Shown here piece after piece: positions 1 to 64,000 of a stretch of DNA of 64,000 nucleotides (position 1 is its first letter; every line of letters starts with the position of its first letter). Origin of the DNA: an uncultured Verrucomicrobiae bacterium (lineage in GTDB: Bacteria > Verrucomicrobiota > Verrucomicrobiia > Palsa-1439); NCBI GenBank assembly GCA_963812605.1, contig CAWEWF010000014.1, positions 819,438 to 883,437 of the forward strand, written 5' to 3'. The notes below the pieces were generated by a model that was not told where the DNA came from, searched no databases, and was given only the letters and a program-made list of their open reading frames with translations. The position numbers and the translations under genes are program-made.

Positions 1-727
1 CATCCTCGATACCCTTCTCCGTTACGGCATCCTCCTCGCGATCATCGTCGCGATCATTCTCATTCTCGACGCGATGCAGCTTCATTGGGAAGACATTGGC
101 GATCGATTCGGCGCGCACTTTTTCGCGATTTTCCTCACCCTGCTCTATTTCTTCATGGAATGGGGATACTTCGCCACGTTTGAGTGGCTTTGGACCGGTC
201 AGACGCCGGGCAAACGCGCCGCGCGCATCCGCGTGCTCAAGGACGGCGGCGGGCCGGTCTCGTTCCTCGATGCCGCCTTGCGCAATCTGGTCCGCATCGT
301 GGACAGTTCGGGCCCGATGGCCGCAATCGGCATGCTGTTCATTTTCTTCAACAAGAAAAACAAACGGCCGGGCGACCTGTTGGCGCGCACCATCGTCGTG
401 CGCGAACATCCCAAGACGTTGACGCAACTGCTGGCGGTGTCCGACATCCCGCCGCGCGCCGCGGATGACCCGTTTGCCGACCTCATTCAGCGCATCGCAC
501 TGACCAGCGATCAACACGATTTGATCACGCGGTACCTGCAGCGTCGGAACCAACTGGATACTGCAACCCGGACGCGCTTGTCCCGGCAGATTGTGGATAC
601 CATTCTCGGCCCGGTCCGCTTGCAACCAAACTCCGCGCATCTCAACTTCCCGCAGGAAGCCGACTACGAGCGCTTCCTGCAAAGTTTGGTCTCCGCGCAG
701 ACCGGTCCGCCGTCATCAAAGCCATGA
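1..727 (+). CDS. RDD family membrane protein (5' end probably outside window)
   Basis: GQTPGKRAARIRV, RNLVRIVD and KRPGDLLARTIVV motifs typical of RDD proteins; the frame is open back to the window start. Confidence 0.85.
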   Translation, partial: ILDTLLRYGILLAIIVAIILILDAMQLHWEDIGDRFGAHFFAIFLTLLYFFMEWGYFATFEWLWTGQTPGKRAARIRVLKDGGGPVSFLDAALRNLVRIVDSSGPMAAIGMLFIFFNKKNKRPGDLLARTIVVREHPKTLTQLLAVSDIPPRAADDPFADLIQRIALTSDQHDLITRYLQRRNQLDTATRTRLSRQIVDTILGPVRLQPNSAHLNFPQEADYERFLQSLVSAQTGPPSSKP

Positions 728-1704
728 CACCCACCCAATTCATCCACAACCGCAAGGAACACTGGCAGCAACTGGAGTCGCTGCTGGTAAAAACGGAGCG
801 GCGCCGCCTGCGCGCCCTGACGCGCGCGGAACTCAAGCGTCTCGGCCAGCTCTATCGCATCCTGACCACCGACCTCGCGTATGCGCAGACAAATTTCCCG
901 CAATCCGATGTCGTCCTGACGCTGAACCAACTGGCCTCACGCACCCATCCGTACGTCTATCGTGGCGAGTCCTTCACCTTCGCCGGTGTGCTCCGGTTTT
1001 TCCGCGTCGATCTCCCGCAAACCTTTCGCGCCAACGTCCATTACTTCGCGCTTTCCGCGACGATCTTCCTGGTGGCCGGCGCGCTGGGCGCCATCGCCGT
1101 CCTCTTCAACGAAGAGGCCGCGGGCATCGTCATCTCCCCGGCGATGATTGATTACATCCACCGCCACGAGATGTGGACAAACCATCTCTTCAGCGTCGTC
1201 CCCTCTTCCGTCGCCTCGACCGCGATCTTTACGAACAATATTTCGGTCGCCTTCTCAGCGTTTGCGCTCGGCCTCACCTTTGGTATCGGGACCTGTTATG
1301 TGATTGTGGTCAATGGTCTCATGTTGGGATGCATCATGATGCTTTGTGCCCGTTACGGCATGCTCGGTCCGCTGCTCGAATTTATCACCGCCCACGGCGT
1401 GGTGGAGATTTCAACGATTCTGATCGCCGGCGCGGCGGGCTTGATGGTGGGCACGGCCCTGCTCAATCCCGGCGATCATACCCGCCGCGATGCCCTGGCC
1501 GTGCGCGGCGCGGATGCCGTGAAACTCGTGCTCGGTATCGCGCCCATTCTCGTGGTGATCGGTCTGGTGGAAGGCTTCATTTCGCCGCAGCCCGCCATTC
1601 CCGCGGAATTGAAAATGGCGCTGGGCCTTTTCCTCGGCGCGTTGCTGTATTTGCACTTGTTCCTGTCGGGCCGCAAACCGTCTACAGCAAACCGCGTTTC
1701 TTGA
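724..1704 (+). CDS. Stage II sporulation protein M-like (DUF95) membrane protein
   Basis: IFTNNISVAF, NGLMLG, HGVVEISTILIAGAAG and VEGFISP motifs; ATGA overlap with the RDD gene. Confidence 0.85.
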   Translation: MTPTQFIHNRKEHWQQLESLLVKTERRRLRALTRAELKRLGQLYRILTTDLAYAQTNFPQSDVVLTLNQLASRTHPYVYRGESFTFAGVLRFFRVDLPQTFRANVHYFALSATIFLVAGALGAIAVLFNEEAAGIVISPAMIDYIHRHEMWTNHLFSVVPSSVASTAIFTNNISVAFSAFALGLTFGIGTCYVIVVNGLMLGCIMMLCARYGMLGPLLEFITAHGVVEISTILIAGAAGLMVGTALLNPGDHTRRDALAVRGADAVKLVLGIAPILVVIGLVEGFISPQPAIPAELKMALGLFLGALLYLHLFLSGRKPSTANRVS

Positions 1705-2992
1705 CCTCAAGGTAACGGTTGATCGTGGCCGTGGTCAGCGCGTTGGCGGGGACATTAACGGTGAGCGCGCCGTGGCGTTCCAGAAGATGGACGGCATTAC
1801 GGTAATCTTCCCACAATTCAACCGCCGCCACGAGACGGAATGCTTCCGCGGCTTCCACGGGTGTTTGGGACTGCGCCGCCAACAGGTCCGAATCGCTGAT
1901 GGTCACGCAGACAGGCAAATGCCGCGGTCGCAAATACAACATCCCGCCCAGCAACGAGCGCGATGCTTCCGCGTCCACCAGGTCGGTGAAACACACCATC
2001 AAGGTGCGCCGCGAGTTTTTTCGGGCCAAAAAGGAAAATGCGAGCGAGTAATCCGATTCCAGCCGCACGGGTTGCGCGCGATGCAGCGCCTCGACGATCC
2101 GGCCCAATTGCTCGCGGCCTTTGTCGGGCGGCAGATAGGCGACTACGCGATTGGCGAAGAGCAGCAGCCCCACCAAATCTCCCTTCAAGAGCGCGATCTG
2201 CGCCAGCAGCGCCGCGGCATTGGCCACGTAATCCAGTTTGGTGAAATCGCCCACCTTCGCACCCATCAATCGTCCCGTGTCGATCGCCAGAACCACGCGC
2301 TGGTTGCGTTCCGTCTCATATTCCCGCGTCGTGAGCCGGTTGCGCCGCGCCGTCGCCTTCCAATCAATCGTGCGGTAATCATCGTCTCGCACGTAATCGC
2401 GCAGCGACTCGAATTCCGTCCCTTCCCCCAATAGACGCGACAGTTTCAACCCGCCGGGCAGCGTCGACGCATGGGCCAACGCCAACTCCGTCTGCGAGAG
2501 CTGTTTGATGTTGGGATAAACCTTCACTTCCGTTGGCGCGGGCGCTCGAAATTGCGCCCGTGTCAACCCCAACGCACCGTTCACGCGATAGAATACATCC
2601 CCAAACGCAAAGACGCCGCGGAACGTCGGCCGAATCGGATAGTGGTGTTTGGCACCGGTCATGGGCAGCAACTTCAAGGCGGCTTCGCGTCCAACTGCCC
2701 GGAAATGTATCGGCGGGGAATCTTTCACCATTAGCCGGGCCGCGCGCCGTGAGAGGTTGCGGATGTGCAGCGTAACCTCCTGGCGCACCCCGAGTGAAAG
2801 CACGCGGGGACAGCTTCGCTCGATCTGGATTCCGCGTCGCGGGATCGTCCCGAAATAATCGTACGCGGCCAGGCCCAGCAGTACGGCGTCGTAGGCCAGC
2901 GCCATCCCAAAAAATCGCGGCACAAAACCGCCCAGCATCATCGGCACCAAGCCAAGCCCCAACAGATACAGAAATCGCGTCGTGAAACTCAT
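1682..2992 (-). CDS. DUF58 domain protein (VWA-like MoxR partner)
   Basis: GTEFESLRDYVRDDDYRTIDWKATAR and DTGRLM motifs; directly downstream of MoxR. Confidence 0.9.
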   Translation of the reverse strand: MSFTTRFLYLLGLGLVPMMLGGFVPRFFGMALAYDAVLLGLAAYDYFGTIPRRGIQIERSCPRVLSLGVRQEVTLHIRNLSRRAARLMVKDSPPIHFRAVGREAALKLLPMTGAKHHYPIRPTFRGVFAFGDVFYRVNGALGLTRAQFRAPAPTEVKVYPNIKQLSQTELALAHASTLPGGLKLSRLLGEGTEFESLRDYVRDDDYRTIDWKATARRNRLTTREYETERNQRVVLAIDTGRLMGAKVGDFTKLDYVANAAALLAQIALLKGDLVGLLLFANRVVAYLPPDKGREQLGRIVEALHRAQPVRLESDYSLAFSFLARKNSRRTLMVCFTDLVDAEASRSLLGGMLYLRPRHLPVCVTISDSDLLAAQSQTPVEAAEAFRLVAAVELWEDYRNAVHLLERHGALTVNVPANALTTATINRYLEVKKRGLL

Positions 2993-3951
2993 CGCGGCAC
3001 GGGCACTTCTCCCAGCACCTGCGCCACCACGCTGTCCGCCGTGTGCCCTTCAATCTCCGCTTCCGGTCGCAGGATCAAACGGTGTCGCAACACCGCCGCA
3101 GCCAGTTCCTTCACGTCGTCAGGCGTCACAAAATCGCGCCCGCGCAGCGCCGCCAGCACCTTCGCCGATTGCAGCAGCGCCAGCGAAGCGCGCGGACTGG
3201 CTCCCAGCGATAACCGCTGCGAGGCGCGTGTCGCGGCCACAACCTGCACGATGTACTGGATAATCTCCTCTTTCACGAGGATTGCCTCCGCGATTTTGCG
3301 CGTCGCGGCAATCGAGTCGGCGGTCATGACCGTCTTGACGCCGAGTTGCTGCAACGAGTGAAGCTGAAAACCCGAGTGATACCGTCGCAGGATCTCGCAT
3401 TCCTCTTCCGCCTCCGGATAATGAATGGCGATCTTCATCAGGAACCGATCCACCTGCGCCTCCGCCAGCGGGAACGTGCCCTCGTATTCGACCGGGTTCT
3501 GCGTCGCGACCACGAAGAAGTTTGCCGGCAGCGGATGGAGCACCCCGTCCACCGTCACCTGCCGTTCCTCCATGGCCTCCAGCAGCGCGGCCTGGGTCTT
3601 CGGCGGCGTGCGGTTGATTTCGTCAACCAGCACAATATCGGCAAAAATCGGCCCCGCGACAAAAGCGAAGGTCCGGGTCTGCAAGTCGAAGACGTTCGTG
3701 CCGATGATATCCGAAGGCATGAGGTCGGGCGTGAACTGGATGCGCTTGAAGGTGCTACTGAGTGTATGCGCCAGCGCCTTGGCGAAAAGGGTCTTGGCCA
3801 GACCGGGCACGCCCTCAATCAACACATGCCCGCCCGCCAGAAAGGCCACAATTGCCTGCTCCATGACCGCGCGCTGACCGACAATGACCTTCTGCAGTTC
3901 CCCGATCAACTGTTCAAAGGTCTCGGGAATCGATCCGCTGGTTCCGTTCAT
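2989..3951 (-). CDS. moxR: MoxR family AAA+ ATPase
   Basis: Walker A GVPGLAKT, RIQFTPDLMPSD, DEINRTPPKTQAALLEAM, ATQNPVEYEGTFPL. Confidence 0.95.
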   Translation of the reverse strand: MNGTSGSIPETFEQLIGELQKVIVGQRAVMEQAIVAFLAGGHVLIEGVPGLAKTLFAKALAHTLSSTFKRIQFTPDLMPSDIIGTNVFDLQTRTFAFVAGPIFADIVLVDEINRTPPKTQAALLEAMEERQVTVDGVLHPLPANFFVVATQNPVEYEGTFPLAEAQVDRFLMKIAIHYPEAEEECEILRRYHSGFQLHSLQQLGVKTVMTADSIAATRKIAEAILVKEEIIQYIVQVVAATRASQRLSLGASPRASLALLQSAKVLAALRGRDFVTPDDVKELAAAVLRHRLILRPEAEIEGHTADSVVAQVLGEVPVPR

Positions 3952-5180
3952 TGCATTTGTCTCCTGAATTCCTGGATGCGGCGGACGAGTTGTGCGAACT
4001 CTCGTCGTGTCAGCCGCCTCGTCTCCAACCGCTGTTCACAATCGCCGGCCAGTTCCTCCCAGGCGCGGCGCAATTCGGGGCGCGCCCCGAGCCGGGCGGC
4101 GATTTCTGCCGCCGTCGCTGCTGCGCCCAGTCCGTGTCGGTCGCTCAACTCCTGCCGCACATGTTGATACAAATACTCGAGCGTCTCCAACTGCGTGTCC
4201 GCGCGCCGGTACAAATCACCCAGGGCTACCGTGTATTCCATGACCGAGCGACGCGTCTCATGGACGAGCGGCACCGCTTCCCCGAACCGTCGCGCCTGCG
4301 AATACAACACCAACGCCGCCACCAGCGCAAGCTGTAGCGCGGAGAATTTCACGACAGGTAACGTGAGGAAATCGCGCATGGCAAACTCGCTCGAATAGCC
4401 GTGATGGTACTCGTCAAACAAGATCGTGCCCCCTTCGGGCAGATCGCGCAACAAATCCAGCAGAAGCGCCAGGTTGTCGCTCGCCACCAGAAATTCGTTG
4501 TCGATGAGGGAAGCGCTGGAGAAAAAGACCACTTGTCCCCGGCCGTGCGGCGCCCACAGCGCATGCGCTGCCCCGTCGCCACCCACCACCAGCGGTACCG
4601 CCGCGCCCTCGGTGACGCGGAAGCCGGGACTCTCTTCCAGGGTGACGGCGTGCACGCCTTCGGTGAGCTTGAGCGGTGTGATCCCGTGAACGGTTTCTGT
4701 TTTGCGACGCAAGGTCCAGAAGTCCGCGCTTCCCGCGGCCTCGAGCTCATTCGTCCCCAGTCGAATGTCCAAGGCCTCCAGCAATTTGGATGCGAACCGC
4801 CCCCCGTGCCGGTCGGGGTTCGCGTAATACAACAGGAGGTTCCCCCGCGCCAGCCAGCGCGCCAGGGCGTCGCTCTCCTCGCCTGTCGGGGGCGCGGGTC
4901 CCTGTCTGCTGAAAGATTCCTCGGAGGCAAAATCGGCATACACCAAAACACCGGTTCGCGACGCGAGCTTTGTCCATGGGTGCTGCCAGCGCTCCGCCCG
5001 CCATCCAAGTTTCTGCAGCGTCACAAAGATGGCCTTGGTGCCCGCCGGCGAGGGATTGAAACTGCTCGGCGCGAGGGAGAGCGCATAGCGCTCGCGGTTT
5101 CCCGCCACGGCGAGCGCGAGCGCGAAGGTAACCAGCAAGATGACGCCAAAGAGCAGCCAGTGCCGCGCCTGCGAACTCAT
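3948..5180 (-). CDS. DUF4350 domain membrane-anchored protein
   Basis: N-terminal TM, PSSFNPSPAGTKA, FDEYHHG and RRFG motifs; conserved position before moxR. Confidence 0.75.
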   Translation of the reverse strand: MSSQARHWLLFGVILLVTFALALAVAGNRERYALSLAPSSFNPSPAGTKAIFVTLQKLGWRAERWQHPWTKLASRTGVLVYADFASEESFSRQGPAPPTGEESDALARWLARGNLLLYYANPDRHGGRFASKLLEALDIRLGTNELEAAGSADFWTLRRKTETVHGITPLKLTEGVHAVTLEESPGFRVTEGAAVPLVVGGDGAAHALWAPHGRGQVVFFSSASLIDNEFLVASDNLALLLDLLRDLPEGGTILFDEYHHGYSSEFAMRDFLTLPVVKFSALQLALVAALVLYSQARRFGEAVPLVHETRRSVMEYTVALGDLYRRADTQLETLEYLYQHVRQELSDRHGLGAAATAAEIAARLGARPELRRAWEELAGDCEQRLETRRLTRREFAQLVRRIQEFRRQMQ

Positions 5181-6193
5181 GCCTCATCCGCTCCCTGGAT
5201 TTCACCACCGCCAACATCCTCCAGCAGTTTGCTCGTCATCGAGGCGAACTGTTGGACATACATGGCATCGCAGGACTCAGCGCCGAAAACCGTGCGGTCA
5301 TACATAAGATTTAGCGAGCGGAACGACGAGACCAGCGCTGCCGCTGGCGATTTTTGCCGAAATTGCGAGAGATACTCCCAGTTCGTGCGCGTGCGGTCGT
5401 GAACCACCAGGCCCCGTCTCTCCAAGCCCGCCAGAAGCGCGAGATGAAAGTTCTTGAGCGCCTCGATCAGCTCCCCGCGCTGCAATAGCTCCTGCGCGCG
5501 CTGCCAATAAATGCCCGGAGACTCCAGTTGGGTGACCGCCTGGGTTGCGAGCGTGCTGACGATTTTTTCGCGCGATTGCAACGCCCGCCAGATCAAGTAG
5601 CCCGCCAGGATAAACAGTGGCAACACAAGTATGCCCATCGCGATGTAGTAGGCAATCGTGGCGGCGCGCTGTCCCAAATTTGTCGAGAAGATGCGCTCCA
5701 GCCACTTTGACAAGGCTTCGAGCATGCGGATCCCATACCGCTGCCACCAACTCGGCGACGCGGTGCCATGGTATTCCGGGGCGGCCAGGATCTCCGTGAG
5801 CGCTTTCCGGGTTTCGTTGAGATTATGTTCGCGGAGCGCTCCGCGCTCGGGCTCAGTCTCCGTTTCAATGAGAAGTTGGCGGCAAAGAGCAACTAATCGC
5901 TGCCAATCCGCGTCCTTCGGACCATGTCCGTCGCGGCAGAGACGCTGCGTTTCATCACCGATCGCAACCGCCGCCGCATTCCAACCCGTCCGCCAGGATT
6001 GATTCAACAGCATCGACGCCGCGCTTTGCACGGCATTGGTATCGCCGCTTTCGAGCGAACGCACGAGTTGTTCGATGGAAGCGCGAAATTCGACCCGCGG
6101 CGTAACCATCGGCTCCGCGTGCGCGGACGAGACAGCCTCCGCGAACGAAAGACAAGTGACGATCAGGCAAGCGACGAGCGATTTCTTCATCAT
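5177..6193 (-). CDS. DUF4129 domain protein
   Basis: Signal peptide, central TM, C-terminal RTNWEY...YDRTVFG motif. Confidence 0.7.
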   Translation of the reverse strand: MMKKSLVACLIVTCLSFAEAVSSAHAEPMVTPRVEFRASIEQLVRSLESGDTNAVQSAASMLLNQSWRTGWNAAAVAIGDETQRLCRDGHGPKDADWQRLVALCRQLLIETETEPERGALREHNLNETRKALTEILAAPEYHGTASPSWWQRYGIRMLEALSKWLERIFSTNLGQRAATIAYYIAMGILVLPLFILAGYLIWRALQSREKIVSTLATQAVTQLESPGIYWQRAQELLQRGELIEALKNFHLALLAGLERRGLVVHDRTRTNWEYLSQFRQKSPAAALVSSFRSLNLMYDRTVFGAESCDAMYVQQFASMTSKLLEDVGGGEIQGADEA

Positions 6194-7062
6194 GAATGCA
6201 CCGGTGGGACCGGTTGGACGCCCATCGATGACGCCAACATTTGCAGGTCAAAGCCTTCTTTGCGGATCCGAATATCGTAGTAGAAGAGAATCATGGCGAT
6301 CGTCCCAATGGGTGATACACCGGCTTGGACGATCATGGTCAGCGTGCCCTGCAACAAGTGCATGGGGCCGAGCAGGCTTGGCGGGTGGCTGCGATCATGG
6401 GTCAAAACTTGGGCAATGCCGAAAGGAAGGCTGACAATGCCACCGGCCGCTGCGGCGAGCATGAAGACGATGATTAGAATCACGCTGGCCTTCATGATGT
6501 TGTTGCGGAAGAAACCTTTGTCCGATTTCTTGCGCATCAGCTCGCTGCTCCGCCGCATCGCCTCCGTCGGGCCGAGACCTTCGATGACCACAACCTGGCC
6601 GACCAAGAGGTACGAAAGAAGAAAGTAAACGCCCGGCGCGATACAAGCCACCATCCCCAGGACGACGATGAGCGAGGTCAAGAGCGTCGCGCCCAGTAAC
6701 TTGCCCAGGCGCGGCCGCACGCGGCGCAGGGATTCGGCGATCCCGATCGGTTCGCCCAGATAGATCGACGAGACGGCCGTGGTCAATGTCCCGATCCCAA
6801 CCTGCGCCGCGAGAAACGTCACCATCGTTGACAAGAACAGGGCGACGAAAAAAATCAGTCCCGGTAGATGCGGCGCCATTCCCGGTGACGGCTGCAGAGG
6901 CACGAGCGATGCCTGCCAGGTCAGCGCCCCGAGAAAGCTGATGGCCTGCACCGCCAACATGATCAGGAAGAACGTCATGAAATGCGCCCGATAGAGACGG
7001 AACGTCCGGTCCAGGATTTCGCCGAGATCCATCGGTCGCAAGTCCAGTCGCACTGCGGTCAT
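6190..7062 (-). CDS. Conserved integral membrane protein of MoxR clusters (LRPMDLGEILD N-terminus)
   Basis: LRPMDLGEILDRTFRLYR start and YYDIRIRKEGFDL end; ATG at 7062 has GGAGG upstream (ORF track start 7164 is probably too long). Confidence 0.75.
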   Translation of the reverse strand: MTAVRLDLRPMDLGEILDRTFRLYRAHFMTFFLIMLAVQAISFLGALTWQASLVPLQPSPGMAPHLPGLIFFVALFLSTMVTFLAAQVGIGTLTTAVSSIYLGEPIGIAESLRRVRPRLGKLLGATLLTSLIVVLGMVACIAPGVYFLLSYLLVGQVVVIEGLGPTEAMRRSSELMRKKSDKGFFRNNIMKASVILIIVFMLAAAAGGIVSLPFGIAQVLTHDRSHPPSLLGPMHLLQGTLTMIVQAGVSPIGTIAMILFYYDIRIRKEGFDLQMLASSMGVQPVPPVHS

Positions 7063-7182
7063 TACCAGCCTCCGTATCCTTGTGGGGTTGATAACGGTTG
7101 CGCCGCCATCCGGCGCCACCGTCGCGATGGGCAGTGTTGTAGCGGGTCGCACGCGCGAGCGCAATCCGCAATTCCACAGCGA

Positions 7183-7614
7183 CTAGGAGACCGGACCAAG
7201 GTCGAGGTGCTGCGGGGGATTCGGCGGAAGTTTCCAGACGATCTCGCCGTGGTCGGTCGCGGCGTGCATCTGGTTGGCGAGTTCAATGCCCGCATTATAG
7301 GTCTTTTCGAAGGCGACAAAATCCCTCGCCGCAACGTGTTGATCGAGCGGGTCAAGAATCTTCTGCGTGTAGGTTTCGACCATGCCCTTGTACTTCGGGC
7401 GGGTCAGGTTGCCCTTCTTGAACAGGCTGCGGACACCGCGCAATTGATAGGCTGCCAACTCCCAATTCCCGCCTTTCGCCGCGTAGTAGGCAATCCAATA
7501 GCGGTCGCTCACGTCGCGCATCAACGTGCCAAGTCCCGGCTGCAGTTCCGCGATCTGGTCCAGGGTCAGCTCGCCGTGTTTGGTCCGCCCCACAATCGGT
7601 TTCTCATCCGCCAT
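7183..7614 (-). CDS. Hypothetical helical protein, cytochrome c-like four-helix-bundle resemblance without CxxCH
   Basis: C-terminal 143 aa of ORF 7183-8073 starting at MADEKPIV; PGLGTLM...GNWELAAYQL...ANQMH. Confidence 0.6.
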   Translation of the reverse strand: MADEKPIVGRTKHGELTLDQIAELQPGLGTLMRDVSDRYWIAYYAAKGGNWELAAYQLRGVRSLFKKGNLTRPKYKGMVETYTQKILDPLDQHVAARDFVAFEKTYNAGIELANQMHAATDHGEIVWKLPPNPPQHLDLGPVS

Positions 7615-7699
7615 ATGCACTTGTGTAGTCGGCGTCCCCTGACAAATCAACCCAAAACAAAACCCCGACACACGCGTGCCGGGGTTCGTCGAGTTGGAA

Positions 7700-8073
7700 A
7701 GAGCAAGTTCTACGTTGGCTTTACCGGTCTTTCCGCCGTTGGAATTCATCAGCGGACAAGTGCCCGCTTTCGGCCCTTGCCGCTGTGCGCGTCCCACTGT
7801 GTCAACTGGTCGGGCGTCAGAGATTTTCTCCAGCCCCGTGTTGAACATCGCGTGAATTCCGAGGTCGAAGTTGCCTTGAGACAATCTTGCTTCAAGAACG
7901 TCAATTTTCGCTTTCTGGTCGTCCGTCAGGTTCAGCTTGCTGAACATGTCGCCGCAAGACGCTGCCTTCGCGCTACCCTTCGCCATCCCTCCGCAACAAC
8001 CTTCACCCGCAAACACCGATGCCGACCCGAGCGCGACGACTGCCGCTACCGTAAATGCTAAAAACTTTCTCAC
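7700..8073 (-). pseudogene. Small secreted Spy/CpxP-like (LTxxQ) protein, frameshifted as assembled; 3' end approximate
   Basis: Signal peptide, then LNLTDDQKAKID; a second LTPDQLTQW motif appears in a shifted frame near 7800-7830. Confidence 0.45.
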
Positions 8074-8212
8074 GTGTTCTCCTTTTGTGTTGGTTCGTCA
8101 GCTTGGACACAATATTACCATAAGATTGTTCGATCTTCCCCTCGCGCCGACAAGCCCGCATCCCCAGCCCGTTCGTTGGCGAGAGATTTTTGGACTTCGT
8201 ACTCTTGCCCGG

Positions 8213-8470
8213 TTAGGGGAACCGCTTGTTGTATTCCTCGTGCGCGCCGATCCACTCCCAGAGGAACACGTCTCCGACGAAATGTCCTACCGCGCGGTAA
8301 TGATCGCCCACTCGCACCGACCAGAGTGGGGAGCGAATCGGCTTAAATTTCAGGGAAGGATGAAGCGGGTTTTGCTTCCAGAGGACGAATTTCTTCCGGG
8401 CGAGTCGTTGAACGGGGGCAGGCAACTGCTCGTAACACGCCCAAAAGTTCCGCGTGGCGTGGGAAGTCAC
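8213..8470 (-). CDS. RelE/ParE-like toxin
   Basis: 85 aa basic protein with NPLHPSLKFK, WSVRVGDHYRAVG and WIGAHEEYN motifs. Confidence 0.75.
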   Translation of the reverse strand: MTSHATRNFWACYEQLPAPVQRLARKKFVLWKQNPLHPSLKFKPIRSPLWSVRVGDHYRAVGHFVGDVFLWEWIGAHEEYNKRFP

Positions 8471-8667
8471 GGGAACTCGGTCGTACGGCCTTTCCGGTAC
8501 TCAACCTCGGATTCCTTGACGAGCTTGTCGAACTTGCCGGCCGCCGCGTCGCGTTTCATCTGCAAGTCCCATTCGTCATCGGCGGAGTGGTTCAACCACT
8601 GCATCAGTTCCAAGCGTTCTTCGAGGGACAGATGCTCAATCGCCTTCTTGATTTCGTTCACGCTCAC
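8467..8667 (-). CDS. Putative antitoxin
   Basis: 66 aa acidic protein, WDLQMKRDAAAGKFDKL; overlaps the toxin start (GTGA). Confidence 0.7.
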   Translation of the reverse strand: MSVNEIKKAIEHLSLEERLELMQWLNHSADDEWDLQMKRDAAAGKFDKLVKESEVEYRKGRTTEFP

Positions 8668-8864
8668 AGCCGTAGTTCCCCGTCGGAAGCGTAATCAGCC
8701 AGTAGCGCCTTCGCAGCCCGCTCCAGTTCCTGCGCCTCATTCATGCCCACCTTGAAGTCATTCGGAATCCAAGAGTCGTCTTGTTCAACGATGAATTTCG
8801 CCACTACGGCCCGCTCTCCGGGCGGCAAGGCTTTGATCTGCTCAATAATTTCTTTCCCGCTCAT
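8664..8864 (-). CDS. Small antitoxin-like hypothetical protein
   Basis: MSGKEIIEQIKALPPGERA N-terminus similar in style to the neighbouring antitoxin; coupled stop/start. Confidence 0.5.
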   Translation of the reverse strand: MSGKEIIEQIKALPPGERAVVAKFIVEQDDSWIPNDFKVGMNEAQELERAAKALLADYASDGELRL

Positions 8865-9066
8865 GGCTTGGTTTGGCTCTATACATACTGCACTTTCGCC
8901 CGACACTCAAGCCCGAAGCGGCCCGCCCAACCCAACGGCTGCATGTGAAAGGATCAAGTCGCAGCGCCTCTCTGGCGGTACGCATTTCGAGGGCGGCGAG
9001 AACAACGCGAATAGGATTCGCGTTGCTACGATTTCAACGCCAGTGGTATATGCGAATGCGAAAGCG

Positions 9067-11205
9067 CTACGGAACCGGCTCGAGGGTCACGAAGCCGCTT
9101 TCATTCGTTCCCAGGAAAAGTCCGCCGCCGAAACGATTGGTCTGCAAGAGTTCCCCGTTGAAGAAAATCGGCATCTTGTTGATGGCCGTGTTCACGAAGC
9201 TGCCGCTGAACAGCCCGGTCGTCGGCGCCACAAATAAGGACAACTTGTCGCTACCGGGCGTCAGCACCGTGACATTGCCAAAAGCATCCACGACCACGGT
9301 GTTGACGATGTTGCTGACGAGGTTGCCGCCGCCCAGCGTCACCACGTTGGTTCCCGCGACCGACGGGTTGCCATTGTTCGGTTTGGTGTACACGGCGCCC
9401 GTCAATTCCACCAGCGTCGTAAACCCACCAGAATAGAAATGAGTCGTTGGGAGCGGCGGTTTCAGCCAGTCGAGCGCGGCGTCGACGAAGTTGGTGCCGG
9501 TAAAGACGAGCCGCCCGAGTGAAATGCCTTTATTCTGATACAGCACCTGATAGAATGGCCATGTATTAATCAACGATACGGGGGCAAGGGCGGAAATCGG
9601 CGTTCCATCACCCAGTACCCCCTTCAGGCGCCCCCTCCCGAGTTTCGAAACGGTCAATGTCCCGTAGCCGTATCCCTGGGGAAAATTCGGGTCCGCTGGA
9701 TTCGCGGGCGGCACTACAAACGTGAATCGACCCGCCACGGGGCAATGAAATGACTTGGTGAAGCCGCCCAGGTCAGCGAGCACCTGCGAGGTGAACACGC
9801 CGTCCGACACCGTGCCGATGATCTGGTTCGTCCCACCGGTCTGCGTCAACTGCAACATGACCTGGAGTGGGCTCAGGTTGCCGCGCGCAACGGTGTTCGT
9901 CGCAAATCCTCCGACATCGAACTGGCCCTGAAACATCGAGCGTGCGGTGCCCATGGTCAGCTTGGCGGTGAATGTTCCGGGGGCATTCAGGGCGAGGCTG
10001 AGGGAACCCGAACTCGCGACGGAAAGCGCGTTGGTCTGAAGCACCAGGCCGCTGTAAGTCCCGGCAGGGAAGATATTGAACTTTAAAACGGTGCCGTGAA
10101 GTCCCGAACCCCCGAAACCGGTCGTCCCGTAGAAATTGCTGTCGCTGCCCTGGATGAGCCCGGCGTACGGGAAACCGCCCTGGGTGCCACCGCTGAAGTT
10201 ATACAGTGGCGAGAACACACTGTTGGAGGTGACCTGGTACACGGTCCCAAAACGAAATCCTCCGCCGAGGGTCATCCCATAGAAGAAACCGTCGAGACCC
10301 TGGACCAGCACGCCCCGCGAATCCTTCCCTTCGCCGCCGGAAAAATTATGCAGGGTGGTTAACGTGCCCGCCGAAGTGATCTTGAAGACCGTGCCATCAC
10401 CCTGTTTCCCGCCCGAGGTTGTCCCGTAGAAAAGGCCGTCGCTGCCCTGGATCATCTGTGCGTCCGGGAAATCACCATTCGTGTTGCCGTTAAACTGGAA
10501 CAAGGTGGTCAACGTGCCGGCCGGGGTGATCTGGAACACCGTGCCGGCCTTGCTGTCCTTGTTGGTACCTCCGAAATAAGTTGTGCCGTAAAAATTGCTG
10601 TCGCTGCCTTGTACCAAGCCCGCCGTCGGGCTGGCGCCGTTGGTGGCGTTGAAGCTAAAAAGTGTCGTAAAAGTGCCCGCAGAACTGACGGTAAATACGC
10701 TGCCAGTGCCATTCACCCCGCCCGCAACGGTGGTTCCGTAGAAAAGACCGTCATTGCCCTGGGCAAGCTGGATCGCCGGAAAAGCGCCGTCGATGCCGCC
10801 GGTAAAAGTATAGACCGTCGTAAACGCGCCGTTGGAACTGACCTGATAAATTGTGCCGAAGCCGGCCCCGCCGCCGAAGGTCGTTCCGTAAAACAATCCG
10901 TCGCTGCCCTGAATCACGCCTGCGCGCGGGTCCGAGCCGTCAGCCCCGCCCGTAAAGTCATAGATGGTGGTCAACGTGCCGGCCGTGGTGATTTTGAAGA
11001 CGGTGCCGGTGCCGTGCGTCCCGCCTTCCGCTGTTGTCCCATAAAAAAGGCCGTCGTTGGCCTGTACCAACTCCGATTGCGGCAGGCCGCCGTCCGAGCC
11101 GGCAAATCTATAGACAATCGTGGGGTTGAGCTTGGTCACCACGGCGCATTTGCCCGCCGTGGCCAGCAGGACAAGGGCTGCTAAAATACAGAAACTTTTC
11201 AACAC
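9067..11205 (-). CDS. Secreted protein with GloVer (Gloeo_Verruco) tandem beta-propeller-type repeats
   Basis: About 7 repeats of L(V/I)QGSDGxFYGTTxxGGxxxxGTVF(K/Q)IT; signal peptide. Confidence 0.85.
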   Translation of the reverse strand: MLKSFCILAALVLLATAGKCAVVTKLNPTIVYRFAGSDGGLPQSELVQANDGLFYGTTAEGGTHGTGTVFKITTAGTLTTIYDFTGGADGSDPRAGVIQGSDGLFYGTTFGGGAGFGTIYQVSSNGAFTTVYTFTGGIDGAFPAIQLAQGNDGLFYGTTVAGGVNGTGSVFTVSSAGTFTTLFSFNATNGASPTAGLVQGSDSNFYGTTYFGGTNKDSKAGTVFQITPAGTLTTLFQFNGNTNGDFPDAQMIQGSDGLFYGTTSGGKQGDGTVFKITSAGTLTTLHNFSGGEGKDSRGVLVQGLDGFFYGMTLGGGFRFGTVYQVTSNSVFSPLYNFSGGTQGGFPYAGLIQGSDSNFYGTTGFGGSGLHGTVLKFNIFPAGTYSGLVLQTNALSVASSGSLSLALNAPGTFTAKLTMGTARSMFQGQFDVGGFATNTVARGNLSPLQVMLQLTQTGGTNQIIGTVSDGVFTSQVLADLGGFTKSFHCPVAGRFTFVVPPANPADPNFPQGYGYGTLTVSKLGRGRLKGVLGDGTPISALAPVSLINTWPFYQVLYQNKGISLGRLVFTGTNFVDAALDWLKPPLPTTHFYSGGFTTLVELTGAVYTKPNNGNPSVAGTNVVTLGGGNLVSNIVNTVVVDAFGNVTVLTPGSDKLSLFVAPTTGLFSGSFVNTAINKMPIFFNGELLQTNRFGGGLFLGTNESGFVTLEPVP

Positions 11206-11503
11206 GACACGTTTTCCTCTCAGTTTTCTTTGGCGCGGACGGTTCCCCCGACAGGCTGGCCACCACCAAGCACAACTTCATAGCGGAACGACCTGTCCAC
11301 GTCAATACAGGGAATTCGTCATCGCCGCCAAATGGGCAAAGACGCAGTATTTGTGCTTCGTTTCGGCGTTGACCACGTGCGCATTTGTTTCGTCGCAGTT
11401 TGTGTGGAATAGTTTTGACGTGCTGTGAGTGGGCGCGCTATTGAAGTGCAGGGATGGCGCGCTTCAGGGACCAAGGAGTTGGACCGGTGGAGTGGTGGCG
11501 ACG

Positions 11504-12154
11504 ATGGCGCAGATATTTCATCCGAGCACGAATACGCTCTCGAAGGTCAGCCTGTTTGGGGCGCTCTTCTTCTTGGCTGGCCTGGCCTGGGTCGGTGGTG
11601 AACTGTACCGCTCGCCGTACGTAACGCGGGCGGGCACGCCGGTGGAGCAACCAGTGCCCTTCAGCCATAAACATCATGTTCGCGACGACGGCATTGATTG
11701 TCGCTACTGTCATACTTCCGTCGAGAAGTCCGCGTTCGCCGGCATTCCGCCAACCAAGACCTGCATGACTTGTCACTCCATGATCTGGCCCGATGCCCCC
11801 ATGCTGGAACCCGTTCGCAACAGCTTCCAGACGGACCAATCGATCCAGTGGACGCGCGTCGATTATCTGCCGCAGTTTGTATACTTCAACCATAGCATCC
11901 ACATTCACAAGGGCGTCGGGTGCACCACCTGTCATGGACCGGTCGGCGACATGCCGCTCACGTGGCAAAGCGCGACGCTGCAAATGCGTTGGTGTGTGGA
12001 CTGCCACCGGCAACCCGAACAGTATCTGCGTCCCCGCGAAGCAGTGTTCAGCGTCGATTGGAAACCGCCTTTCGACCAACTCGCGCAAGGACGAAAACTT
12101 ATGAACGAGTACGACGTCAAGTCGCTTATCGATTGCTACACGTGCCACCGATGA
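11504..12154 (+). CDS. actA: Alternative complex III pentaheme cytochrome c subunit
   Basis: MAQIFHPS start, QPVPFSHKHH and five CxxCH motifs (CRYCH, CMTCH, CTTCH, CVDCH, CYTCH). Confidence 0.92.
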   Translation: MAQIFHPSTNTLSKVSLFGALFFLAGLAWVGGELYRSPYVTRAGTPVEQPVPFSHKHHVRDDGIDCRYCHTSVEKSAFAGIPPTKTCMTCHSMIWPDAPMLEPVRNSFQTDQSIQWTRVDYLPQFVYFNHSIHIHKGVGCTTCHGPVGDMPLTWQSATLQMRWCVDCHRQPEQYLRPREAVFSVDWKPPFDQLAQGRKLMNEYDVKSLIDCYTCHR

Positions 12155-15092
12155 AATCAGAACCACTCAATTTGTCGACGATTCGCGCGCGCCTGGCTGC
12201 GACCCGTGGCAAACAGTATTGGCGGAGCCTGGAGGAAATCGCTGACACGAAGGAGTTTCAGCAGTTTGTGCAACGCGAGTTTCCCGCCCAGGCTTCGGAG
12301 TGGTACGACGAACTCAGCCGCCGTCAATTCCTGAAGATCATGGGCGCCTCTCTCGCGCTGGCGGGCCTCAACGCCTGCATGAAAATGCCGGAGGAAAAGA
12401 TTGTCCCCTATGTCCGCCAACCGGAGGAGATCATTCCGGGTAACCCGCTTTTCTTTGCCACGGCCGTCACGCTGGGGGGCTACGCCAGCGGCTTGTTGGT
12501 GGAAAGCCACGAGGGCCGACCGACAAAGATCGAGGGCAATCCGCTTCATCCCGCCAGTCTCGGCGCCACCGATGCATTTGCGCAGGCTTCCCTATTGACA
12601 CTTTACGATCCGGACCGTTCCCAGGTCGTCAGCAATGCGGGACAAATCAGCACCTGGTCCGAGTTCCTCGCGGCTCTTCGCGCTGGCCTTGAAGGCCAGA
12701 ACGCCCACAAGGGAGCGGGCCTGCGAATTCTCTCGGAAACAGTTTCTTCACCAACACTTGCCCGCCAAATCGCGGTGATACTGGAGAAATTTCCGCAAGC
12801 CAAATGGCATCAGTACGAACCGCTGGCCCGCGATAATGCATGGGAAGGAAGCCGTCTCGCTTTTGGCGAGGCTGTCGAGACGCGTTATCATTTTGACAAG
12901 GCCGACGTAATCCTCGCGCTCGACGCCGACTTTCTTTTTCCGGTCCTGGTTGGGTGCGGTACGCGCGCGAGTTTGCCGACAAACGCCGCCTGCGAAGCGG
13001 ACAGAACGCCATGAACCGTCTCTACGTGGTTGAACCCATCCCCTCCACCACCGGCGCGATGGCGGACCATCGGCTGGCGGTGCGCGCCGGTTTGGTGAAA
13101 GATTTTGCCGAGGCAATTGCTGGAGAGTTGGGCGTTTTAGATGAAAAGAAGGGTCTCCCGGACGAGGGTCATAATCGATGGATCAAGGCCGTCGTTCGCG
13201 ATCTGCAAAAGCATCGCGGGGCGAGCATTGTTCTCGCCGGGGATCAACAACCCCCGTCGGTTCACGCCCTGGCACATGCCATTAACGCTGCGCTTGGCAA
13301 TACGAGCCAGACCGTCAGCTATACCGCACCCGTCGCCGCGCGTTCCGTAAACCAATTGGAGTCGCTACGGGAGCTTGTCCAAGATATGCAGGCCGGCGTT
13401 GTCGAGACGCTGGTGGTCCTTGGTGGCAACCCGGTCTACAATGCACCGGCGGATTTTCGCTTCGCCGAGGCGATGTCCAAGGTGAAATTCCGCGTCCATC
13501 TGGGGCTCAACGAAGATGAGACTTCGCAGTTGTGCCATTGGCACATTCCCGAAACCCACTATCTGGAAACCTGGAGCGACTCGCGCGCGTTCGACGGGAC
13601 GGTGACCATCCAGCAACCGTTGATCGCGCCCCTTTACAACGGGAAGTCGGCCCATGAATTTCTCGCGGCGCTTCTTGGCCACGCGGAACAAACCAGCCAT
13701 GACATCGTTCGGGAATATTGGAGGGCGCATGGATTGGAGGACGACAATTCCTGGCATGCCGCCCTGCACGATGGAGTGATACCGGGAACTGTCTTCAAAC
13801 CCAAAGCGGTGAGTTTGCGGCCGATTCAACATATCGAAGCGAGTGTTGACGCCGGGATGGAGTTGGTTTTTCTGCCCGACCCGACGATTTCGGATGGACG
13901 ATTCGCCAACAATGGTTGGCTGCAAGAGTTGCCCAAGCCGTTGACGCGCCTGACCTGGGACAATGCCGCGCTGGTGAGCCCCGCGACCGGAGAAAAACTC
14001 GGTGTCTCCAATGAAGATGTAGTCGAACTAAAGTTTGGCGGGCAAACTATGCGCGCCCCCATCTGGATTGTGCCGGGACAGGCGGATCAAACCGTCGTCG
14101 TAACGCTGGGTTACGGACGCACTCACGCCGGGCATGTGGGAAATGGCGTGGGATTTAACGCCTATAACCTTCGTCGATCGGATGCTCTTTGGCTCGGGCA
14201 GGGACTGGAGATTCGCAAGACAGGTGAGCGACAGTCCTTGTCCTGCACCCAACACCATCAAACCATGGAAGGTCGCGATCTTGTGCGCGTCGGGACGATG
14301 GAGGAGTTCCAGAACAATCCATCTTTCGCCCGCAACGAAATCGATCAGCCATCGCTCTACCCAGCACAAAAATATAATGGTTACGCGTGGGGCATGGCAA
14401 TCGACCAAACTGCTTGCGTTGGCTGCAGCGCTTGCGTGGTGGCCTGCCAGTCGGAGAACAACATCCCGATTGTGGGCAAAGAGCAGGTCGCGCGCGGGCG
14501 TGAAATGCATTGGATCCGTATCGACCGCTATTTCCAGGGTGAGTTGGACTCCCCGGCCATCTATTTCGAGCCGGTTCCGTGCATGCACTGTGAAAATGCT
14601 CCCTGCGAAGTGGTTTGTCCCGTGGGCGCGACGCAACACAGCAATGAGGGGTTGAACGAGATGGTTTACAACCGCTGCATCGGCACGCGGTATTGCTCGA
14701 ACAATTGTCCCTACAAGGTGCGGCGCTTCAATTTTCTCCAGTATTCAGACGTGAAAACACCCAGTTTGAAGATGCTGGCCAATCCCAATGTAACGGTGCG
14801 CAATCGCGGCGTGATGGAAAAATGCACGTACTGCGTCCAGCGGATCCAGGCCGTCAAGATTACGGCGGAGATCGGAGACCGAAAAATCCGCGATGGCGAG
14901 ATCATTCCCGCGTGCGCCCAGGTGTGTCCCACACAGGCGATTGTGTTTGGCGACATCAACGACCCGAAGAGTCAGGTGGCCAGGCTCAAAGCCCAGCCCC
15001 ATAACTACGGTTTGCTGGTCGAATTGAACGCGCGACCACGCACGACCTATCTGGCCCGGATCCGCAACCCTAATCCCGAAATCGAAACGTAA
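12151..15092 (+). CDS. actB: Alternative complex III molybdopterin-oxidoreductase-like/Fe-S subunit (one frameshift near 12935-12945 as assembled)
   Basis: YWRSLEE, Tat motif SRRQFLK plus lipobox Cys, and C-terminal Fe-S motifs CVGCSACVVAC, CMHCENAPCEVVCP, CIGTRYCSNNCP, CTYC; split between ORFs 11920-13014 and 12954-15092. Confidence 0.9.
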
Positions 15093-16468
15093 TGCCTGGC
15101 AATCCCAAAAAACGGCAAAAGTCGAGCGCTTTGACTCCGCAACCAGCAGTGGTTGCCCCGGGCTACACGTACGCCTCGGTCACCGAAAAAATCAGCGGCA
15201 TTGTCCTGACGCGGCGTACCCCGTTGTTTTGGGTGGTCGTATTCACCAGCGCATTTCTTTTGTTCCTGCTGCTCTCGGTTGCCATCAGTTACCTGCTCTA
15301 CAAAGGCGTCGGCATCTGGGGCATCAACATTCCCGTCGGCTGGGGATTTGCCATCGTGAACTTCGTCTGGTGGGTTGGAATCGGTCACGCGGGAACACTG
15401 ATTTCCGCGTTTCTGCTGCTCTTGCGCCAGGAGTGGCGCACATCCATCAATCGGTTCGCCGAAGCGATGACACTCTTCGCGGTCGCCTGCGCCGGCCTGT
15501 TCCCGCTGCTGCATCTGGGCAGGCCCTGGGTTTTTTACTGGCTTTTCCCCTACCCCGATACGATGCGGCTCTGGCCACAATGGCGCAGTCCCTTGGTCTG
15601 GGACGTATTTGCAGTATCAACCTATGCGACCGTGTCACTCTTGTTCTGGTTCGTCGGACTGCTTCCCGATCTGGCCAGCATGCGCGATCGGGCGCGAAAC
15701 CGATTTGTGCGCGCACTGTACGGTTTTCTGGCCATGGGCTGGCGCGGCTCTGCGAAACACTGGCACCGGTACAAGATTGCCTATCTGTTGCTCGCCGGGC
15801 TGGCGGCGCCGCTGGTGGTGTCCGTGCACTCCGTGGTCAGTTTCGATTTTGCCGTCGCCATCGTGCCCGGCTGGCACAGCACCATTTTCCCCCCGTATTT
15901 TGTGGCGGGTGCGATCTTCTCGGGGTTCGCCATGGTCATGAGCCTCGCCATTCCGATTCGCAAGGTTTACGGGCTGGAAGACTTCATCACCCTGCGCCAC
16001 CTGGACAACATGGCGAAGATCGTCCTGGCGACCGGTTTGATGGTTTCCTACGGATATGTGATGGAGATCTTCATGGCGTGGTACAGTGGGAATCCGTTCG
16101 AGGCGTTCGTGAGCACCAACCGCATGATTGGTCCCTACGCCGTCGTGTTCTGGATGCTGATCTTCTGCAACGTGCTCACCCCGCAAGTGCTTTGGTTCAA
16201 ACGCCTGCGCACGAATATTCCCCTGCTCTTCATCGTTTCAATCCTGGTCAACATCGGCATGTGGTTGGAGCGCTTTATGATTGTCGTCGTCAGCCTGCAT
16301 CGCGATTTCATGCCCTCGGCGTGGGGCATGTATTATCCGACGTTCTGGGACCTGGCGACATTGTTCGGATCGGTGGGTTTGTTCCTCATGCTGATGTTTC
16401 TTTTCATCCGCGTCCTGCCGATGATTTCGATCTTTGAAATGCGCGAACTGGTTGGAGAAAAGAAATGA
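15092..16468 (+). CDS. actC: Alternative complex III NrfD/PsrC-family quinol-oxidising membrane subunit
   Basis: FVWWVGIGHAGTLISA, RFAEAMT, HLGRPW, SPLVWDVFA, WHSTIFPPYFVAGAIFSG. Confidence 0.95.
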   Translation: MPGNPKKRQKSSALTPQPAVVAPGYTYASVTEKISGIVLTRRTPLFWVVVFTSAFLLFLLLSVAISYLLYKGVGIWGINIPVGWGFAIVNFVWWVGIGHAGTLISAFLLLLRQEWRTSINRFAEAMTLFAVACAGLFPLLHLGRPWVFYWLFPYPDTMRLWPQWRSPLVWDVFAVSTYATVSLLFWFVGLLPDLASMRDRARNRFVRALYGFLAMGWRGSAKHWHRYKIAYLLLAGLAAPLVVSVHSVVSFDFAVAIVPGWHSTIFPPYFVAGAIFSGFAMVMSLAIPIRKVYGLEDFITLRHLDNMAKIVLATGLMVSYGYVMEIFMAWYSGNPFEAFVSTNRMIGPYAVVFWMLIFCNVLTPQVLWFKRLRTNIPLLFIVSILVNIGMWLERFMIVVVSLHRDFMPSAWGMYYPTFWDLATLFGSVGLFLMLMFLFIRVLPMISIFEMRELVGEKK

Positions 16469-17010
16469 AACCGAAACCTCGACCGCCGATTTATGGTGTG
16501 GTGGCTGAATTCGATGCGCCGGAGGCCCTGGTCGCTGCCGCTGGAAAAACCATCGCGCAGGGTTATCGCAAAGTGGAGGCGAACAGCCCCTTTCCCGTCG
16601 AAGGCCTGGACGAAGCGCTTGGGTTTCATCATAGTCGCGTTCCCTTGCTCACCTTGATTGGAGGCGTCATCGGGTGTGTCGGCGGGTTTTTCATGCAATG
16701 GTTTTCGGCGGTCAAACATTACCCGATCAACGTCGGCGGACGACCGCTGAACAGTTGGCCCGCGTTTATCCCGGTCACATTCGAGTTGACGATTCTCTGC
16801 GCCGCGATTGCCGCGGTGCTGGGCATGCTGGCGCTGAACGGACTGCCGATGCCATATCATCCGCTGTTCAATGTCGCGCGCTTCGAACGCGCCAGCCGCG
16901 ATCGCTTTTTCCTCTGCATCGAGGCCACTGACCCACAATTTGACCGCGAAAGTACGAAACAATTTCTGGAAAGCCTGAAACCCAACGGCGTGTATGAAGT
17001 GGAACATTAA
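16465..17010 (+). CDS. actD: Alternative complex III subunit (DUF3341)
   Basis: SPFPVEGLDEALG and YPINVGGRPLNSWPAFIPVTFELT. Confidence 0.92.
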   Translation: MKPKPRPPIYGVVAEFDAPEALVAAAGKTIAQGYRKVEANSPFPVEGLDEALGFHHSRVPLLTLIGGVIGCVGGFFMQWFSAVKHYPINVGGRPLNSWPAFIPVTFELTILCAAIAAVLGMLALNGLPMPYHPLFNVARFERASRDRFFLCIEATDPQFDRESTKQFLESLKPNGVYEVEH

Positions 17011-17587
17011 AAAAACGGGGCGTGTCCTGGGGGCCGCGCTCACCTTGGCGTTGCTGACGGCGTGTGACATGCAGGATATGTATCAAGAGCCCAAGTATGA
17101 ACCGTTACAGCCCAGCGAATCGTTTAACGATGGGCGTTCAGCGCGTCCGCTGGAACCGGATACCGTGGCCCAGGGGCCATTGCGCACCAACACGCTGTTC
17201 TACACTGGCAAATCGGACGGAAAGAATGCAACGGCTTTGCCCATGCCGCTGACGGTGCAACTCCTAAAGCGCGGCGGCGAGCGATACGATATTTATTGCG
17301 CGCCGTGCCATGACCGCGTCGGTAACGGCAACGGAATGATCGTGCAGCGGGGATTTCGTCCGCCCGCGTCGTTTCATATTCAACGATTGCGCGACGCACC
17401 TATCGGTCATTTCTACGATGTCATGTCGACTGGATTTGGGACGATGGCTGATTTTTCTGCCCAAATCACGCCCGAAGATCGCTGGGCGATCGCGGCCTAC
17501 ATTCGCGCCTTGCAACTCAGCCAACACGCGTCGCTGGCACAGGTGCCAACGGAGCAACGACAGCGATTGGAGGCGCAAGGGCCATGA
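16994..17587 (+). CDS. actE: Alternative complex III monoheme cytochrome c lipoprotein
   Basis: LTAC lipobox, DMYQEPKYEPL, CAPCH, DRWAIAAYIRALQ. Confidence 0.9.
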   Translation: MKWNIKKTGRVLGAALTLALLTACDMQDMYQEPKYEPLQPSESFNDGRSARPLEPDTVAQGPLRTNTLFYTGKSDGKNATALPMPLTVQLLKRGGERYDIYCAPCHDRVGNGNGMIVQRGFRPPASFHIQRLRDAPIGHFYDVMSTGFGTMADFSAQITPEDRWAIAAYIRALQLSQHASLAQVPTEQRQRLEAQGP

Positions 17588-18756
17588 ACGATGTCGGCCG
17601 TATTCAACCAGTACTCGATCGTTTGCAAAAAACATTCCTGCGTATCGGCCTGGCAGCGTTGGTGCTGTGCGCGGTCGGCGCAGCACTGAACTCCAAACGA
17701 TTCTTCGAGGCCTATCTGATGGCTTACGTTTTCTGGCTGGGAATTGCGCTGGGATGCCAGGCGATTCTCATGATTCACCACCTGGCTGGCGGCCGCTGGG
17801 GATTCGCCGTCCGTCGTCTGCTGGAAGCGGCCAGTGGAACATTGCCATTGCTCACGGTGTTGTTCATCCCCTGTCTGTTCGGAATGCATAGCCTTTACAT
17901 CTGGACCCGTCCGGAAGCGCTTGCCGCGGATGAACTGCTGCGGCACAAGCAGCCCTACTTGAACGCTCCGTTCTTCGTGATTCGTGCGGGAATCTATTTT
18001 GCCGTTTGGCTGGGAACAATGGCCCTCTTGCGTCGCGCTTCGTTGGTTCAGGATCAAACACCCAGCCGAGAAGTGACGCGACGCCTGACGCTGATCAGCG
18101 GCGCCGGACTGGGTCTCTATATGCTGACGATGACCTTTGCCAGCATTGATTGGATGATGTCACTCGAGCCAAGCTGGTTTTCGACCATCTACGGTCTTCT
18201 GATAATGACGGGCCAGGTTCTGTGCGCCTTCGCGCTGGTGATCATCGTTGCCGCATTCCTCGTTACGCATAAATCCTACGCGGAGGTCATTCTGCCTTTG
18301 CATTTCCATGACCTTGGCAACTTTCTGCTGACCTTCGTCATCTTCTGGGCCTACATGGCGTTTTCACAGTTCCTCATCATTTGGTCGGGTAATTTGCCGG
18401 ACGAGAATTCCTGGTACCTGCATCGATTGGTCGGCGGTTGGAAAGGCGTGGGTGTCGTGCTGATCGTCCTGCATTTCTTCGTCCCCTTCGTGTTGCTCTT
18501 GTCACGCGATCTCAAACGCCGTTCGTCCTGGCTCTCGCAGGTGGCGCTGACCGTCTTCGTGATGGGATTGGTGGACATCTTCTGGATCGTCGCGCCGGGG
18601 TTCGGTCGCCCGGTATTTCGGATTTACTGGATGGATATCATGGGCCCGATTGGCATCGGTGGCGTGTGGCTGGCCATGTTCATCCAGCAACTGAAGGGTA
18701 AATCGACTGTGCCAGCGCATGACTCCCGTGTGGAGGAGGAATTGGAATGGGCATGA
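17584..18756 (+). CDS. actF: Alternative complex III membrane subunit
   Basis: DWMMSLEPSWFSTIYG, HDLGNFLL, FSQFLIIWSGNLPDE. Confidence 0.9.
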   Translation: MNDVGRIQPVLDRLQKTFLRIGLAALVLCAVGAALNSKRFFEAYLMAYVFWLGIALGCQAILMIHHLAGGRWGFAVRRLLEAASGTLPLLTVLFIPCLFGMHSLYIWTRPEALAADELLRHKQPYLNAPFFVIRAGIYFAVWLGTMALLRRASLVQDQTPSREVTRRLTLISGAGLGLYMLTMTFASIDWMMSLEPSWFSTIYGLLIMTGQVLCAFALVIIVAAFLVTHKSYAEVILPLHFHDLGNFLLTFVIFWAYMAFSQFLIIWSGNLPDENSWYLHRLVGGWKGVGVVLIVLHFFVPFVLLLSRDLKRRSSWLSQVALTVFVMGLVDIFWIVAPGFGRPVFRIYWMDIMGPIGIGGVWLAMFIQQLKGKSTVPAHDSRVEEELEWA

Positions 18757-19115
18757 ACGAAAACCGGCAGCAACGGGGTTATGAGAAGCGCGATATCAGC
18801 GTCGTCGCCGTGGCGCTCTTTGCCGCCAGTCTGGTGCTGGCCCTGCTCATCGTACATTATTTGGCGCTGGGGACATTTCATCATCTGGCCGGGCAATCCT
18901 CGGGGTACGCAGCCCCTTCGCCCCTGGCCAAAACGCGGGAAGAATTCACGGGACCGCGATTGCTGGTCAACCAGAAGTTGGACATGGAGACATTTCGCGC
19001 TTCTGAAGACAACTTGCTCAACAATTACGGTTGGGTTGATCGGAATCGGGGCGTCGTCCGCATTCCCATCGACCGCGCCATCGATCTTCTGGCGCAACAG
19101 GGAACCGTGCCATGA
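18747..19115 (+). CDS. Small membrane protein, ActG-like
   Basis: GYEKRD, one TM, YGWVDRNRGVVRIPIDRAIDLL; lies between actF and SCO. Confidence 0.65.
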   Translation: MGMNENRQQRGYEKRDISVVAVALFAASLVLALLIVHYLALGTFHHLAGQSSGYAAPSPLAKTREEFTGPRLLVNQKLDMETFRASEDNLLNNYGWVDRNRGVVRIPIDRAIDLLAQQGTVP

Positions 19116-19909
19116 AAGCTCTGGCCCTGATTATCCTGATCCTGGGTTTCGCCGCGGCGACGCGGGCGGAGGACAATCGCCCACCCGCGCTAAAGGGAGT
19201 CGGAATCGATCAGCGGCTGAATGCGCAAGTGCCATTGGATTTGATGTTTCGCGACGAGGACGGCAGATCCGTCAGGCTCGGTGATTATTTCGGCAGCAAG
19301 CCCGTCATTCTCGCGCTCGTCTACTACAAATGCCCGATGTTATGCACCCTGACCCTGAATGGGTTGGAGCGCACCATGCGAGTCATGCCGTTCGACGTCG
19401 GCGATCAGTACACCGTGGTCACCGTGAGTTTTGATCCGCGCGAAACCCCTGCCTTGGCCACTGCCAAGAAACAGGAATACCTGGCGCATTACGGACGACC
19501 GGGCGGCGCGACGGGCTGGCATTTTTTGACGGGAGAAGAGTCGTCGATCCGCCCGCTTACCGAAGTTGTTGGATTCCATTACAACTACGATCCGCAATCC
19601 GGGCAGTATGCCCACACGACCGGCCTGGTCGTCTTGACGCCACAAGGAAGAATTGCCCGCTATTTTTATGGTGTGGAATTCTCTCCACGCGATTTGCGGC
19701 TGTCGTTGGTGGAAGCGTCCGCGAATAAAATCGGCTCGCGGGTCGATGAGATCCTGCTGTTCTGTTTTCACTACGACCCGGCAACGGGCAAATACGGGCT
19801 GGTAATCATGCGCGTCATTCAATTTGCCGGCGCAATCACGGTCTTGGCGCTGGGATCGTTCCTGGCGGTGATGTTGCTGCGAGAAAAAGAATCCAGGCTC
19901 AGAACATAG
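19112..19909 (+). CDS. SCO1/SenC family copper chaperone
   Basis: YYKCPMLC motif, GWHFLTG, YAH; precedes the oxidase genes. Confidence 0.9.
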   Translation: MKALALIILILGFAAATRAEDNRPPALKGVGIDQRLNAQVPLDLMFRDEDGRSVRLGDYFGSKPVILALVYYKCPMLCTLTLNGLERTMRVMPFDVGDQYTVVTVSFDPRETPALATAKKQEYLAHYGRPGGATGWHFLTGEESSIRPLTEVVGFHYNYDPQSGQYAHTTGLVVLTPQGRIARYFYGVEFSPRDLRLSLVEASANKIGSRVDEILLFCFHYDPATGKYGLVIMRVIQFAGAITVLALGSFLAVMLLREKESRLRT

Positions 19910-19912
19910 ATC

Positions 19913-20863
19913 ATGTGGCGAACATTTCCTCTATTTCCGGAGCAGGCATCCACCGTGGCCGGATCGGTGGATATGCTCTATTTCTTCCTGATTGGCGTCA
20001 GCGCCTTTTTCGCGTGCCTGATTTTTGCCTTGATCGCGTATTTCGTGGTGAAATATCGGCATCGCCCCGGTCACGAGCGGGCGGTGCCAACGCGGACCCA
20101 TATCGGCCTGGAAATCGCCTGGACGGGCATCCCGCTGTTGCTGACGGTTGTCATGTTCCTCTGGGGTGCGAAGCTCTTTTTCAATGACTACAACCCGCCC
20201 GCCGACGCCATGGAAGTTTTCGTGGTCGGCAAGCAATGGATGTGGAAATTTCAACATCCGGAAGGCCGGGCGGAAATCAATGAGTTGCATGTCCCGCGTG
20301 GACAACCGGTCAAATTGACGATGATTTCCGAGGACGTGATTCATGATCTGTTTGTGCCCGCGTTTCGCGTGAAGAAGGACGTGTTGCCAGGTCGGTACAC
20401 CATGGTGTGGTTTGAGGCAACCAGGATCGGCTCCTACCATCTGTTTTGCGCCCAGTACTGCGGCACGCAACACTCAAAGATGGGTGGCTGGGTGCACGTG
20501 ATGGAACCGGCGGACTATGCCAAATGGATTGAAGGCCCGGGCGCGGGTGAACCTTTGCCGGTGGCAGGCGCGCAATTGTTTCACAAACTGGGTTGCGCCG
20601 CCTGTCATCTCCCCCAGGGCAACGGCCAGGGACCCTCGTTGGTGGGAGTTTTTGGGCGGCCAGTGAAGTTGAATTCCGGCGCGACCATCGAGGCGAATGA
20701 AGATTATATCCGCGAAACAATTTCCCACCCGGGAGTCAAGGTTGTCGCCGGCTATCAGCCCATTATGCCCACGTTCAAGGGACTGGTTGGCGAGGAGGGA
20801 ATGCAACAGCTCATCGCCTACATCAAATCGCTGGGCAATGAAAGCGGGGCAAAGAACCCATGA
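19913..20863 (+). CDS. ctaC: Cytochrome caa3 oxidase subunit II with fused cytochrome c
   Basis: CuA ligands DVIH and [12 protein letters not shown]; C-terminal CAACH. Confidence 0.93.
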
Positions 20864-22479
20864 CGAATGCTGAACCAGTGTCGTCGCTGCCGCGCGACCA
20901 TTACTTGAATGGTCAGTATGGCATCAAATCCTGGTTGCTGACGACGGACCACAAGCGCATCGCACTGCTGTACCTGGTTTCCGTCACTCTCTTTTTCTTG
21001 CTGGGCGGAATTTATGCCGCGCTGATCCGTCTGGAATTACTGACCCCCTACGGCCGCTTCGTATCCGACGAGAACTACAATAAACTCTTTACGATGCATG
21101 GGCTGGTCATGATTTTCTTCTTCCTGATCCCCTCCATCCCGTCGGTGCTTGGTAATTTCCTGTTGCCGCTGATGATCGGTGCGCGCGACCTGGCTTTCCC
21201 GCGGATCAACCTTGCGAGTTGGTACATCTACATCCTGGGGGGGATTTTCACCATCACCGCCGCTGTAACCGGCGGCGTGGACACCGGTTGGACCTTTTAC
21301 ACGCCGTACAGTAGCACCTACTCCAACTCCGCCGTCATCACGATGGCTGTGGGCGTCTTCATCACCGGCTTCTCCTCCATCTTCACGGGCCTCAACTTCA
21401 TCGTCACCACTCACAAGATGCGGGCGCCCGGGCTGACATGGTTCCGGCTGCCGCTCTTTGTTTGGGCGTTGTATGGAACCAGCCTCATTATGGTATTGGG
21501 CACACCGGTCCTGGCGATTACCCTGGCGCTGGTCGGGCTCGAGCGAATTTTTCACGTTGGTATTTTCAATCCTGCCATGGGCGGCGATCCCCTGCTATTT
21601 CAGCATCTGTTCTGGTTTTATTCGCACCCCGCCGTGTACATCATGATCCTGCCTTCCATGGGCGTGGTCAGTGAAGTTATTGCCTGCTTCTCGCGGAAAA
21701 AGATTTTCGGCTACAAATTCGTCGCGTTTTCCAGCCTGGCGATTGCGGTCCTGGGATTTCTGGTGTGGGGACACCATATGTTCGTTTCTGGCCAATCGGT
21801 TTACGCGGGAATGGTGTTTTCGATCCTGAGCTTCGCGGTGGCCATACCCTCCGCCGTTAAAGTCTTCAACTGGACGGCGACGCTCCACAAAGGCGCGGTG
21901 ATTTACCAGACCCCCATGCTCTACAGCCTCGGATTCATCGGGCTGTTTACCATCGGCGGATTAACGGGATTATTTCTGGCGACCCTCGGCGTGGATGTGC
22001 ATGTGCATGACACTTACTTTGTGATCGCCCACTTTCATTACATCATGGTCGGCGGCGCGGTCATGGGCTACATGAGCGGCCTGCATTATTGGTGGCCAAA
22101 GATGACCGGGCGGCTCTATCCCGAAAGCTGGGGTCGACTGGCCGCGCTGATCATCTTCATCGGGTTCAACCTGACATTTTTTCCGCAATTTGTCCTCGGC
22201 TACCTGGGCATGCCCCGTCGGTATCATACATACCCACCGGAGTTTCAGGTGCTGAACGTCATGTCTTCCGCCGGGGCTTCGATCCTTGGCGTCGGTTATC
22301 TTCTTCCGCTGCTCTACCTGATTTGGTCGCTGCGTTACGGTCCGGTGGCGGGCCCGAATCCATGGCGGGCGACCGGCTTGGAATGGCAAACGTCTTCGCC
22401 GCCGCCGACCGACAATTTCCAGGAGACGCCGATTGTGACCGACGAGGCGTACAACTACGAGGGCATGGACAGTGGCTGA
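20860..22479 (+). CDS. ctaD: Cytochrome c oxidase subunit I, A2 type
   Basis: [16 protein letters not shown] (YS motif of A2 enzymes), WGHHMF, AHFHY, GMPRRY. Confidence 0.97.
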
Positions 22480-23119
22480 TTCCCAGACGATTGTCGCGCA
22501 TCAGTTTGATGACGCAGCGCAACAGCATGAGTCCTCGACGCTGGGCATGTGGATTTTCCTGGCGACGGAAATCATGTTTTTTGGCGGGCTATTCACCAGC
22601 TACACGGTCTATCGGGTCATGCACCCGGTGGCATTCGAGGCGGCCAGTCATCATCTCGATATTGTCCTCGGCGCCCTCAATACGGGCGTATTGTTGACCA
22701 GCAGCCTGACCATGGCCCTGGCCGTCCGCTCCGCGCAAACCGGCAAACGACGGAACACGGTGGCGTTTCTCATCGTGACCATGTTGTTGGGCGCTGCCTT
22801 TCTGTGCATCAAGGGGCTGGAGTATTACCAGAAATACACCGACCACCTCGTGCCGGGCCCGTCGTTCTCGTTTCCGGGTCCGCATTCACACGAAGCGGAA
22901 ATGTTCTTCTACCTTTACTTCGCCATGACCGGGCTGCATGCCATTCATATGATTGCGGGCCTCGGTGTGGTCAGTGTCATCGCGATTCAAGCGGCGCGCG
23001 GACGCTTTACACCCGCCTACTACACGCCGCTGGAGGTTACCGGCCTCTATTGGCATTTTGTGGACATCATTTGGATTTTTCTGTTCCCGTTGCTGTATCT
23101 AATTGGGAGCCGCGGATGA
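22472..23119 (+). CDS. ctaE: Cytochrome c oxidase subunit III
   Basis: [34 protein letters not shown]. Confidence 0.93.
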
Positions 23120-23418
23120 CGACGCAACATATCGTACCGGTGAAGGTGTATGTGGCGGTGTTCGTCGCACTGCTCGTGCTGCTCGCCCTTACGGTGGCCG
23201 CGAGCTACGTGCCTCTCGGCAGGTTCAACGTCGTCATCGCCATGACGATTGCCATCGCCAAGACATTTCTCGTGATGTTGTTCTTCATGCATGTGCGCCA
23301 CAGCGGCCGGCTCATCTGGATTTATGTGGGCGTCGGCTTCTTCTGGCTGGCCATCCTCCTCGCGCTAACAATGAGCGACTTCCTGACCCGGTGGTGGCCG
23401 CCTTTCCTCGGCGGGTAA
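23116..23418 (+). CDS. caa3-type oxidase subunit IV
   Basis: [12 protein letters not shown]...IAKTFLVMLFFMHV; three TMs; C-terminal part of ORF 22549-23418. Confidence 0.85.
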   Translation: MTTQHIVPVKVYVAVFVALLVLLALTVAASYVPLGRFNVVIAMTIAIAKTFLVMLFFMHVRHSGRLIWIYVGVGFFWLAILLALTMSDFLTRWWPPFLGG

Positions 23419-23457
23419 GTCAGGCCGCACCATTCGCAATCCAAAAATCCGCGGTCT

Positions 23458-23552
23458 GATTTGGAGCTTGAATCCCCTGCGATGGGAAGCGAAGCTGCCG
23501 GAAGCGCCTGTGGGCCTGTAGCTCAGTTGGTTAGAGCAGGGGACTCATAATC
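23458..23552 (+). repeat. Island-1 left att: tRNA promoter region plus 5' half (41 nt) of tRNA-Ile2
   Basis: 95-bp direct repeat of 47044-47138; 6 substitutions, all in the 54-bp upstream part; tRNA similarity stops just after the anticodon loop (CATAATC). Confidence 0.9.
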
Positions 23553-23678
23553 GGAAAACGGTGTTTTCGCCGCTTGTTGCAATGATTGCTTATCGTTGGC
23601 AACGTTGACGGAGAGAAGAAGTTAGCAAAGATTGTCCGTTCGTTTCGGTTAGCTCCGATTTGCCCCAAAAAGGTCATA

Positions 23679-23784
23679 CAGTCTCAGATTGCAGTATCAG
23701 ATCACGGAGCAGAGGACTCGGTCAGAAGTCCGTTCAGTCCCTTACCCTTTAATTGGCGAATCTGATACTGACCAGTATCAGATT
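23679..23784. repeat. Four copies of CAGT(A/C)TCAGAT: a tandem pair (23679-23702) and a perfect 12-bp inverted pair (23759-23784)
   Basis: cagtctcagatt-g-cagtatcagat and aatctgatactg-ac-cagtatcagatt read directly. Confidence 0.7.
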
Positions 23785-24030
23785 GGTCGGTGTTGTCGTT
23801 TTACTGATTTCCTCCATTCAATTGCATCGAATCCCTCATTCGTCCGAAGGTTTACTAGCGTGAAGTCTTAGAAGCCAAAGCCGCTGGCGGAGCGAGCACG
23901 GTCAATCTGGAGCGCAGGAACGAGCAATAGATTGACGGCGCGCAGCGAGCCGCAGAATCGTGTCTGGCAGCTAACACCTCGCTCTGCCGAAGTTGGTCGC
24001 CGACATTTCTTCGAGGTTCTACCAGCGGGG

Positions 24031-25881
24031 ATGCCAACGCCAGCGACAAAAGGTCCGTTTAAGGTCTGTCCCAAATCGGGCAGAATCGTCGGTTTCGCCT
24101 CCACGTCACCTTGGAGGTTGTTGTGGATCCCATGCGTCGGTTTGGCCGCATTGCTGTGGATCCTGATGCGAGTCGTTCCAAAACCGAGCCGCGCCAACTA
24201 TCCGTGCCAGCAGGCAGCCATTCCTCTGGCCGCCGGGTTCATCGGTTATTTGTTATCGTTCCCGGCCGCGGTGCTGGCCTATCGCAAAGGCCGCCAGAAT
24301 GTGCGCCGCGCACGCTATTTACTGGCGGGGCTTTGCTTTCTGATGGCGGCGGTCGCGGGGATCGTGCATTTCTGCACGTCGGCAGAGGAGGCCCACGCGG
24401 CATTTGTCACCCACAATCCTCCCAACACGCCCTTGGGCAAAGGCCACGGGATTTTCCCGGGGCGAGTTGCCTGGGTCTACGATCCGGCGGCGGTTTCCTG
24501 GGAGGGCGCCGGCCCTTGGTATGATGATGCCTACAATAGCCAAACCGCCATTGAGGGGATGGTTTCCCAGGCGGTGCGCTGCGTCGGCGGACAGGCGACC
24601 GATGCTGCAGCCTGGAATGCTGTTTTCCACAGTTTTAATCGGCGAACCGGCAGAGGCGATGTTGCTTACACGCGGGGTGAAACAATTGCCATCAAAATCA
24701 ACGAAAACAACGTCAACAGCCACGCCAACAACAACGACATCGATGCCTCGCCGCACCTGGTTCTGGCACTGCTGCGGCAATTGATCAAGCAGGCAGGAGT
24801 GGCCGAAGCGGATCTCACCGTGTTTGACGCCAGCCGGTTCATTACCGACAATGTGTTTGACAAGTGCCACGCCGAATTTCCGGGCGTCGTCTTTGTGGAC
24901 CACGTCGGCGGCGACGGCCGCGTCCAAGCGACGTTCGTGACCAACGCCATTCCCGGCTCCGTGCCGTCGACCAATCAAAAAGATTTGGCGACGTGCGATA
25001 TGGAAGCGAAGTACATCATCAACATGGCTTTGCTTAAGGGGCACGTTGCCCTGGGTGTGACGCTCTGCGCCAAAAACTTTTTCGGGGTCACAGCCATTGA
25101 GACCGACTGGCACAAAAACGGCCCGCGCCATCACGGTTTCGACCCGAAGAAAAACGGCGACCCAAGCTACGCGGCCTTTGCCGATTATTTAGGGCATCCG
25201 GACCTCGGTGGCAAGACGCTGCTCTATATGGTTGATGGCCTTTATGGAGATGCCGCGGTCAGCGGCGATCCGGCGACGAAATGGAAAATGACGCCGTTCA
25301 ATAACGGGCATTGCGCCAGCCTTTTTGCTTCTGAAGACGGCGTGGCCATTGACTCGGTGGGGATTGATTTTCTGATTTCGGAATTCCCGGGCATGCCGGA
25401 TTTGCCGTATTGCGATAATTACCTGCAAGAGGCCGCACTGGCCAATAACCCGCCCTCGCACACGGTGTATAAGCCGGATGGCGTCCATGTGATTACGAAC
25501 AGCCTGGGCATTGCCGAACATTGGAACAATCCGCACGACAAGCAATACAGCCGTAACCTCAGCCCGACCGGCTCCGGAATCGAGCTGATCTCGATTGAGC
25601 CCGCGTTGAACATGAGGGTTACCATCACAAGCCCGGCCGGGGGTGCAACGGTGCATTCCGGGAAGAACGTCAAATTGCAAGCTCACGTCGGCTCAAGTGG
25701 AGCGTCGATCAGCAAGGTGGAGTATTACGGCAACGGGAAGGCCATCGGCGTCAGCAGCGCCAGCCCCTACACTGTCGTTTGGAGCAACGTCCCGGCCGGC
25801 ACTTATTCGATCACGGCGGTGGCCACCGATACCAATAACTTCTCCGGGCTGTCCACCCCCGTCTCTGTTCGCGCGGAATGA
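24031..25881 (+). CDS. DUF362 domain protein with C-terminal bacterial Ig-like domain
   Basis: RVVPKPSRANYPCQ, IAIKIN, LKGH..GVTLCAKNFFG; C-terminal ISKVEYY..YTVVWSNVPAGTYSITAVATD; start uncertain (23932 or 24031). Confidence 0.75.
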   Translation: MPTPATKGPFKVCPKSGRIVGFASTSPWRLLWIPCVGLAALLWILMRVVPKPSRANYPCQQAAIPLAAGFIGYLLSFPAAVLAYRKGRQNVRRARYLLAGLCFLMAAVAGIVHFCTSAEEAHAAFVTHNPPNTPLGKGHGIFPGRVAWVYDPAAVSWEGAGPWYDDAYNSQTAIEGMVSQAVRCVGGQATDAAAWNAVFHSFNRRTGRGDVAYTRGETIAIKINENNVNSHANNNDIDASPHLVLALLRQLIKQAGVAEADLTVFDASRFITDNVFDKCHAEFPGVVFVDHVGGDGRVQATFVTNAIPGSVPSTNQKDLATCDMEAKYIINMALLKGHVALGVTLCAKNFFGVTAIETDWHKNGPRHHGFDPKKNGDPSYAAFADYLGHPDLGGKTLLYMVDGLYGDAAVSGDPATKWKMTPFNNGHCASLFASEDGVAIDSVGIDFLISEFPGMPDLPYCDNYLQEAALANNPPSHTVYKPDGVHVITNSLGIAEHWNNPHDKQYSRNLSPTGSGIELISIEPALNMRVTITSPAGGATVHSGKNVKLQAHVGSSGASISKVEYYGNGKAIGVSSASPYTVVWSNVPAGTYSITAVATDTNNFSGLSTPVSVRAE

Positions 25882-25946
25882 AGGCCGTTGGACCTTATGA
25901 ATATTCAATTTTCATTCGATGCTCGGGCATCTTTGCCAGCACGCCT

Positions 25947-26117
25947 TATGACACGAGGTTTATGGTGTATGGCAGCGGCTCTTTGCCTGGTTGGATGCGC
26001 CTCGAACGGATGGAAGGGATATCAGGGCGGACCATTTCAAGACAGCGTGTATCGGGGCGGGCCACAAACGATTCCGGGACGCGTACAATGCGCCTATTAT
26101 GACTTCGGGGGCGAAGG
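25947..26117 (+). pseudogene. N-terminal fragment of a CBM6-like carbohydrate-binding lipoprotein
   Basis: LVGC lipobox then YQGGPFQDSVYRGGPQTIPGRVQCAYYDFGGEG, then abrupt loss of similarity. Confidence 0.6.
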
Positions 26118-26270
26118 ATCCGGCGATTGGCAACCGTATGATCAACGCCCGCGCTGAAACACTGGCAGAAAAACCCGCCTTCCGGGCTGCACTGAAGAAG
26201 CGTCGCTGCATCATTCCCACCGACGGATTCTTCGAGTGGCGGAAACTCGGCAAGGTGAATCAGCCCGAAC
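26113..26270 (+). pseudogene. Internal fragment of SOS response-associated peptidase (SRAP)
   Basis: KDPAIGNRMINARAETLAEKPAFRAALKKRRCIIPTDGFFEW; the N-terminal catalytic Cys region is absent. Confidence 0.8.
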
Positions 26271-26410
26271 GGGCTGTTGAAGAACTCTTCCGGCGAAACG
26301 CCGTGCGATGGCGAACCGTTATAAACGGATGAGTTTGCTGAACGTGCAGGCCACCGTCCGCAATCCGCTCAACGTCCGTAGCGCCCACCGTCTTATCTGG
26401 CGCCAAGCGA

Positions 26411-27172
26411 TTACCACCAGAAATACTTGCCCGGGTCGCCGCTCCCCGACGAACATTGTCTCCGGAGTGCATCCCAAGCATGCCACTCGATATGTCCGTC
26501 GGTGTAACCGAGGTTGGATCCGATGGGGATATAATTCGGTCCCAGATGCGCCGATTGGTTGTCTCCCGGAAAAACCGTGCTCTTTAAATTTGCACCTTGA
26601 AAAACAGGCGTGTTATCCGAGAGGATCGCGTCGCAGACCATCAACTGCACCTGGCGACCCTGGGTGGGGTCCGTACTGTTGATGAGGTCATAGACGAATT
26701 TGAATTTTGGGTTCCCAGAGGACGCAATCATCGTCTGCCCACCCCAGGGAGTGCTCATCGTCGGGTTACCATTGGCATCCGCCCGCTGAATCAGCAGCCA
26801 GTAGCCGACACTGGCGCCGCCGCACTGGGGGCAGTTCCAGAAGAGGCCCAGATTGTGGCTTGGATTGCTGGGGCAGTAGCAAGCGTTGCTGGTCATTCCG
26901 TAATGGGCCACCAAATCGTCGCGGGTGGTCGTACTCATGTCCCAAAGCCAGCCGCCGCCGCCGTTTGGGGCCACGATGTACACCTTGTTGTCGTGATCAT
27001 TCGCAAACATCGTCCAGGCTTGCAGTAAATTGCGCATGTTGCTGGCACAGGATGCCTTGTAGGCGGTCCTGCGGGCGTTGGACAACGCCGGCAGCAACAG
27101 CGCGGCCAGGATTCCGATAATGGCGATGACCACCAACAGTTCGATCAGTGTGAAGGCTTTCCTTGTCTGCAT
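26411..27172 (-). CDS. Prepilin-type N-terminal cleavage/methylation protein with C-terminal H-X9-DG-like motif (PVC family)
   Basis: [25 protein letters not shown]...[25 protein letters not shown]. Confidence 0.9.
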
Positions 27173-27297
27173 AATCAATTCTCCAGGATCCGAGCGCAGT
27201 CGGCGGTCGTTTCGCCGAGTCGCGAACGCAGGCTTTTGCTGTTGCTTAACTTGCCCACTGCCACACGACTGCGCCTAATCATACTCGATGCTCCTTT

Positions 27298-30200
27298 TTA
27301 CGGCACCAGCACGCGAACGCGGTAGTACCGCGACGGGGTGTTCGTCGCCCCGCCCGGATCCACCATATTGGTCAACATGCCAAGCCCCACCCCGCCACTG
27401 AGGATGTTGCTCACGCCGGTGCTCGCAAAGTTGTTGCTGCTATAGCTGCCGTTGGCCGTGCCCGTGGTGAACTCCAGCACATTGGTCCGAGAGGAGGGTC
27501 CACCCATGTAGCTGGTGTCGCCGCTGGCGCCGAGGTAAATCACGTTGATGTCAGTCGTATTCGTCCTGGCGACACTGATGATATGCAGGTACGCCGCGTT
27601 ATTGGTCGGGTTAAAGCCCGCCAGGAACTGGTTGGTGTTACTCATGCCCTTACCCAGTGGATCCGCACCGCCCAGAGAGTTCGGGCCGCCGCCGGGGTAG
27701 TAATGCGTCTGCCACGATGTGAAAGGATCCGCCGCGGCGCCCACCACCAGCAGGATGCGATTGTTTACCGTGTCGTTGGAAACCGTGCCAGAGAAGCCGC
27801 CCGGCAACGACCCTACGTTCAGTGTGTTGTTCACCAGACTGAAGTACGAGAGGATCCTGTAGGTACCGGGGCCAAAGCCGCCGGCATCGGTGACGTTGAG
27901 CGTGCCGGCCAATATCAACTGGCCATTGACCACCGTCTGGTCGCTGTTGGTGCCCAACCCATACGCCAGGATCGAGGAATTGTTCAGCACGAGATTGCCC
28001 TGGATCGTGAGCGTCCCGGTCGCGGCTGAACCGCCGGGCGACAATGTCGCGCCATTGGCAATCGTCGCATTGCCCTTGACCGTGCCGCTACCGGCCAGGG
28101 TCTGGCCGGCGACAAACGTCATCCCGCCGCCAGTATGACCACTGACATCCAACGTCCCACCACTGGATACGGTGATCGTCGGGCTGTTGCTAATCGAGCC
28201 GCCCCCGGAAATCGCCAGGGTGCCACTATTGACAGTGGTGACGCCCGTGAAGGTGTTGGTGCCGGAGAGCGTCCACAGGCCGCTCCCAGCCTTGGTGACA
28301 GAGGAGGTGTTGTTGTTATCCGAAATCGTGCCGACGATCGCGCCCAAGCCGCTGGTCGAGCCTTGCAGCGTCAATGTATGGGCCTGGCCGCCGGCGGCGT
28401 TAATATCGAACACCGGGCCGAATTGTAACAGCCCTGTCCCCGATTGATCAATGACACCGCCGCCCGAGCCCCCCGCGCGGAGGTTGAGGATCCTGGTGCC
28501 TACATCACCCGATCCGGTATAGAGCAACGTGCCGGCAAGGTTCCCACCCCCGAAACTGATGGTCCCGCCCACGCCCAGATTGGCAAGGCTACTCACAATA
28601 AGGGTGCCGTTTCTAACATAGCTTTCGCCCGTATAAGTGTTCATGCCGCTGTTATCGTTGGCGGTCAATATCCAAACGTTGGTGCCATCCTTGGTCACGG
28701 AGGTCGAGTTCGTCGTCGTGCCGTTGACATAATCGCTGATCACGCCGTCGACTTCTCCCGTGCCGGGGCCAGAGCCCTCCAGCGTCAAATTATGAGCCGA
28801 CGCGCCGCCCACCATTAGGTCGGCACCGAAGTCCAACAACCCGGTCCCTGACATGTCAATGATCGCGCCGCCACCGGCATTATCCGCAAGGTTGATCTGT
28901 TTGAACGTACTCTCGCCAGGTCCAACATCGGTCAATCTCCCGGCAACACCTCCCGCACCGAAATTGATAATCCCTCCCGCGCCCACGCCGCCTGGCGAAA
29001 ATGCGTCGCCAATGTTGGAGACGACGACAGTCCCATTGTTAATGAACATCGATGCCGAAAAGGTGTTGGCGCCCAACAGCGCCAGCGTGCCGGCCCCGGC
29101 CTTGGTGACGCCGCTGCCGCCGCCACTGATCACGCCCGCAACGGTCAACGTGTTGGTCAATATCACTCCGTTGGTCAATGTGCTGGAGTTGACGGTCACC
29201 TGCCGGTTGATGCTGTTCGGGAGCGTTACGGCGCCGGTGCCGAGATTCAAATTGGTCACCGAGCCGGCATAGGTGAAGTTGCCATTCCAAACTTGCGGAT
29301 TGTTGTTGGCCACCGTGATGGTGTTACTGGTGGTGTTATCAATGGTGCCGCCGTTGATGGTGAACGTCCCGGCGGCTGCGCCGAGCGCGCCTGCGTTATT
29401 AATGTTCAACTGGCCGGCGGAGAGGGTCGTGCCGCCCGAATGCGTGTTGCTGCTGACGAGCGTGAACACGCCATTTCCTGTCTTGACCAACGCCAAGGTT
29501 GCCGCGGTGTTCTGCACCACACCGGAGAAGATCGAACTGGAGCCGTCGCTACCGACCGTTAGGGCCGCCGTACCCGCTACGGTGCTATCCACGATGCCAC
29601 TGCCCGTCAGCCCGCCAATGGTATTGCTATGGCCGGCCAGATCCAGCGTGCCGTTGAGAAGGACGCTTCCATTGCCGGAGCCACTGGGGATAACGTTGTT
29701 GGCGGCGAGGCGGAGCGTGCCGCTGTTGATCGTGGTGACGCCACTGTAGGTGTTCGTATTCCCCATCACCGCCAGGCCGCTGCCGCTCATGGTCAAGGTG
29801 GCAAAGCCGCTAATCGCCGCGCCGCTGAAGGTATACGTCTTTGCCGTATTCGAAATGATGACGCCGGCGGGCACCACGTCGGATAGGATCTTCACCGAAG
29901 TAATGCTTCCCGTGTCGTCGAACTGCACCAAGCCGCCATCACCATATGTCGACGGTGTGGCGTTGACGGTCCAGTTGGTCGTAATCTCGATGTCCCAGTT
30001 GCTGTTCACGCTGCCTGTCCAAAGCTGAGTCCCAAAGTTGAACACATTCAGGTAGATCGTGTTGGTAATGGTGGTCAGCGTGGCGGTCATGCCCCCGGGT
30101 GGCGTGAAGGTGTTGGTGCCGGCCCCGGCCAGCGTGGTGTAATGGATCAACGGATACGAGTTGCTCACAACGAAAGCTCCCCCGATAATCTTCAGCCGGT

Positions 30201-33200
30201 CGGTGCCGTTGAGCGTGTACGTTCCCACCATCAGCGGCGGGACGTTCGAGTTACTCAGGGCATTGAGCTCAATCGTGCCGCCGGTCGTGACACCCAACGT
30301 GAGATTGGTCGGCGACCATTGGCTCGTATTGGCGGCGTTCACTCGCAAGGAAGCGCCGTCGGCTACGGTTACCGCGCCGATGCTGGTCTGCGTCGCCGGA
30401 GCGATGAGTTTGCCTGCGGTGACAGCCGTTGGGCCGGTGTAGGTATTCGTCCCGGTAAGCGTCAAAACGCCGGTGCCCAGCTTCGTCAAGCCACCACCGC
30501 CGCCACCGTCCAACAGGGCCTGTCCGATCGTGAGGTTGAAGCCGCTGTCGTCAATCACAGCTCCACCCGACTGGACTGTGGCCATTGTCAAACCGTTCAT
30601 GAATGCGGAATGAGAGCCGCTGGCCTTGAGCGTGCCCCCGTTGAAGTTGAAGAAGGAGGCGCCGTTGGTTCCGCCGAGGTTTTGATTGACGTTGGTGGTG
30701 AACAGCGTGCCACCGTTCAGATTGACCGTGCCCATGGCCGTTGCGGCGTTCCCGATAATCAGTCCGTTGTTACCTCGGACGATCATCTGGCCGCTGTTGG
30801 CAACCACCAACGTGCCCGTGCCGAGTTCACCGACGGACGTTGAAGCGAGAGGATTGGCTTGGATGACGGAGCCGCCGGAGACATTCAGCGTGCCCCCTTC
30901 CTGCTCCCCGATGAGATTCGGTATCTCGCGGCCGATGTAAAGGAAGTTCGAGAATGTGACGGCGCCACCGGTGACGTTCAACACGCCCCTGCCCCAACCG
31001 CCAATCCACGCATTGCCCGCGTTGGGGACAAGTATGGTGCCCCCACTGAGGTTGTAGGTACCCGAACCCTTGTTGGCAGTCAGGTTCATAGACCCGCCGA
31101 TATCGAAAACCGGGTCGCCGAGCCCGGTCACCGTCACTGAGCCGCTGACTTGATTCACAACGCCTTGCGCCGCCGAGCCGGCATTGAAGGCCGAACCTAG
31201 GAACATACGGCTGGTAACAACGGTCGCGTTGTTTGAAATATACAGCGTTCCCATGCTGGCGTCCTGATCGCCGATATTAAAGTCAGCGGTTTCGCTGAAC
31301 GAAGCATTGCCCTGCAACGTCATCGTGCCGACATCGGCTCCGTTCTGGCCGACGTTGGAGAAAGTGGTGTTGTTGATAAAACCACCTGTATCCACCACCA
31401 GTGCGCCCGACTTTACGAGGGTGCTGCCTGTATAGGTATTCGAGCCGGTGAGAGTGACCGTGCCGGCGGTGTCCTTGGTCAGTCCACCTGCGCCACCGAA
31501 TCTGGCGCTGACGGCGCCGCTTTGCACCTCGACGGCCGAACTGGTCAGGACACCTACCGTGCCGGTGATGGTGCCACTGACAAGCGTGACGGCGCCTATC
31601 GTATCGGTGTTGGTGGAAATGTCCACCGTGCCGCCATTGACGGTAAGAGAACCGGCACTGGCGAGCGCCCCGTTGATGCCGAGCTGCAGGGTACCGCCAT
31701 TGACGGTGGTGCCCCCCGTGTATGTGCTCACGCCCTTCAGTAGGGTCGTTCCAGTCCCTGCAACGGTCAGTCCGTTGGCGCCGCCGGAAATCGGCGAACT
31801 GACGATGAAGGGATTGCTGCCGTTGTTGACCCAGGTCTGGTTGAAGCCCAAGGCATAGCCATTGGCGTTGATGGTAACGGAACCCGCGCCGGAATCAATT
31901 GTGATACCGTTGATATTGGTCAGTGTATTGGCTCCCGAGATGGTCACATTGCTGGCCGTCGAGAATTCCAAGGTATTGATGGCGAAATCGGCTCCCAACG
32001 TGGTGGCGAAGTTACCGGCGTTGACCGTCGCGAACGTTACGGCTGACGGCGCACCCGGGGGAGACGATAGGTTGTTTGTGCCAGTTGAGTCTGGCGACCA
32101 GTCGGCCGCATTGTTCCAAGTTGCGCCAGCGCCGCCCTGCCAGAACGCTGTGGGCGGAAGCGACGAGGTGACCTGGACAAAGAGGTCGCCGCCGCTGACT
32201 GCCAGCGCGAATCCGAAAGGACCCGACGGCACTGTGCCAAGAATGAAGGCATTCGTATTGGCAAGACCACCGCCGGTGATGAGCCGGTAGTTACCCACGG
32301 TGCCAAAGCCGCCGGCTGCGGACACATTGACCGTATTGAGTCCACTGGCCGCAAAGCTGCCCCCGGCGACCACAATATTATTGGTTGCGGCCACGCCACC
32401 GAGAGAGAAACCAAGGACGTTGTTATTCAGCGTCACACCATTGCTGACGATCAAGGTAGCTGCCACGCTGTTCGTCAGATTCATCGAGGCGCCGGTGCCC
32501 ATGGCGACCGAGCCACTGATCGTGCTCGCGCCCGAGCCACTCAAGGTCAGGCTATTGCCAACCGAGACGGAGCCGCCGAGCTTGGCGCCGCTCAACCTCA
32601 AGGTGCCGCTGGCGACGGTGGTCAGGCCTGTGTAGGTGTTGGCGCCGCTCAGGGTTACCGTGCCGATGCCGTTCTTGGTCAATCCGCCGCTGGCGCTGGT
32701 GCTGGTGCCAAGCGTCGCCGTGAGCGTGCCGGGCGCGCCGCCACCGTCGACGAGTGTGACGGTCGGAGTGCTGGTGTAGCCGTCGCCAGGATCCGTGATC
32801 GTGATGGTGCTGATCGTGCCGCTTCCATCCCAGTTCGCAACAGCCGTTGCCGGCACGGTGGGATTGCCGCCCGAGATCCGCACGTACGGCGCGCCGGTGT
32901 AGCCGGTGGCCCCGCTGACCGCGATGCTGACGACTCCGGTTCCCGTCGGGGCCAGCAATGATTGCCCGATAGTGACCGCGGCGCCATTGTCATCAAGCGT
33001 CAAGCCGCCGCTGTACATGGTGGCCCGGGTAAGGCCGGCGAGAAAATTGGCATTGTTTGCTAGCGCCTTCAAGGTGCCACCATTGAAATTGAGGTAGCCG
33101 ATCGGTGATTGGACTGCACCCAGAATAATGTTCAACGTTTGCAGGAACCCGCCGGCGTTGAGATTCAGGATCGCGACACGTCCAGCATCGATCGCCCCAG

Positions 33201-34656
33201 GGGTGCTTACGCTCGTGCCGAGGCCGACCCCTCCGATCAAGCTTACGTTTCCCGTTCCCGAAATTGTCACTGTATTGGTTGAGTGTCCTCCCTTGCCGCC
33301 AATGCCCATACACAAGTTATTCGCCCCTCCCGTGGCCGGCGCGGTCGCCGTAAGAGTACCGCCGGAAATATAAAGGACCGTGTTGCCGCCAGGGTCCGTC
33401 CCGGCATTGGCATTGTCATTCAGGCTAACAGTCAATCCGTTGACGTTTACCGACCCGCTGTTGCTGAGGTAAAATAGAAATGCCGAATTGGTGCCGCCTT
33501 GCGCCTGCCCAATACGCCAACGGTTGACGCCAACCACGGTGAAAGACCCGCCCGACATATTGTAGAACCCGTAGTTGGTTCCTGTGCTCGGGGTATCCGA
33601 CCCCATCTTCAGGTTCTGGCTAACCGTAATGGAACCGCCATTCTGGTTCAGAACCCCCACCGTGTTCACAAAATTGCCAATGAAAATATTTTGAACGCTG
33701 GTTCCGGGAAGATTGACGAACGCGCCAGGAAGGACATTAACGACCCCAATCGGAGTCCCATTTGGCCCACCCACACCAAGCCCGGCGTTAGCGGCCGTAG
33801 CACCGCTATTTTGGAAGGTACCGGTAAGATTAAACGTGCCGTTACTCACAATGAGCAAGCCAGTGCCGGTATCGTTCCCGCTCAGCGTCAGGGTTCCCGC
33901 GCCCACTTTGGTAAGCGTGAATGTGCCGCCGCCGTTTGCCAAGGTGTTGCTGATCGTCGTACTGCCCGAACCACCAACAAAAAGATTCTTGATGCCTGCA
34001 GCTCCGCCGGTGCCGCCCGTGATTCCGCCCGTGAGCGTCAACAACTGACCGGAATTGTTCGCAAGATTGTAAGTACCGGCGGGCGCATTCGTGCCGAGGG
34101 TGAGGCTGGCGTTAACCAACTCTGGTTTGATGACTGTTGAGTTCACAGTGATGACACCATTGCTCTGTAAGGTAAGCGTCTCGCTGCCCGCCGCCCCGAT
34201 ACCTATCGTGTACGCTGCCGCACCGGACGTATCGAAGACGATGTTGCCGATGCTAACACCGGCCGAGAGATCGATGTTTGTATTGCCACTACCGGCGTTG
34301 CTGAATGTCGCCGTATCGTTGACGCCCGGGACCGGCGCTGCGGTCCAATCGTTAACGTTCGACCAGATCGCGTCCGCAGTCCCGGTCCACGTCGCACTTG
34401 CCGCACGCGAAGTGGCCGGCACAGCCAGCGCCGTTACAAGTGCCAAACTCCAGGGCATAAGACGCTTGGCAAAAAAAGATGCGCAGAAAGGGAGATTAGC
34501 GATTCTCAGAGGCTGTCTCACGGCTTCGCTGCTATGATTCTCTGAGTTTCTCTCACTTCGCATATCCGGTGCAATCCGCGTTCCTTCGGCCGATTGACCA
34601 GATCTGAAGGAGCAAGTTGAATCATTCATGGTGCCTCTCCCTACTTGAACTGTCAT
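27298..34656 (-). CDS. Very large secreted beta-helix protein with autotransporter-associated beta-strand repeats
   Basis: Many LTKxGxGTLTLxGxNTYTGxTxVxxGTL repeats; no beta-barrel; true start may be later (e.g. 34458). Confidence 0.85.
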   Translation of the reverse strand: MTVQVGRGTMNDSTCSFRSGQSAEGTRIAPDMRSERNSENHSSEAVRQPLRIANLPFCASFFAKRLMPWSLALVTALAVPATSRAASATWTGTADAIWSNVNDWTAAPVPGVNDTATFSNAGSGNTNIDLSAGVSIGNIVFDTSGAAAYTIGIGAAGSETLTLQSNGVITVNSTVIKPELVNASLTLGTNAPAGTYNLANNSGQLLTLTGGITGGTGGAAGIKNLFVGGSGSTTISNTLANGGGTFTLTKVGAGTLTLSGNDTGTGLLIVSNGTFNLTGTFQNSGATAANAGLGVGGPNGTPIGVVNVLPGAFVNLPGTSVQNIFIGNFVNTVGVLNQNGGSITVSQNLKMGSDTPSTGTNYGFYNMSGGSFTVVGVNRWRIGQAQGGTNSAFLFYLSNSGSVNVNGLTVSLNDNANAGTDPGGNTVLYISGGTLTATAPATGGANNLCMGIGGKGGHSTNTVTISGTGNVSLIGGVGLGTSVSTPGAIDAGRVAILNLNAGGFLQTLNIILGAVQSPIGYLNFNGGTLKALANNANFLAGLTRATMYSGGLTLDDNGAAVTIGQSLLAPTGTGVVSIAVSGATGYTGAPYVRISGGNPTVPATAVANWDGSGTISTITITDPGDGYTSTPTVTLVDGGGAPGTLTATLGTSTSASGGLTKNGIGTVTLSGANTYTGLTTVASGTLRLSGAKLGGSVSVGNSLTLSGSGASTISGSVAMGTGASMNLTNSVAATLIVSNGVTLNNNVLGFSLGGVAATNNIVVAGGSFAASGLNTVNVSAAGGFGTVGNYRLITGGGLANTNAFILGTVPSGPFGFALAVSGGDLFVQVTSSLPPTAFWQGGAGATWNNAADWSPDSTGTNNLSSPPGAPSAVTFATVNAGNFATTLGADFAINTLEFSTASNVTISGANTLTNINGITIDSGAGSVTINANGYALGFNQTWVNNGSNPFIVSSPISGGANGLTVAGTGTTLLKGVSTYTGGTTVNGGTLQLGINGALASAGSLTVNGGTVDISTNTDTIGAVTLVSGTITGTVGVLTSSAVEVQSGAVSARFGGAGGLTKDTAGTVTLTGSNTYTGSTLVKSGALVVDTGGFINNTTFSNVGQNGADVGTMTLQGNASFSETADFNIGDQDASMGTLYISNNATVVTSRMFLGSAFNAGSAAQGVVNQVSGSVTVTGLGDPVFDIGGSMNLTANKGSGTYNLSGGTILVPNAGNAWIGGWGRGVLNVTGGAVTFSNFLYIGREIPNLIGEQEGGTLNVSGGSVIQANPLASTSVGELGTGTLVVANSGQMIVRGNNGLIIGNAATAMGTVNLNGGTLFTTNVNQNLGGTNGASFFNFNGGTLKASGSHSAFMNGLTMATVQSGGAVIDDSGFNLTIGQALLDGGGGGGLTKLGTGVLTLTGTNTYTGPTAVTAGKLIAPATQTSIGAVTVADGASLRVNAANTSQWSPTNLTLGVTTGGTIELNALSNSNVPPLMVGTYTLNGTDRLKIIGGAFVVSNSYPLIHYTTLAGAGTNTFTPPGGMTATLTTITNTIYLNVFNFGTQLWTGSVNSNWDIEITTNWTVNATPSTYGDGGLVQFDDTGSITSVKILSDVVPAGVIISNTAKTYTFSGAAISGFATLTMSGSGLAVMGNTNTYSGVTTINSGTLRLAANNVIPSGSGNGSVLLNGTLDLAGHSNTIGGLTGSGIVDSTVAGTAALTVGSDGSSSIFSGVVQNTAATLALVKTGNGVFTLVSSNTHSGGTTLSAGQLNINNAGALGAAAGTFTINGGTIDNTTSNTITVANNNPQVWNGNFTYAGSVTNLNLGTGAVTLPNSINRQVTVNSSTLTNGVILTNTLTVAGVISGGGSGVTKAGAGTLALLGANTFSASMFINNGTVVVSNIGDAFSPGGVGAGGIINFGAGGVAGRLTDVGPGESTFKQINLADNAGGGAIIDMSGTGLLDFGADLMVGGASAHNLTLEGSGPGTGEVDGVISDYVNGTTTNSTSVTKDGTNVWILTANDNSGMNTYTGESYVRNGTLIVSSLANLGVGGTISFGGGNLAGTLLYTGSGDVGTRILNLRAGGSGGGVIDQSGTGLLQFGPVFDINAAGGQAHTLTLQGSTSGLGAIVGTISDNNNTSSVTKAGSGLWTLSGTNTFTGVTTVNSGTLAISGGGSISNSPTITVSSGGTLDVSGHTGGGMTFVAGQTLAGSGTVKGNATIANGATLSPGGSAATGTLTIQGNLVLNNSSILAYGLGTNSDQTVVNGQLILAGTLNVTDAGGFGPGTYRILSYFSLVNNTLNVGSLPGGFSGTVSNDTVNNRILLVVGAAADPFTSWQTHYYPGGGPNSLGGADPLGKGMSNTNQFLAGFNPTNNAAYLHIISVARTNTTDINVIYLGASGDTSYMGGPSSRTNVLEFTTGTANGSYSSNNFASTGVSNILSGGVGLGMLTNMVDPGGATNTPSRYYRVRVLVP

Positions 34657-34763
34657 TTCCCGTATTGCGCAAACAAATGCAGACGTGACGTATAGCTTTG
34701 CGGTAGAAGCTGAATGCGCAAATGTTTGCAGTTGTTAGTTTATCACTTTCCGGCATGCTGCAT

Positions 34764-34782
34764 AGTCGGCAAAATTGCCGAT
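34764..34782 (-). promoter_or_regulatory. Candidate operator ATCGGCAATTTTGCCGACT (copy 1)
   Basis: Imperfect palindrome; near-identical copies at 38253 and 41556, each upstream of a gene. Confidence 0.6.
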
Positions 34783-34824
34783 GGAACGTCATGACTGCCG
34801 GGTTGGCGCGAGAAGACGGCGACC

Positions 34825-35454
34825 TCAAACTCTCAGGTAACGGGCCACGGCCTGTGCACGGGACTGCACATGAAGCTTGTGGTAGATATGCTCGATATGT
34901 GTATGCACCGTGCCGTAAGCAAGACCCAAGGTCTCGGCGGTTTCCTTGTAACTGAAACCTTTGACAAGACAATCCAGCACGTCCATTTCGCGCGGTGTAA
35001 GATTTTCGGCCGCAGGTGTGACCAGAGGAGTGACACGTTTGAACGACTGCACGACTTTGCGCGCAATGTTGCTGGTCATCGGCGCGCCGCCGCTGTAAAC
35101 GTCTTTAACCGCCGCCAACAATTGCGCGGTGCGCACCGGTTTGAGCAGATACCCCACTGCGCCCGCCGCGAGCGAATTGAAGATGGACTCCGGGTCTTCG
35201 TGAACCGTGAGAATGATAATTTTTGGAAGTTCCATCAGATTGGCGAGTCGGCGCACACATTCGACGCCATTCATGCCCGTCAGGCTGATGTCCATGAGAA
35301 CCACTTGCGGTTTAAGCTTCGGAATTTCACGTAACGCCTCTTCGCCGCCGGAGAAGGCTCCGACGCACTTACAATTCGGAGCATCCTCCAGGATCTTGAC
35401 CATGCTCGTGCGCACCGCGGCATGATCCTCAACAATGGTAATTGTTATCGGCAT
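34825..35454 (-). CDS. NarL/FixJ family response regulator
   Basis: IVEDH, LMDISL, GYLLK receiver motifs; LTPREMDVL...HIYHKLHV LuxR HTH. Confidence 0.93.
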   Translation of the reverse strand: MPITITIVEDHAAVRTSMVKILEDAPNCKCVGAFSGGEEALREIPKLKPQVVLMDISLTGMNGVECVRRLANLMELPKIIILTVHEDPESIFNSLAAGAVGYLLKPVRTAQLLAAVKDVYSGGAPMTSNIARKVVQSFKRVTPLVTPAAENLTPREMDVLDCLVKGFSYKETAETLGLAYGTVHTHIEHIYHKLHVQSRAQAVARYLRV

Positions 35455-35553
35455 ATTCTTGCGCTTCACGGGTGACGTTTAGGATGCCGCAAACCCACGG
35501 GATTGGCTATGGCCAATCGGTCCGACAGACCTGTTCTTTTCATCACCAGACTT

Positions 35554-35678
35554 CTAATCATGTTTCGGCTCAAAATCAAGATAAGCCAAGTTCATATTGC
35601 CCTCGGTGACGATGTGAAGGGTCAAAACGCACACGCCTTTAGGCAGCTCCACTTCGGCCAGGTTGGTCATGACATTCC
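35554..35678 (-). pseudogene. C-terminal fragment of a CBM6-like protein (not in the ORF track)
   Basis: Hand translation NVMTNLAEVELPKGVCVLTLHIVTEGNMNLAYLDFEPKHD*. Confidence 0.55.
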
Positions 35679-35707
35679 TTTTGGATAGGGTTGATTTCAC
35701 CATCACT

Positions 35708-37171
35708 TCACTTGGTGGGAGGCGGGGTTTCGCGTTTCAATTCCTGATCGAGGTATGCCACCAGTGTGTAGGTGCGCTCGTTGAGCTCTTTCATCGCTTC
35801 CAGCAACGGGTCGTAAGGCTCATAACGATTGCTTAAGATGCCTTTGTTAGAATCACGGTTCGAGGGATCAGCCCCAGTGTCGCCCGGATCGTTGTCCATG
35901 TATTTGAACCAATCCCAGCCGATGCAGACTTTCGATTCGAGCAGGCCGAGCGCGAAATTCTCATAGAACCGGCCGCGGTCGCGTTGCGTCTTGACCACCC
36001 ATCCCGCGCCGCCCGTGTTCGAGAGCCCGGAGTCCATGCCCTTCGCATACCACTCGGTGATGAGAACCGGCTTGCCCGCTTCGCGTTCCCACATGGCCAG
36101 GCGATCCACGTCGGGGGACCAAGCGTGATACCAGTTGACCGAGACGATATCGAGGAACGGCCCGGCGGCCCGGAACACCTCTGGATGGGAAAGGTCGGAA
36201 CTGTAAAAACGTGAGCCGAGAAAGAGATGGTTCGGGTCGTATTTCTTAATCGCTGCGGAGGTGATGCGGAAATAGCGTGCCACCACAAACTCTAGGAAGT
36301 CCGATTGATCCTGCGCGGTGACGTCCCGGGTGGTGGCCTGATCGCCGTGACGCGCGCGCAACCAGGTGAGTGCCGCCTGGTGGCCGGGATCCTTTTCTGG
36401 AAGGGCGAGGTAATTGGTCAACGATCCGGGTCTGAAGGGCAGTTCATTGTCCGAGAAATACCCAAGCAACCACGGATCGCCTTTGGCGGCGGCGAGCGGC
36501 TTGGCCTGTTCATCGCAGAAGGTTTCAAAATCGGGATCAAAAACAAAGATGCAGTCACCCGGATAGCCGGTGTGGCCGGGTTGCGAATAAGTGCCGCCGC
36601 GCTTCCGGCCATAGCCGCCCATGAAATTCAAGATGCGCGTGTAAACCAGCGGATGCGAAACCGAGCGAAGCGCTTCGGTGTCCGACCAGGCGCCGACACC
36701 GGTGAAGCCATGTTCGCGCAGCAACGCCGTCGTCTGCACCGCCCAATTCGTCTCGCTGCCGAACTTCGCTTGGAAAGCAGTCTTGGCACCGGCTGTCCTC
36801 AACAGCGGAGCAACCCCGGCGATTCCTTTGTGCACAGCCAGGCCGCCGTCCGGGTCAACGAGCCACCAGCGGCCATCCAGTTTCGTTGTGTGAAAGAATC
36901 CCGTGGCTTTGCTGTTAACTAGGAGTCGTCCGCCATAAGGATTCAGTCCCGAATCCACTTTTTCGCGAACGCTCGCAGGCAAGTTTTCCAAAGTGCGGGT
37001 CTGATAATTTTTCCATTCCGCACCGGGATCCTTAAAAGCAGCCGCCACCGTGCCCGGCGGCGGTTGCTGCGCCGAAAGGTTCGCGGCGAGTGTCAAAAGT
37101 GTGAGGCATACGAGCCTCGTTGCGCCCGCCAGTGCGGCCAGTCTCAGCCAGGGTTGATTTATTGTAGTCAT
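35708..37171 (-). CDS. Secreted glycoside hydrolase, GH50/agarase-like
   Basis: ATGFFHT..DGRWWLVDPDG, PWLLGYFSDNEL, YDPNHLFLGSRF, KPVLITEW; start uncertain. Confidence 0.75.
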   Translation of the reverse strand: MTTINQPWLRLAALAGATRLVCLTLLTLAANLSAQQPPPGTVAAAFKDPGAEWKNYQTRTLENLPASVREKVDSGLNPYGGRLLVNSKATGFFHTTKLDGRWWLVDPDGGLAVHKGIAGVAPLLRTAGAKTAFQAKFGSETNWAVQTTALLREHGFTGVGAWSDTEALRSVSHPLVYTRILNFMGGYGRKRGGTYSQPGHTGYPGDCIFVFDPDFETFCDEQAKPLAAAKGDPWLLGYFSDNELPFRPGSLTNYLALPEKDPGHQAALTWLRARHGDQATTRDVTAQDQSDFLEFVVARYFRITSAAIKKYDPNHLFLGSRFYSSDLSHPEVFRAAGPFLDIVSVNWYHAWSPDVDRLAMWEREAGKPVLITEWYAKGMDSGLSNTGGAGWVVKTQRDRGRFYENFALGLLESKVCIGWDWFKYMDNDPGDTGADPSNRDSNKGILSNRYEPYDPLLEAMKELNERTYTLVAYLDQELKRETPPPTK

Positions 37172-37305
37172 ATTGGCGGAGGGGGTGAACATTACACCGG
37201 TGCGACGCTGGAATTCACATGAAAAAGTCAACGGCTGGCGATCCACCTGATAAAAACACTTTGGCTGCCCGACACGGGCCGCGTGGTGCGGAAAACGCCA
37301 GTGGA

Positions 37306-38127
37306 TCATTTTCGGGTTTTGATTTTTGAGGCGACCGCCACCTGTGGAATCCTTTCAGGCAGGGCAGTTCCCTCGGCGCTGAATGGCGGGAAGTTCGTGG
37401 GAACAATCCAGATCCCGATACTGGGAACGGTTAGATCATGGGGATCAACCACCCAGCCTTTAATGTTAAAGGATCCATCCTCCTCAATGGGAATTCCGTC
37501 AACGTTATGGGTTTTGTCCCACCAGACGTTGGTGATTGCGGAAACCAGCATCAGAACCCTGTAGTCGGTCGGATTGGACAGCCCCAAAACCTGGCCTGTA
37601 ACCGGCTGGTTCGTGCCGACAGGGGGCGCGTCAAAATCAACGCTGGGAACAGTTTTCGGCCCAGTGCGGATGATAATCTTTGAAGCCACCGCGCTGTGTG
37701 GAATTTTCTCAGGCAGGGGAACGCCTTCGACGCTGAATTTGCCGAAGTTCGTGGAAACAACCCACACGCCAATGAAGGGAGCTTTCAGGACATTGGTATT
37801 GTTGATCCAGCCTTTTTCAGCCGCAGAGGATGGGACCGAAAATGTCCCATCGTCCGCAATGGGAATTCCGTGGACGTTGTGGGTTTTGTCCCACCAGATT
37901 TTATTATTTTGAGAGTCAAGCAGAATGACCTCATAGGCTGACGGCGCAGCCAGCCCGGAGACATGGCCTGTGATCGGACCGTAATCACCCAGAGCGGGCG
38001 CCTTAAAATCAACGCTGGGAGCGCAATTCCCGGCAATGGCGGCGAACAGAATGGCAAATGTGATGCAACTGAGCCTGACGTTCCTAGTCAGGAGAAGAAG
38101 GAATGTGAGCGTTGATTTTTTGGTCAT
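37306..38127 (-). CDS. Secreted hypothetical protein made of two tandem ~110-aa repeats
   Basis: PSVDF..WWDKTHNV(H/D)GIPI..DG(T/S)F..IG(V/I)W..TNF..FS.EG..LPE.IP..AVASKI occurs twice. Confidence 0.75.
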   Translation of the reverse strand: MTKKSTLTFLLLLTRNVRLSCITFAILFAAIAGNCAPSVDFKAPALGDYGPITGHVSGLAAPSAYEVILLDSQNNKIWWDKTHNVHGIPIADDGTFSVPSSAAEKGWINNTNVLKAPFIGVWVVSTNFGKFSVEGVPLPEKIPHSAVASKIIIRTGPKTVPSVDFDAPPVGTNQPVTGQVLGLSNPTDYRVLMLVSAITNVWWDKTHNVDGIPIEEDGSFNIKGWVVDPHDLTVPSIGIWIVPTNFPPFSAEGTALPERIPQVAVASKIKTRK

Positions 38128-38252
38128 AATTCTTCGTGGTTGGGCTGAGGGTGGGTTTGACGCTTTTTTCGGCAGGGACTCTGAAAAATTCGTTTGATTC
38201 TGAAGATATCATCGGGGCTTTTTTATTTTGAACTTGCGGCGGCCAGTTTCAC

Positions 38253-38271
38253 AGTCGGCAAAACTGCTGAT
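38253..38271 (-). promoter_or_regulatory. Candidate operator ATCAGCAGTTTTGCCGACT (copy 2)
   Basis: Identical to copy 3; ~125 bp upstream of the 38127 start. Confidence 0.6.
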
Positions 38272-38387
38272 AGGCCGCCGCGGAAATTCCGCCAATAGGA
38301 GAGTTCCGCGGTTGGCCATCTTGGATTTCGAGAGCGACGGGTCTGGCTATGACTAATTTCTCCCACAGCGCCATCGCCTTCATCATC

Positions 38388-41363
38388 TCATGCTGGTGGA
38401 TGTTTCAACGGGATGGTGAATGTCGTTGTCGTGCCCTTTCCTTGTTCGCTGCGTTGCTCGCATTGACCGCCAATCTTGCCCAATCGCCGACTCAGATTGC
38501 CCAGGCCGTCCGCATCTGGCGGAACCTGGTCGCCCATCTGGAATCCCTGGCCATTGTCCTCAATTGTCAGCGTAATCGTTGCCTCCGCGAACCGCAAGCG
38601 CAGCCAGACTTCGGTCGCGTTGGCGTGTTTGACCACATTGTGCAATGTCTCTTTGACTGCCAGATATAGGTGATGGCCCACTTCTGAAGGTAGCGGAAGG
38701 ATGGGCACATCCTCAGGCATATCGAGACGGCAACGAATGCTTGCCGACCGGAGATAGTCCGCCGCGTAGGTGCAAAGATAGACAACTAACAGTTCCAGCG
38801 TATTGTTTTTCGGATTCAACGCCCACACGATCTCGTCCAAAGACCTGATCACCGTTCGCGCACTGCGAAAAATCTGATCAAGATGCGCTTTGGCCTGGAT
38901 CGGTTTGTTAAAATCCTTTTGCGCCAGTTCGCTCAAGAGGGCGATGTGCGTCAAACTGGCGCCGATGTCATCGTGCAAGTCTTGCGCGATGCGCACGCGT
39001 TCGTGGTACAGGGACGTCTCGTGTTTGAGTCTTGCAAGCCTCAGGCGCAATCGCCGGAAGGAAACGTAGCGCACGGCGGCGATCACGCCCAAGGTGAACA
39101 CGCCAAGGCTGATCGCGCGAACAGACCATCTTTCCCAGAAAAACGGCAGCACAAGTAACCCAATGGCGGCTCCGTTTTCATTCCAGAGACCGGCGTTGTT
39201 GCAGGCAGTGACGTGAAACGTGTAGGCGCCTGCCGGCAACCTCGAATAATTCGCGCTGCGCCGGATGCCGCCATCGATCCAGCCGGGGTCCCAGCCTTCG
39301 AGACGGTAGCGGAAGCGGACGTTTTCTGGGGCGACGAAACTAAGCGCGGTAAAATCCACGTCCAATCGGCGATGACCCGGAGGCAAAACAAATCGCTGTT
39401 CGGCGTTCATTTCCGCCGGGTGCCCGTCCACCCCCACGCGCTCGATCAATACCGGAGGCGGCGCAAGGTTGGCGGGATAGCCGTGCGGATTGACCATCGC
39501 CAAGCCGGTGCGCATCGGAAACCAGAGGCACCCGTCCCGACTCCTGGCGGCTCCAGGCGCGTATTCGAAAGAACCCTGCAAACTCGCCAACCCTTCGCCG
39601 CGCCCTAAGAGAAACGAATCCACCCGCGACACACGGCCCTCGGCCACGGCTTCGAGTTCACCCAGAGAAACTTCAAAAATCCCGTGGTCCGCTGCGCACC
39701 AAAGTCTGCCGCTATCATCCGCCTCCATCGAACAGATATACGCGTCTTGCAAACCTTGCTCCTCGCTGATATGCGCGAATTTTCCGTTGCGCAAGAGGCC
39801 CACCCCCGCCCCGGCGTAGCCAATCCACACGCTTCCATCCGCCAGTGCCGTCATGCATCGGATGGGGATAGGATGCGAAAAAGATTGCAGCGCGGTTTCA
39901 TCCTTGAGCGCGTCGCCTTCCACACGCAGCAGAACCCCGTTCTGCGTCCCGCACCAGAGCGTTCCCGCTGTGTCTTCCGCCATCGCGCGTATGACGCTGC
40001 CGATGCGGGGTTGAGCGAAGGTTTGAAACCGGTCTTCATGAAGTCTTTGGAAGCACTTGGGTGAATCGAGCGAAATCCACAGATCACCTGCGTGGTCCAA
40101 AAACAGTGCGCGCACGCTCTGGCCACCCAAACCAGTTCCAGGTCCCAGGACACGGCACTGGCCGTTGGTCCAATGCACAAGCCCGGTATCTTGAGTGCCG
40201 ACCCAAACCCCGCCCGCCCCGTCGCTGACGACACAAGTGGCGCGAGCGCCCGGCCAGCCATCCTGGCTCGTGACGGTCCTCCATTTGCGCTCCGTGTAGC
40301 GGGCCAGGTCGCCGTTTTGTGCGACGGCCCACATCACCCCCGCCTTGTCCTGGCAAATCGAACGCACCCTTGTAACCGGCAACCCCGATTCGCCCGCCTG
40401 CAATTCCACCACGCGGGGACGTACACGGTTCAATCCGCCGCCGGTGCCAACCCAAAGGTCTCCTTGGTTGTCTTCCCCCAGACTCAAGATTTCTTCGTGC
40501 GAAGTTTCCACCTGCTCGAAATTCGTTCCGTCGTAATGAAACAAACCAACGGACGTGCCCACCCAAACCACACCGGTTCGGTCCTCAAATACCACCGTCG
40601 GTTCGATACCCGAACGGTCAGTCGGCAACATGCCACGGAAGACGGCGGTGCCATTCTCGTCGCAATGCCACAACTGCAACCCGGCGCAAATCAACATCCC
40701 GCCCCCGCGAGCGCGCCCTAGTTTAAAGGCCGTCTCACTCAACGCCAGGAGCGGTTGAAAACTTTCGTCGCGGACAACTCCAATGTGCCCCGCCTTGGCG
40801 AACCACACCTGGCCGTTGATGTCACTGGCCAGGGTACATGGCCCGCTGCCGGCTGGAGCCTTGCTGTCGGCGAATCGAGTCACATGACCATTGGCGATCC
40901 GGCACACACTGCCATCCGCGTAGCCAATCCACATGTCGTCTCTTCGATCTTGAGCGATGGCTTGGGGCCTGCCGTAAGAGATGCCATCTTTCGCCGTAAA
41001 TAAATTCGTCCCCTGCGGCGACAGCATAACCGCCAGCCCGCCTTCCAGCGCGAGCCATATCTGATTTCCCTGCCCCAACGACATCACACGAATAAGCGGA
41101 CGGGTGCGCCCAGAGGGATTCGGCAATGCAAAGTCCTGAAAACGAGCGCCGTCAAATCGCGCCAACCCGCTCTCGGTCGCGACCCAGAGGTACCCATCGG
41201 GCGTCTGAGCGATGCCGGTGACGCTGTTGTCAGGCAACCCGTTATCCATTTGCCAGACACGCGCCGACCATGTGGAAATGTTCGTAGTCGCCAAAGCTTC
41301 CATGGCGAACACACACATTCCGGCCAGCAGCACCGCCCACATTCGCGACATCTTTTGCGCCAT
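38388..41363 (-). CDS. Sensor histidine kinase with Reg_prop propeller, Y_Y_Y and HisKA_3/HATPase domains
   Basis: GLPDNSVTGIAQTPDGYLW repeats, FRYRLEG..YSRLPAGAYTF, RIAQDLHDDIGASLT, IEDNGQGF. Confidence 0.92.
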   Translation of the reverse strand: MAQKMSRMWAVLLAGMCVFAMEALATTNISTWSARVWQMDNGLPDNSVTGIAQTPDGYLWVATESGLARFDGARFQDFALPNPSGRTRPLIRVMSLGQGNQIWLALEGGLAVMLSPQGTNLFTAKDGISYGRPQAIAQDRRDDMWIGYADGSVCRIANGHVTRFADSKAPAGSGPCTLASDINGQVWFAKAGHIGVVRDESFQPLLALSETAFKLGRARGGGMLICAGLQLWHCDENGTAVFRGMLPTDRSGIEPTVVFEDRTGVVWVGTSVGLFHYDGTNFEQVETSHEEILSLGEDNQGDLWVGTGGGLNRVRPRVVELQAGESGLPVTRVRSICQDKAGVMWAVAQNGDLARYTERKWRTVTSQDGWPGARATCVVSDGAGGVWVGTQDTGLVHWTNGQCRVLGPGTGLGGQSVRALFLDHAGDLWISLDSPKCFQRLHEDRFQTFAQPRIGSVIRAMAEDTAGTLWCGTQNGVLLRVEGDALKDETALQSFSHPIPIRCMTALADGSVWIGYAGAGVGLLRNGKFAHISEEQGLQDAYICSMEADDSGRLWCAADHGIFEVSLGELEAVAEGRVSRVDSFLLGRGEGLASLQGSFEYAPGAARSRDGCLWFPMRTGLAMVNPHGYPANLAPPPVLIERVGVDGHPAEMNAEQRFVLPPGHRRLDVDFTALSFVAPENVRFRYRLEGWDPGWIDGGIRRSANYSRLPAGAYTFHVTACNNAGLWNENGAAIGLLVLPFFWERWSVRAISLGVFTLGVIAAVRYVSFRRLRLRLARLKHETSLYHERVRIAQDLHDDIGASLTHIALLSELAQKDFNKPIQAKAHLDQIFRSARTVIRSLDEIVWALNPKNNTLELLVVYLCTYAADYLRSASIRCRLDMPEDVPILPLPSEVGHHLYLAVKETLHNVVKHANATEVWLRLRFAEATITLTIEDNGQGFQMGDQVPPDADGLGNLSRRLGKIGGQCEQRSEQGKGTTTTFTIPLKHPPA

Positions 41364-41555
41364 GACAGGCCGATGGTATGCTCGACGCGCACCGCCCGCA
41401 AGCGAAGGAAGACGCCCAAAATAGTTAATAAAACGACAAGGCACCAGCGCGTGGCGGCTCTTTATTCTTCGGCTTAAAATCAAGTTAACGAATCCTCAAA
41501 ATTAGAATACCGGGTCGCATAATCCTCATTTTGCCCGATCGGCCGCCGTAAGCAT

Positions 41556-41574
41556 ATCAGCAGTTTTGCCGACT
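41556..41574 (+). promoter_or_regulatory. Candidate operator ATCAGCAGTTTTGCCGACT (copy 3)
   Basis: In the divergent intergenic region between the kinase and the 41612/41936 genes. Confidence 0.6.
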
Positions 41575-41611
41575 ATTCATTCTGTCTTAATTTCGTTTTC
41601 ATCTTCGCACT

Positions 41612-41862
41612 TTGAGAACATTCCATCTCTTTCTGGCGCAAGTTTTCTGTTCATTGGTTTTTGCTGACATTGCGTCGGCACAACCACTGCCGAAAGTCGG
41701 GTTGCGACAGGTTTATACAAACTTGCAAATCGACCCTCTGGTTTGGATGAGTGAAGCGCCAGATGGTTCTGGCCGGTTTTGTCGTCCGTCAGGCCGGAAC
41801 ACTTCTTGTCTTCAAAAAAAGATTCGGACGGCGGCGACGCGAAGGAATTTCTGAACATCGAA
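41612..41862 (+). pseudogene. N-terminal fragment of a PQQ/glucose-sorbosone dehydrogenase-like secreted protein
   Basis: AQPLPKVGLRQVY...WMSEAPDGSGRF, continuing in a shifted frame as KKDSDGGDAKEFLNI, then truncated. Confidence 0.5.
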
Positions 41863-41935
41863 CTTTACGCCCTCATGCTTGACGGATATATTTATTCAAT
41901 GACTGTGCAGTGACGCAAACTCTAATCTTAATCTT

Positions 41936-43441
41936 ATGGACCACCTTTCTTCCTCCAGGCGAATGGAAAAATTCTGCTTCCCGCTCTGTTGGTTCAGCCT
42001 GACATTGTTGATTTCTCATCCCGCCATGGCCCAGACTCAGCCTGTGGCCGTGACCGTGGCCGCTGATACAGGCGGCGCGGATCTTCCACCTCGCTTTTTG
42101 GGCCTGAGCTACGAGATGTCGATGCTTCTGCCCAAGGATGGGCGATACTATTTTGATCCCAAAGATCAGGCGCTGGTTAATGCCTTCCAGACACTTGGCA
42201 TTAGGAGTCTGCGGGTAGGGGCCAATGCGGTGGATGATCCGCGCATTCCGATTCCGAAGGAAAAGGATATTGATGAATTATTTGACTTCGCCCGGGCGGC
42301 CGGAGTGAAAGTGATTTATTCGTTCCGCTTGAAAAACGGTGACCCCACCAATTCAGCGCGCCTGGCCAGCTATATTGCGGCACACGATGCGGATGTGCTG
42401 GAGTGCTTTTCCATCGGTAATGAGCCGCACTTGTATCCCGCTAAAACCAATGAGTCCGATCATTCCGTCAAAACTAATGGGCCCCATTTGCATCAAACAT
42501 ACGAATCCTTTTATGCGCATTGGAAGCCGCATTACGACGCCATTCTGAAGTCAGTGCCCGGTGCAATGTTTGACGGGCCGAGCGCCGATGGAAAGTTTGC
42601 CCTGAATCTGGCGAAAGACGTGTTTGCCGATGGGCACCTGGCAATGGCGAGTGATCATTATTATTTTCTTGGCTCGGGCCGGGCGGGCGAAACGAATCCG
42701 CCCGCGACCCGGGTAAGATTTCTTTCCAACGACCGCAATAATGATTACGAAAAAGACTATGCCCGCGTCGGCGCGGTGCTGGCCGCCCGGGGAGTGCCCT
42801 ACCGGATCGATGAAATGAACAGTTGTTACAATGGAGGTGCCAAAGATTCGAGTGATACCTACGCGTCTGCCTTATGGGCGCTGGACTGCACCCATTGGTG
42901 GGCCGCGCATCACATCCTGGGCGTGAATTATCACACCGGGGAATCGGTGGGTCGGGATGGTACTTTTGGTCCTCCCAATTACGCCGCCTTCGTTCGTCAG
43001 GCGGACGGCCACGGATTCGACATGCGACCCCAAGCCTATGCCTATCTGGCTTTTGGTCAGGGCGCGCATGGCCGACCACTCGGAACGAATATACAAGCGG
43101 CACCCACATTTAATTTCAATGCCTACGCTTATCGGGATGGAAATGGCTCCTTTTACGTGACCCTGATCAACAAGAGCTTTGGCGACAAAGGGCAACCGGC
43201 TTCTGTTTCCATCCATTTGCCCAAAAGCACGGACTCAGGGGCATGGCAGCGAATGGATCTAGTGCAGAAGGATCAGGATATCGCCGCCAAAACGGGCGTT
43301 GTGCTGGGCGGCGCTGCCATTGATCCGCAGGGAAATTGGGCGGCCCGATGGGAAAGGCTTGAAAGCGGTAATTCCGGCGACCCGACGGTTCAGGTGGCAC
43401 CCGCCTCGGCGACGATCCTGCACTTTTCTCCTGCGAAGTAG
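41936..43441 (+). CDS. Secreted glycoside hydrolase, GH79-like
   Basis: FLGLSYE, LRVGANAVD, IGNEP, YRIDEMNSCYNGG, SDTYASALWALD, GVNYH. Confidence 0.75.
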   Translation: MDHLSSSRRMEKFCFPLCWFSLTLLISHPAMAQTQPVAVTVAADTGGADLPPRFLGLSYEMSMLLPKDGRYYFDPKDQALVNAFQTLGIRSLRVGANAVDDPRIPIPKEKDIDELFDFARAAGVKVIYSFRLKNGDPTNSARLASYIAAHDADVLECFSIGNEPHLYPAKTNESDHSVKTNGPHLHQTYESFYAHWKPHYDAILKSVPGAMFDGPSADGKFALNLAKDVFADGHLAMASDHYYFLGSGRAGETNPPATRVRFLSNDRNNDYEKDYARVGAVLAARGVPYRIDEMNSCYNGGAKDSSDTYASALWALDCTHWWAAHHILGVNYHTGESVGRDGTFGPPNYAAFVRQADGHGFDMRPQAYAYLAFGQGAHGRPLGTNIQAAPTFNFNAYAYRDGNGSFYVTLINKSFGDKGQPASVSIHLPKSTDSGAWQRMDLVQKDQDIAAKTGVVLGGAAIDPQGNWAARWERLESGNSGDPTVQVAPASATILHFSPAK

Positions 43442-43610
43442 TCTCTCATCTTCACCTGGACAAAGGCAAAACACGAAAAATCCATTCTGCGGTGCCGTTG
43501 CGACAGCCCCGCTGATCCTACTCATGAACAAGCCTATCGCGTCCGCCGTGGTCATTCCCTCTTGATGGGGATTGAAAAGCAAAACGATTTCACCCATTCT
43601 TGAATCGTCC

Positions 43611-46507
43611 ATGCAAACAAAACTTCTACCAGGCAATCGTCATACATGGGTTTTTACCGGCTGGATTCTCATTTTCTGCGCTTCAACGCCTTCAGTTTTG
43701 GCAACGTCATTTTATGCAGAAAAATTAAACGATCCAAAAGCTGTCTATCTTTCGCCGTCAGGCGGCGACGACACGGCTGCGCTGCAAAGCGCCGTGGACA
43801 AAGTTCAGGAAACGACGCGGCAAGGAATTGTTTTGCTCGCGCCGGGACAATATCACCTCAGCCACACAATTTATATCTGGCCGGGCATCCGGCTGATTGG
43901 CTACGGTGCGAAACGTCCGGTGATTATTTTGCCCGCAAACACACCGGGCTTCGGCGATGCATTGCACGAAAATGTTCATGATGTTTTTTCGCCGGCAGGC
44001 GTCCGCGAAATGCTGGGGACCCTGTCTCCGACGCCAGCCCTGGCACTTTTTATTCGGCGCTCGCCAATCTTGATGTCGAAGTCGAGGATGGAAACCCGGG
44101 CGCGGTCGTCGTGCGGTCACACTATGCCCAGCACTGTTTTCTCGCGCACATGGATTTCCATCTCGGCTCCGCGCTGGCCGGCATCCACGAGGGCGGCAAC
44201 GTGATCGAGGACGTTCATTTCTTCGGCGGAACCCACGCCATTTGGACGTCAAAACCTTCGCCCGGCTGGCAGTTCACACTCATTGACTGTTCCTTTGAAG
44301 GCCAACGCGAAGCCGCGATTCTCGAGCACGAAGCCGGACTTACGCTGATTCGTCCCCACTTCCAGAATGTCCCGACGGCGGTTGAGATTGAAACGGATTG
44401 GGCGGATGAACTTTGGGTCAAGGATGCGCGCCTGGAAGACATTTCCGGTCCGGCATTACTTTTCGGAATGGAAAAAAGTCCGCGCAACGAAATCAATCTG
44501 GAAGGCATCACTTGCAGCAATGCGCCGGTGTTTGCCGCGTTGCAAGACAGCGGAAAAAAGTTCGCCGCGCCGTCAACAATTTATGCCGTTAAGAAGTTTT
44601 CTCACGGACTTGATTTGGACGACATTGGAACTGTGCCGGAGATTGAAACGCATTTCGACGCCGCACCGTTGACAGAAATGCCCAAGCCGGTTGCTTCCGA
44701 TTTGGCGTCGCTGCCTCCTTGCGACACCTGGGTCAATGCGCGCGACCTCGGCGCAAAAGGCGACGGCCAAACCGACGACACTGCGGCTCTGCAAAACGCG
44801 ATTGCAAATCATCAAGCGATTTATTTTCCGTCCGGTTTTTACATCGTGCGGGCCACGTTGAAATTGCAGCCGGATACGGTCTTGATCGGCCTGCATCCGG
44901 GCGCGACGCAAATCATTTTACCGGACCACGCGCCTGCGTTTCCCGGCACCGGCGCACCAAAAGCATTGCTCGAAGCGCCCAAAAGCGGCAGCAATATTGT
45001 CATCGGCATCGGACTTTACACGAGCGGAAATAATCCGCGCGCGGTCGCGGCACTTTGGAAAGCCGGTGCCAATTCGATGATGAACGACGTTCGTTTTCTC
45101 GGCGGCCACGGCACGCCGCTGCCAAACGGTTCGCGCGAAAATCCTTACAACACCAATCACACCGCCGATCCAAATCCGGATCGCCACTGGGACAGCCAAT
45201 ATCCAAGCCTTTGGGTCACTGACGGCGGCGGCGGGACGTTTCTTGATCTCTGGACGCCCTCGACCTTTGCCCATGCGGGAATGCTTGTATCCGATACGGA
45301 AACGCCGGGCCGCGCTTATCAGATTTCCAGCGAGCATCATGTCCACAATGAAATCGAAGTGCGAAATGCCGCGCACTGGAGCTTTTATGCCTTGCAGACC
45401 GAAGAAGAATGGGGTGAAGGTGGCTTTTGCCTGCCCATTGAAATTGATTCGTCCCGCGACGTTACGTTCGCCAATTTCCACAGCTATCGCGTCATTCATT
45501 CGTTTCAACCGTTTCCGTGGGCGGTGACAATTTCCAATTCGCGCGACATCCGTTTCCGCAATTTTCATTGCGACAGCAACAGCAAGGCCAGTTTTGATAC
45601 TTCCATTTACGACCAAACCCATAAGGTTGAATTCCGCGAGCACGAATTCGCCTCGCTGGACATTTCAGGCAGTTCACCTCCTGCCAAACCGCCAACGTCT
45701 TCGCATCTTGCAGCACGCGGCGCGAAAGTGGAAAAACTCGCCGGTGGATTTTTCAACATTTCCGGCGGCGCGGTGGATTCGAACGGCAATTTTTATTTTG
45801 TGGATGCGCATGAGCAGCGGATTTATCGCTGGGATTCTGCCAAACGACAGCTTTCCACCAACGATGTTTCCTTCAAACCGGTCAACGCGGTTGTGGATCA
45901 GGCAGGCAATCTGATGGTCGTTTCCGATACGGGCAATGGGACGGTTTATTCCCTCGATTCCAGCAATAAACTTGCACGGTTGAAATCTCAGCCGCTTGCC
46001 GATTCGACCAGGAAACACTTGTATCTGCCTGTGGGTGACTGGCATTTGAACCGCAATTCACTTTTGCATCCGACGGCTGAATTTGTTTCGCCGGACGGCA
46101 CGACCGTTCTGCCTGTCGGCGAAAGTTTTCTCGCCGGAGAAACCAGTTGGAATATCAAATCAAGTCCACAAATCCGCTCGTTCGGTTTTGACAAAGCCGT
46201 GCCCGGTAAACCTTTTTATATCACCGACGAATCCAACTTGAGAACGTGGCAAGCCGGCGTGAATGCGGATGGAAGTCTGACTAACTTTCAACTGTTCGTT
46301 GAGCAAGGCGGTGAAGGCGTAACCACGGATTCGCGCGGCAATGTGTATATCGCCGCCGGACAGATTTATGTTTACAACCCCACGGGCAAACTGATTGACA
46401 CCATCGAAGTTCCCGAACGTCCAACGCAGTTGATGTTTGGCGGCAAAGACGGTAAAACGCTTTTCATTGCGGCCCGAACGTCGCTTTACGCGGTGCGCAT
46501 GAAATAA
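43611..46507 (+). CDS. Pectate-lyase-3/GH28-related beta-helix protein with C-terminal SMP-30/gluconolactonase domain (frameshifted near 43970-44040 as assembled)
   Basis: DDTAALQ..GIVLLAPGQY in ORF 43572; GAKGDGQTDDTAALQ, KLAGGFFNISGG and GGEGVTTDSRGNVYIA in ORF 44111. Confidence 0.75.
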
Positions 46508-46512
46508 GGAAG

Positions 46513-46985
46513 CAGAAAACCGGGGCGTTGAAGATCGGAGAATCAAACCTGGCTGTGTGCGACCCGGCGAAAGCCCGGAAATCTTTGGCGATGCGCTTCG
46601 GCATCTGGCGCGGAGCGCCACCTATCTCTACCAGGACAAGTTGCGGTATTGGTATTCGACACAACCAACCATCGCCAAGCTCGCCGAAGATCGCGCGGAA
46701 CAATTAAAGCGCGACCCCGATACCATTGCGGAAGAAATTAACAAACGGGTGCAGGAGGATTTGCAATCGCGGGGAGATGTTCTCGCTATTCGTGCGTTTC
46801 CGAAAAACCACGGCAAAATTCCAGATGAAATGGAAACGCAGCTTGTGATTCTCGGCGTGGATTACGCGTATGCCAAGGAATTGGTAATCCAGCACAAGCA
46901 CAGGCGCAAGCCATATTGGATGCGCGCGGCAATCCGCATCGCTACCACCGAAGCTTACGCTTCGGCTACAAAACACGAACGATGA
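46513..46985 (+). pseudogene. Internal fragment of a DUF499 AAA+ ATPase
   Basis: RGVEDRRIK / GCVRPGESPEIFGDALRHL..ATYLYQD..RYWYSTQPTIAKLAEDRAEQLKRDPD; no Walker motifs or proper start. Confidence 0.65.
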
Positions 46986-47097
46986 GCAATGCGGCAGATT
47001 AAGACACTACCAATGTGTCAGTGTCGCCGGATTGTCCGGCCCCGATTTGGAGCTTGAATCCCCCGTAACGGGAAGCGAAGCTGCCGTAAGCGCTTGT

Positions 47098-48388
<1,291 letters not shown>

Positions 48389-48395
48389 GATTGTC

Positions 48396-48599
48396 CTACC
48401 TTCTCGATTTCTCGATGTATTCGTTAACATCCAATTCTCGCACCCGTGTACAGTGTCGGAACCTCACGACTGGTAATTCTTTAGAGGCAAACATCCTACG
48501 GATAGTGCGCACACTCACCCGCAGACGCTCCGCCGCTTCCTTCGCATCCAGAAGCTGCAATTCATTGTTCCGACCAGAGCCTGTAATTTCCCTGTTCAT
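48396..48599 (-). CDS. Excisionase-like HTH_17 DNA-binding protein
   Basis: LLDAKEAAERLRVSVRTIRRM...LPVVRF...RV; directly upstream of int. Confidence 0.85.
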   Translation of the reverse strand: MNREITGSGRNNELQLLDAKEAAERLRVSVRTIRRMFASKELPVVRFRHCTRVRELDVNEYIEKSRR

Positions 48600-48605
48600 A
48601 TCCCA

Positions 48606-49160
48606 TCAGCACAACAGGCTCAGGAATTTTGTTTTCAAACACTTCCGCCCTGCTTTCTTCTTTCGCTTCCATTTTGGAGGACTCGTCTTACCCTTGTGCT
48701 TCGGCCAGTTCTCCGCCTTGTCGGTTTCTTTGTAGTATTCTTTGTCGGGTAACCAACCCGGGTCATTCGACGGCCCCACGCGGGCTTTCAATTCTCTTCC
48801 CCATGCCTCGCACTCCGAAACCGGAATGTACATGTAAGGTGTCGTGCGGGATTTTCGCAGCCCGCCAAATAACGTCCGCCTCCACGCTACCGGATGGTAG
48901 CAGAACACGGTTAATTTCCCCGCGTTGATCCGCTTGTACACCGCCGCCCGCGAAACTCTTGCGAACATTGAGACGCCACCAGGGGAAACGAAATCATCAT
49001 CCGGGAACCGTTTGCACAAGCCATTGAACCACACCCCCGAATCGCTCTTGGGATCTTCTTCCACGCCAGTGAACCGGTAAATCCGCGTGTTGGGATCCTT
49101 CTTACCAACAATCGCCCGATCCTTCTTCGTGATCACCAGATATGGAAAGTCCGTTGCCAT
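48606..49160 (-). CDS. Hypothetical protein with an Xis/AlpA-like HTH segment
   Basis: FVSPGGVSMFARVSRAAVYKRINAGKL; basic C-terminus; first gene of the apparent xis-int operon. Confidence 0.6.
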   Translation of the reverse strand: MATDFPYLVITKKDRAIVGKKDPNTRIYRFTGVEEDPKSDSGVWFNGLCKRFPDDDFVSPGGVSMFARVSRAAVYKRINAGKLTVFCYHPVAWRRTLFGGLRKSRTTPYMYIPVSECEAWGRELKARVGPSNDPGWLPDKEYYKETDKAENWPKHKGKTSPPKWKRKKKAGRKCLKTKFLSLLC

Positions 49161-49801
49161 AATGCAAACCTATAGCAGTTGGTTTGCTGTCTGTCAACTT
49201 CATTTGTGGCGAAACATCGGCTCCCCACTTTGGACGATTTGCGAACCTTGCGGTTCAAGCTATTGAGATAGTTGTTTGGACTTAAGGCGACCAGGTGTGC
49301 TGAGAATGGAGCTGAGGTAAACCAAAAGTCTGCCCCGCTTGCTGGTTCCAATATTCCGTTGATGTATCATCACGATACGGGGTGGAACAGCCCGCGAAGG
49401 TTAGCACAAACAAGCTAAGAACCACCGTCCTAGCGAAGCTACTCATCACCGCAGTATTAGACCACTAGTCAGACCGTGAGGAAAGCACAAAAACTGTCCG
49501 CACGTAGTACTCGTACCGAAACGAATAGCCGATTTGAGTCCACTCACCATTAACCCCTCTTCTATCCAGTTTACGAGGAACGCCGCCGAAGGAACACAGG
49601 GACGGGACACCCGCCCCAGTTTTCCTTTGACCTTTCCCCAACCGAGCCACTTGGCGCAGATGGATCGCCCTGGGCTGCACGCTCTGGACTTCGCTACTCC
49701 CCTCCTCCCCCAATCGCTACGCCCGACGCATTTCGCCCATGTCGACCAACTGCGGCTATTAAATAGCTTGGTTTAAGCGATTCGAAGATGTAACCCTACG
49801 A

Positions 49802-50218
49802 GTGGTAGGCCTATTGAGATTAAGATTAATCATAGCGGTGCTGATGCTGGCAACGGCGTGCGGCTACCTCGCCACTTGGAATCTCCCAGGAAAGTGGAGG
49901 AGCGCGGACGGGAAACAAGACATCGAAATCTTCAAGGACGGGACTGTGGTGTTGTCATCCACCAACATATCGCTACGGATCACAGCGCATTACAAACTCC
50001 TGACCAGCCATACTGTTGAGATTGAACTCCCCACTCGAATTACGGACCCGGACGTTCATGCCCTTCATGCTGGTACAAACAGTTCCATCCGAAATCTAAA
50101 CGCCGCCCTGAAATGGCAAGCCCCTAACATTGTGGTTCGCTTTGCCGTCAGCGGCGACAAGCTGACTATCTTCGGCGACAAGAACACCACAAATGTACTG
50201 ACGAGAGTCAAACCGTGA
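49802..50218 (+). CDS. Small exported beta-rich hypothetical protein (element cargo)
   Basis: N-terminal hydrophobic stretch ending in Cys; LPGKW...FKDGTV...GDKLTI...LTRVK lipocalin-like pattern. Confidence 0.6.
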   Translation: MVGLLRLRLIIAVLMLATACGYLATWNLPGKWRSADGKQDIEIFKDGTVVLSSTNISLRITAHYKLLTSHTVEIELPTRITDPDVHALHAGTNSSIRNLNAALKWQAPNIVVRFAVSGDKLTIFGDKNTTNVLTRVKP

Positions 50219-50273
50219 AGTCGCCTCGATTATAGGTCTCGCCGACCCCACCCCCGCAGCAGAGGTTCCCCAA

Positions 50274-51476
50274 TCATCCGCCGGCAAGAGACGGCAACCG
50301 CTGAAGCCACCAGGACGAGTCGCAGAAGAAGCTCATGCCACAATTTGACCGCCAGTGGATTTTTCGAGGGTGCTCGCGTTGGCGTTGGGCTGACCAGATA
50401 TAACGCCGCGCCACCCGCATCACTCGCACAGCTTGTTTCTGGTCCATTGGCATCTTGACGACTTCTGCCCACGGAATCGCCCTCACATTGTGCAAACCCC
50501 AAAATCTCCCCGCGTTTCCAACAGCTTCCGTGTCCAGTTTGCCGACATATTTCGACGCGTAGAACATGACGCCCTCTCGACTGCGAATTTGCTCAACGCG
50601 GGTGCCAGCCCGAACGTGTCGCGGATCGCCCGACTTCACAACCGCTGCCCAAGTCAGCGACACCCATTCTTGGAGCTGCACTTGGTACGCTTGCCTGTTC
50701 GCAGTTGTCACTGCCATCCAATTCCGAAATTCCGCTCCGCCGTCTCGCACCCAATGTTCGACCTTTTTCACGGATTGCCCGCGTCGATTCTGTCTTTCAC
50801 TCACGAAGACCTCGACGGGCAAAGCTTTCTCTGCTTGGCTGATTACTTGCTCCACCGACGAAGACCACTCACCATCGGGCCATACCTCACTCTTCCAAAA
50901 GCGAAGCGTTGGCGTCGCAAAGCCCTCCTTTTGGACTTGATACTCCCAATGTTTGCGCCAGCCGTCCGGGTCACTCCACGTCTCCGGCAGTCCCCAGAGT
51001 AGCAGATGGAAGTGGGGTGCGACCTCGCCCTGGTTGGCTCCCGACAACCGCGCCTTAAGTTCTAGCTTCCAAAAACCGGCACAATCTGGGAACTGTCGGC
51101 TTACACGCTTCAGCCACGCCTTCAGGTCCTGTTTCCACCGTCGCGGGTCACCGGGAAAACCATCGGGATAGGTCAGTGTCACAAACACGGGCAGGATGTC
51201 CCGCTGAGTACGGCTCAGTGCCCGTAACAATCTCCGTCGGCTCGCTTCGCTAAATCGTTTGATGATTCCACGTTTGCCACCACCCTTTTGACCAGGCAGC
51301 CCCGGACTCAAGACTTCGATCAAACTGCCCCCGTCGTGTACGTTGACTTGCCACAGGTCCGACCGCTGCGGCCTAATATGCGTTGTAGACAAGCCCAACG
51401 CATTTTGACGGGGCGGGTGTGCCGCTGAAGCGGCACACCCCACCCTAGCCTCTGGTGGCGTGACCGCGTTACTCAC
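50274..51476 (-). CDS. rep: Rolling-circle replication initiator (HUH endonuclease)
   Basis: Motif I FVTLTYP, motif II PHFHLLLW, motif III YASKYVGK, GRFWG; GTG at 51476 preceded by AAGGAG. Confidence 0.88.
   Translation of the reverse strand: MSNAVTPPEARVGCAASAAHPPRQNALGLSTTHIRPQRSDLWQVNVHDGGSLIEVLSPGLPGQKGGGKRGIIKRFSEASRRRLLRALSRTQRDILPVFVTLTYPDGFPGDPRRWKQDLKAWLKRVSRQFPDCAGFWKLELKARLSGANQGEVAPHFHLLLWGLPETWSDPDGWRKHWEYQVQKEGFATPTLRFWKSEVWPDGEWSSSVEQVISQAEKALPVEVFVSERQNRRGQSVKKVEHWVRDGGAEFRNWMAVTTANRQAYQVQLQEWVSLTWAAVVKSGDPRHVRAGTRVEQIRSREGVMFYASKYVGKLDTEAVGNAGRFWGLHNVRAIPWAEVVKMPMDQKQAVRVMRVARRYIWSAQRQREHPRKIHWRSNCGMSFFCDSSWWLQRLPSLAGG
51378..51440 (-). other. Candidate double-strand origin: two hairpins in the 5' part of rep
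   Basis: ATGCGTTG-N10-CAACGCAT (51378-51403, loop GGCTTGTCTA on the minus strand) and GGGTGTGCCGC-TGAA-GCGGCACACCC (51415-51440). Confidence 0.55.
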
Positions 51477-51642
51477 GGCAGCTCTCCTTCGAGGCACGAA
51501 CGAGAGCAACGACAGCAGCCTTGAGCGGTGGTGACAGGAGATGCCACGCCGCGACAACTTCTGACAACTCAGGGGGAAGCCCGGATTCTTGTGAGGCCAG
51601 TTGTGAGGGTGGGTCTGTTTCGGCTAAGCGGGCATTGAGTTT

Positions 51643-51680
51643 GTCGTAGGTTCGAGTCCTACCGGGCCCACCATTTTGCC
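51643..51680 (+). repeat. attR: duplicated 3' end of tRNA-Ile2
   Basis: gtcgtaggttcgagtcctaccgggcccaccat(t/c)ttgcc matches 47144-47181. Confidence 0.92.
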
Positions 51681-51727
51681 CATGCCGATCACCTGGGCTA
51701 ATTAAGATGGCGCACTGGTCCGAAACT

Positions 51728-53287
51728 TCAATCGGCTAGCGGTGACGGCCAGACCATATCGCGACAATACAAAAGGTACTTTCCCCATCTGTCGGGCCGA
51801 AAGGACGGGTCGCCACCGTCATCATGGCCATCCTCGCCAACGGAATAAAGTGTGAACGTCCCATCCGCATTCAGTCGGTACCGGAGCTGCTTTCCGTCCA
51901 TCCAGTCGTGCGGTATCTCCGAAAGGTACTCTGGCACTAATGCTGCAAGATCGGACGGCGGCTTGCCTGTGCGAAGCTGATAGCGTTTGATGGCTATTGC
52001 GGAGCACGTCATTTCACGGTGTGTCTCGAAAAATAGAACTCTAAGAAGCGCTCCCTCCAGACCGGGACCGGCAAGCATGTTGGAAAAGTGGAACCGGGCG
52101 GATCTTAGAGACCCGCCACCGTGATCGTTCATGGTGGGCGGTAGCGAGACAGGCACCCATGATTCTCGTTTCTCAACTGTTCGGGCAGTGTCAAGAAATC
52201 TCTGCCAGCCATGGACGGCCCGATACTCATCTTGGTAAGACCAAAGTAGTCCCCAGAGCTCTGACGCAAAAAAAAGGCGAATCTTACCGGGGAGTTCGTG
52301 CGAGCCGTCGTGAACCCAACGATCGTATTCCCAATTCACGTCAAATGTCCCTTTCATCCAGTCCCTTCGCACGCTGCGATCCCGACGCAAAGTATCGAAA
52401 TGGACAAGTGTCAGTGCCCGTTCCATTTCCGCCGCGTGCACCATATCAGAGACCGTATGCTCCGTACGCCAAACCTCCGAGAGCCGGGCAAGTTGAGCGT
52501 CGCTCCAGCCGGGTGACTGCAAGGCCTCCCAAGTCATTGTCAACCCGATTTCGCCGATTGCCATTCGTACCAACTGACAAATGTCTAGCCGCTCGTTTTT
52601 TAGGAATCTGGCGACCTGGACAATCGACGCAATATTCGTGACTGCTTCATCAAGGTTTCCGTTGTGAATATTATCGAGCGCCGCTGAGTCCAGCCAGCGC
52701 GCCACGTTCCTTGCTTCATTCAAGTGTGGAAGCGTGAGCGAAAGGCCCTGCGAGTAGTCCAGATCCAAGTCCAATGATGGTTGTCTCAATGCCTCTCTGA
52801 CGTGCTGCAGTGGCATTTTGGCCTTGCCAAGTTCAACCGAAAGCTCTTCCCATCCGTACACCTGCCATACGCCATTTGAATCCAAACCCTTCAACGTGGC
52901 CTGTCTACATACGACCTGTGCCCGGCCCGGCGCGACGAGTTTCATAGTCTCAGGAGGGCCTGAAGCAAGGGGGTATGCACGGGAAATCGCACGGAGCTCT
53001 TGGGCTGCCGCCATCAACCTCACAGCTCCATTCTCCTCGGGACTTAGCTTGCGCAATCCTAGTTCGGCAAGTGTGAGTTTCTCACCTTGAGAGCGCAATT
53101 GACGAAGATAGAGATGGAGGCCAACCCACCCACGGATGTTCTCCTCCAAGACAACCAGAACCAAAATCCCCAGCAGCACGCCAAATGTTTTGCTGAGAAT
53201 GACGATACTTCGCCGAATTCTCCCCGTGCTCACAATTGTAGACGATGATCCCGCGAAAACTCTACTTCCGTGTTGACAGGAACACAA
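51728..53287 (-). CDS. Membrane-anchored hypothetical protein with pseudopilin/T2SG-like C-terminus (PVC family); start uncertain
   Basis: One TM, LRSQGEKLT, AIKRYQLRTGKPPSDLAALVPEYL..D.MDGKQLRY..FTLYSVGEDGHDDGG. Confidence 0.7.
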   Translation of the reverse strand: MCSCQHGSRVFAGSSSTIVSTGRIRRSIVILSKTFGVLLGILVLVVLEENIRGWVGLHLYLRQLRSQGEKLTLAELGLRKLSPEENGAVRLMAAAQELRAISRAYPLASGPPETMKLVAPGRAQVVCRQATLKGLDSNGVWQVYGWEELSVELGKAKMPLQHVREALRQPSLDLDLDYSQGLSLTLPHLNEARNVARWLDSAALDNIHNGNLDEAVTNIASIVQVARFLKNERLDICQLVRMAIGEIGLTMTWEALQSPGWSDAQLARLSEVWRTEHTVSDMVHAAEMERALTLVHFDTLRRDRSVRRDWMKGTFDVNWEYDRWVHDGSHELPGKIRLFFASELWGLLWSYQDEYRAVHGWQRFLDTARTVEKRESWVPVSLPPTMNDHGGGSLRSARFHFSNMLAGPGLEGALLRVLFFETHREMTCSAIAIKRYQLRTGKPPSDLAALVPEYLSEIPHDWMDGKQLRYRLNADGTFTLYSVGEDGHDDGGDPSFRPDRWGKYLLYCRDMVWPSPLAD

Positions 53288-53333
53288 CCCGAAAAACCTG
53301 AAGCTGCCTCTCTACATCATCCGCTTGCAGCCC

Positions 53334-54650
53334 TTATTTTGCGGCGGCCAGGCCGGTTACCTCGGCGTTGTCCGTGATGACGGGAGCGCCTTGCTGGGCG
53401 GTGATCTGGACGTTCTTGAATTGAATGCCCTTGGCGTTTTGAATCTTCAGGCCGGTGGTGGCGGAGGTGATTTGCACATTTTCCAGCGTGACGTCGGAAA
53501 TCAGGCTTTCGGGCAAACCGATGATGATGCCCGCCGCCCGTTGGCAGGTCGCGGTCAGGTTGCTGATGTGGATGTTCCGGTAAATCGGCGTCCCGGCGGC
53601 GATGGGCTGGGCCGTATCCTTGGCCGGCTCGGTTTTTTGCTTGGCGTCCCCGGCGGAGTTGAACATGTAATAGCTGGTCAGGGTGATGGCTGGATCGACA
53701 TTCTTCATGGTGATGTCGCTGTAGCTGATGTTCTCCACGATGCCGCCCCTGCCCCGCTGGGATTTGATGCGAATCCCGTTCTCGGTATTCTCAAACGTGC
53801 AGTTCCGCACCGTCACGTTCCGCACGCCGCCGGCGGTTTCACTGCCGATCGACATTCCGTGTCCGTGCAGGAAAACGCAGTCGGTGACGGTGATATTATC
53901 GCAAGCGAAGGGCCGTTCTGCCATGGCCCTGCCGGCCTTGATGGCGATGTTGTCGTCACCCACATCGATGCGGCACTTGGTGATGAGCACGTTTCGGCAG
54001 GCACTGGGATCAATCGCGTCGGTATTCGCCGCATGGACGGGAGCCAGGACGGTCACGTTCGAGATAATCACGCCATCACAATCCGTGGGCACGAGATGGA
54101 ACTTCGGCGAGTTTTGCAGGGTAATGTTTTCGACGCGCAAATTGGTGCAGCCCGTCAGCACGACCAGATTCGGACGGGGCAGCGTATAGCCCGGTGTCTT
54201 TTGCCGGGCGGCCTCGGCGGGGATCCACCACTTCGCGCCCGAACCGTCAATGATTCCCTGGCCGGTGATGGTAACGTCGTGAAGGTTCTTTCCACTGACG
54301 AGCGGGATAAAAGTGTTTGATTTGCTTCCGGCAAAATCGGCGGGATCATCCGTCGCCAACAGCGTTGCGCCGGCATCCAGTTGCACGGTGGTATTGCTGC
54401 TGCGCAAAACGATCGGCTTGCTCAGGTAGGTGCCGGCGGGAAATCGCACGGTGCCGCCACCGGCCTTCCCGCATTCATCGAGCGCCTTTTGGATTGCTTC
54501 GGTATCCAACGTCTTGCCATCACCCTTCGCACCCGACACTTTAACGTCGAATACGCGCGATGCTGGGCCATCTGCCCCGCTGGCATCGATGAACAACAAC
54601 GGCAATAGCCCCAGCACCATCAGGAATGTATATTTACGGTTCCAATTCAT
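53334..54650 (-). CDS. Glycoside hydrolase family 28 (polygalacturonase-like)
   Basis: NTDAID, GDDNIAIK, HGHGMSIGSE, GIRIKS. Confidence 0.93.
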   Translation of the reverse strand: MNWNRKYTFLMVLGLLPLLFIDASGADGPASRVFDVKVSGAKGDGKTLDTEAIQKALDECGKAGGGTVRFPAGTYLSKPIVLRSSNTTVQLDAGATLLATDDPADFAGSKSNTFIPLVSGKNLHDVTITGQGIIDGSGAKWWIPAEAARQKTPGYTLPRPNLVVLTGCTNLRVENITLQNSPKFHLVPTDCDGVIISNVTVLAPVHAANTDAIDPSACRNVLITKCRIDVGDDNIAIKAGRAMAERPFACDNITVTDCVFLHGHGMSIGSETAGGVRNVTVRNCTFENTENGIRIKSQRGRGGIVENISYSDITMKNVDPAITLTSYYMFNSAGDAKQKTEPAKDTAQPIAAGTPIYRNIHISNLTATCQRAAGIIIGLPESLISDVTLENVQITSATTGLKIQNAKGIQFKNVQITAQQGAPVITDNAEVTGLAAAK

Positions 54651-54679
54651 TGGCAGCTCCTTATTTTATTATTTCCTCG

Positions 54680-55984
54680 TCACGGCAGCGACAGCCTGGC
54701 AATGGGAAGAGTGGCGGCGGCCTCCGAGGCAACGATGGAACCGCCTTGTAGATCAACGCCCGACACCTCGCCCGGATTCCTACCGGAAGCCCCGAATACC
54801 AACGTATCAGTTCCGCTGCCGTTTGCATAATCGGCGAATTCACCGGATTTTAGAACGAGCCGCGGTTTGCCTTTCACCGTGACACTCTCGCTGAAGAGAA
54901 CATCAACCCGGCCATTCTGTTGCGTGATTTTCTTGATCGTCGGGCCGGCGCGGCGTTCAGGATCCCATTTTCCCGCGAACGTCCAGGCCGCCGTAATTTG
55001 TTCGGGTGTGGGCCCGTTGGTCACCGACGAAAGGTTGTCCTGATGCCACGCGTAATCGCCGCCATCGCGATGGCAATTGTAAAAGTAGGCGCGTTCACCC
55101 CAAATATTGCTGGCGTCTAAATCGTGATTTCTCTTTTTGTCCGCCTCGCTCGGTTCGCCGTGGTTGAGCGGATAAACAACGCGCAACGGCGGTCGATTAC
55201 TCAGCGTTTTCGAAAAGTTGCAGTCCAGCAGAAAAAACTGGGCGTCATGATGATGACGGGCCAGGATCCAACTCGGCACATCCCCTGCCCCGTCGAACCG
55301 GCAGTTGCGCAGAACGAACTTCATGTCCGCATCCTTGCTGCCGTCATGCCAGATGGTCGCGTCCGCCTTCGGGTTGACCTGATGGAGCGTGCAGTCGGTC
55401 ATATAGCACCAGCCGCGTGGGCACACGAAGTCCACCGACCCGCGAATGTCGAGCCGCGCCTGGTACGAGCGGGTGCTCAACCCCTTGCCCAATGCCAGCG
55501 TATCGGCCCCAGCACTCCACACATTGCAGTCCACGATCACCGTCTTGTCCGCCTGGCCGAAAACGGCAAAGGCATGCGGGCCAATGACGCCATCCGTGTT
55601 CTGGACCGTCAGATTCTCCAAAACGAAATCGCTGCCGTTGATGTTCACGACTGCGCGCCCAATATTGTCGGGATGGTTGGTAAAACTGTCGTTTCCCTGC
55701 GGAAATTCGATGCGAGTGCCCAGGCGGCTTTGTCCGCAAAGGGTAATGTAATCGGGATCAATTCGCACTTTCTCGTGGTACTGGCCGTCCCTGATGAAAA
55801 TAATCAGCCGCTGATGATTGGCTTGCGGGACAGCGTTGATCGCCTCCTGGATCGTCTTGAAATCTCCGCTGCCATCGCTCGCGACCACCATGTCGGGCTT
55901 GATGGCTGGCGCAGTCTTGTCATCGGCGCGGGTAAACCGGACGGAGACCAGGGCAATTACCAGGAACGCAAAAGCGGATTTCAT
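54680..55984 (-). CDS. Pectin methylesterase family (CE8) protein
   Basis: VASDGSGDFKTIQEAI, GQYHEKV, GADTL, GSVDFVCPRG; ATG 55984 overlaps the upstream stop. Confidence 0.85.
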   Translation of the reverse strand: MKSAFAFLVIALVSVRFTRADDKTAPAIKPDMVVASDGSGDFKTIQEAINAVPQANHQRLIIFIRDGQYHEKVRIDPDYITLCGQSRLGTRIEFPQGNDSFTNHPDNIGRAVVNINGSDFVLENLTVQNTDGVIGPHAFAVFGQADKTVIVDCNVWSAGADTLALGKGLSTRSYQARLDIRGSVDFVCPRGWCYMTDCTLHQVNPKADATIWHDGSKDADMKFVLRNCRFDGAGDVPSWILARHHHDAQFFLLDCNFSKTLSNRPPLRVVYPLNHGEPSEADKKRNHDLDASNIWGERAYFYNCHRDGGDYAWHQDNLSSVTNGPTPEQITAAWTFAGKWDPERRAGPTIKKITQQNGRVDVLFSESVTVKGKPRLVLKSGEFADYANGSGTDTLVFGASGRNPGEVSGVDLQGGSIVASEAAATLPIARLSLP

Positions 55985-56967
55985 TTGTCGGTCTTCGGAT
56001 TCCAACCGTCCGCGCCAGCGAGAACCTTTTGCACGGTGTAATTCTCCGCTTCGGTTTTGGTCAATTGATGTGACCACGGGACGCGCGCCTCTGGATTCGC
56101 ACCGGGGCCCGTGCTGTTGAACTCGGCATAGCGCACGGTCTTTTCGCGGGCCGGATCATTCCAATTGTGCCACCCAACGTTGGTCACCACGCCGGACATC
56201 TCTGTGTTGAGGAATATCGCACTGGAATACGCCCGCCAGGGCCGCCCCAGGTAGGTTTTCACCCCGGGTTCCCCGGTGATCTTGCAATGCGAGAAGACAA
56301 ACCCGAACGGCTGTTCCTCCGGCGTCGATGCGGCGGTGATGTAGCCATTCGTCAAACAATGGATGTGACAGTTCTCGAAGAACGTGGTGGCGCCGCCAAA
56401 AATAAAATCAACATTGCCCGCAATGTAGCAGTTCTCAAAATACTGGCGTCCACGGTTTACGAGGATCGTGTCGTGCCAGCCGAGGAAGCGGCAGTTGCGA
56501 AACACCAGGCGATCACCGTCGATGCGTATCGCCAGCGCCTGGCCGACCAGCCCGGCGGCGTTCTCGAAAGTGATATTCTCCACCGTAAAATCATCCGCAT
56601 CGATCACCGCTGTCGGTGTGCGGTAGGTGGTCATGGGTCGGCCGTCGAACCCGGGCATCCTGGCGCTCAAGCTATAGGTGATCACCGTCTTCTCGGCATC
56701 GTCCCCGATGAGATGGACATATCGTTTCTCATGTTGCACGTAAATCAATTCCTTGTGCACCCCGGGCTTCACGTGAACGAAGCAGGGATTGGCGCGACTG
56801 GCATTCTGCGGCGTGGCGTTGATCGCGTCCTGGACCGTCTTGAACTCGTTGCTGCCGATTGTTGCGGCGACCAGATTCGTTTGCGCCACCGCTTTGTCGA
56901 CTAATAAGAGCAAGCACAACACGGAGATCACTGCGGTCCGTGCCGAAAATAAAGATCTTCTCACCAT
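55981..56967 (-). CDS. Pectinesterase (CE8)
   Basis: GQALAIRIDGD, GWHDT, GNVDFIFG, YLGRPW, YAEFNSTGPGA; GAGGAGG SD before 56967. Confidence 0.93.
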   Translation of the reverse strand: MVRRSLFSARTAVISVLCLLLLVDKAVAQTNLVAATIGSNEFKTVQDAINATPQNASRANPCFVHVKPGVHKELIYVQHEKRYVHLIGDDAEKTVITYSLSARMPGFDGRPMTTYRTPTAVIDADDFTVENITFENAAGLVGQALAIRIDGDRLVFRNCRFLGWHDTILVNRGRQYFENCYIAGNVDFIFGGATTFFENCHIHCLTNGYITAASTPEEQPFGFVFSHCKITGEPGVKTYLGRPWRAYSSAIFLNTEMSGVVTNVGWHNWNDPAREKTVRYAEFNSTGPGANPEARVPWSHQLTKTEAENYTVQKVLAGADGWNPKTDK

Positions 56968-56984
56968 CGCCTCCTCTTCCGTCG

Positions 56985-58589
56985 TCAATCAGCCGAACTG
57001 TTGCCCTTGACCTTTTCCATCGTTGTCTTGGCAGCCTTTAAATTGTTGCCTTCCAGCGTAACCTCATCGGCGGAACCCTCGCTCACGCGTAGAAATGTTT
57101 CCGTTTCCGGCGCAGCCGTACAGCCATGGACAAACACACTTTTGACTTTACTCAGATCAATGACCGGTGTTCCCGGGTGCGGCTTGGCGGTCCTGACCCC
57201 GTCGATCTCCAGTCCGTCGGTGGTCGAAGCCGTGAGGATCGGCCCGCTCTCGGTATTAATGGTGACATTGTGAAATTCGATGCCCTTGGCGTCCTTCACT
57301 GTGAAACCGGTTTTGGCATCGAGCTGGATGTCGTCGAATGTAATATTCTCCATCGGCATCTCTTCCAAACCGGTCACTTCGCCGGCAGCCTTCGCATCGC
57401 CGGTGATGCCGCTGAAATGAATGTTGCGAAAGATGGGGGTACGCTCCGAGACCGGCTCCGGTGTTGTCTTCGTATAAAACGTGGTCAGCAACAGCGCTTC
57501 TTTGGGAATATTGCGCATCACAAGATTACTGATGCGCACGTCCTCAATCACGCCGCCACGACCACGGGTGGATTTGATGCGGATCCCGTAATCGGGGCCA
57601 TCAAAGACGCAATTGGCAATCGTCAGGTTTTTGACGCCCCCGGACATTTCGCTACCGATGGACAGGCCGTGACCGTGAAGGAGTGTGCAATTGACAATCG
57701 TGCAATTTTCCAGCGGCCGCCCAGCGCGCCGGCCATTGGCATCGCGTCCAGATTTGAGGGTGATGCAATCGTCCCCCACGCTGATGCAACAATCCGAGAT
57801 GCGAATGTTGCGGCAGGAATCAGGGTTGATGCCATCCGTGTTGGGCGACGTTGCGGGACTGATGATCGTGACGCCACGGACGTTGACATCCTCGCAAAAC
57901 ACCGGCGTGACGTTCCAAAATGGCGAGTTCCGGATCGTAACGCCCTCGACCAATACGTTACTGCATTCATTCGGCTGAATGAACGGCGGCCGCAGAAAAC
58001 CAATATCGAGCAACCGATATTCGGTCTCCACGATGGTGTCCGCATTCAGACGACCGAACTCTTCCTGCCATTTCGTGCGCGGCACCGCATTGGTTCCCCG
58101 GGAAAGTTTGCGGTAGAAGTCCCACCATGCCTGCCCCTGTCCGTCGAGCGTGCCCCGCCCGACAATCGCGATGTTCTGCGCCTTGTAGGCATAGATCAAC
58201 GGCGAGAAATTCGTCACGATAATGCCTTCCCAGCGCGACAGCACCATCGGCAGATAATCGTCGAAATTGGTGCTGAACTTCAGCGTCGCGCCCGCATCGA
58301 CGTACAAGGTGATGTGGCTCTGGAGATGGATCGGCCCGGTCAGGTACGTGCCGGCGGGAAAATACACCGTCCCGCCGCCTTTGGCGGAGGCTGCGTCGAT
58401 GGCTTTACCAATTGCCTCGGTGCATTTCGCCTGCCCATCGGGCGATGCGCCAAAATTCAGGACATTGAAGAATCCGTCCGTTGGTGTGGTTTGCGCCGTT
58501 GCCATGGGCACGAAGACAACGCCAAAAACCATCAGTAGCATCGCAACGATGTGGGACGGATCAAGTGCTGTGGCAAGTTTCATATTCAT
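56985..58589 (-). CDS. Glycoside hydrolase family 28
   Basis: PNTDGINPDSC, GDDCITLKSG, GHGLSIGSEMSGG, GIRIKS; AAGGAGG SD. Confidence 0.93.
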   Translation of the reverse strand: MNMKLATALDPSHIVAMLLMVFGVVFVPMATAQTTPTDGFFNVLNFGASPDGQAKCTEAIGKAIDAASAKGGGTVYFPAGTYLTGPIHLQSHITLYVDAGATLKFSTNFDDYLPMVLSRWEGIIVTNFSPLIYAYKAQNIAIVGRGTLDGQGQAWWDFYRKLSRGTNAVPRTKWQEEFGRLNADTIVETEYRLLDIGFLRPPFIQPNECSNVLVEGVTIRNSPFWNVTPVFCEDVNVRGVTIISPATSPNTDGINPDSCRNIRISDCCISVGDDCITLKSGRDANGRRAGRPLENCTIVNCTLLHGHGLSIGSEMSGGVKNLTIANCVFDGPDYGIRIKSTRGRGGVIEDVRISNLVMRNIPKEALLLTTFYTKTTPEPVSERTPIFRNIHFSGITGDAKAAGEVTGLEEMPMENITFDDIQLDAKTGFTVKDAKGIEFHNVTINTESGPILTASTTDGLEIDGVRTAKPHPGTPVIDLSKVKSVFVHGCTAAPETETFLRVSEGSADEVTLEGNNLKAAKTTMEKVKGNSSAD

Positions 58590-58620
58590 CGAACTGTTAG
58601 CCTCCTCCTTCCTGTCGCTT

Positions 58621-60920
58621 TTATGGCACAAGACGGATCCGATAAAAGCGGGAAGGAATATTTGTCGCGCCGTTGGAATCCACATAATTGGTCGTCGCAT
58701 CCCCGCTGCCGGAGATGATTATCGGGCCGCTGATATCCGTGAAGTTGGTGGTGTAGCCGCCGTTCCCGCCGCCAGCCGTCGCTTGCACGGCATTGGTAAA
58801 TCCGCCACTCGTCGTCCACGTGATGACCACATCGTTGCTCTGCCGCACCGCGGAGACAATCCTCAATCCGGAAGCGCTATTTGTCGGATTCGTGCCCGAG
58901 AGGAACTCGGCCAGGTTGTTCTGGCCATCGCCATCGGGATCCGCGTTGGGATCGGCGTTGGCATTGGTGGTCGAACCGAAGTACAGGATCTGCCATTGCT
59001 GGAACGGCGTCAGCGGCGGCGTGACGACCAAATTGACCTGCCCGGGCGTGCTCGTGTCGATCGCGTAATTGTGGCCCGCTGGCGCGGTGCCGATGACGGC
59101 ACCGTTATAGGTCAAAGTGCCGCCGTAAGTGAACAATGTGTACGTATTGTTGGTGAACCCCCCGGCGTCGGTGACATTGAGCGTGCCTCCCAAAGTCAGG
59201 TTGCCGCCCACAACTGTCAAATCGTTGTTCGTGCCCAACTCGTATTGCAGCACCGCGCTGCTATTGATAACCACATTGTTGCTGACCGTCAACGTGCCGG
59301 GACTATTGCCGGGCGCCAGTGTTCCGTTTACGGTCACCGGACCGACGATCGTGCCGCCACCCCCCAGCGCTGCGCCACTGACAACGGTGACCGCGCCAAC
59401 ACCCGTGCCGCTACCGGTGGTGTTGTTGACCAGCAGCGTGCCACTGTTGGAGACAACGAGCGGCCCGTTGAAGCCCGAGTTGTCGCTCCGCAATGTCAGC
59501 CGACTATTCGCTGGCAGGTTAAGCGTCAGCGGGCCGGAGCCGCCGAGCACGCCATTGAACGCGTTGCTACCACCGGTAACTGCCAGCGTACTGGCCGATA
59601 CCGCGTTGAGGCCGTTGGAGAAAACCACAGAGGTCTGTGTAAAGGCCAGGGTGCTGCCATCCAGCGTGATGGTACCGGCACCGAGCATGTTCGTATCGGT
59701 GACGGCGGCCTGTGTGTTGACAAAAGTCAGCACGTTATTGGTCAGCGGCACCGCCAATCCGCCCAAAGTCACCAAATTCGTATTCGCCACAGTATTCGTG
59801 ACCGTGACTTCGGCGTTGAAGAGTGTCAACGTGTTGGTGCTGGTGGGCGCTGTCAGTTGTGAGTCGATAATCCGGATCGCCTGGGCATTATAAATGTCAA
59901 AGGTGGTCGCTGGCGTCGAGAGGTTCACACCGACCAGTGTCACATTGGAAACGAGCATTTCCTGCCGGCCCCAGATGATTCCCCCGGCGCCGCCTCCCGT
60001 CGACGCGGTTGCCGTCACATTGCTGATGAGAATGTTGCACCAAATCGGAGTCAGGTCGACGACCGGCTGGGCTGCATCCGCGGCGGCGGTTTTCGGAGTG
60101 ATGACGTTGGGCGTCCCGACGGTGTCATAGAAACTGTAGATGGCTATCGGGTAACCGACATTGGTCATGGTGATGTCGCGATAGACGAGATTCTGCACCA
60201 AACCGCCCAGGTCCCGATCCGATTTCATGCGGATACCGTAGTCCGTGCCATTGAATGTGCAGTTGCTTACCAGCAGATCATGCACCCCGCCCTGGATGTT
60301 GCTGCCAATCGACACGCCGTGGCCGACGCCAAACGTGCAATTGGAAACGGTGATGTCCGCCGCCGGTCCACCGCTGCCGCCAATCTCGATATTGTCGTCT
60401 CCATCGCTAATGGAGCAATTCTGGACGAGCACATTGGTCGAGGCCAGGTCCATTCCATCGGTGTTTGGCGAGGCGCCGGGCGTGTTGATCGTGAGGTTCT
60501 GGATCGTCACGCTCACGTTATTGCCTTTCAGCATGAGATGAAACGCCGGCGGATTCTGCAACGTCAGGCCCTGAATCAGGATCCGGGTGCAGGCGCCGTC
60601 GAAGTGAATGAAATCCGGGCGGTGCGCCGTATCGAGATTCGGCCACCAGTTTCCGCTGCCAAAACCCGCATTGCCATCGATAGTACCCGACCCGCTGATT
60701 TCAATATCGTGAAGGCCGGAACCAGAGATGAAGGGAGGCAGCGTGCCGGGCCAACTGGCCCGCGGGAGCATCTTCAGCGTCGCGCCGGCGTTGACCTGCA
60801 AATTGATGTTATTGGCCAGCGTAATTGGTCCACTCAGGTAGTTGCTTAAATTGCCGCTGACCGGCACCACGACGATCCCGCCGCCCGCTGCGGCGGCGTT
60901 GCTGATGGTATTCTGAATGG
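58621..60920 (-). pseudogene. GH28 plus autotransporter-strand plus C-terminal domain protein, 5' end cut off by transposon insertion
   Basis: NTDGMD, GDDNI, GHGVSIGS, GIRMKS; the frame starts mid-motif (..IQNTISNAAAAGGG) exactly at the TGTAG element end. Confidence 0.8.
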
Positions 60921-60951
60921 TGTAGGGACAACCTATTTATGAGACCAGTTT

Positions 60952-61995
60952 TCATGGGAACTGGGTAACACTTTTGGGTTCTGAGATCGTAATGATCCCT
61001 TGTTGTTGTAACCAGGTTTCCACTGCTCGACGCCACGCGGCGTCGGCGTATCCCTGGGTGCGAACGGGCTGGTCCAGCATGATCTTCATGGCCAATTCGC
61101 TGATCTGCTCAAACATTTCCTTTCTCCCGCGGCGAGTATAGCCGCACAGGTTCCACTTTGCACTGGCAAACTGCTCGCAGGCCGTGACGCCTCGCAGACA
61201 GCGACGGGGCCGGTGATTGAGTTCATGGACGGTCAACGCGGCCAGAACAGCGACGTTGCCGGCCGGATGGGCCAGGAGCCGGGGACGCAACGCCCCTTTG
61301 AGTTCGCGCTGGGCGCGTTCGATGCCGCCGTTGTAGGGAGGGTAGTACGGCGGTGAGTTCAACGGGATCACCAGCCACCGGCTGAGCACGGCGTCAACGG
61401 CTTCGCTGTTGAGGTTGCTGCCGTTGTCGCGCTTGAGCACCAGCGGCGGGCCGTGCTGGGCGAACAACTCGTCTAGTCGAGCCGCGACCAATTCACCCGT
61501 GAGACGGTCGCTGACGAGCGGCGCGAACTTGTAGCGCGAAGCCAGGTCGAGCACCGGCAGCATGGGGAGTTTCTGCCGGGTTCCATCCCGCACGAGCACC
61601 ATCTCGGTGGGGTCCAACGACCAGATGGTGCCGGGCACTTGCCAGTGAACGCTTCGACGGTCGGCCTCGCGTTCCCGCAGGATCTGGCGGCGCGTTTCTT
61701 CCACCAACTCGTGGAAGCTGCGCCGCGAGATCTGCGAGCGATGTTCGGCATACAGCGCGGTCGTGCCGTGACTGCGATGGGGACCGTGTTCCAGCCGGCG
61801 CAACCGCGTTTGCAGGCCGGCCAAGTCCAAGGAGCCGACTGGCTTGGGGCCGGGCTTATGGAGCACCGGCACATCACGCGCCAGCCGCCCCTTCCAGCGC
61901 ATGAAGGTCGCGTAGGGCATCGTTGCCGCTGCACACAGCGGGCGGTACGATTGGACGGCTTGCGCGTGCAGTGTTTGCAGTTGGTTCACGATCAT
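60952..61995 (-). CDS. Second DDE (rve integrase core) transposase
   Basis: WSLD, VLDLASRY, KRDNGS, SPPYYPPYNGGIER, LNHRPRRCL; likely start ATG 61995 or frameshift fusion with the upstream HTH. Confidence 0.85.
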   Translation of the reverse strand: MIVNQLQTLHAQAVQSYRPLCAAATMPYATFMRWKGRLARDVPVLHKPGPKPVGSLDLAGLQTRLRRLEHGPHRSHGTTALYAEHRSQISRRSFHELVEETRRQILREREADRRSVHWQVPGTIWSLDPTEMVLVRDGTRQKLPMLPVLDLASRYKFAPLVSDRLTGELVAARLDELFAQHGPPLVLKRDNGSNLNSEAVDAVLSRWLVIPLNSPPYYPPYNGGIERAQRELKGALRPRLLAHPAGNVAVLAALTVHELNHRPRRCLRGVTACEQFASAKWNLCGYTRRGRKEMFEQISELAMKIMLDQPVRTQGYADAAWRRAVETWLQQQGIITISEPKSVTQFP

Positions 61996-62005
61996 GATGG
62001 CGCTC

Positions 62006-62348
62006 TCAGGAGTTTTTTTTAGTGCGCTCCAGTTCCGCCAGTTGCCGGCGAATCGCCAGCGTTTGCTCCAGCACCTGGACTTGCTCCTGCAACTGCTGCG
62101 TCTGTTGGTGGAGCGTTTCCTGCGCTGGATCGGTCGGCGTCGCCGGGCGGCCGCCCGCCCGGTCGCGCAGCGCCTCCACCAACGCCGCCAGCGCCCGCTT
62201 CTCCCACCGGTAATAGGTCTTGCGGGAGATGCCCAGTTGTTCCGCCGCCTCTTTGGCCGTGATCTGGCCGCTCTGCACTGCCACAATCAGCGCCGCCCGT
62301 TGCCGGGCCAGCGCCTCCTGCGGATTCGGGAGTTGGTTCGGATTCATG
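62006..62348 (-). CDS. Small HTH/coiled-coil protein (IS orfA-like)
   Basis: ITAKEAAEQLGISRKTYYRW, GGRP, Gln-rich coiled coil. Confidence 0.8.
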
Positions 62349-62374
62349 CTCCTCCGATTCGTCAAGCGCCGACG

Positions 62375-62730
62375 TTATTTTTCCTTGGACGGTGACGACG
62401 CTGGCGGCTCCGCCGGCAGCCGGGCCAGACGCTTCTCCAGTTTCGAGAGCTTGCCCTCCTGGGCCAGGCTCTGGCGCGCCAGCAGCCGCTCCAGTTTGCC
62501 CGTCAACGCCGGACCCAGTTGTTGTTCCGGGAGACAGCGCGGTTGCAACGCGTCCAGCATCCCGACCATCGCCCGATCCTGCCACTGAGCCAACAGCGTG
62601 CTGTTGATCCCCAGTTGCCGGCACACTTCCGCCGCCGGCGCCGCTCCGTCCACACTGAGAGCACCGCCTGCGCTCGTTGGTGGGCATTGTACACCTTCAG
62701 TTCCTTTTTGGGTTTGGTTTCTGTCGTCAT
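62375..62730 (-). CDS. Small HTH protein (one-base frameshift near 62633 as assembled)
   Basis: MTTETK..AQAVLSVWTERRR continuing in the next frame as AEVCRQLGINSTLLAQWQDRAM. Confidence 0.6.
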
Positions 62731-63910
62731 GGGGTTCTCCTTTCAGGTTATACGTGAGTTCTTGATTCAGTGAGGTCTCTTCGCCGTCGAGCCGCATCTT
62801 CACCTGGCCCTTCTCGGCGCGGATCACCACCGATTGCTGGCCCAGCCGGCCGACCATATAAAAGGGCTCTTGGGGTTGACCGCGCAATGCCAACTCCTGG
62901 ACGTTGTCGGCGATGCCGCGCTCAATCACGGCGCGCAGTTCCTTCGCGATGGCGAAGAACCGGTCGGCCGGGAACAGCCCATCCAACGACTGGTGCGGAC
63001 GTTTGTGGTTGTAGTATTTGACCCACAATCGTACCCGTTCACGGGCCTGCTCGAAGCTGTCAAACTGTGCCCGCACCAGGAAGTCCTCCCAGATCGTTTT
63101 CCAGAACCGCTCGATCTTGCCCAGCGTCATGGGGTGATGGGGAGAGCTGCGGATATGGTGGACGCGGTCTTTTTGTAGCTCTTGTTGAAACCGGGTCTTG
63201 CCACGCCACGTCGCATACTGCCGCCCGTTGTCGGTGAGCATTTCTTTGGGCACGCCGTACTCCGCTACCGCAGTGCGGTAGAGTTCCAGTACGTGCTCGG
63301 CGGTCTGGCTGCGGAACAGATCCAGCCCGACCAGGTAGCGCGAGTGGTCATCAATGAACCCGATCAGGTAGGCATTCTTGCCCCCCAATCGAAACGTGAA
63401 GATGTCGCTCTGCCACATCTGGTTGGGCGTGCTGCGCTCGAAGAACCGCGGTTTGGGTGGGTTCTTCGACACCTTCCTCTTCGTCTTGTGCATCAGCCGG
63501 TGCTGATGCAACGTCCGCCGCACCGTCTCGTGACTGCCCGGCAGAAACAACACCCGCCGCAGCACTTGGGCGATCTTCTTCACGCCGAAGTGGGGATGCT
63601 GTTGTTTCAACGCGGTGATCCGCGATTTGACTGCGGCCGCCACCTTGGGCGCGCCGGCTTTGCGTCCACCGATCAGTGGCTGTAGCCCGGCTTCCCCGTG
63701 CTGCTGGTAGCGATCAATCCACTTTGACAGCGTACTCTGGCCGACCCCGGCTTCACGGGCCACCAGTTCCAACGGGTAGCCTTCTTCCAGCCGCAGCTTG
63801 ACCGCCTTCAGTCGCAACTCGACGGGATAGGGCTGACTGCCGCGCCGCGCTGCCCCCCTCGGGGGGCAGGTCTTCCTCTTCTTGTCTTCTACCTTGTGAG
63901 TCCTCTTCAT
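62700..63910 (-). CDS. IS481-family-like DDE transposase (C-terminal end uncertain because of the nearby frameshift)
   Basis: N-terminal HTH YPVELRLKAV, RFFERSTPNQMWQSD, IDDHSRY, LTDNGRQY, GKIERFW, YNHKRPHQSL. Confidence 0.9.
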
Positions 63911-64000
63911 GGTAACACTCCAGGTGGTTCTTTCCGTGAACCACATGTTGGAAGTGTTACCCTGTTTCCCCAGAATTCCGGTCTCACGATCCGGTTGTTA

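What the first reader, a model, noticed from the sequence alone, without database searches (positions are those of the whole stretch)
60921..64000. Transposon encoding two different intact DDE transposases within one pair of TIRs
Four co-oriented, tightly packed ORFs: IS481-like transposase (QSD/TDNG/IER), HTH, HTH-coiled coil and a second rve transposase (SLD/RDNG/IER). The second ORF stops inside the left TIR and the first starts ~40 bp from the right TIR. I see no internal TIRs to suggest IS nesting. There is no AAA ATPase, unlike IS21, Tn7 or Mu. Inference: a heteromeric or end-specialised transpososome, which would fit TIRs conserved only in blocks (AAGTGTTACCC, GGTCTCA, GGTTGT). I do not recognise this as a described IS family organisation.
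Basis: partly seen in the sequence, partly recalled or inferred. Interest (0 to 1): 0.75.

Follow-up and report, generated by a model that had tools for sequence, protein, structure and literature searches.

The report
Insertion sequence with two DDE transposases
This is a real 3.1 kb jumping gene that always carries two different cut-and-join enzymes between one pair of ends, belongs to a family spread over many bacterial phyla, and leaves no target duplication, an arrangement I could not find described.

Summary
Window 60921 is the exact first base of a 3,083-3,106 bp element. It runs off the contig about 5 bases before its other end.

Its minus strand carries four genes:
- an IS481-type transposase (Tnp1);
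- a small HTH gene (HTH1), frameshifted in this copy;
- an HTH-coiled-coil gene (HTHcc);
- a second, divergent rve transposase (rve2).

The whole unit recurs with sharp TGT...ACA ends. There is a second copy in this genome and 7 full copies in 4 related genomes. One other genome has 8 identical copies.

The same gene order and end architecture persist down to 30-40% protein identity, in records titled as eight or more phyla. Of 62 loci with enough upstream DNA, 54 have Tnp1 directly upstream of rve2. The other 8 are interrupted or truncated.

In 43 non-redundant members both DDE triads are kept (rve2 D128 is 42 of 43, the other an X). All four genes have dN/dS of 0.05-0.5. The two transposase trees co-vary (Mantel r 0.90).

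An A8 or A9 run joins HTHcc to rve2 in 84 of 84 sequences, with either +1 or -1 needed, which suggests transcriptional slippage. No target duplication was seen at 29 insertions.

Nesting is rejected. A two-enzyme transpososome is likely but untested. I found no published description, and ISfinder could not be searched.

The parts
60921..60977 (-). Right end of the element in gene sense (the window-left terminal repeat). On the + strand it reads TGTAGGGACAACC..ATGAGACC..GGGTAACACTT. It contains the rve2 stop codon.
   Evidence: Similarity to other copies begins exactly at 60921. Block structure is compared across lineages. The motif is placed.
60952..61995 (-). rve2, the second and divergent DDE transposase (347 aa from the conserved MIV start). 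Catalytic residues are D128, D190 and E226.
   Evidence: Pfam rve 4e-10; below the IS3 and IS481 cut-offs; triad conserved; model pLDDT 86, integrase-core fold.
62013..62020 (-). A8 run (T8 on the + strand) at the end of HTHcc. It is the proposed slippage site that fuses HTHcc to rve2; a +1 shift is needed in this copy.
   Evidence: Sequence. An A8 or A9 run is present in 84 of 84 family sequences that have both genes. Its length is unchanged in independent contigs.
62006..62365 (-). HTHcc, a 119 aa HTH plus coiled-coil protein that plays the role of an IS3-type OrfA.
   Evidence: Paralogous to HTH1. dN/dS is 0.05-0.50.
62375..62730 (-). HTH1, a small HTH plus coiled-coil gene (117 aa when intact). 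In this copy it is broken by a 1-base deletion near 62633-62635.
   Evidence: dN/dS is 0.10-0.36 among intact relatives.
62375..63910 (-). Tnp1, the IS481-type DDE transposase. The homologous core is 62711-63910 (400 aa; family alignment positions D168, D226, E266). Its frame stays open across HTH1 and stops at 62375 in this copy.
   Evidence: IS481 234.8 bits against 224; triad 43 of 43; open frame over HTH1.
63913..63962 (-). Leader inverted repeat. GGGTAACACTT(CC) in the left end pairs with GGAGTGTTACC directly before the Tnp1 ATG, covering the GGAG ribosome-binding site.
   Evidence: Sequence. Consensus fold: 17 pairs, none compensatory. Present in the 8 elements (6-7 lineages) shown.
63944..64000 (-). 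Left end of the element in gene sense (the window-right terminal repeat). It is cut by the contig end 5 bases before the terminal TGT.
58621..60920 (-). Flanking target: a GH28-like gene with autotransporter-type repeats, cut by the insertion. Its reading frame runs up to the element boundary.
   Evidence: The 5' part was not found in G000.

Best explanation
This is one autonomous insertion sequence of about 3.1 kb. It belongs to a widespread, apparently undescribed family whose unit is one pair of roughly 57 bp terminal repeats (TGT...ACA) around four co-oriented genes: Tnp1 (IS481-type DDE), HTH1, HTHcc and rve2 (a divergent DDE).

Shown:
- The whole unit transposes together.
- The gene order and end architecture are ancient.
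- Both catalytic triads are maintained and all four genes are under purifying selection.
- The two transposases have co-diversified.
- Insertions carry no target duplication.

Inferred:
- rve2 is made both on its own, from a conserved ATG, and as an HTHcc-rve2 fusion. The fusion arises by slippage on the conserved A8/A9 run. Transcriptional slippage is the more likely route, because lineages need either +1 or -1.
- HTH1 and HTHcc alone are OrfA-like regulators or adaptors that act through their coiled coils.
- The leader hairpin hides the Tnp1 ribosome-binding site in transcripts that read in from outside.
- Both enzymes are needed for movement and act on the same ends in an asymmetric two-enzyme transpososome. 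One enzyme would serve each end, or each strand or step. This unusual geometry would explain insertion without a staggered cut.

I put about 0.85 on 'one unit, both enzymes functional' and about 0.4 on the heteromeric or asymmetric mechanism specifically.

The window copy itself keeps both transposase genes intact but has a frameshifted HTH1. It differs by 6% from its sister copy, so it may no longer be autonomous.
For: Unit and ends:
- There is a second copy in G000.
- Full-length copies lie at different flanks in G001, G010, G011 and G015 (4 copies in G015) at 78-95% identity.
- G450 has 8 full copies at 100% identity. Other identical multi-copy sets appear.

Family conservation:
- rve2 relatives occur in 13 of 401 phylum genomes.
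- 7 loci show all four genes in the same order. An eighth (L043) has Tnp1, HTHcc and rve2 but only a weak HTH1 hit overlapping HTHcc.
- 54 of 62 loci with more than 2 kb upstream have Tnp1 directly upstream of rve2. Another 13 show it as far as the contig allows.
- The 8 exceptions are 5 elements split by another roughly 2.3 kb insertion and 3 truncated or deleted copies.
- The end architecture is shared across lineages.

Both enzymes:
- Among 43 non-redundant members the Tnp1 D/D/E residues are each 43 of 43. For rve2, D128 is 42 of 43 (plus one X), D190 is 43 of 43 and E226 is 43 of 43.
- dN/dS over 10 pairs is 0.055-0.31 for Tnp1 and 0.13-0.33 for rve2.
- Tree distances correlate: Mantel r 0.90, with 0 of 2000 permutations as high, and 20 of 40 splits shared.
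- Tnp1-only hits in 401 genomes are fragments.

Slippage:
- An A8 or A9 run is present in 84 of 84 sequences: 45 A8/-1, 14 A8/+1, 20 A9/+1, 1 A9/-1 and 4 A8/0.
- Natural 469 aa HTH+rve forms exist.
- IS1447 is a precedent: an A9 run with slippage in both directions (PMC6211511, abstract read).

No duplication:
- Junction repeats at 29 full copies plus one miniature derivative match the null made from mismatched flanks.
Against: - No experiment or read-level evidence shows that either protein is made or active.
- Purifying selection and conserved triads show that both genes matter to the element. They do not show that both act in one complex or in one pathway.
- Half of the splits differ between the two quick trees. 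Many branches are long, so some exchange between lineages cannot be excluded.
- Several copies, including both in G000, carry frameshifts.
- Many source assemblies are metagenome bins, where homopolymer and indel errors could affect A-run lengths and frames. Both A8/-1 and A9/+1 do, however, occur in contigs with short-read assembler names (titles).
- No empty site was recovered, so 'no duplication' rests on flank comparison only.
- ISfinder could not be searched, so the family may already have a name.
Confidence: 0.65

Rival explanations
1. Ancient fusion with one working enzyme. An IS481-type element and an IS3-type orfA/orfB element fused long ago. Only one transposase now catalyses movement. 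The other is kept as a regulator, or serves a second, independent pathway on the same ends (for example copy-out versus excision), with no heteromeric complex.
For: - The layout looks like two modules side by side: an IS481-like single gene, then an IS3-like OrfA plus OrfB with a slippery run.
- The two catalytic domains share only 22% identity.
- rve2 evolves faster than Tnp1.
- Nothing computed here shows physical or functional interaction.
Against: - A purely regulatory copy would not need its catalytic residues, yet all are kept in 43 non-redundant members.
- No lineage has lost either gene while remaining multi-copy.
- No intact solo relatives of either half were found in 401 phylum genomes or 80 loci.
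- There is no room for, and no trace of, inner ends.
Confidence: 0.22
2. Nested or adjacent independent insertion sequences, each with its own ends, that only look like one unit in this window.
For: Two transposase genes of different type within 3 kb is what nesting usually produces. Nesting does happen to this family: 5 copies in G454 are split by another element.
Against: - The same four-gene block with the same two outer ends recurs at different flanks in many genomes, and at 30-40% protein identity.
- Only about 90 bp lie between the outer end and the Tnp1 ATG, and the rve2 stop sits inside the other end.
- There are no internal copies of the end motifs.
- The two transposase phylogenies co-vary.
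Confidence: 0.02
3. Assembly artefact: a chimeric join at a contig end.
For: The element lies at the very end of contig C14. The small HTH gene has an indel of the kind assemblers make.
Against: The same structure lies inside contigs of many independent assemblies. It is also covered by contigs from other public runs.
Confidence: 0.01

Closest known systems
IS481 family insertion sequences
   Same: - Tnp1 passes NCBI's IS481 equivalog model: 234.8 bits against a cut-off of 224 for the window copy, and 229.3 for L016.
- The termini are TGT...ACA, as described for IS481-type elements in PMC10045372 (passages read).
   Different: - IS481 elements are described with one transposase gene (recalled). 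The related eukaryotic IS481EU families each encode a single protein (PMC10045372, passages read).
- Per that paper they make 2-15 bp duplications, mostly 6 bp.
- This family has four genes including a second DDE enzyme, about 57 bp multi-block ends, and no duplication at 29 of 29 insertions.
IS3 family (orfA/orfB with programmed frameshift), especially the IS1447 subgroup
   Same: - HTHcc plus rve2 look like OrfA and OrfB: an HTH-leucine-zipper protein, an overlapping DDE frame, and a homopolymer A run at the junction.
- IS1447 uses an A9 run with transcriptional slippage in both directions, and only +1 is productive (PMC6211511, abstract).
   Different: - rve2 scores far below the IS3 model: 51-73 bits against a cut-off of 160.
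- The module never stands alone in the loci examined.
- IS3 elements make 3-5 bp duplications (PMC10045372, passages read); this family makes none.
- A separate full-length IS481-type transposase and an extra OrfA paralogue lie upstream.
Tn7-like 'heteromeric transposase' elements (TnsA + TnsB + TnsC)
   Same: Conceptually the nearest case: two different element-encoded nucleases working on one pair of multi-site ends. The term 'heteromeric transposase' appears in the listings; the details are recalled.
   Different: - In Tn7, TnsA is a restriction-endonuclease-like enzyme, not a DDE enzyme, and an AAA+ regulator is required (recalled).
- Tn7 makes 5 bp duplications (recalled).
- Here both enzymes have the rve fold and no ATPase is present.
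IS21 (IstA + IstB), Mu and Tn552-type elements
   Same: They have an rve-fold transposase plus a second element-encoded protein, and multi-site ends. IstA is among the nearest solved structures to the rve2 model.
   Different: Their second protein is an AAA+ ATPase, not a second transposase. NCBIfam IS21 scores 63-66 bits against a cut-off of 160.

Membership tests
IS481 family | Transposase matches the curated IS481 model above its cut-off | tested here: met
   Tnp1 scores 234.8 bits (window) and 229.3 bits (L016) against a cut-off of 224. rve2 scores only 56.9 and 70.1 bits.
IS481 family | A single transposase gene as the only element-encoded protein (recalled definition) | tested here: not met
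   Four conserved genes are present, including a second DDE transposase.
IS481 family | Target site duplication of 2-15 bp, mostly 6 bp (PMC10045372, passages read) | tested here: not met
   No junction repeat beyond the null at 29 full copies and one miniature derivative.
IS481 family | TGT...ACA termini | tested here: met
   Some lineages begin TGG or TGC at the left end.
IS3 family | OrfB/OrfAB transposase matches the curated IS3 model above its cut-off | tested here: not met
   rve2 scores 51.1 and 72.9 bits against a cut-off of 160. Tnp1 just passes (163.6 and 169.3 bits) but scores higher on the IS481 model.
IS3 family | orfA and orfB overlap, with a slippery sequence that gives an OrfAB fusion | tested here: inconclusive
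   An A8 or A9 run lies at the HTHcc/rve2 junction in 84 of 84 sequences, with +1 or -1 needed, and 469 aa fused forms exist in databases. No RNA or protein data show the shift.
IS3 family | 3-5 bp target duplication | tested here: not met
Tn7-like / IS21 / Mu-type multi-protein transposons | An AAA+ ATPase partner (TnsC, IstB or MuB) and, for Tn7, a TnsA endonuclease | tested here: not met
   No ATPase or endonuclease family matched any of the four ORFs.
ISNCY / IS1202 group | Transposase matches the NCBIfam ISNCY_2 model above its cut-off | tested here: not met
   67-74 bits against a cut-off of 250.

The most novel reading that the evidence does not exclude
This is a new insertion-sequence family whose transposase is an obligate pair of two different DDE enzymes: an IS481-type protein and a slippage-made HTH-rve2 fusion. 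Together they build an asymmetric transpososome on non-equivalent left and right ends and insert without any staggered cut. That would be the first bacterial IS with two catalytic DDE subunits and no target duplication. It also has an unusually layered expression scheme: a leader hairpin, a transposase frame kept open across a downstream gene, and a bidirectional A-run slip.
Probability: 0.35. Interest if true: 0.85.

Novelty: new variant of a known kind. Interest (0 to 1): 0.72.

Why it matters
All DDE insertion sequences that I know of (recalled, not checked against ISfinder) use one catalytic protein. The known two-nuclease system, Tn7, pairs a DDE enzyme with an unrelated endonuclease and needs an ATPase.

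A compact 3.1 kb element that keeps two DDE enzymes across many phyla, and that leaves no target duplication, would be a natural test case for three questions:
- how strand and end choice are divided between active sites;
- how the length of the target duplication is set;
- how new transposition chemistries arise by fusion of elements.

It is small enough to rebuild and assay. It also matters for annotation. Such loci are currently called as two or more unrelated 'transposase InsO family' or 'hypothetical' genes, and they break assemblies at their ends.

Tried and rejected
Target duplication and empty sites:
- I looked for the missing GH28 5' part in G000.
- I looked for empty sites for the G015, G011 and G000 copies in 18 genomes of the genus.
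- I looked for empty sites for two NC10 copies and one miniature derivative in related genomes.
- No empty site was recovered in any of these.
- One coincidence is unexplained. In G450, the left flank of L089 ends with CTTATT and the right flank of L090 begins with it. The reciprocal flanks do not match, so I do not read it as a split duplication.

Complex prediction of Tnp1 (400 aa) with rve2 (347 aa), both as alignments: no verdict. This is neither support nor evidence against binding.

Public runs:
- All four runs laid were contigs.
- They confirm the A8 length and show one extra base at the HTH1 site in related variants.
- They give no circle junction and no read past the contig end.
- Contigs from two RNA libraries hold 90-99% relatives of parts of the element. 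DNA may be present in such libraries, so I do not count this as expression.

Junction promoter: by eye, the abutted ends do not give a plausibly spaced -35/-10 pair. No tool was run for this.

Plasmid collection: no close relative of rve2, only IS3-family genes at 29-38% identity over about a third of the protein in the 15 rows listed.

Candidate 'solo' copies were each checked and all proved to be remnants or interrupted copies: L039, L120, L018/G022, L152 and L155-L157, and the five NC10 loci.

Literature: four full-text searches found no description of an IS with two DDE transposases. ISfinder and TnCentral cannot be searched here. Supplements of papers were not opened.

The long open Tnp1 frame was first put down to GC3 bias. 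That explanation fails for the stretch over HTH1 in low-GC lineages, and it stays unexplained. Over HTHcc the stop counts are close to expectation in most members (per-member P 0.005-0.72).
Full report
WHAT IS IN THE WINDOW

The window is G000:C14:819438-883437 and ends where contig C14 ends. Window 60921-64000 matches a second copy at G000:C10:7829-10906 at 94% identity. A 72 bp piece of one end also matches at C14:217536-217602.

Similarity starts exactly at 60921, at TGTAGGG... on the + strand. The C10 copy shows that the element would end 5 bases beyond the contig end, at ...GGTTGTTAGGACA.

The minus strand carries four genes:
- Tnp1, with its ATG at 63910. NCBIfam IS481 scores 234.8 bits against a cut-off of 224.
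- A small HTH gene (HTH1), 62730 to 62375.
- An HTH-coiled-coil gene (HTHcc), 62365 to 62006.
- A second rve gene (rve2), 61995 to 60952. Pfam rve gives 4e-10, and it scores only 51-57 bits on the IS3 and IS481 models.

The two catalytic proteins share 22% identity (48 of 214 residues). No ATPase family matches any ORF. The end motif GGGTAACACTT occurs only in the two ends, and no credible inner repeats exist.

ONE MOBILE UNIT

A DNA search of 61 related genomes found a match in 23. Besides the two G000 copies, full-length copies occur in G001 (95% identity), G010 (83%), G011 (78%) and G015 (four copies, 78-80%).

All share the same sharp ends, TGTCCTAACAACC...GGTTGTCC(C/G)(T/C)ACA, with lengths of 3,083-3,106 bp. 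Seven of the eight have different flanks; G010 and one G015 copy share theirs.

In the G015/G011 type all four genes are intact: HTH1 is 117 aa, HTHcc is 113 aa, and rve2 is 347 aa from a conserved MIV start. The G010 copy is riddled with frameshifts. In the C10 copy rve2 is split.

THE FAMILY

Phylum sample:
- rve2 relatives at E of 1e-10 or better occur in 13 of 401 sampled genomes of the phylum.
- Where the contig allows, the order Tnp1-HTH1-HTHcc-rve2 is kept at 30-42% rve2 identity. Seven loci have all four genes. L043 lacks a clear HTH1.
- L039 is a 5'-truncated remnant.

Wider distribution:
- A scan of one genome per species found 154 relatives. The 80 kept lie in records titled Verrucomicrobiae/Opitutae, Terriglobia/Bryobacterales, NC10/Methylomirabilis, Nitrospirota, Thermodesulfobacteriota/delta proteobacteria, Planctomycetales, Lentisphaerae and Elusimicrobia.
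- Of 62 loci with more than 2 kb upstream of rve2, 54 have Tnp1 directly upstream in the same orientation.
- Five more are complete elements split by a different insertion of about 2.3 kb.
- Three are truncated or internally deleted: L111, L118 and L120.
- Thirteen contig-limited loci show Tnp1 as far as they reach, and five are too short to tell.

Solo copies:
- Tnp1 searched through the same 401 phylum genomes hits 13 genomes. Nine are the genomes that hold rve2. The four extra hits are fragments.
- No intact element with only one of the two enzymes was seen.

Family size:
- A profile of rve2 finds 362 representatives (50% identity clusters) at E of 1e-30 or better among 1.84 billion proteins.
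- A word-based search lists at least 790 clusters, named at most 'transposase InsO family protein'.

Recent activity:
- G450 has 8 full copies at 100% identity.
- Three further genomes have 2-4 near-identical copies at different sites.
- Short derivatives exist, including one of about 143 bp made of the two ends.

BOTH ENZYMES LOOK FUNCTIONAL

I kept 43 non-redundant members from 58 loci that had both genes free of stops. L040 was dropped because its Tnp1 has a stop; its rve2 also has D in place of E.
- The Tnp1 D, D and E residues are each 43 of 43.
- For rve2, D128 is 42 of 43 (the other is an X), D190 is 43 of 43 and E226 is 43 of 43.
- Over ten pairs from six lineages, dN/dS is 0.055-0.31 for Tnp1, 0.13-0.33 for rve2, 0.10-0.36 for HTH1 and 0.05-0.50 for HTHcc.
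- Path distances on quick maximum-likelihood trees of the two transposases correlate at r = 0.90. None of 2000 permutations was as high, and 20 of 40 splits are shared. Related rows inflate such a statistic, so I read it only as 'no sign of independent histories'.
- The rve2 model (pLDDT 86) has an integrase-type catalytic core. The nearest solved structures are retroviral integrases and IstA.

EXPRESSION ARCHITECTURE (INFERRED)

HTH1 and HTHcc are paralogues: 31% identity over 90 residues, E = 2e-6 for that single comparison. HTH1 also resembles the Tnp1 N-terminus at 25% identity.

At the end of HTHcc every one of 84 sequences that have both genes carries an A8 (63 sequences) or A9 (21 sequences) run.
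- The rve2 frame is -1 in 46 sequences, +1 in 34 and the same frame in 4, and the pattern is consistent within lineages.
- These rows include redundant copies.
- The window has A8 and needs +1.
- A homopolymer kept regardless of shift direction fits transcriptional slippage. This was shown for the IS3-family element IS1447, which has an A9 run, slips both ways, and is productive only at +1 (PMC6211511, abstract). It was also proposed for IS elements generally (PMC1088944, listing and start of abstract only).
- Database proteins of 469 aa that carry HTH domains plus rve are natural fused forms.

The left end also holds a conserved inverted repeat. GGGTRACACTCC sits at position 45, and GGAGTGTNAYC lies directly before the Tnp1 ATG and covers the GGAG ribosome-binding site. 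There are no compensatory changes, so it could be either an RNA hairpin or a pair of protein-binding sites.

One observation is unexplained. The Tnp1 frame has no stop across the whole HTH1 gene in any of 38 members, and it runs 247 to about 1,800 nt past the HTH1 start. With synonymous codons reshuffled, 0.7-4.2 stops are expected there. The per-member probability of none is 0.005-0.05 in most low-GC lineages and 0.07-0.49 elsewhere (20 informative members, the window copy excluded). In many lineages this frame ends in a TAA made of a T plus the first bases of the A run, 22-25 nt before the rve2 ATG.

ENDS AND TARGET

Across the eight elements compared (six to seven lineages) both ends share a terminal TG(T), an ..ATGA.. 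box near positions 19-23, and GGGTRACACT near positions 43-53. The left end always has CTA(A/G)C at positions 5-9 and ACC(A/G)G(A/T)T after it, while the right end differs. The ends are therefore consistently non-equivalent.

At 29 full copies from six lineages, plus one miniature derivative, the best direct repeat at the junction was 0-4 bases long, plus one imperfect 8-mer. Up to 3 bases of offset and repeat lengths up to 30 were allowed. This matches the distribution for left and right flanks taken from different copies. The family therefore makes no recognisable target duplication. Target preference is weak: A at -5 and -4, a pyrimidine at -1 in 23 of 29, and not T at +1 in 26 of 29.

STATE OF THE WINDOW COPY

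Tnp1, HTHcc and rve2 are intact. HTH1 has lost one base at a CCGG site, where the C10 copy has lost two and G001, G015, L060 and L062 are intact. Contigs of related variants in two public runs carry the extra base. The insertion cuts a GH28-like gene with autotransporter-type repeats, whose frame runs up to 60920. Its 5' part is not in the assembly.

HOW IT MOST LIKELY WORKS

Shown: the unit, its age, and the maintenance of both enzymes.

Inferred: both are catalytic partners in moving the same ends. A regulator would not need its triad, and an enzyme serving nothing would decay. Which partnership applies is open. The options are:
- one enzyme per end, suggested by the conserved left/right differences;
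- one enzyme per strand, as with TnsA and TnsB of Tn7 (recalled);
- one for leaving the donor and one for entering the target.

The absence of a duplication suggests that the target is not attacked by two equivalent active sites a fixed few bases apart. I put 0.85 on 'single unit, both functional', about 0.4 on a heteromeric or asymmetric complex, and 0.22 on 'one enzyme suffices or two independent pathways'. Nesting (0.02) and an assembly artefact (0.01) are contradicted.

COMPARISON AND NOVELTY

Tnp1 is an IS481-family protein by the curated model, and the termini fit that family. The element nonetheless fails the family's single-gene layout and its 2-15 bp duplication (PMC10045372, passages read). 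HTHcc plus rve2 work like an IS3 orfA/orfB pair of the IS1447 kind, but rve2 is far below the IS3 cut-off. There is no ATPase as in IS21, Mu or Tn7.

Four full-text searches found no description of an IS with two DDE transposases. I rate it a new variant of a known kind.

LIMITS

Nearly all copies come from metagenome bins. Indel errors may affect single frames, including HTH1 in the window. No expression or activity data exist. No empty site was recovered.

Noticed in passing
window 58621-60920 (-): A GH28-like gene with many autotransporter-type beta-strand repeats is cut by the insertion. Homologues in the genus are over 1,200 aa, with Ig-like repeats upstream of the break. The genus holds many paralogues (16 of 18 genomes matched, up to 13 matches each). 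The 5' part is not in this assembly.
   Followed up: partly
L002:3537-3603 (G000:C14:217536-217602, outside the window): A solo 72 bp remnant of the element's right end (85-86% identity) lies in a non-coding stretch. Just upstream (L002 about 3360-3440) are two copies of a roughly 40 bp unit (GGTGTAGCCACGGCT..ATGAGCCGTGC..GAAG.GCGC) that contains a hairpin-like inverted repeat.
   Followed up: no
L056-L135, L016 and others; in the window 62375-62730: The Tnp1 reading frame is kept free of stops across the entire overlapping HTH1 gene in all 38 members examined, even at 49-54% GC. It often ends in a TAA formed with the A run, 22-25 nt before the rve2 ATG. This may be an overlapping coding region or translational coupling. 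It is unexplained.
   Followed up: partly
L071, L073, L075, L076, L117 (one NC10-titled genome, G454): Five copies of the element in one genome are each interrupted by a different insertion of about 2.3 kb, at three or more different positions. One has a 7 bp overlap that looks like that other element's target duplication.
   Followed up: partly
L136:199-341; L137; L138 (G451): Non-autonomous derivatives are present. One is a roughly 143 bp miniature made of about 98 bp of the left end and about 53 bp of the right end; it is single copy in that genome. Two others are internal-deletion copies of about 0.5 and 1.1 kb.
   Followed up: partly
L089 and L090 (G450): The left flank of one copy ends with CTTATT and the right flank of another copy in the same genome begins with CTTATT. 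The reciprocal flanks do not match. This could be chance (about 1% by my rough estimate, not from a tool) or a trace of recombination between copies.
   Followed up: no
G011 contigs C193:1-126, C156:18019-18146, C157:8739-8863, C131:16726-16834, C65:3509-3617, C2:12703-12811; also G022 and G034 contig starts: Many hits cover only an end of the element, some at contig starts. Assemblies apparently tend to break at this repeat, so copy numbers in draft genomes are probably underestimates.
   Followed up: no
L120:989-2278 (-): The truncated copy in L120 abuts a different 429 aa rve-type transposase gene and a 191 aa ORF on the other strand, probably another transposon that removed the 5' half of the element.
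   Followed up: no
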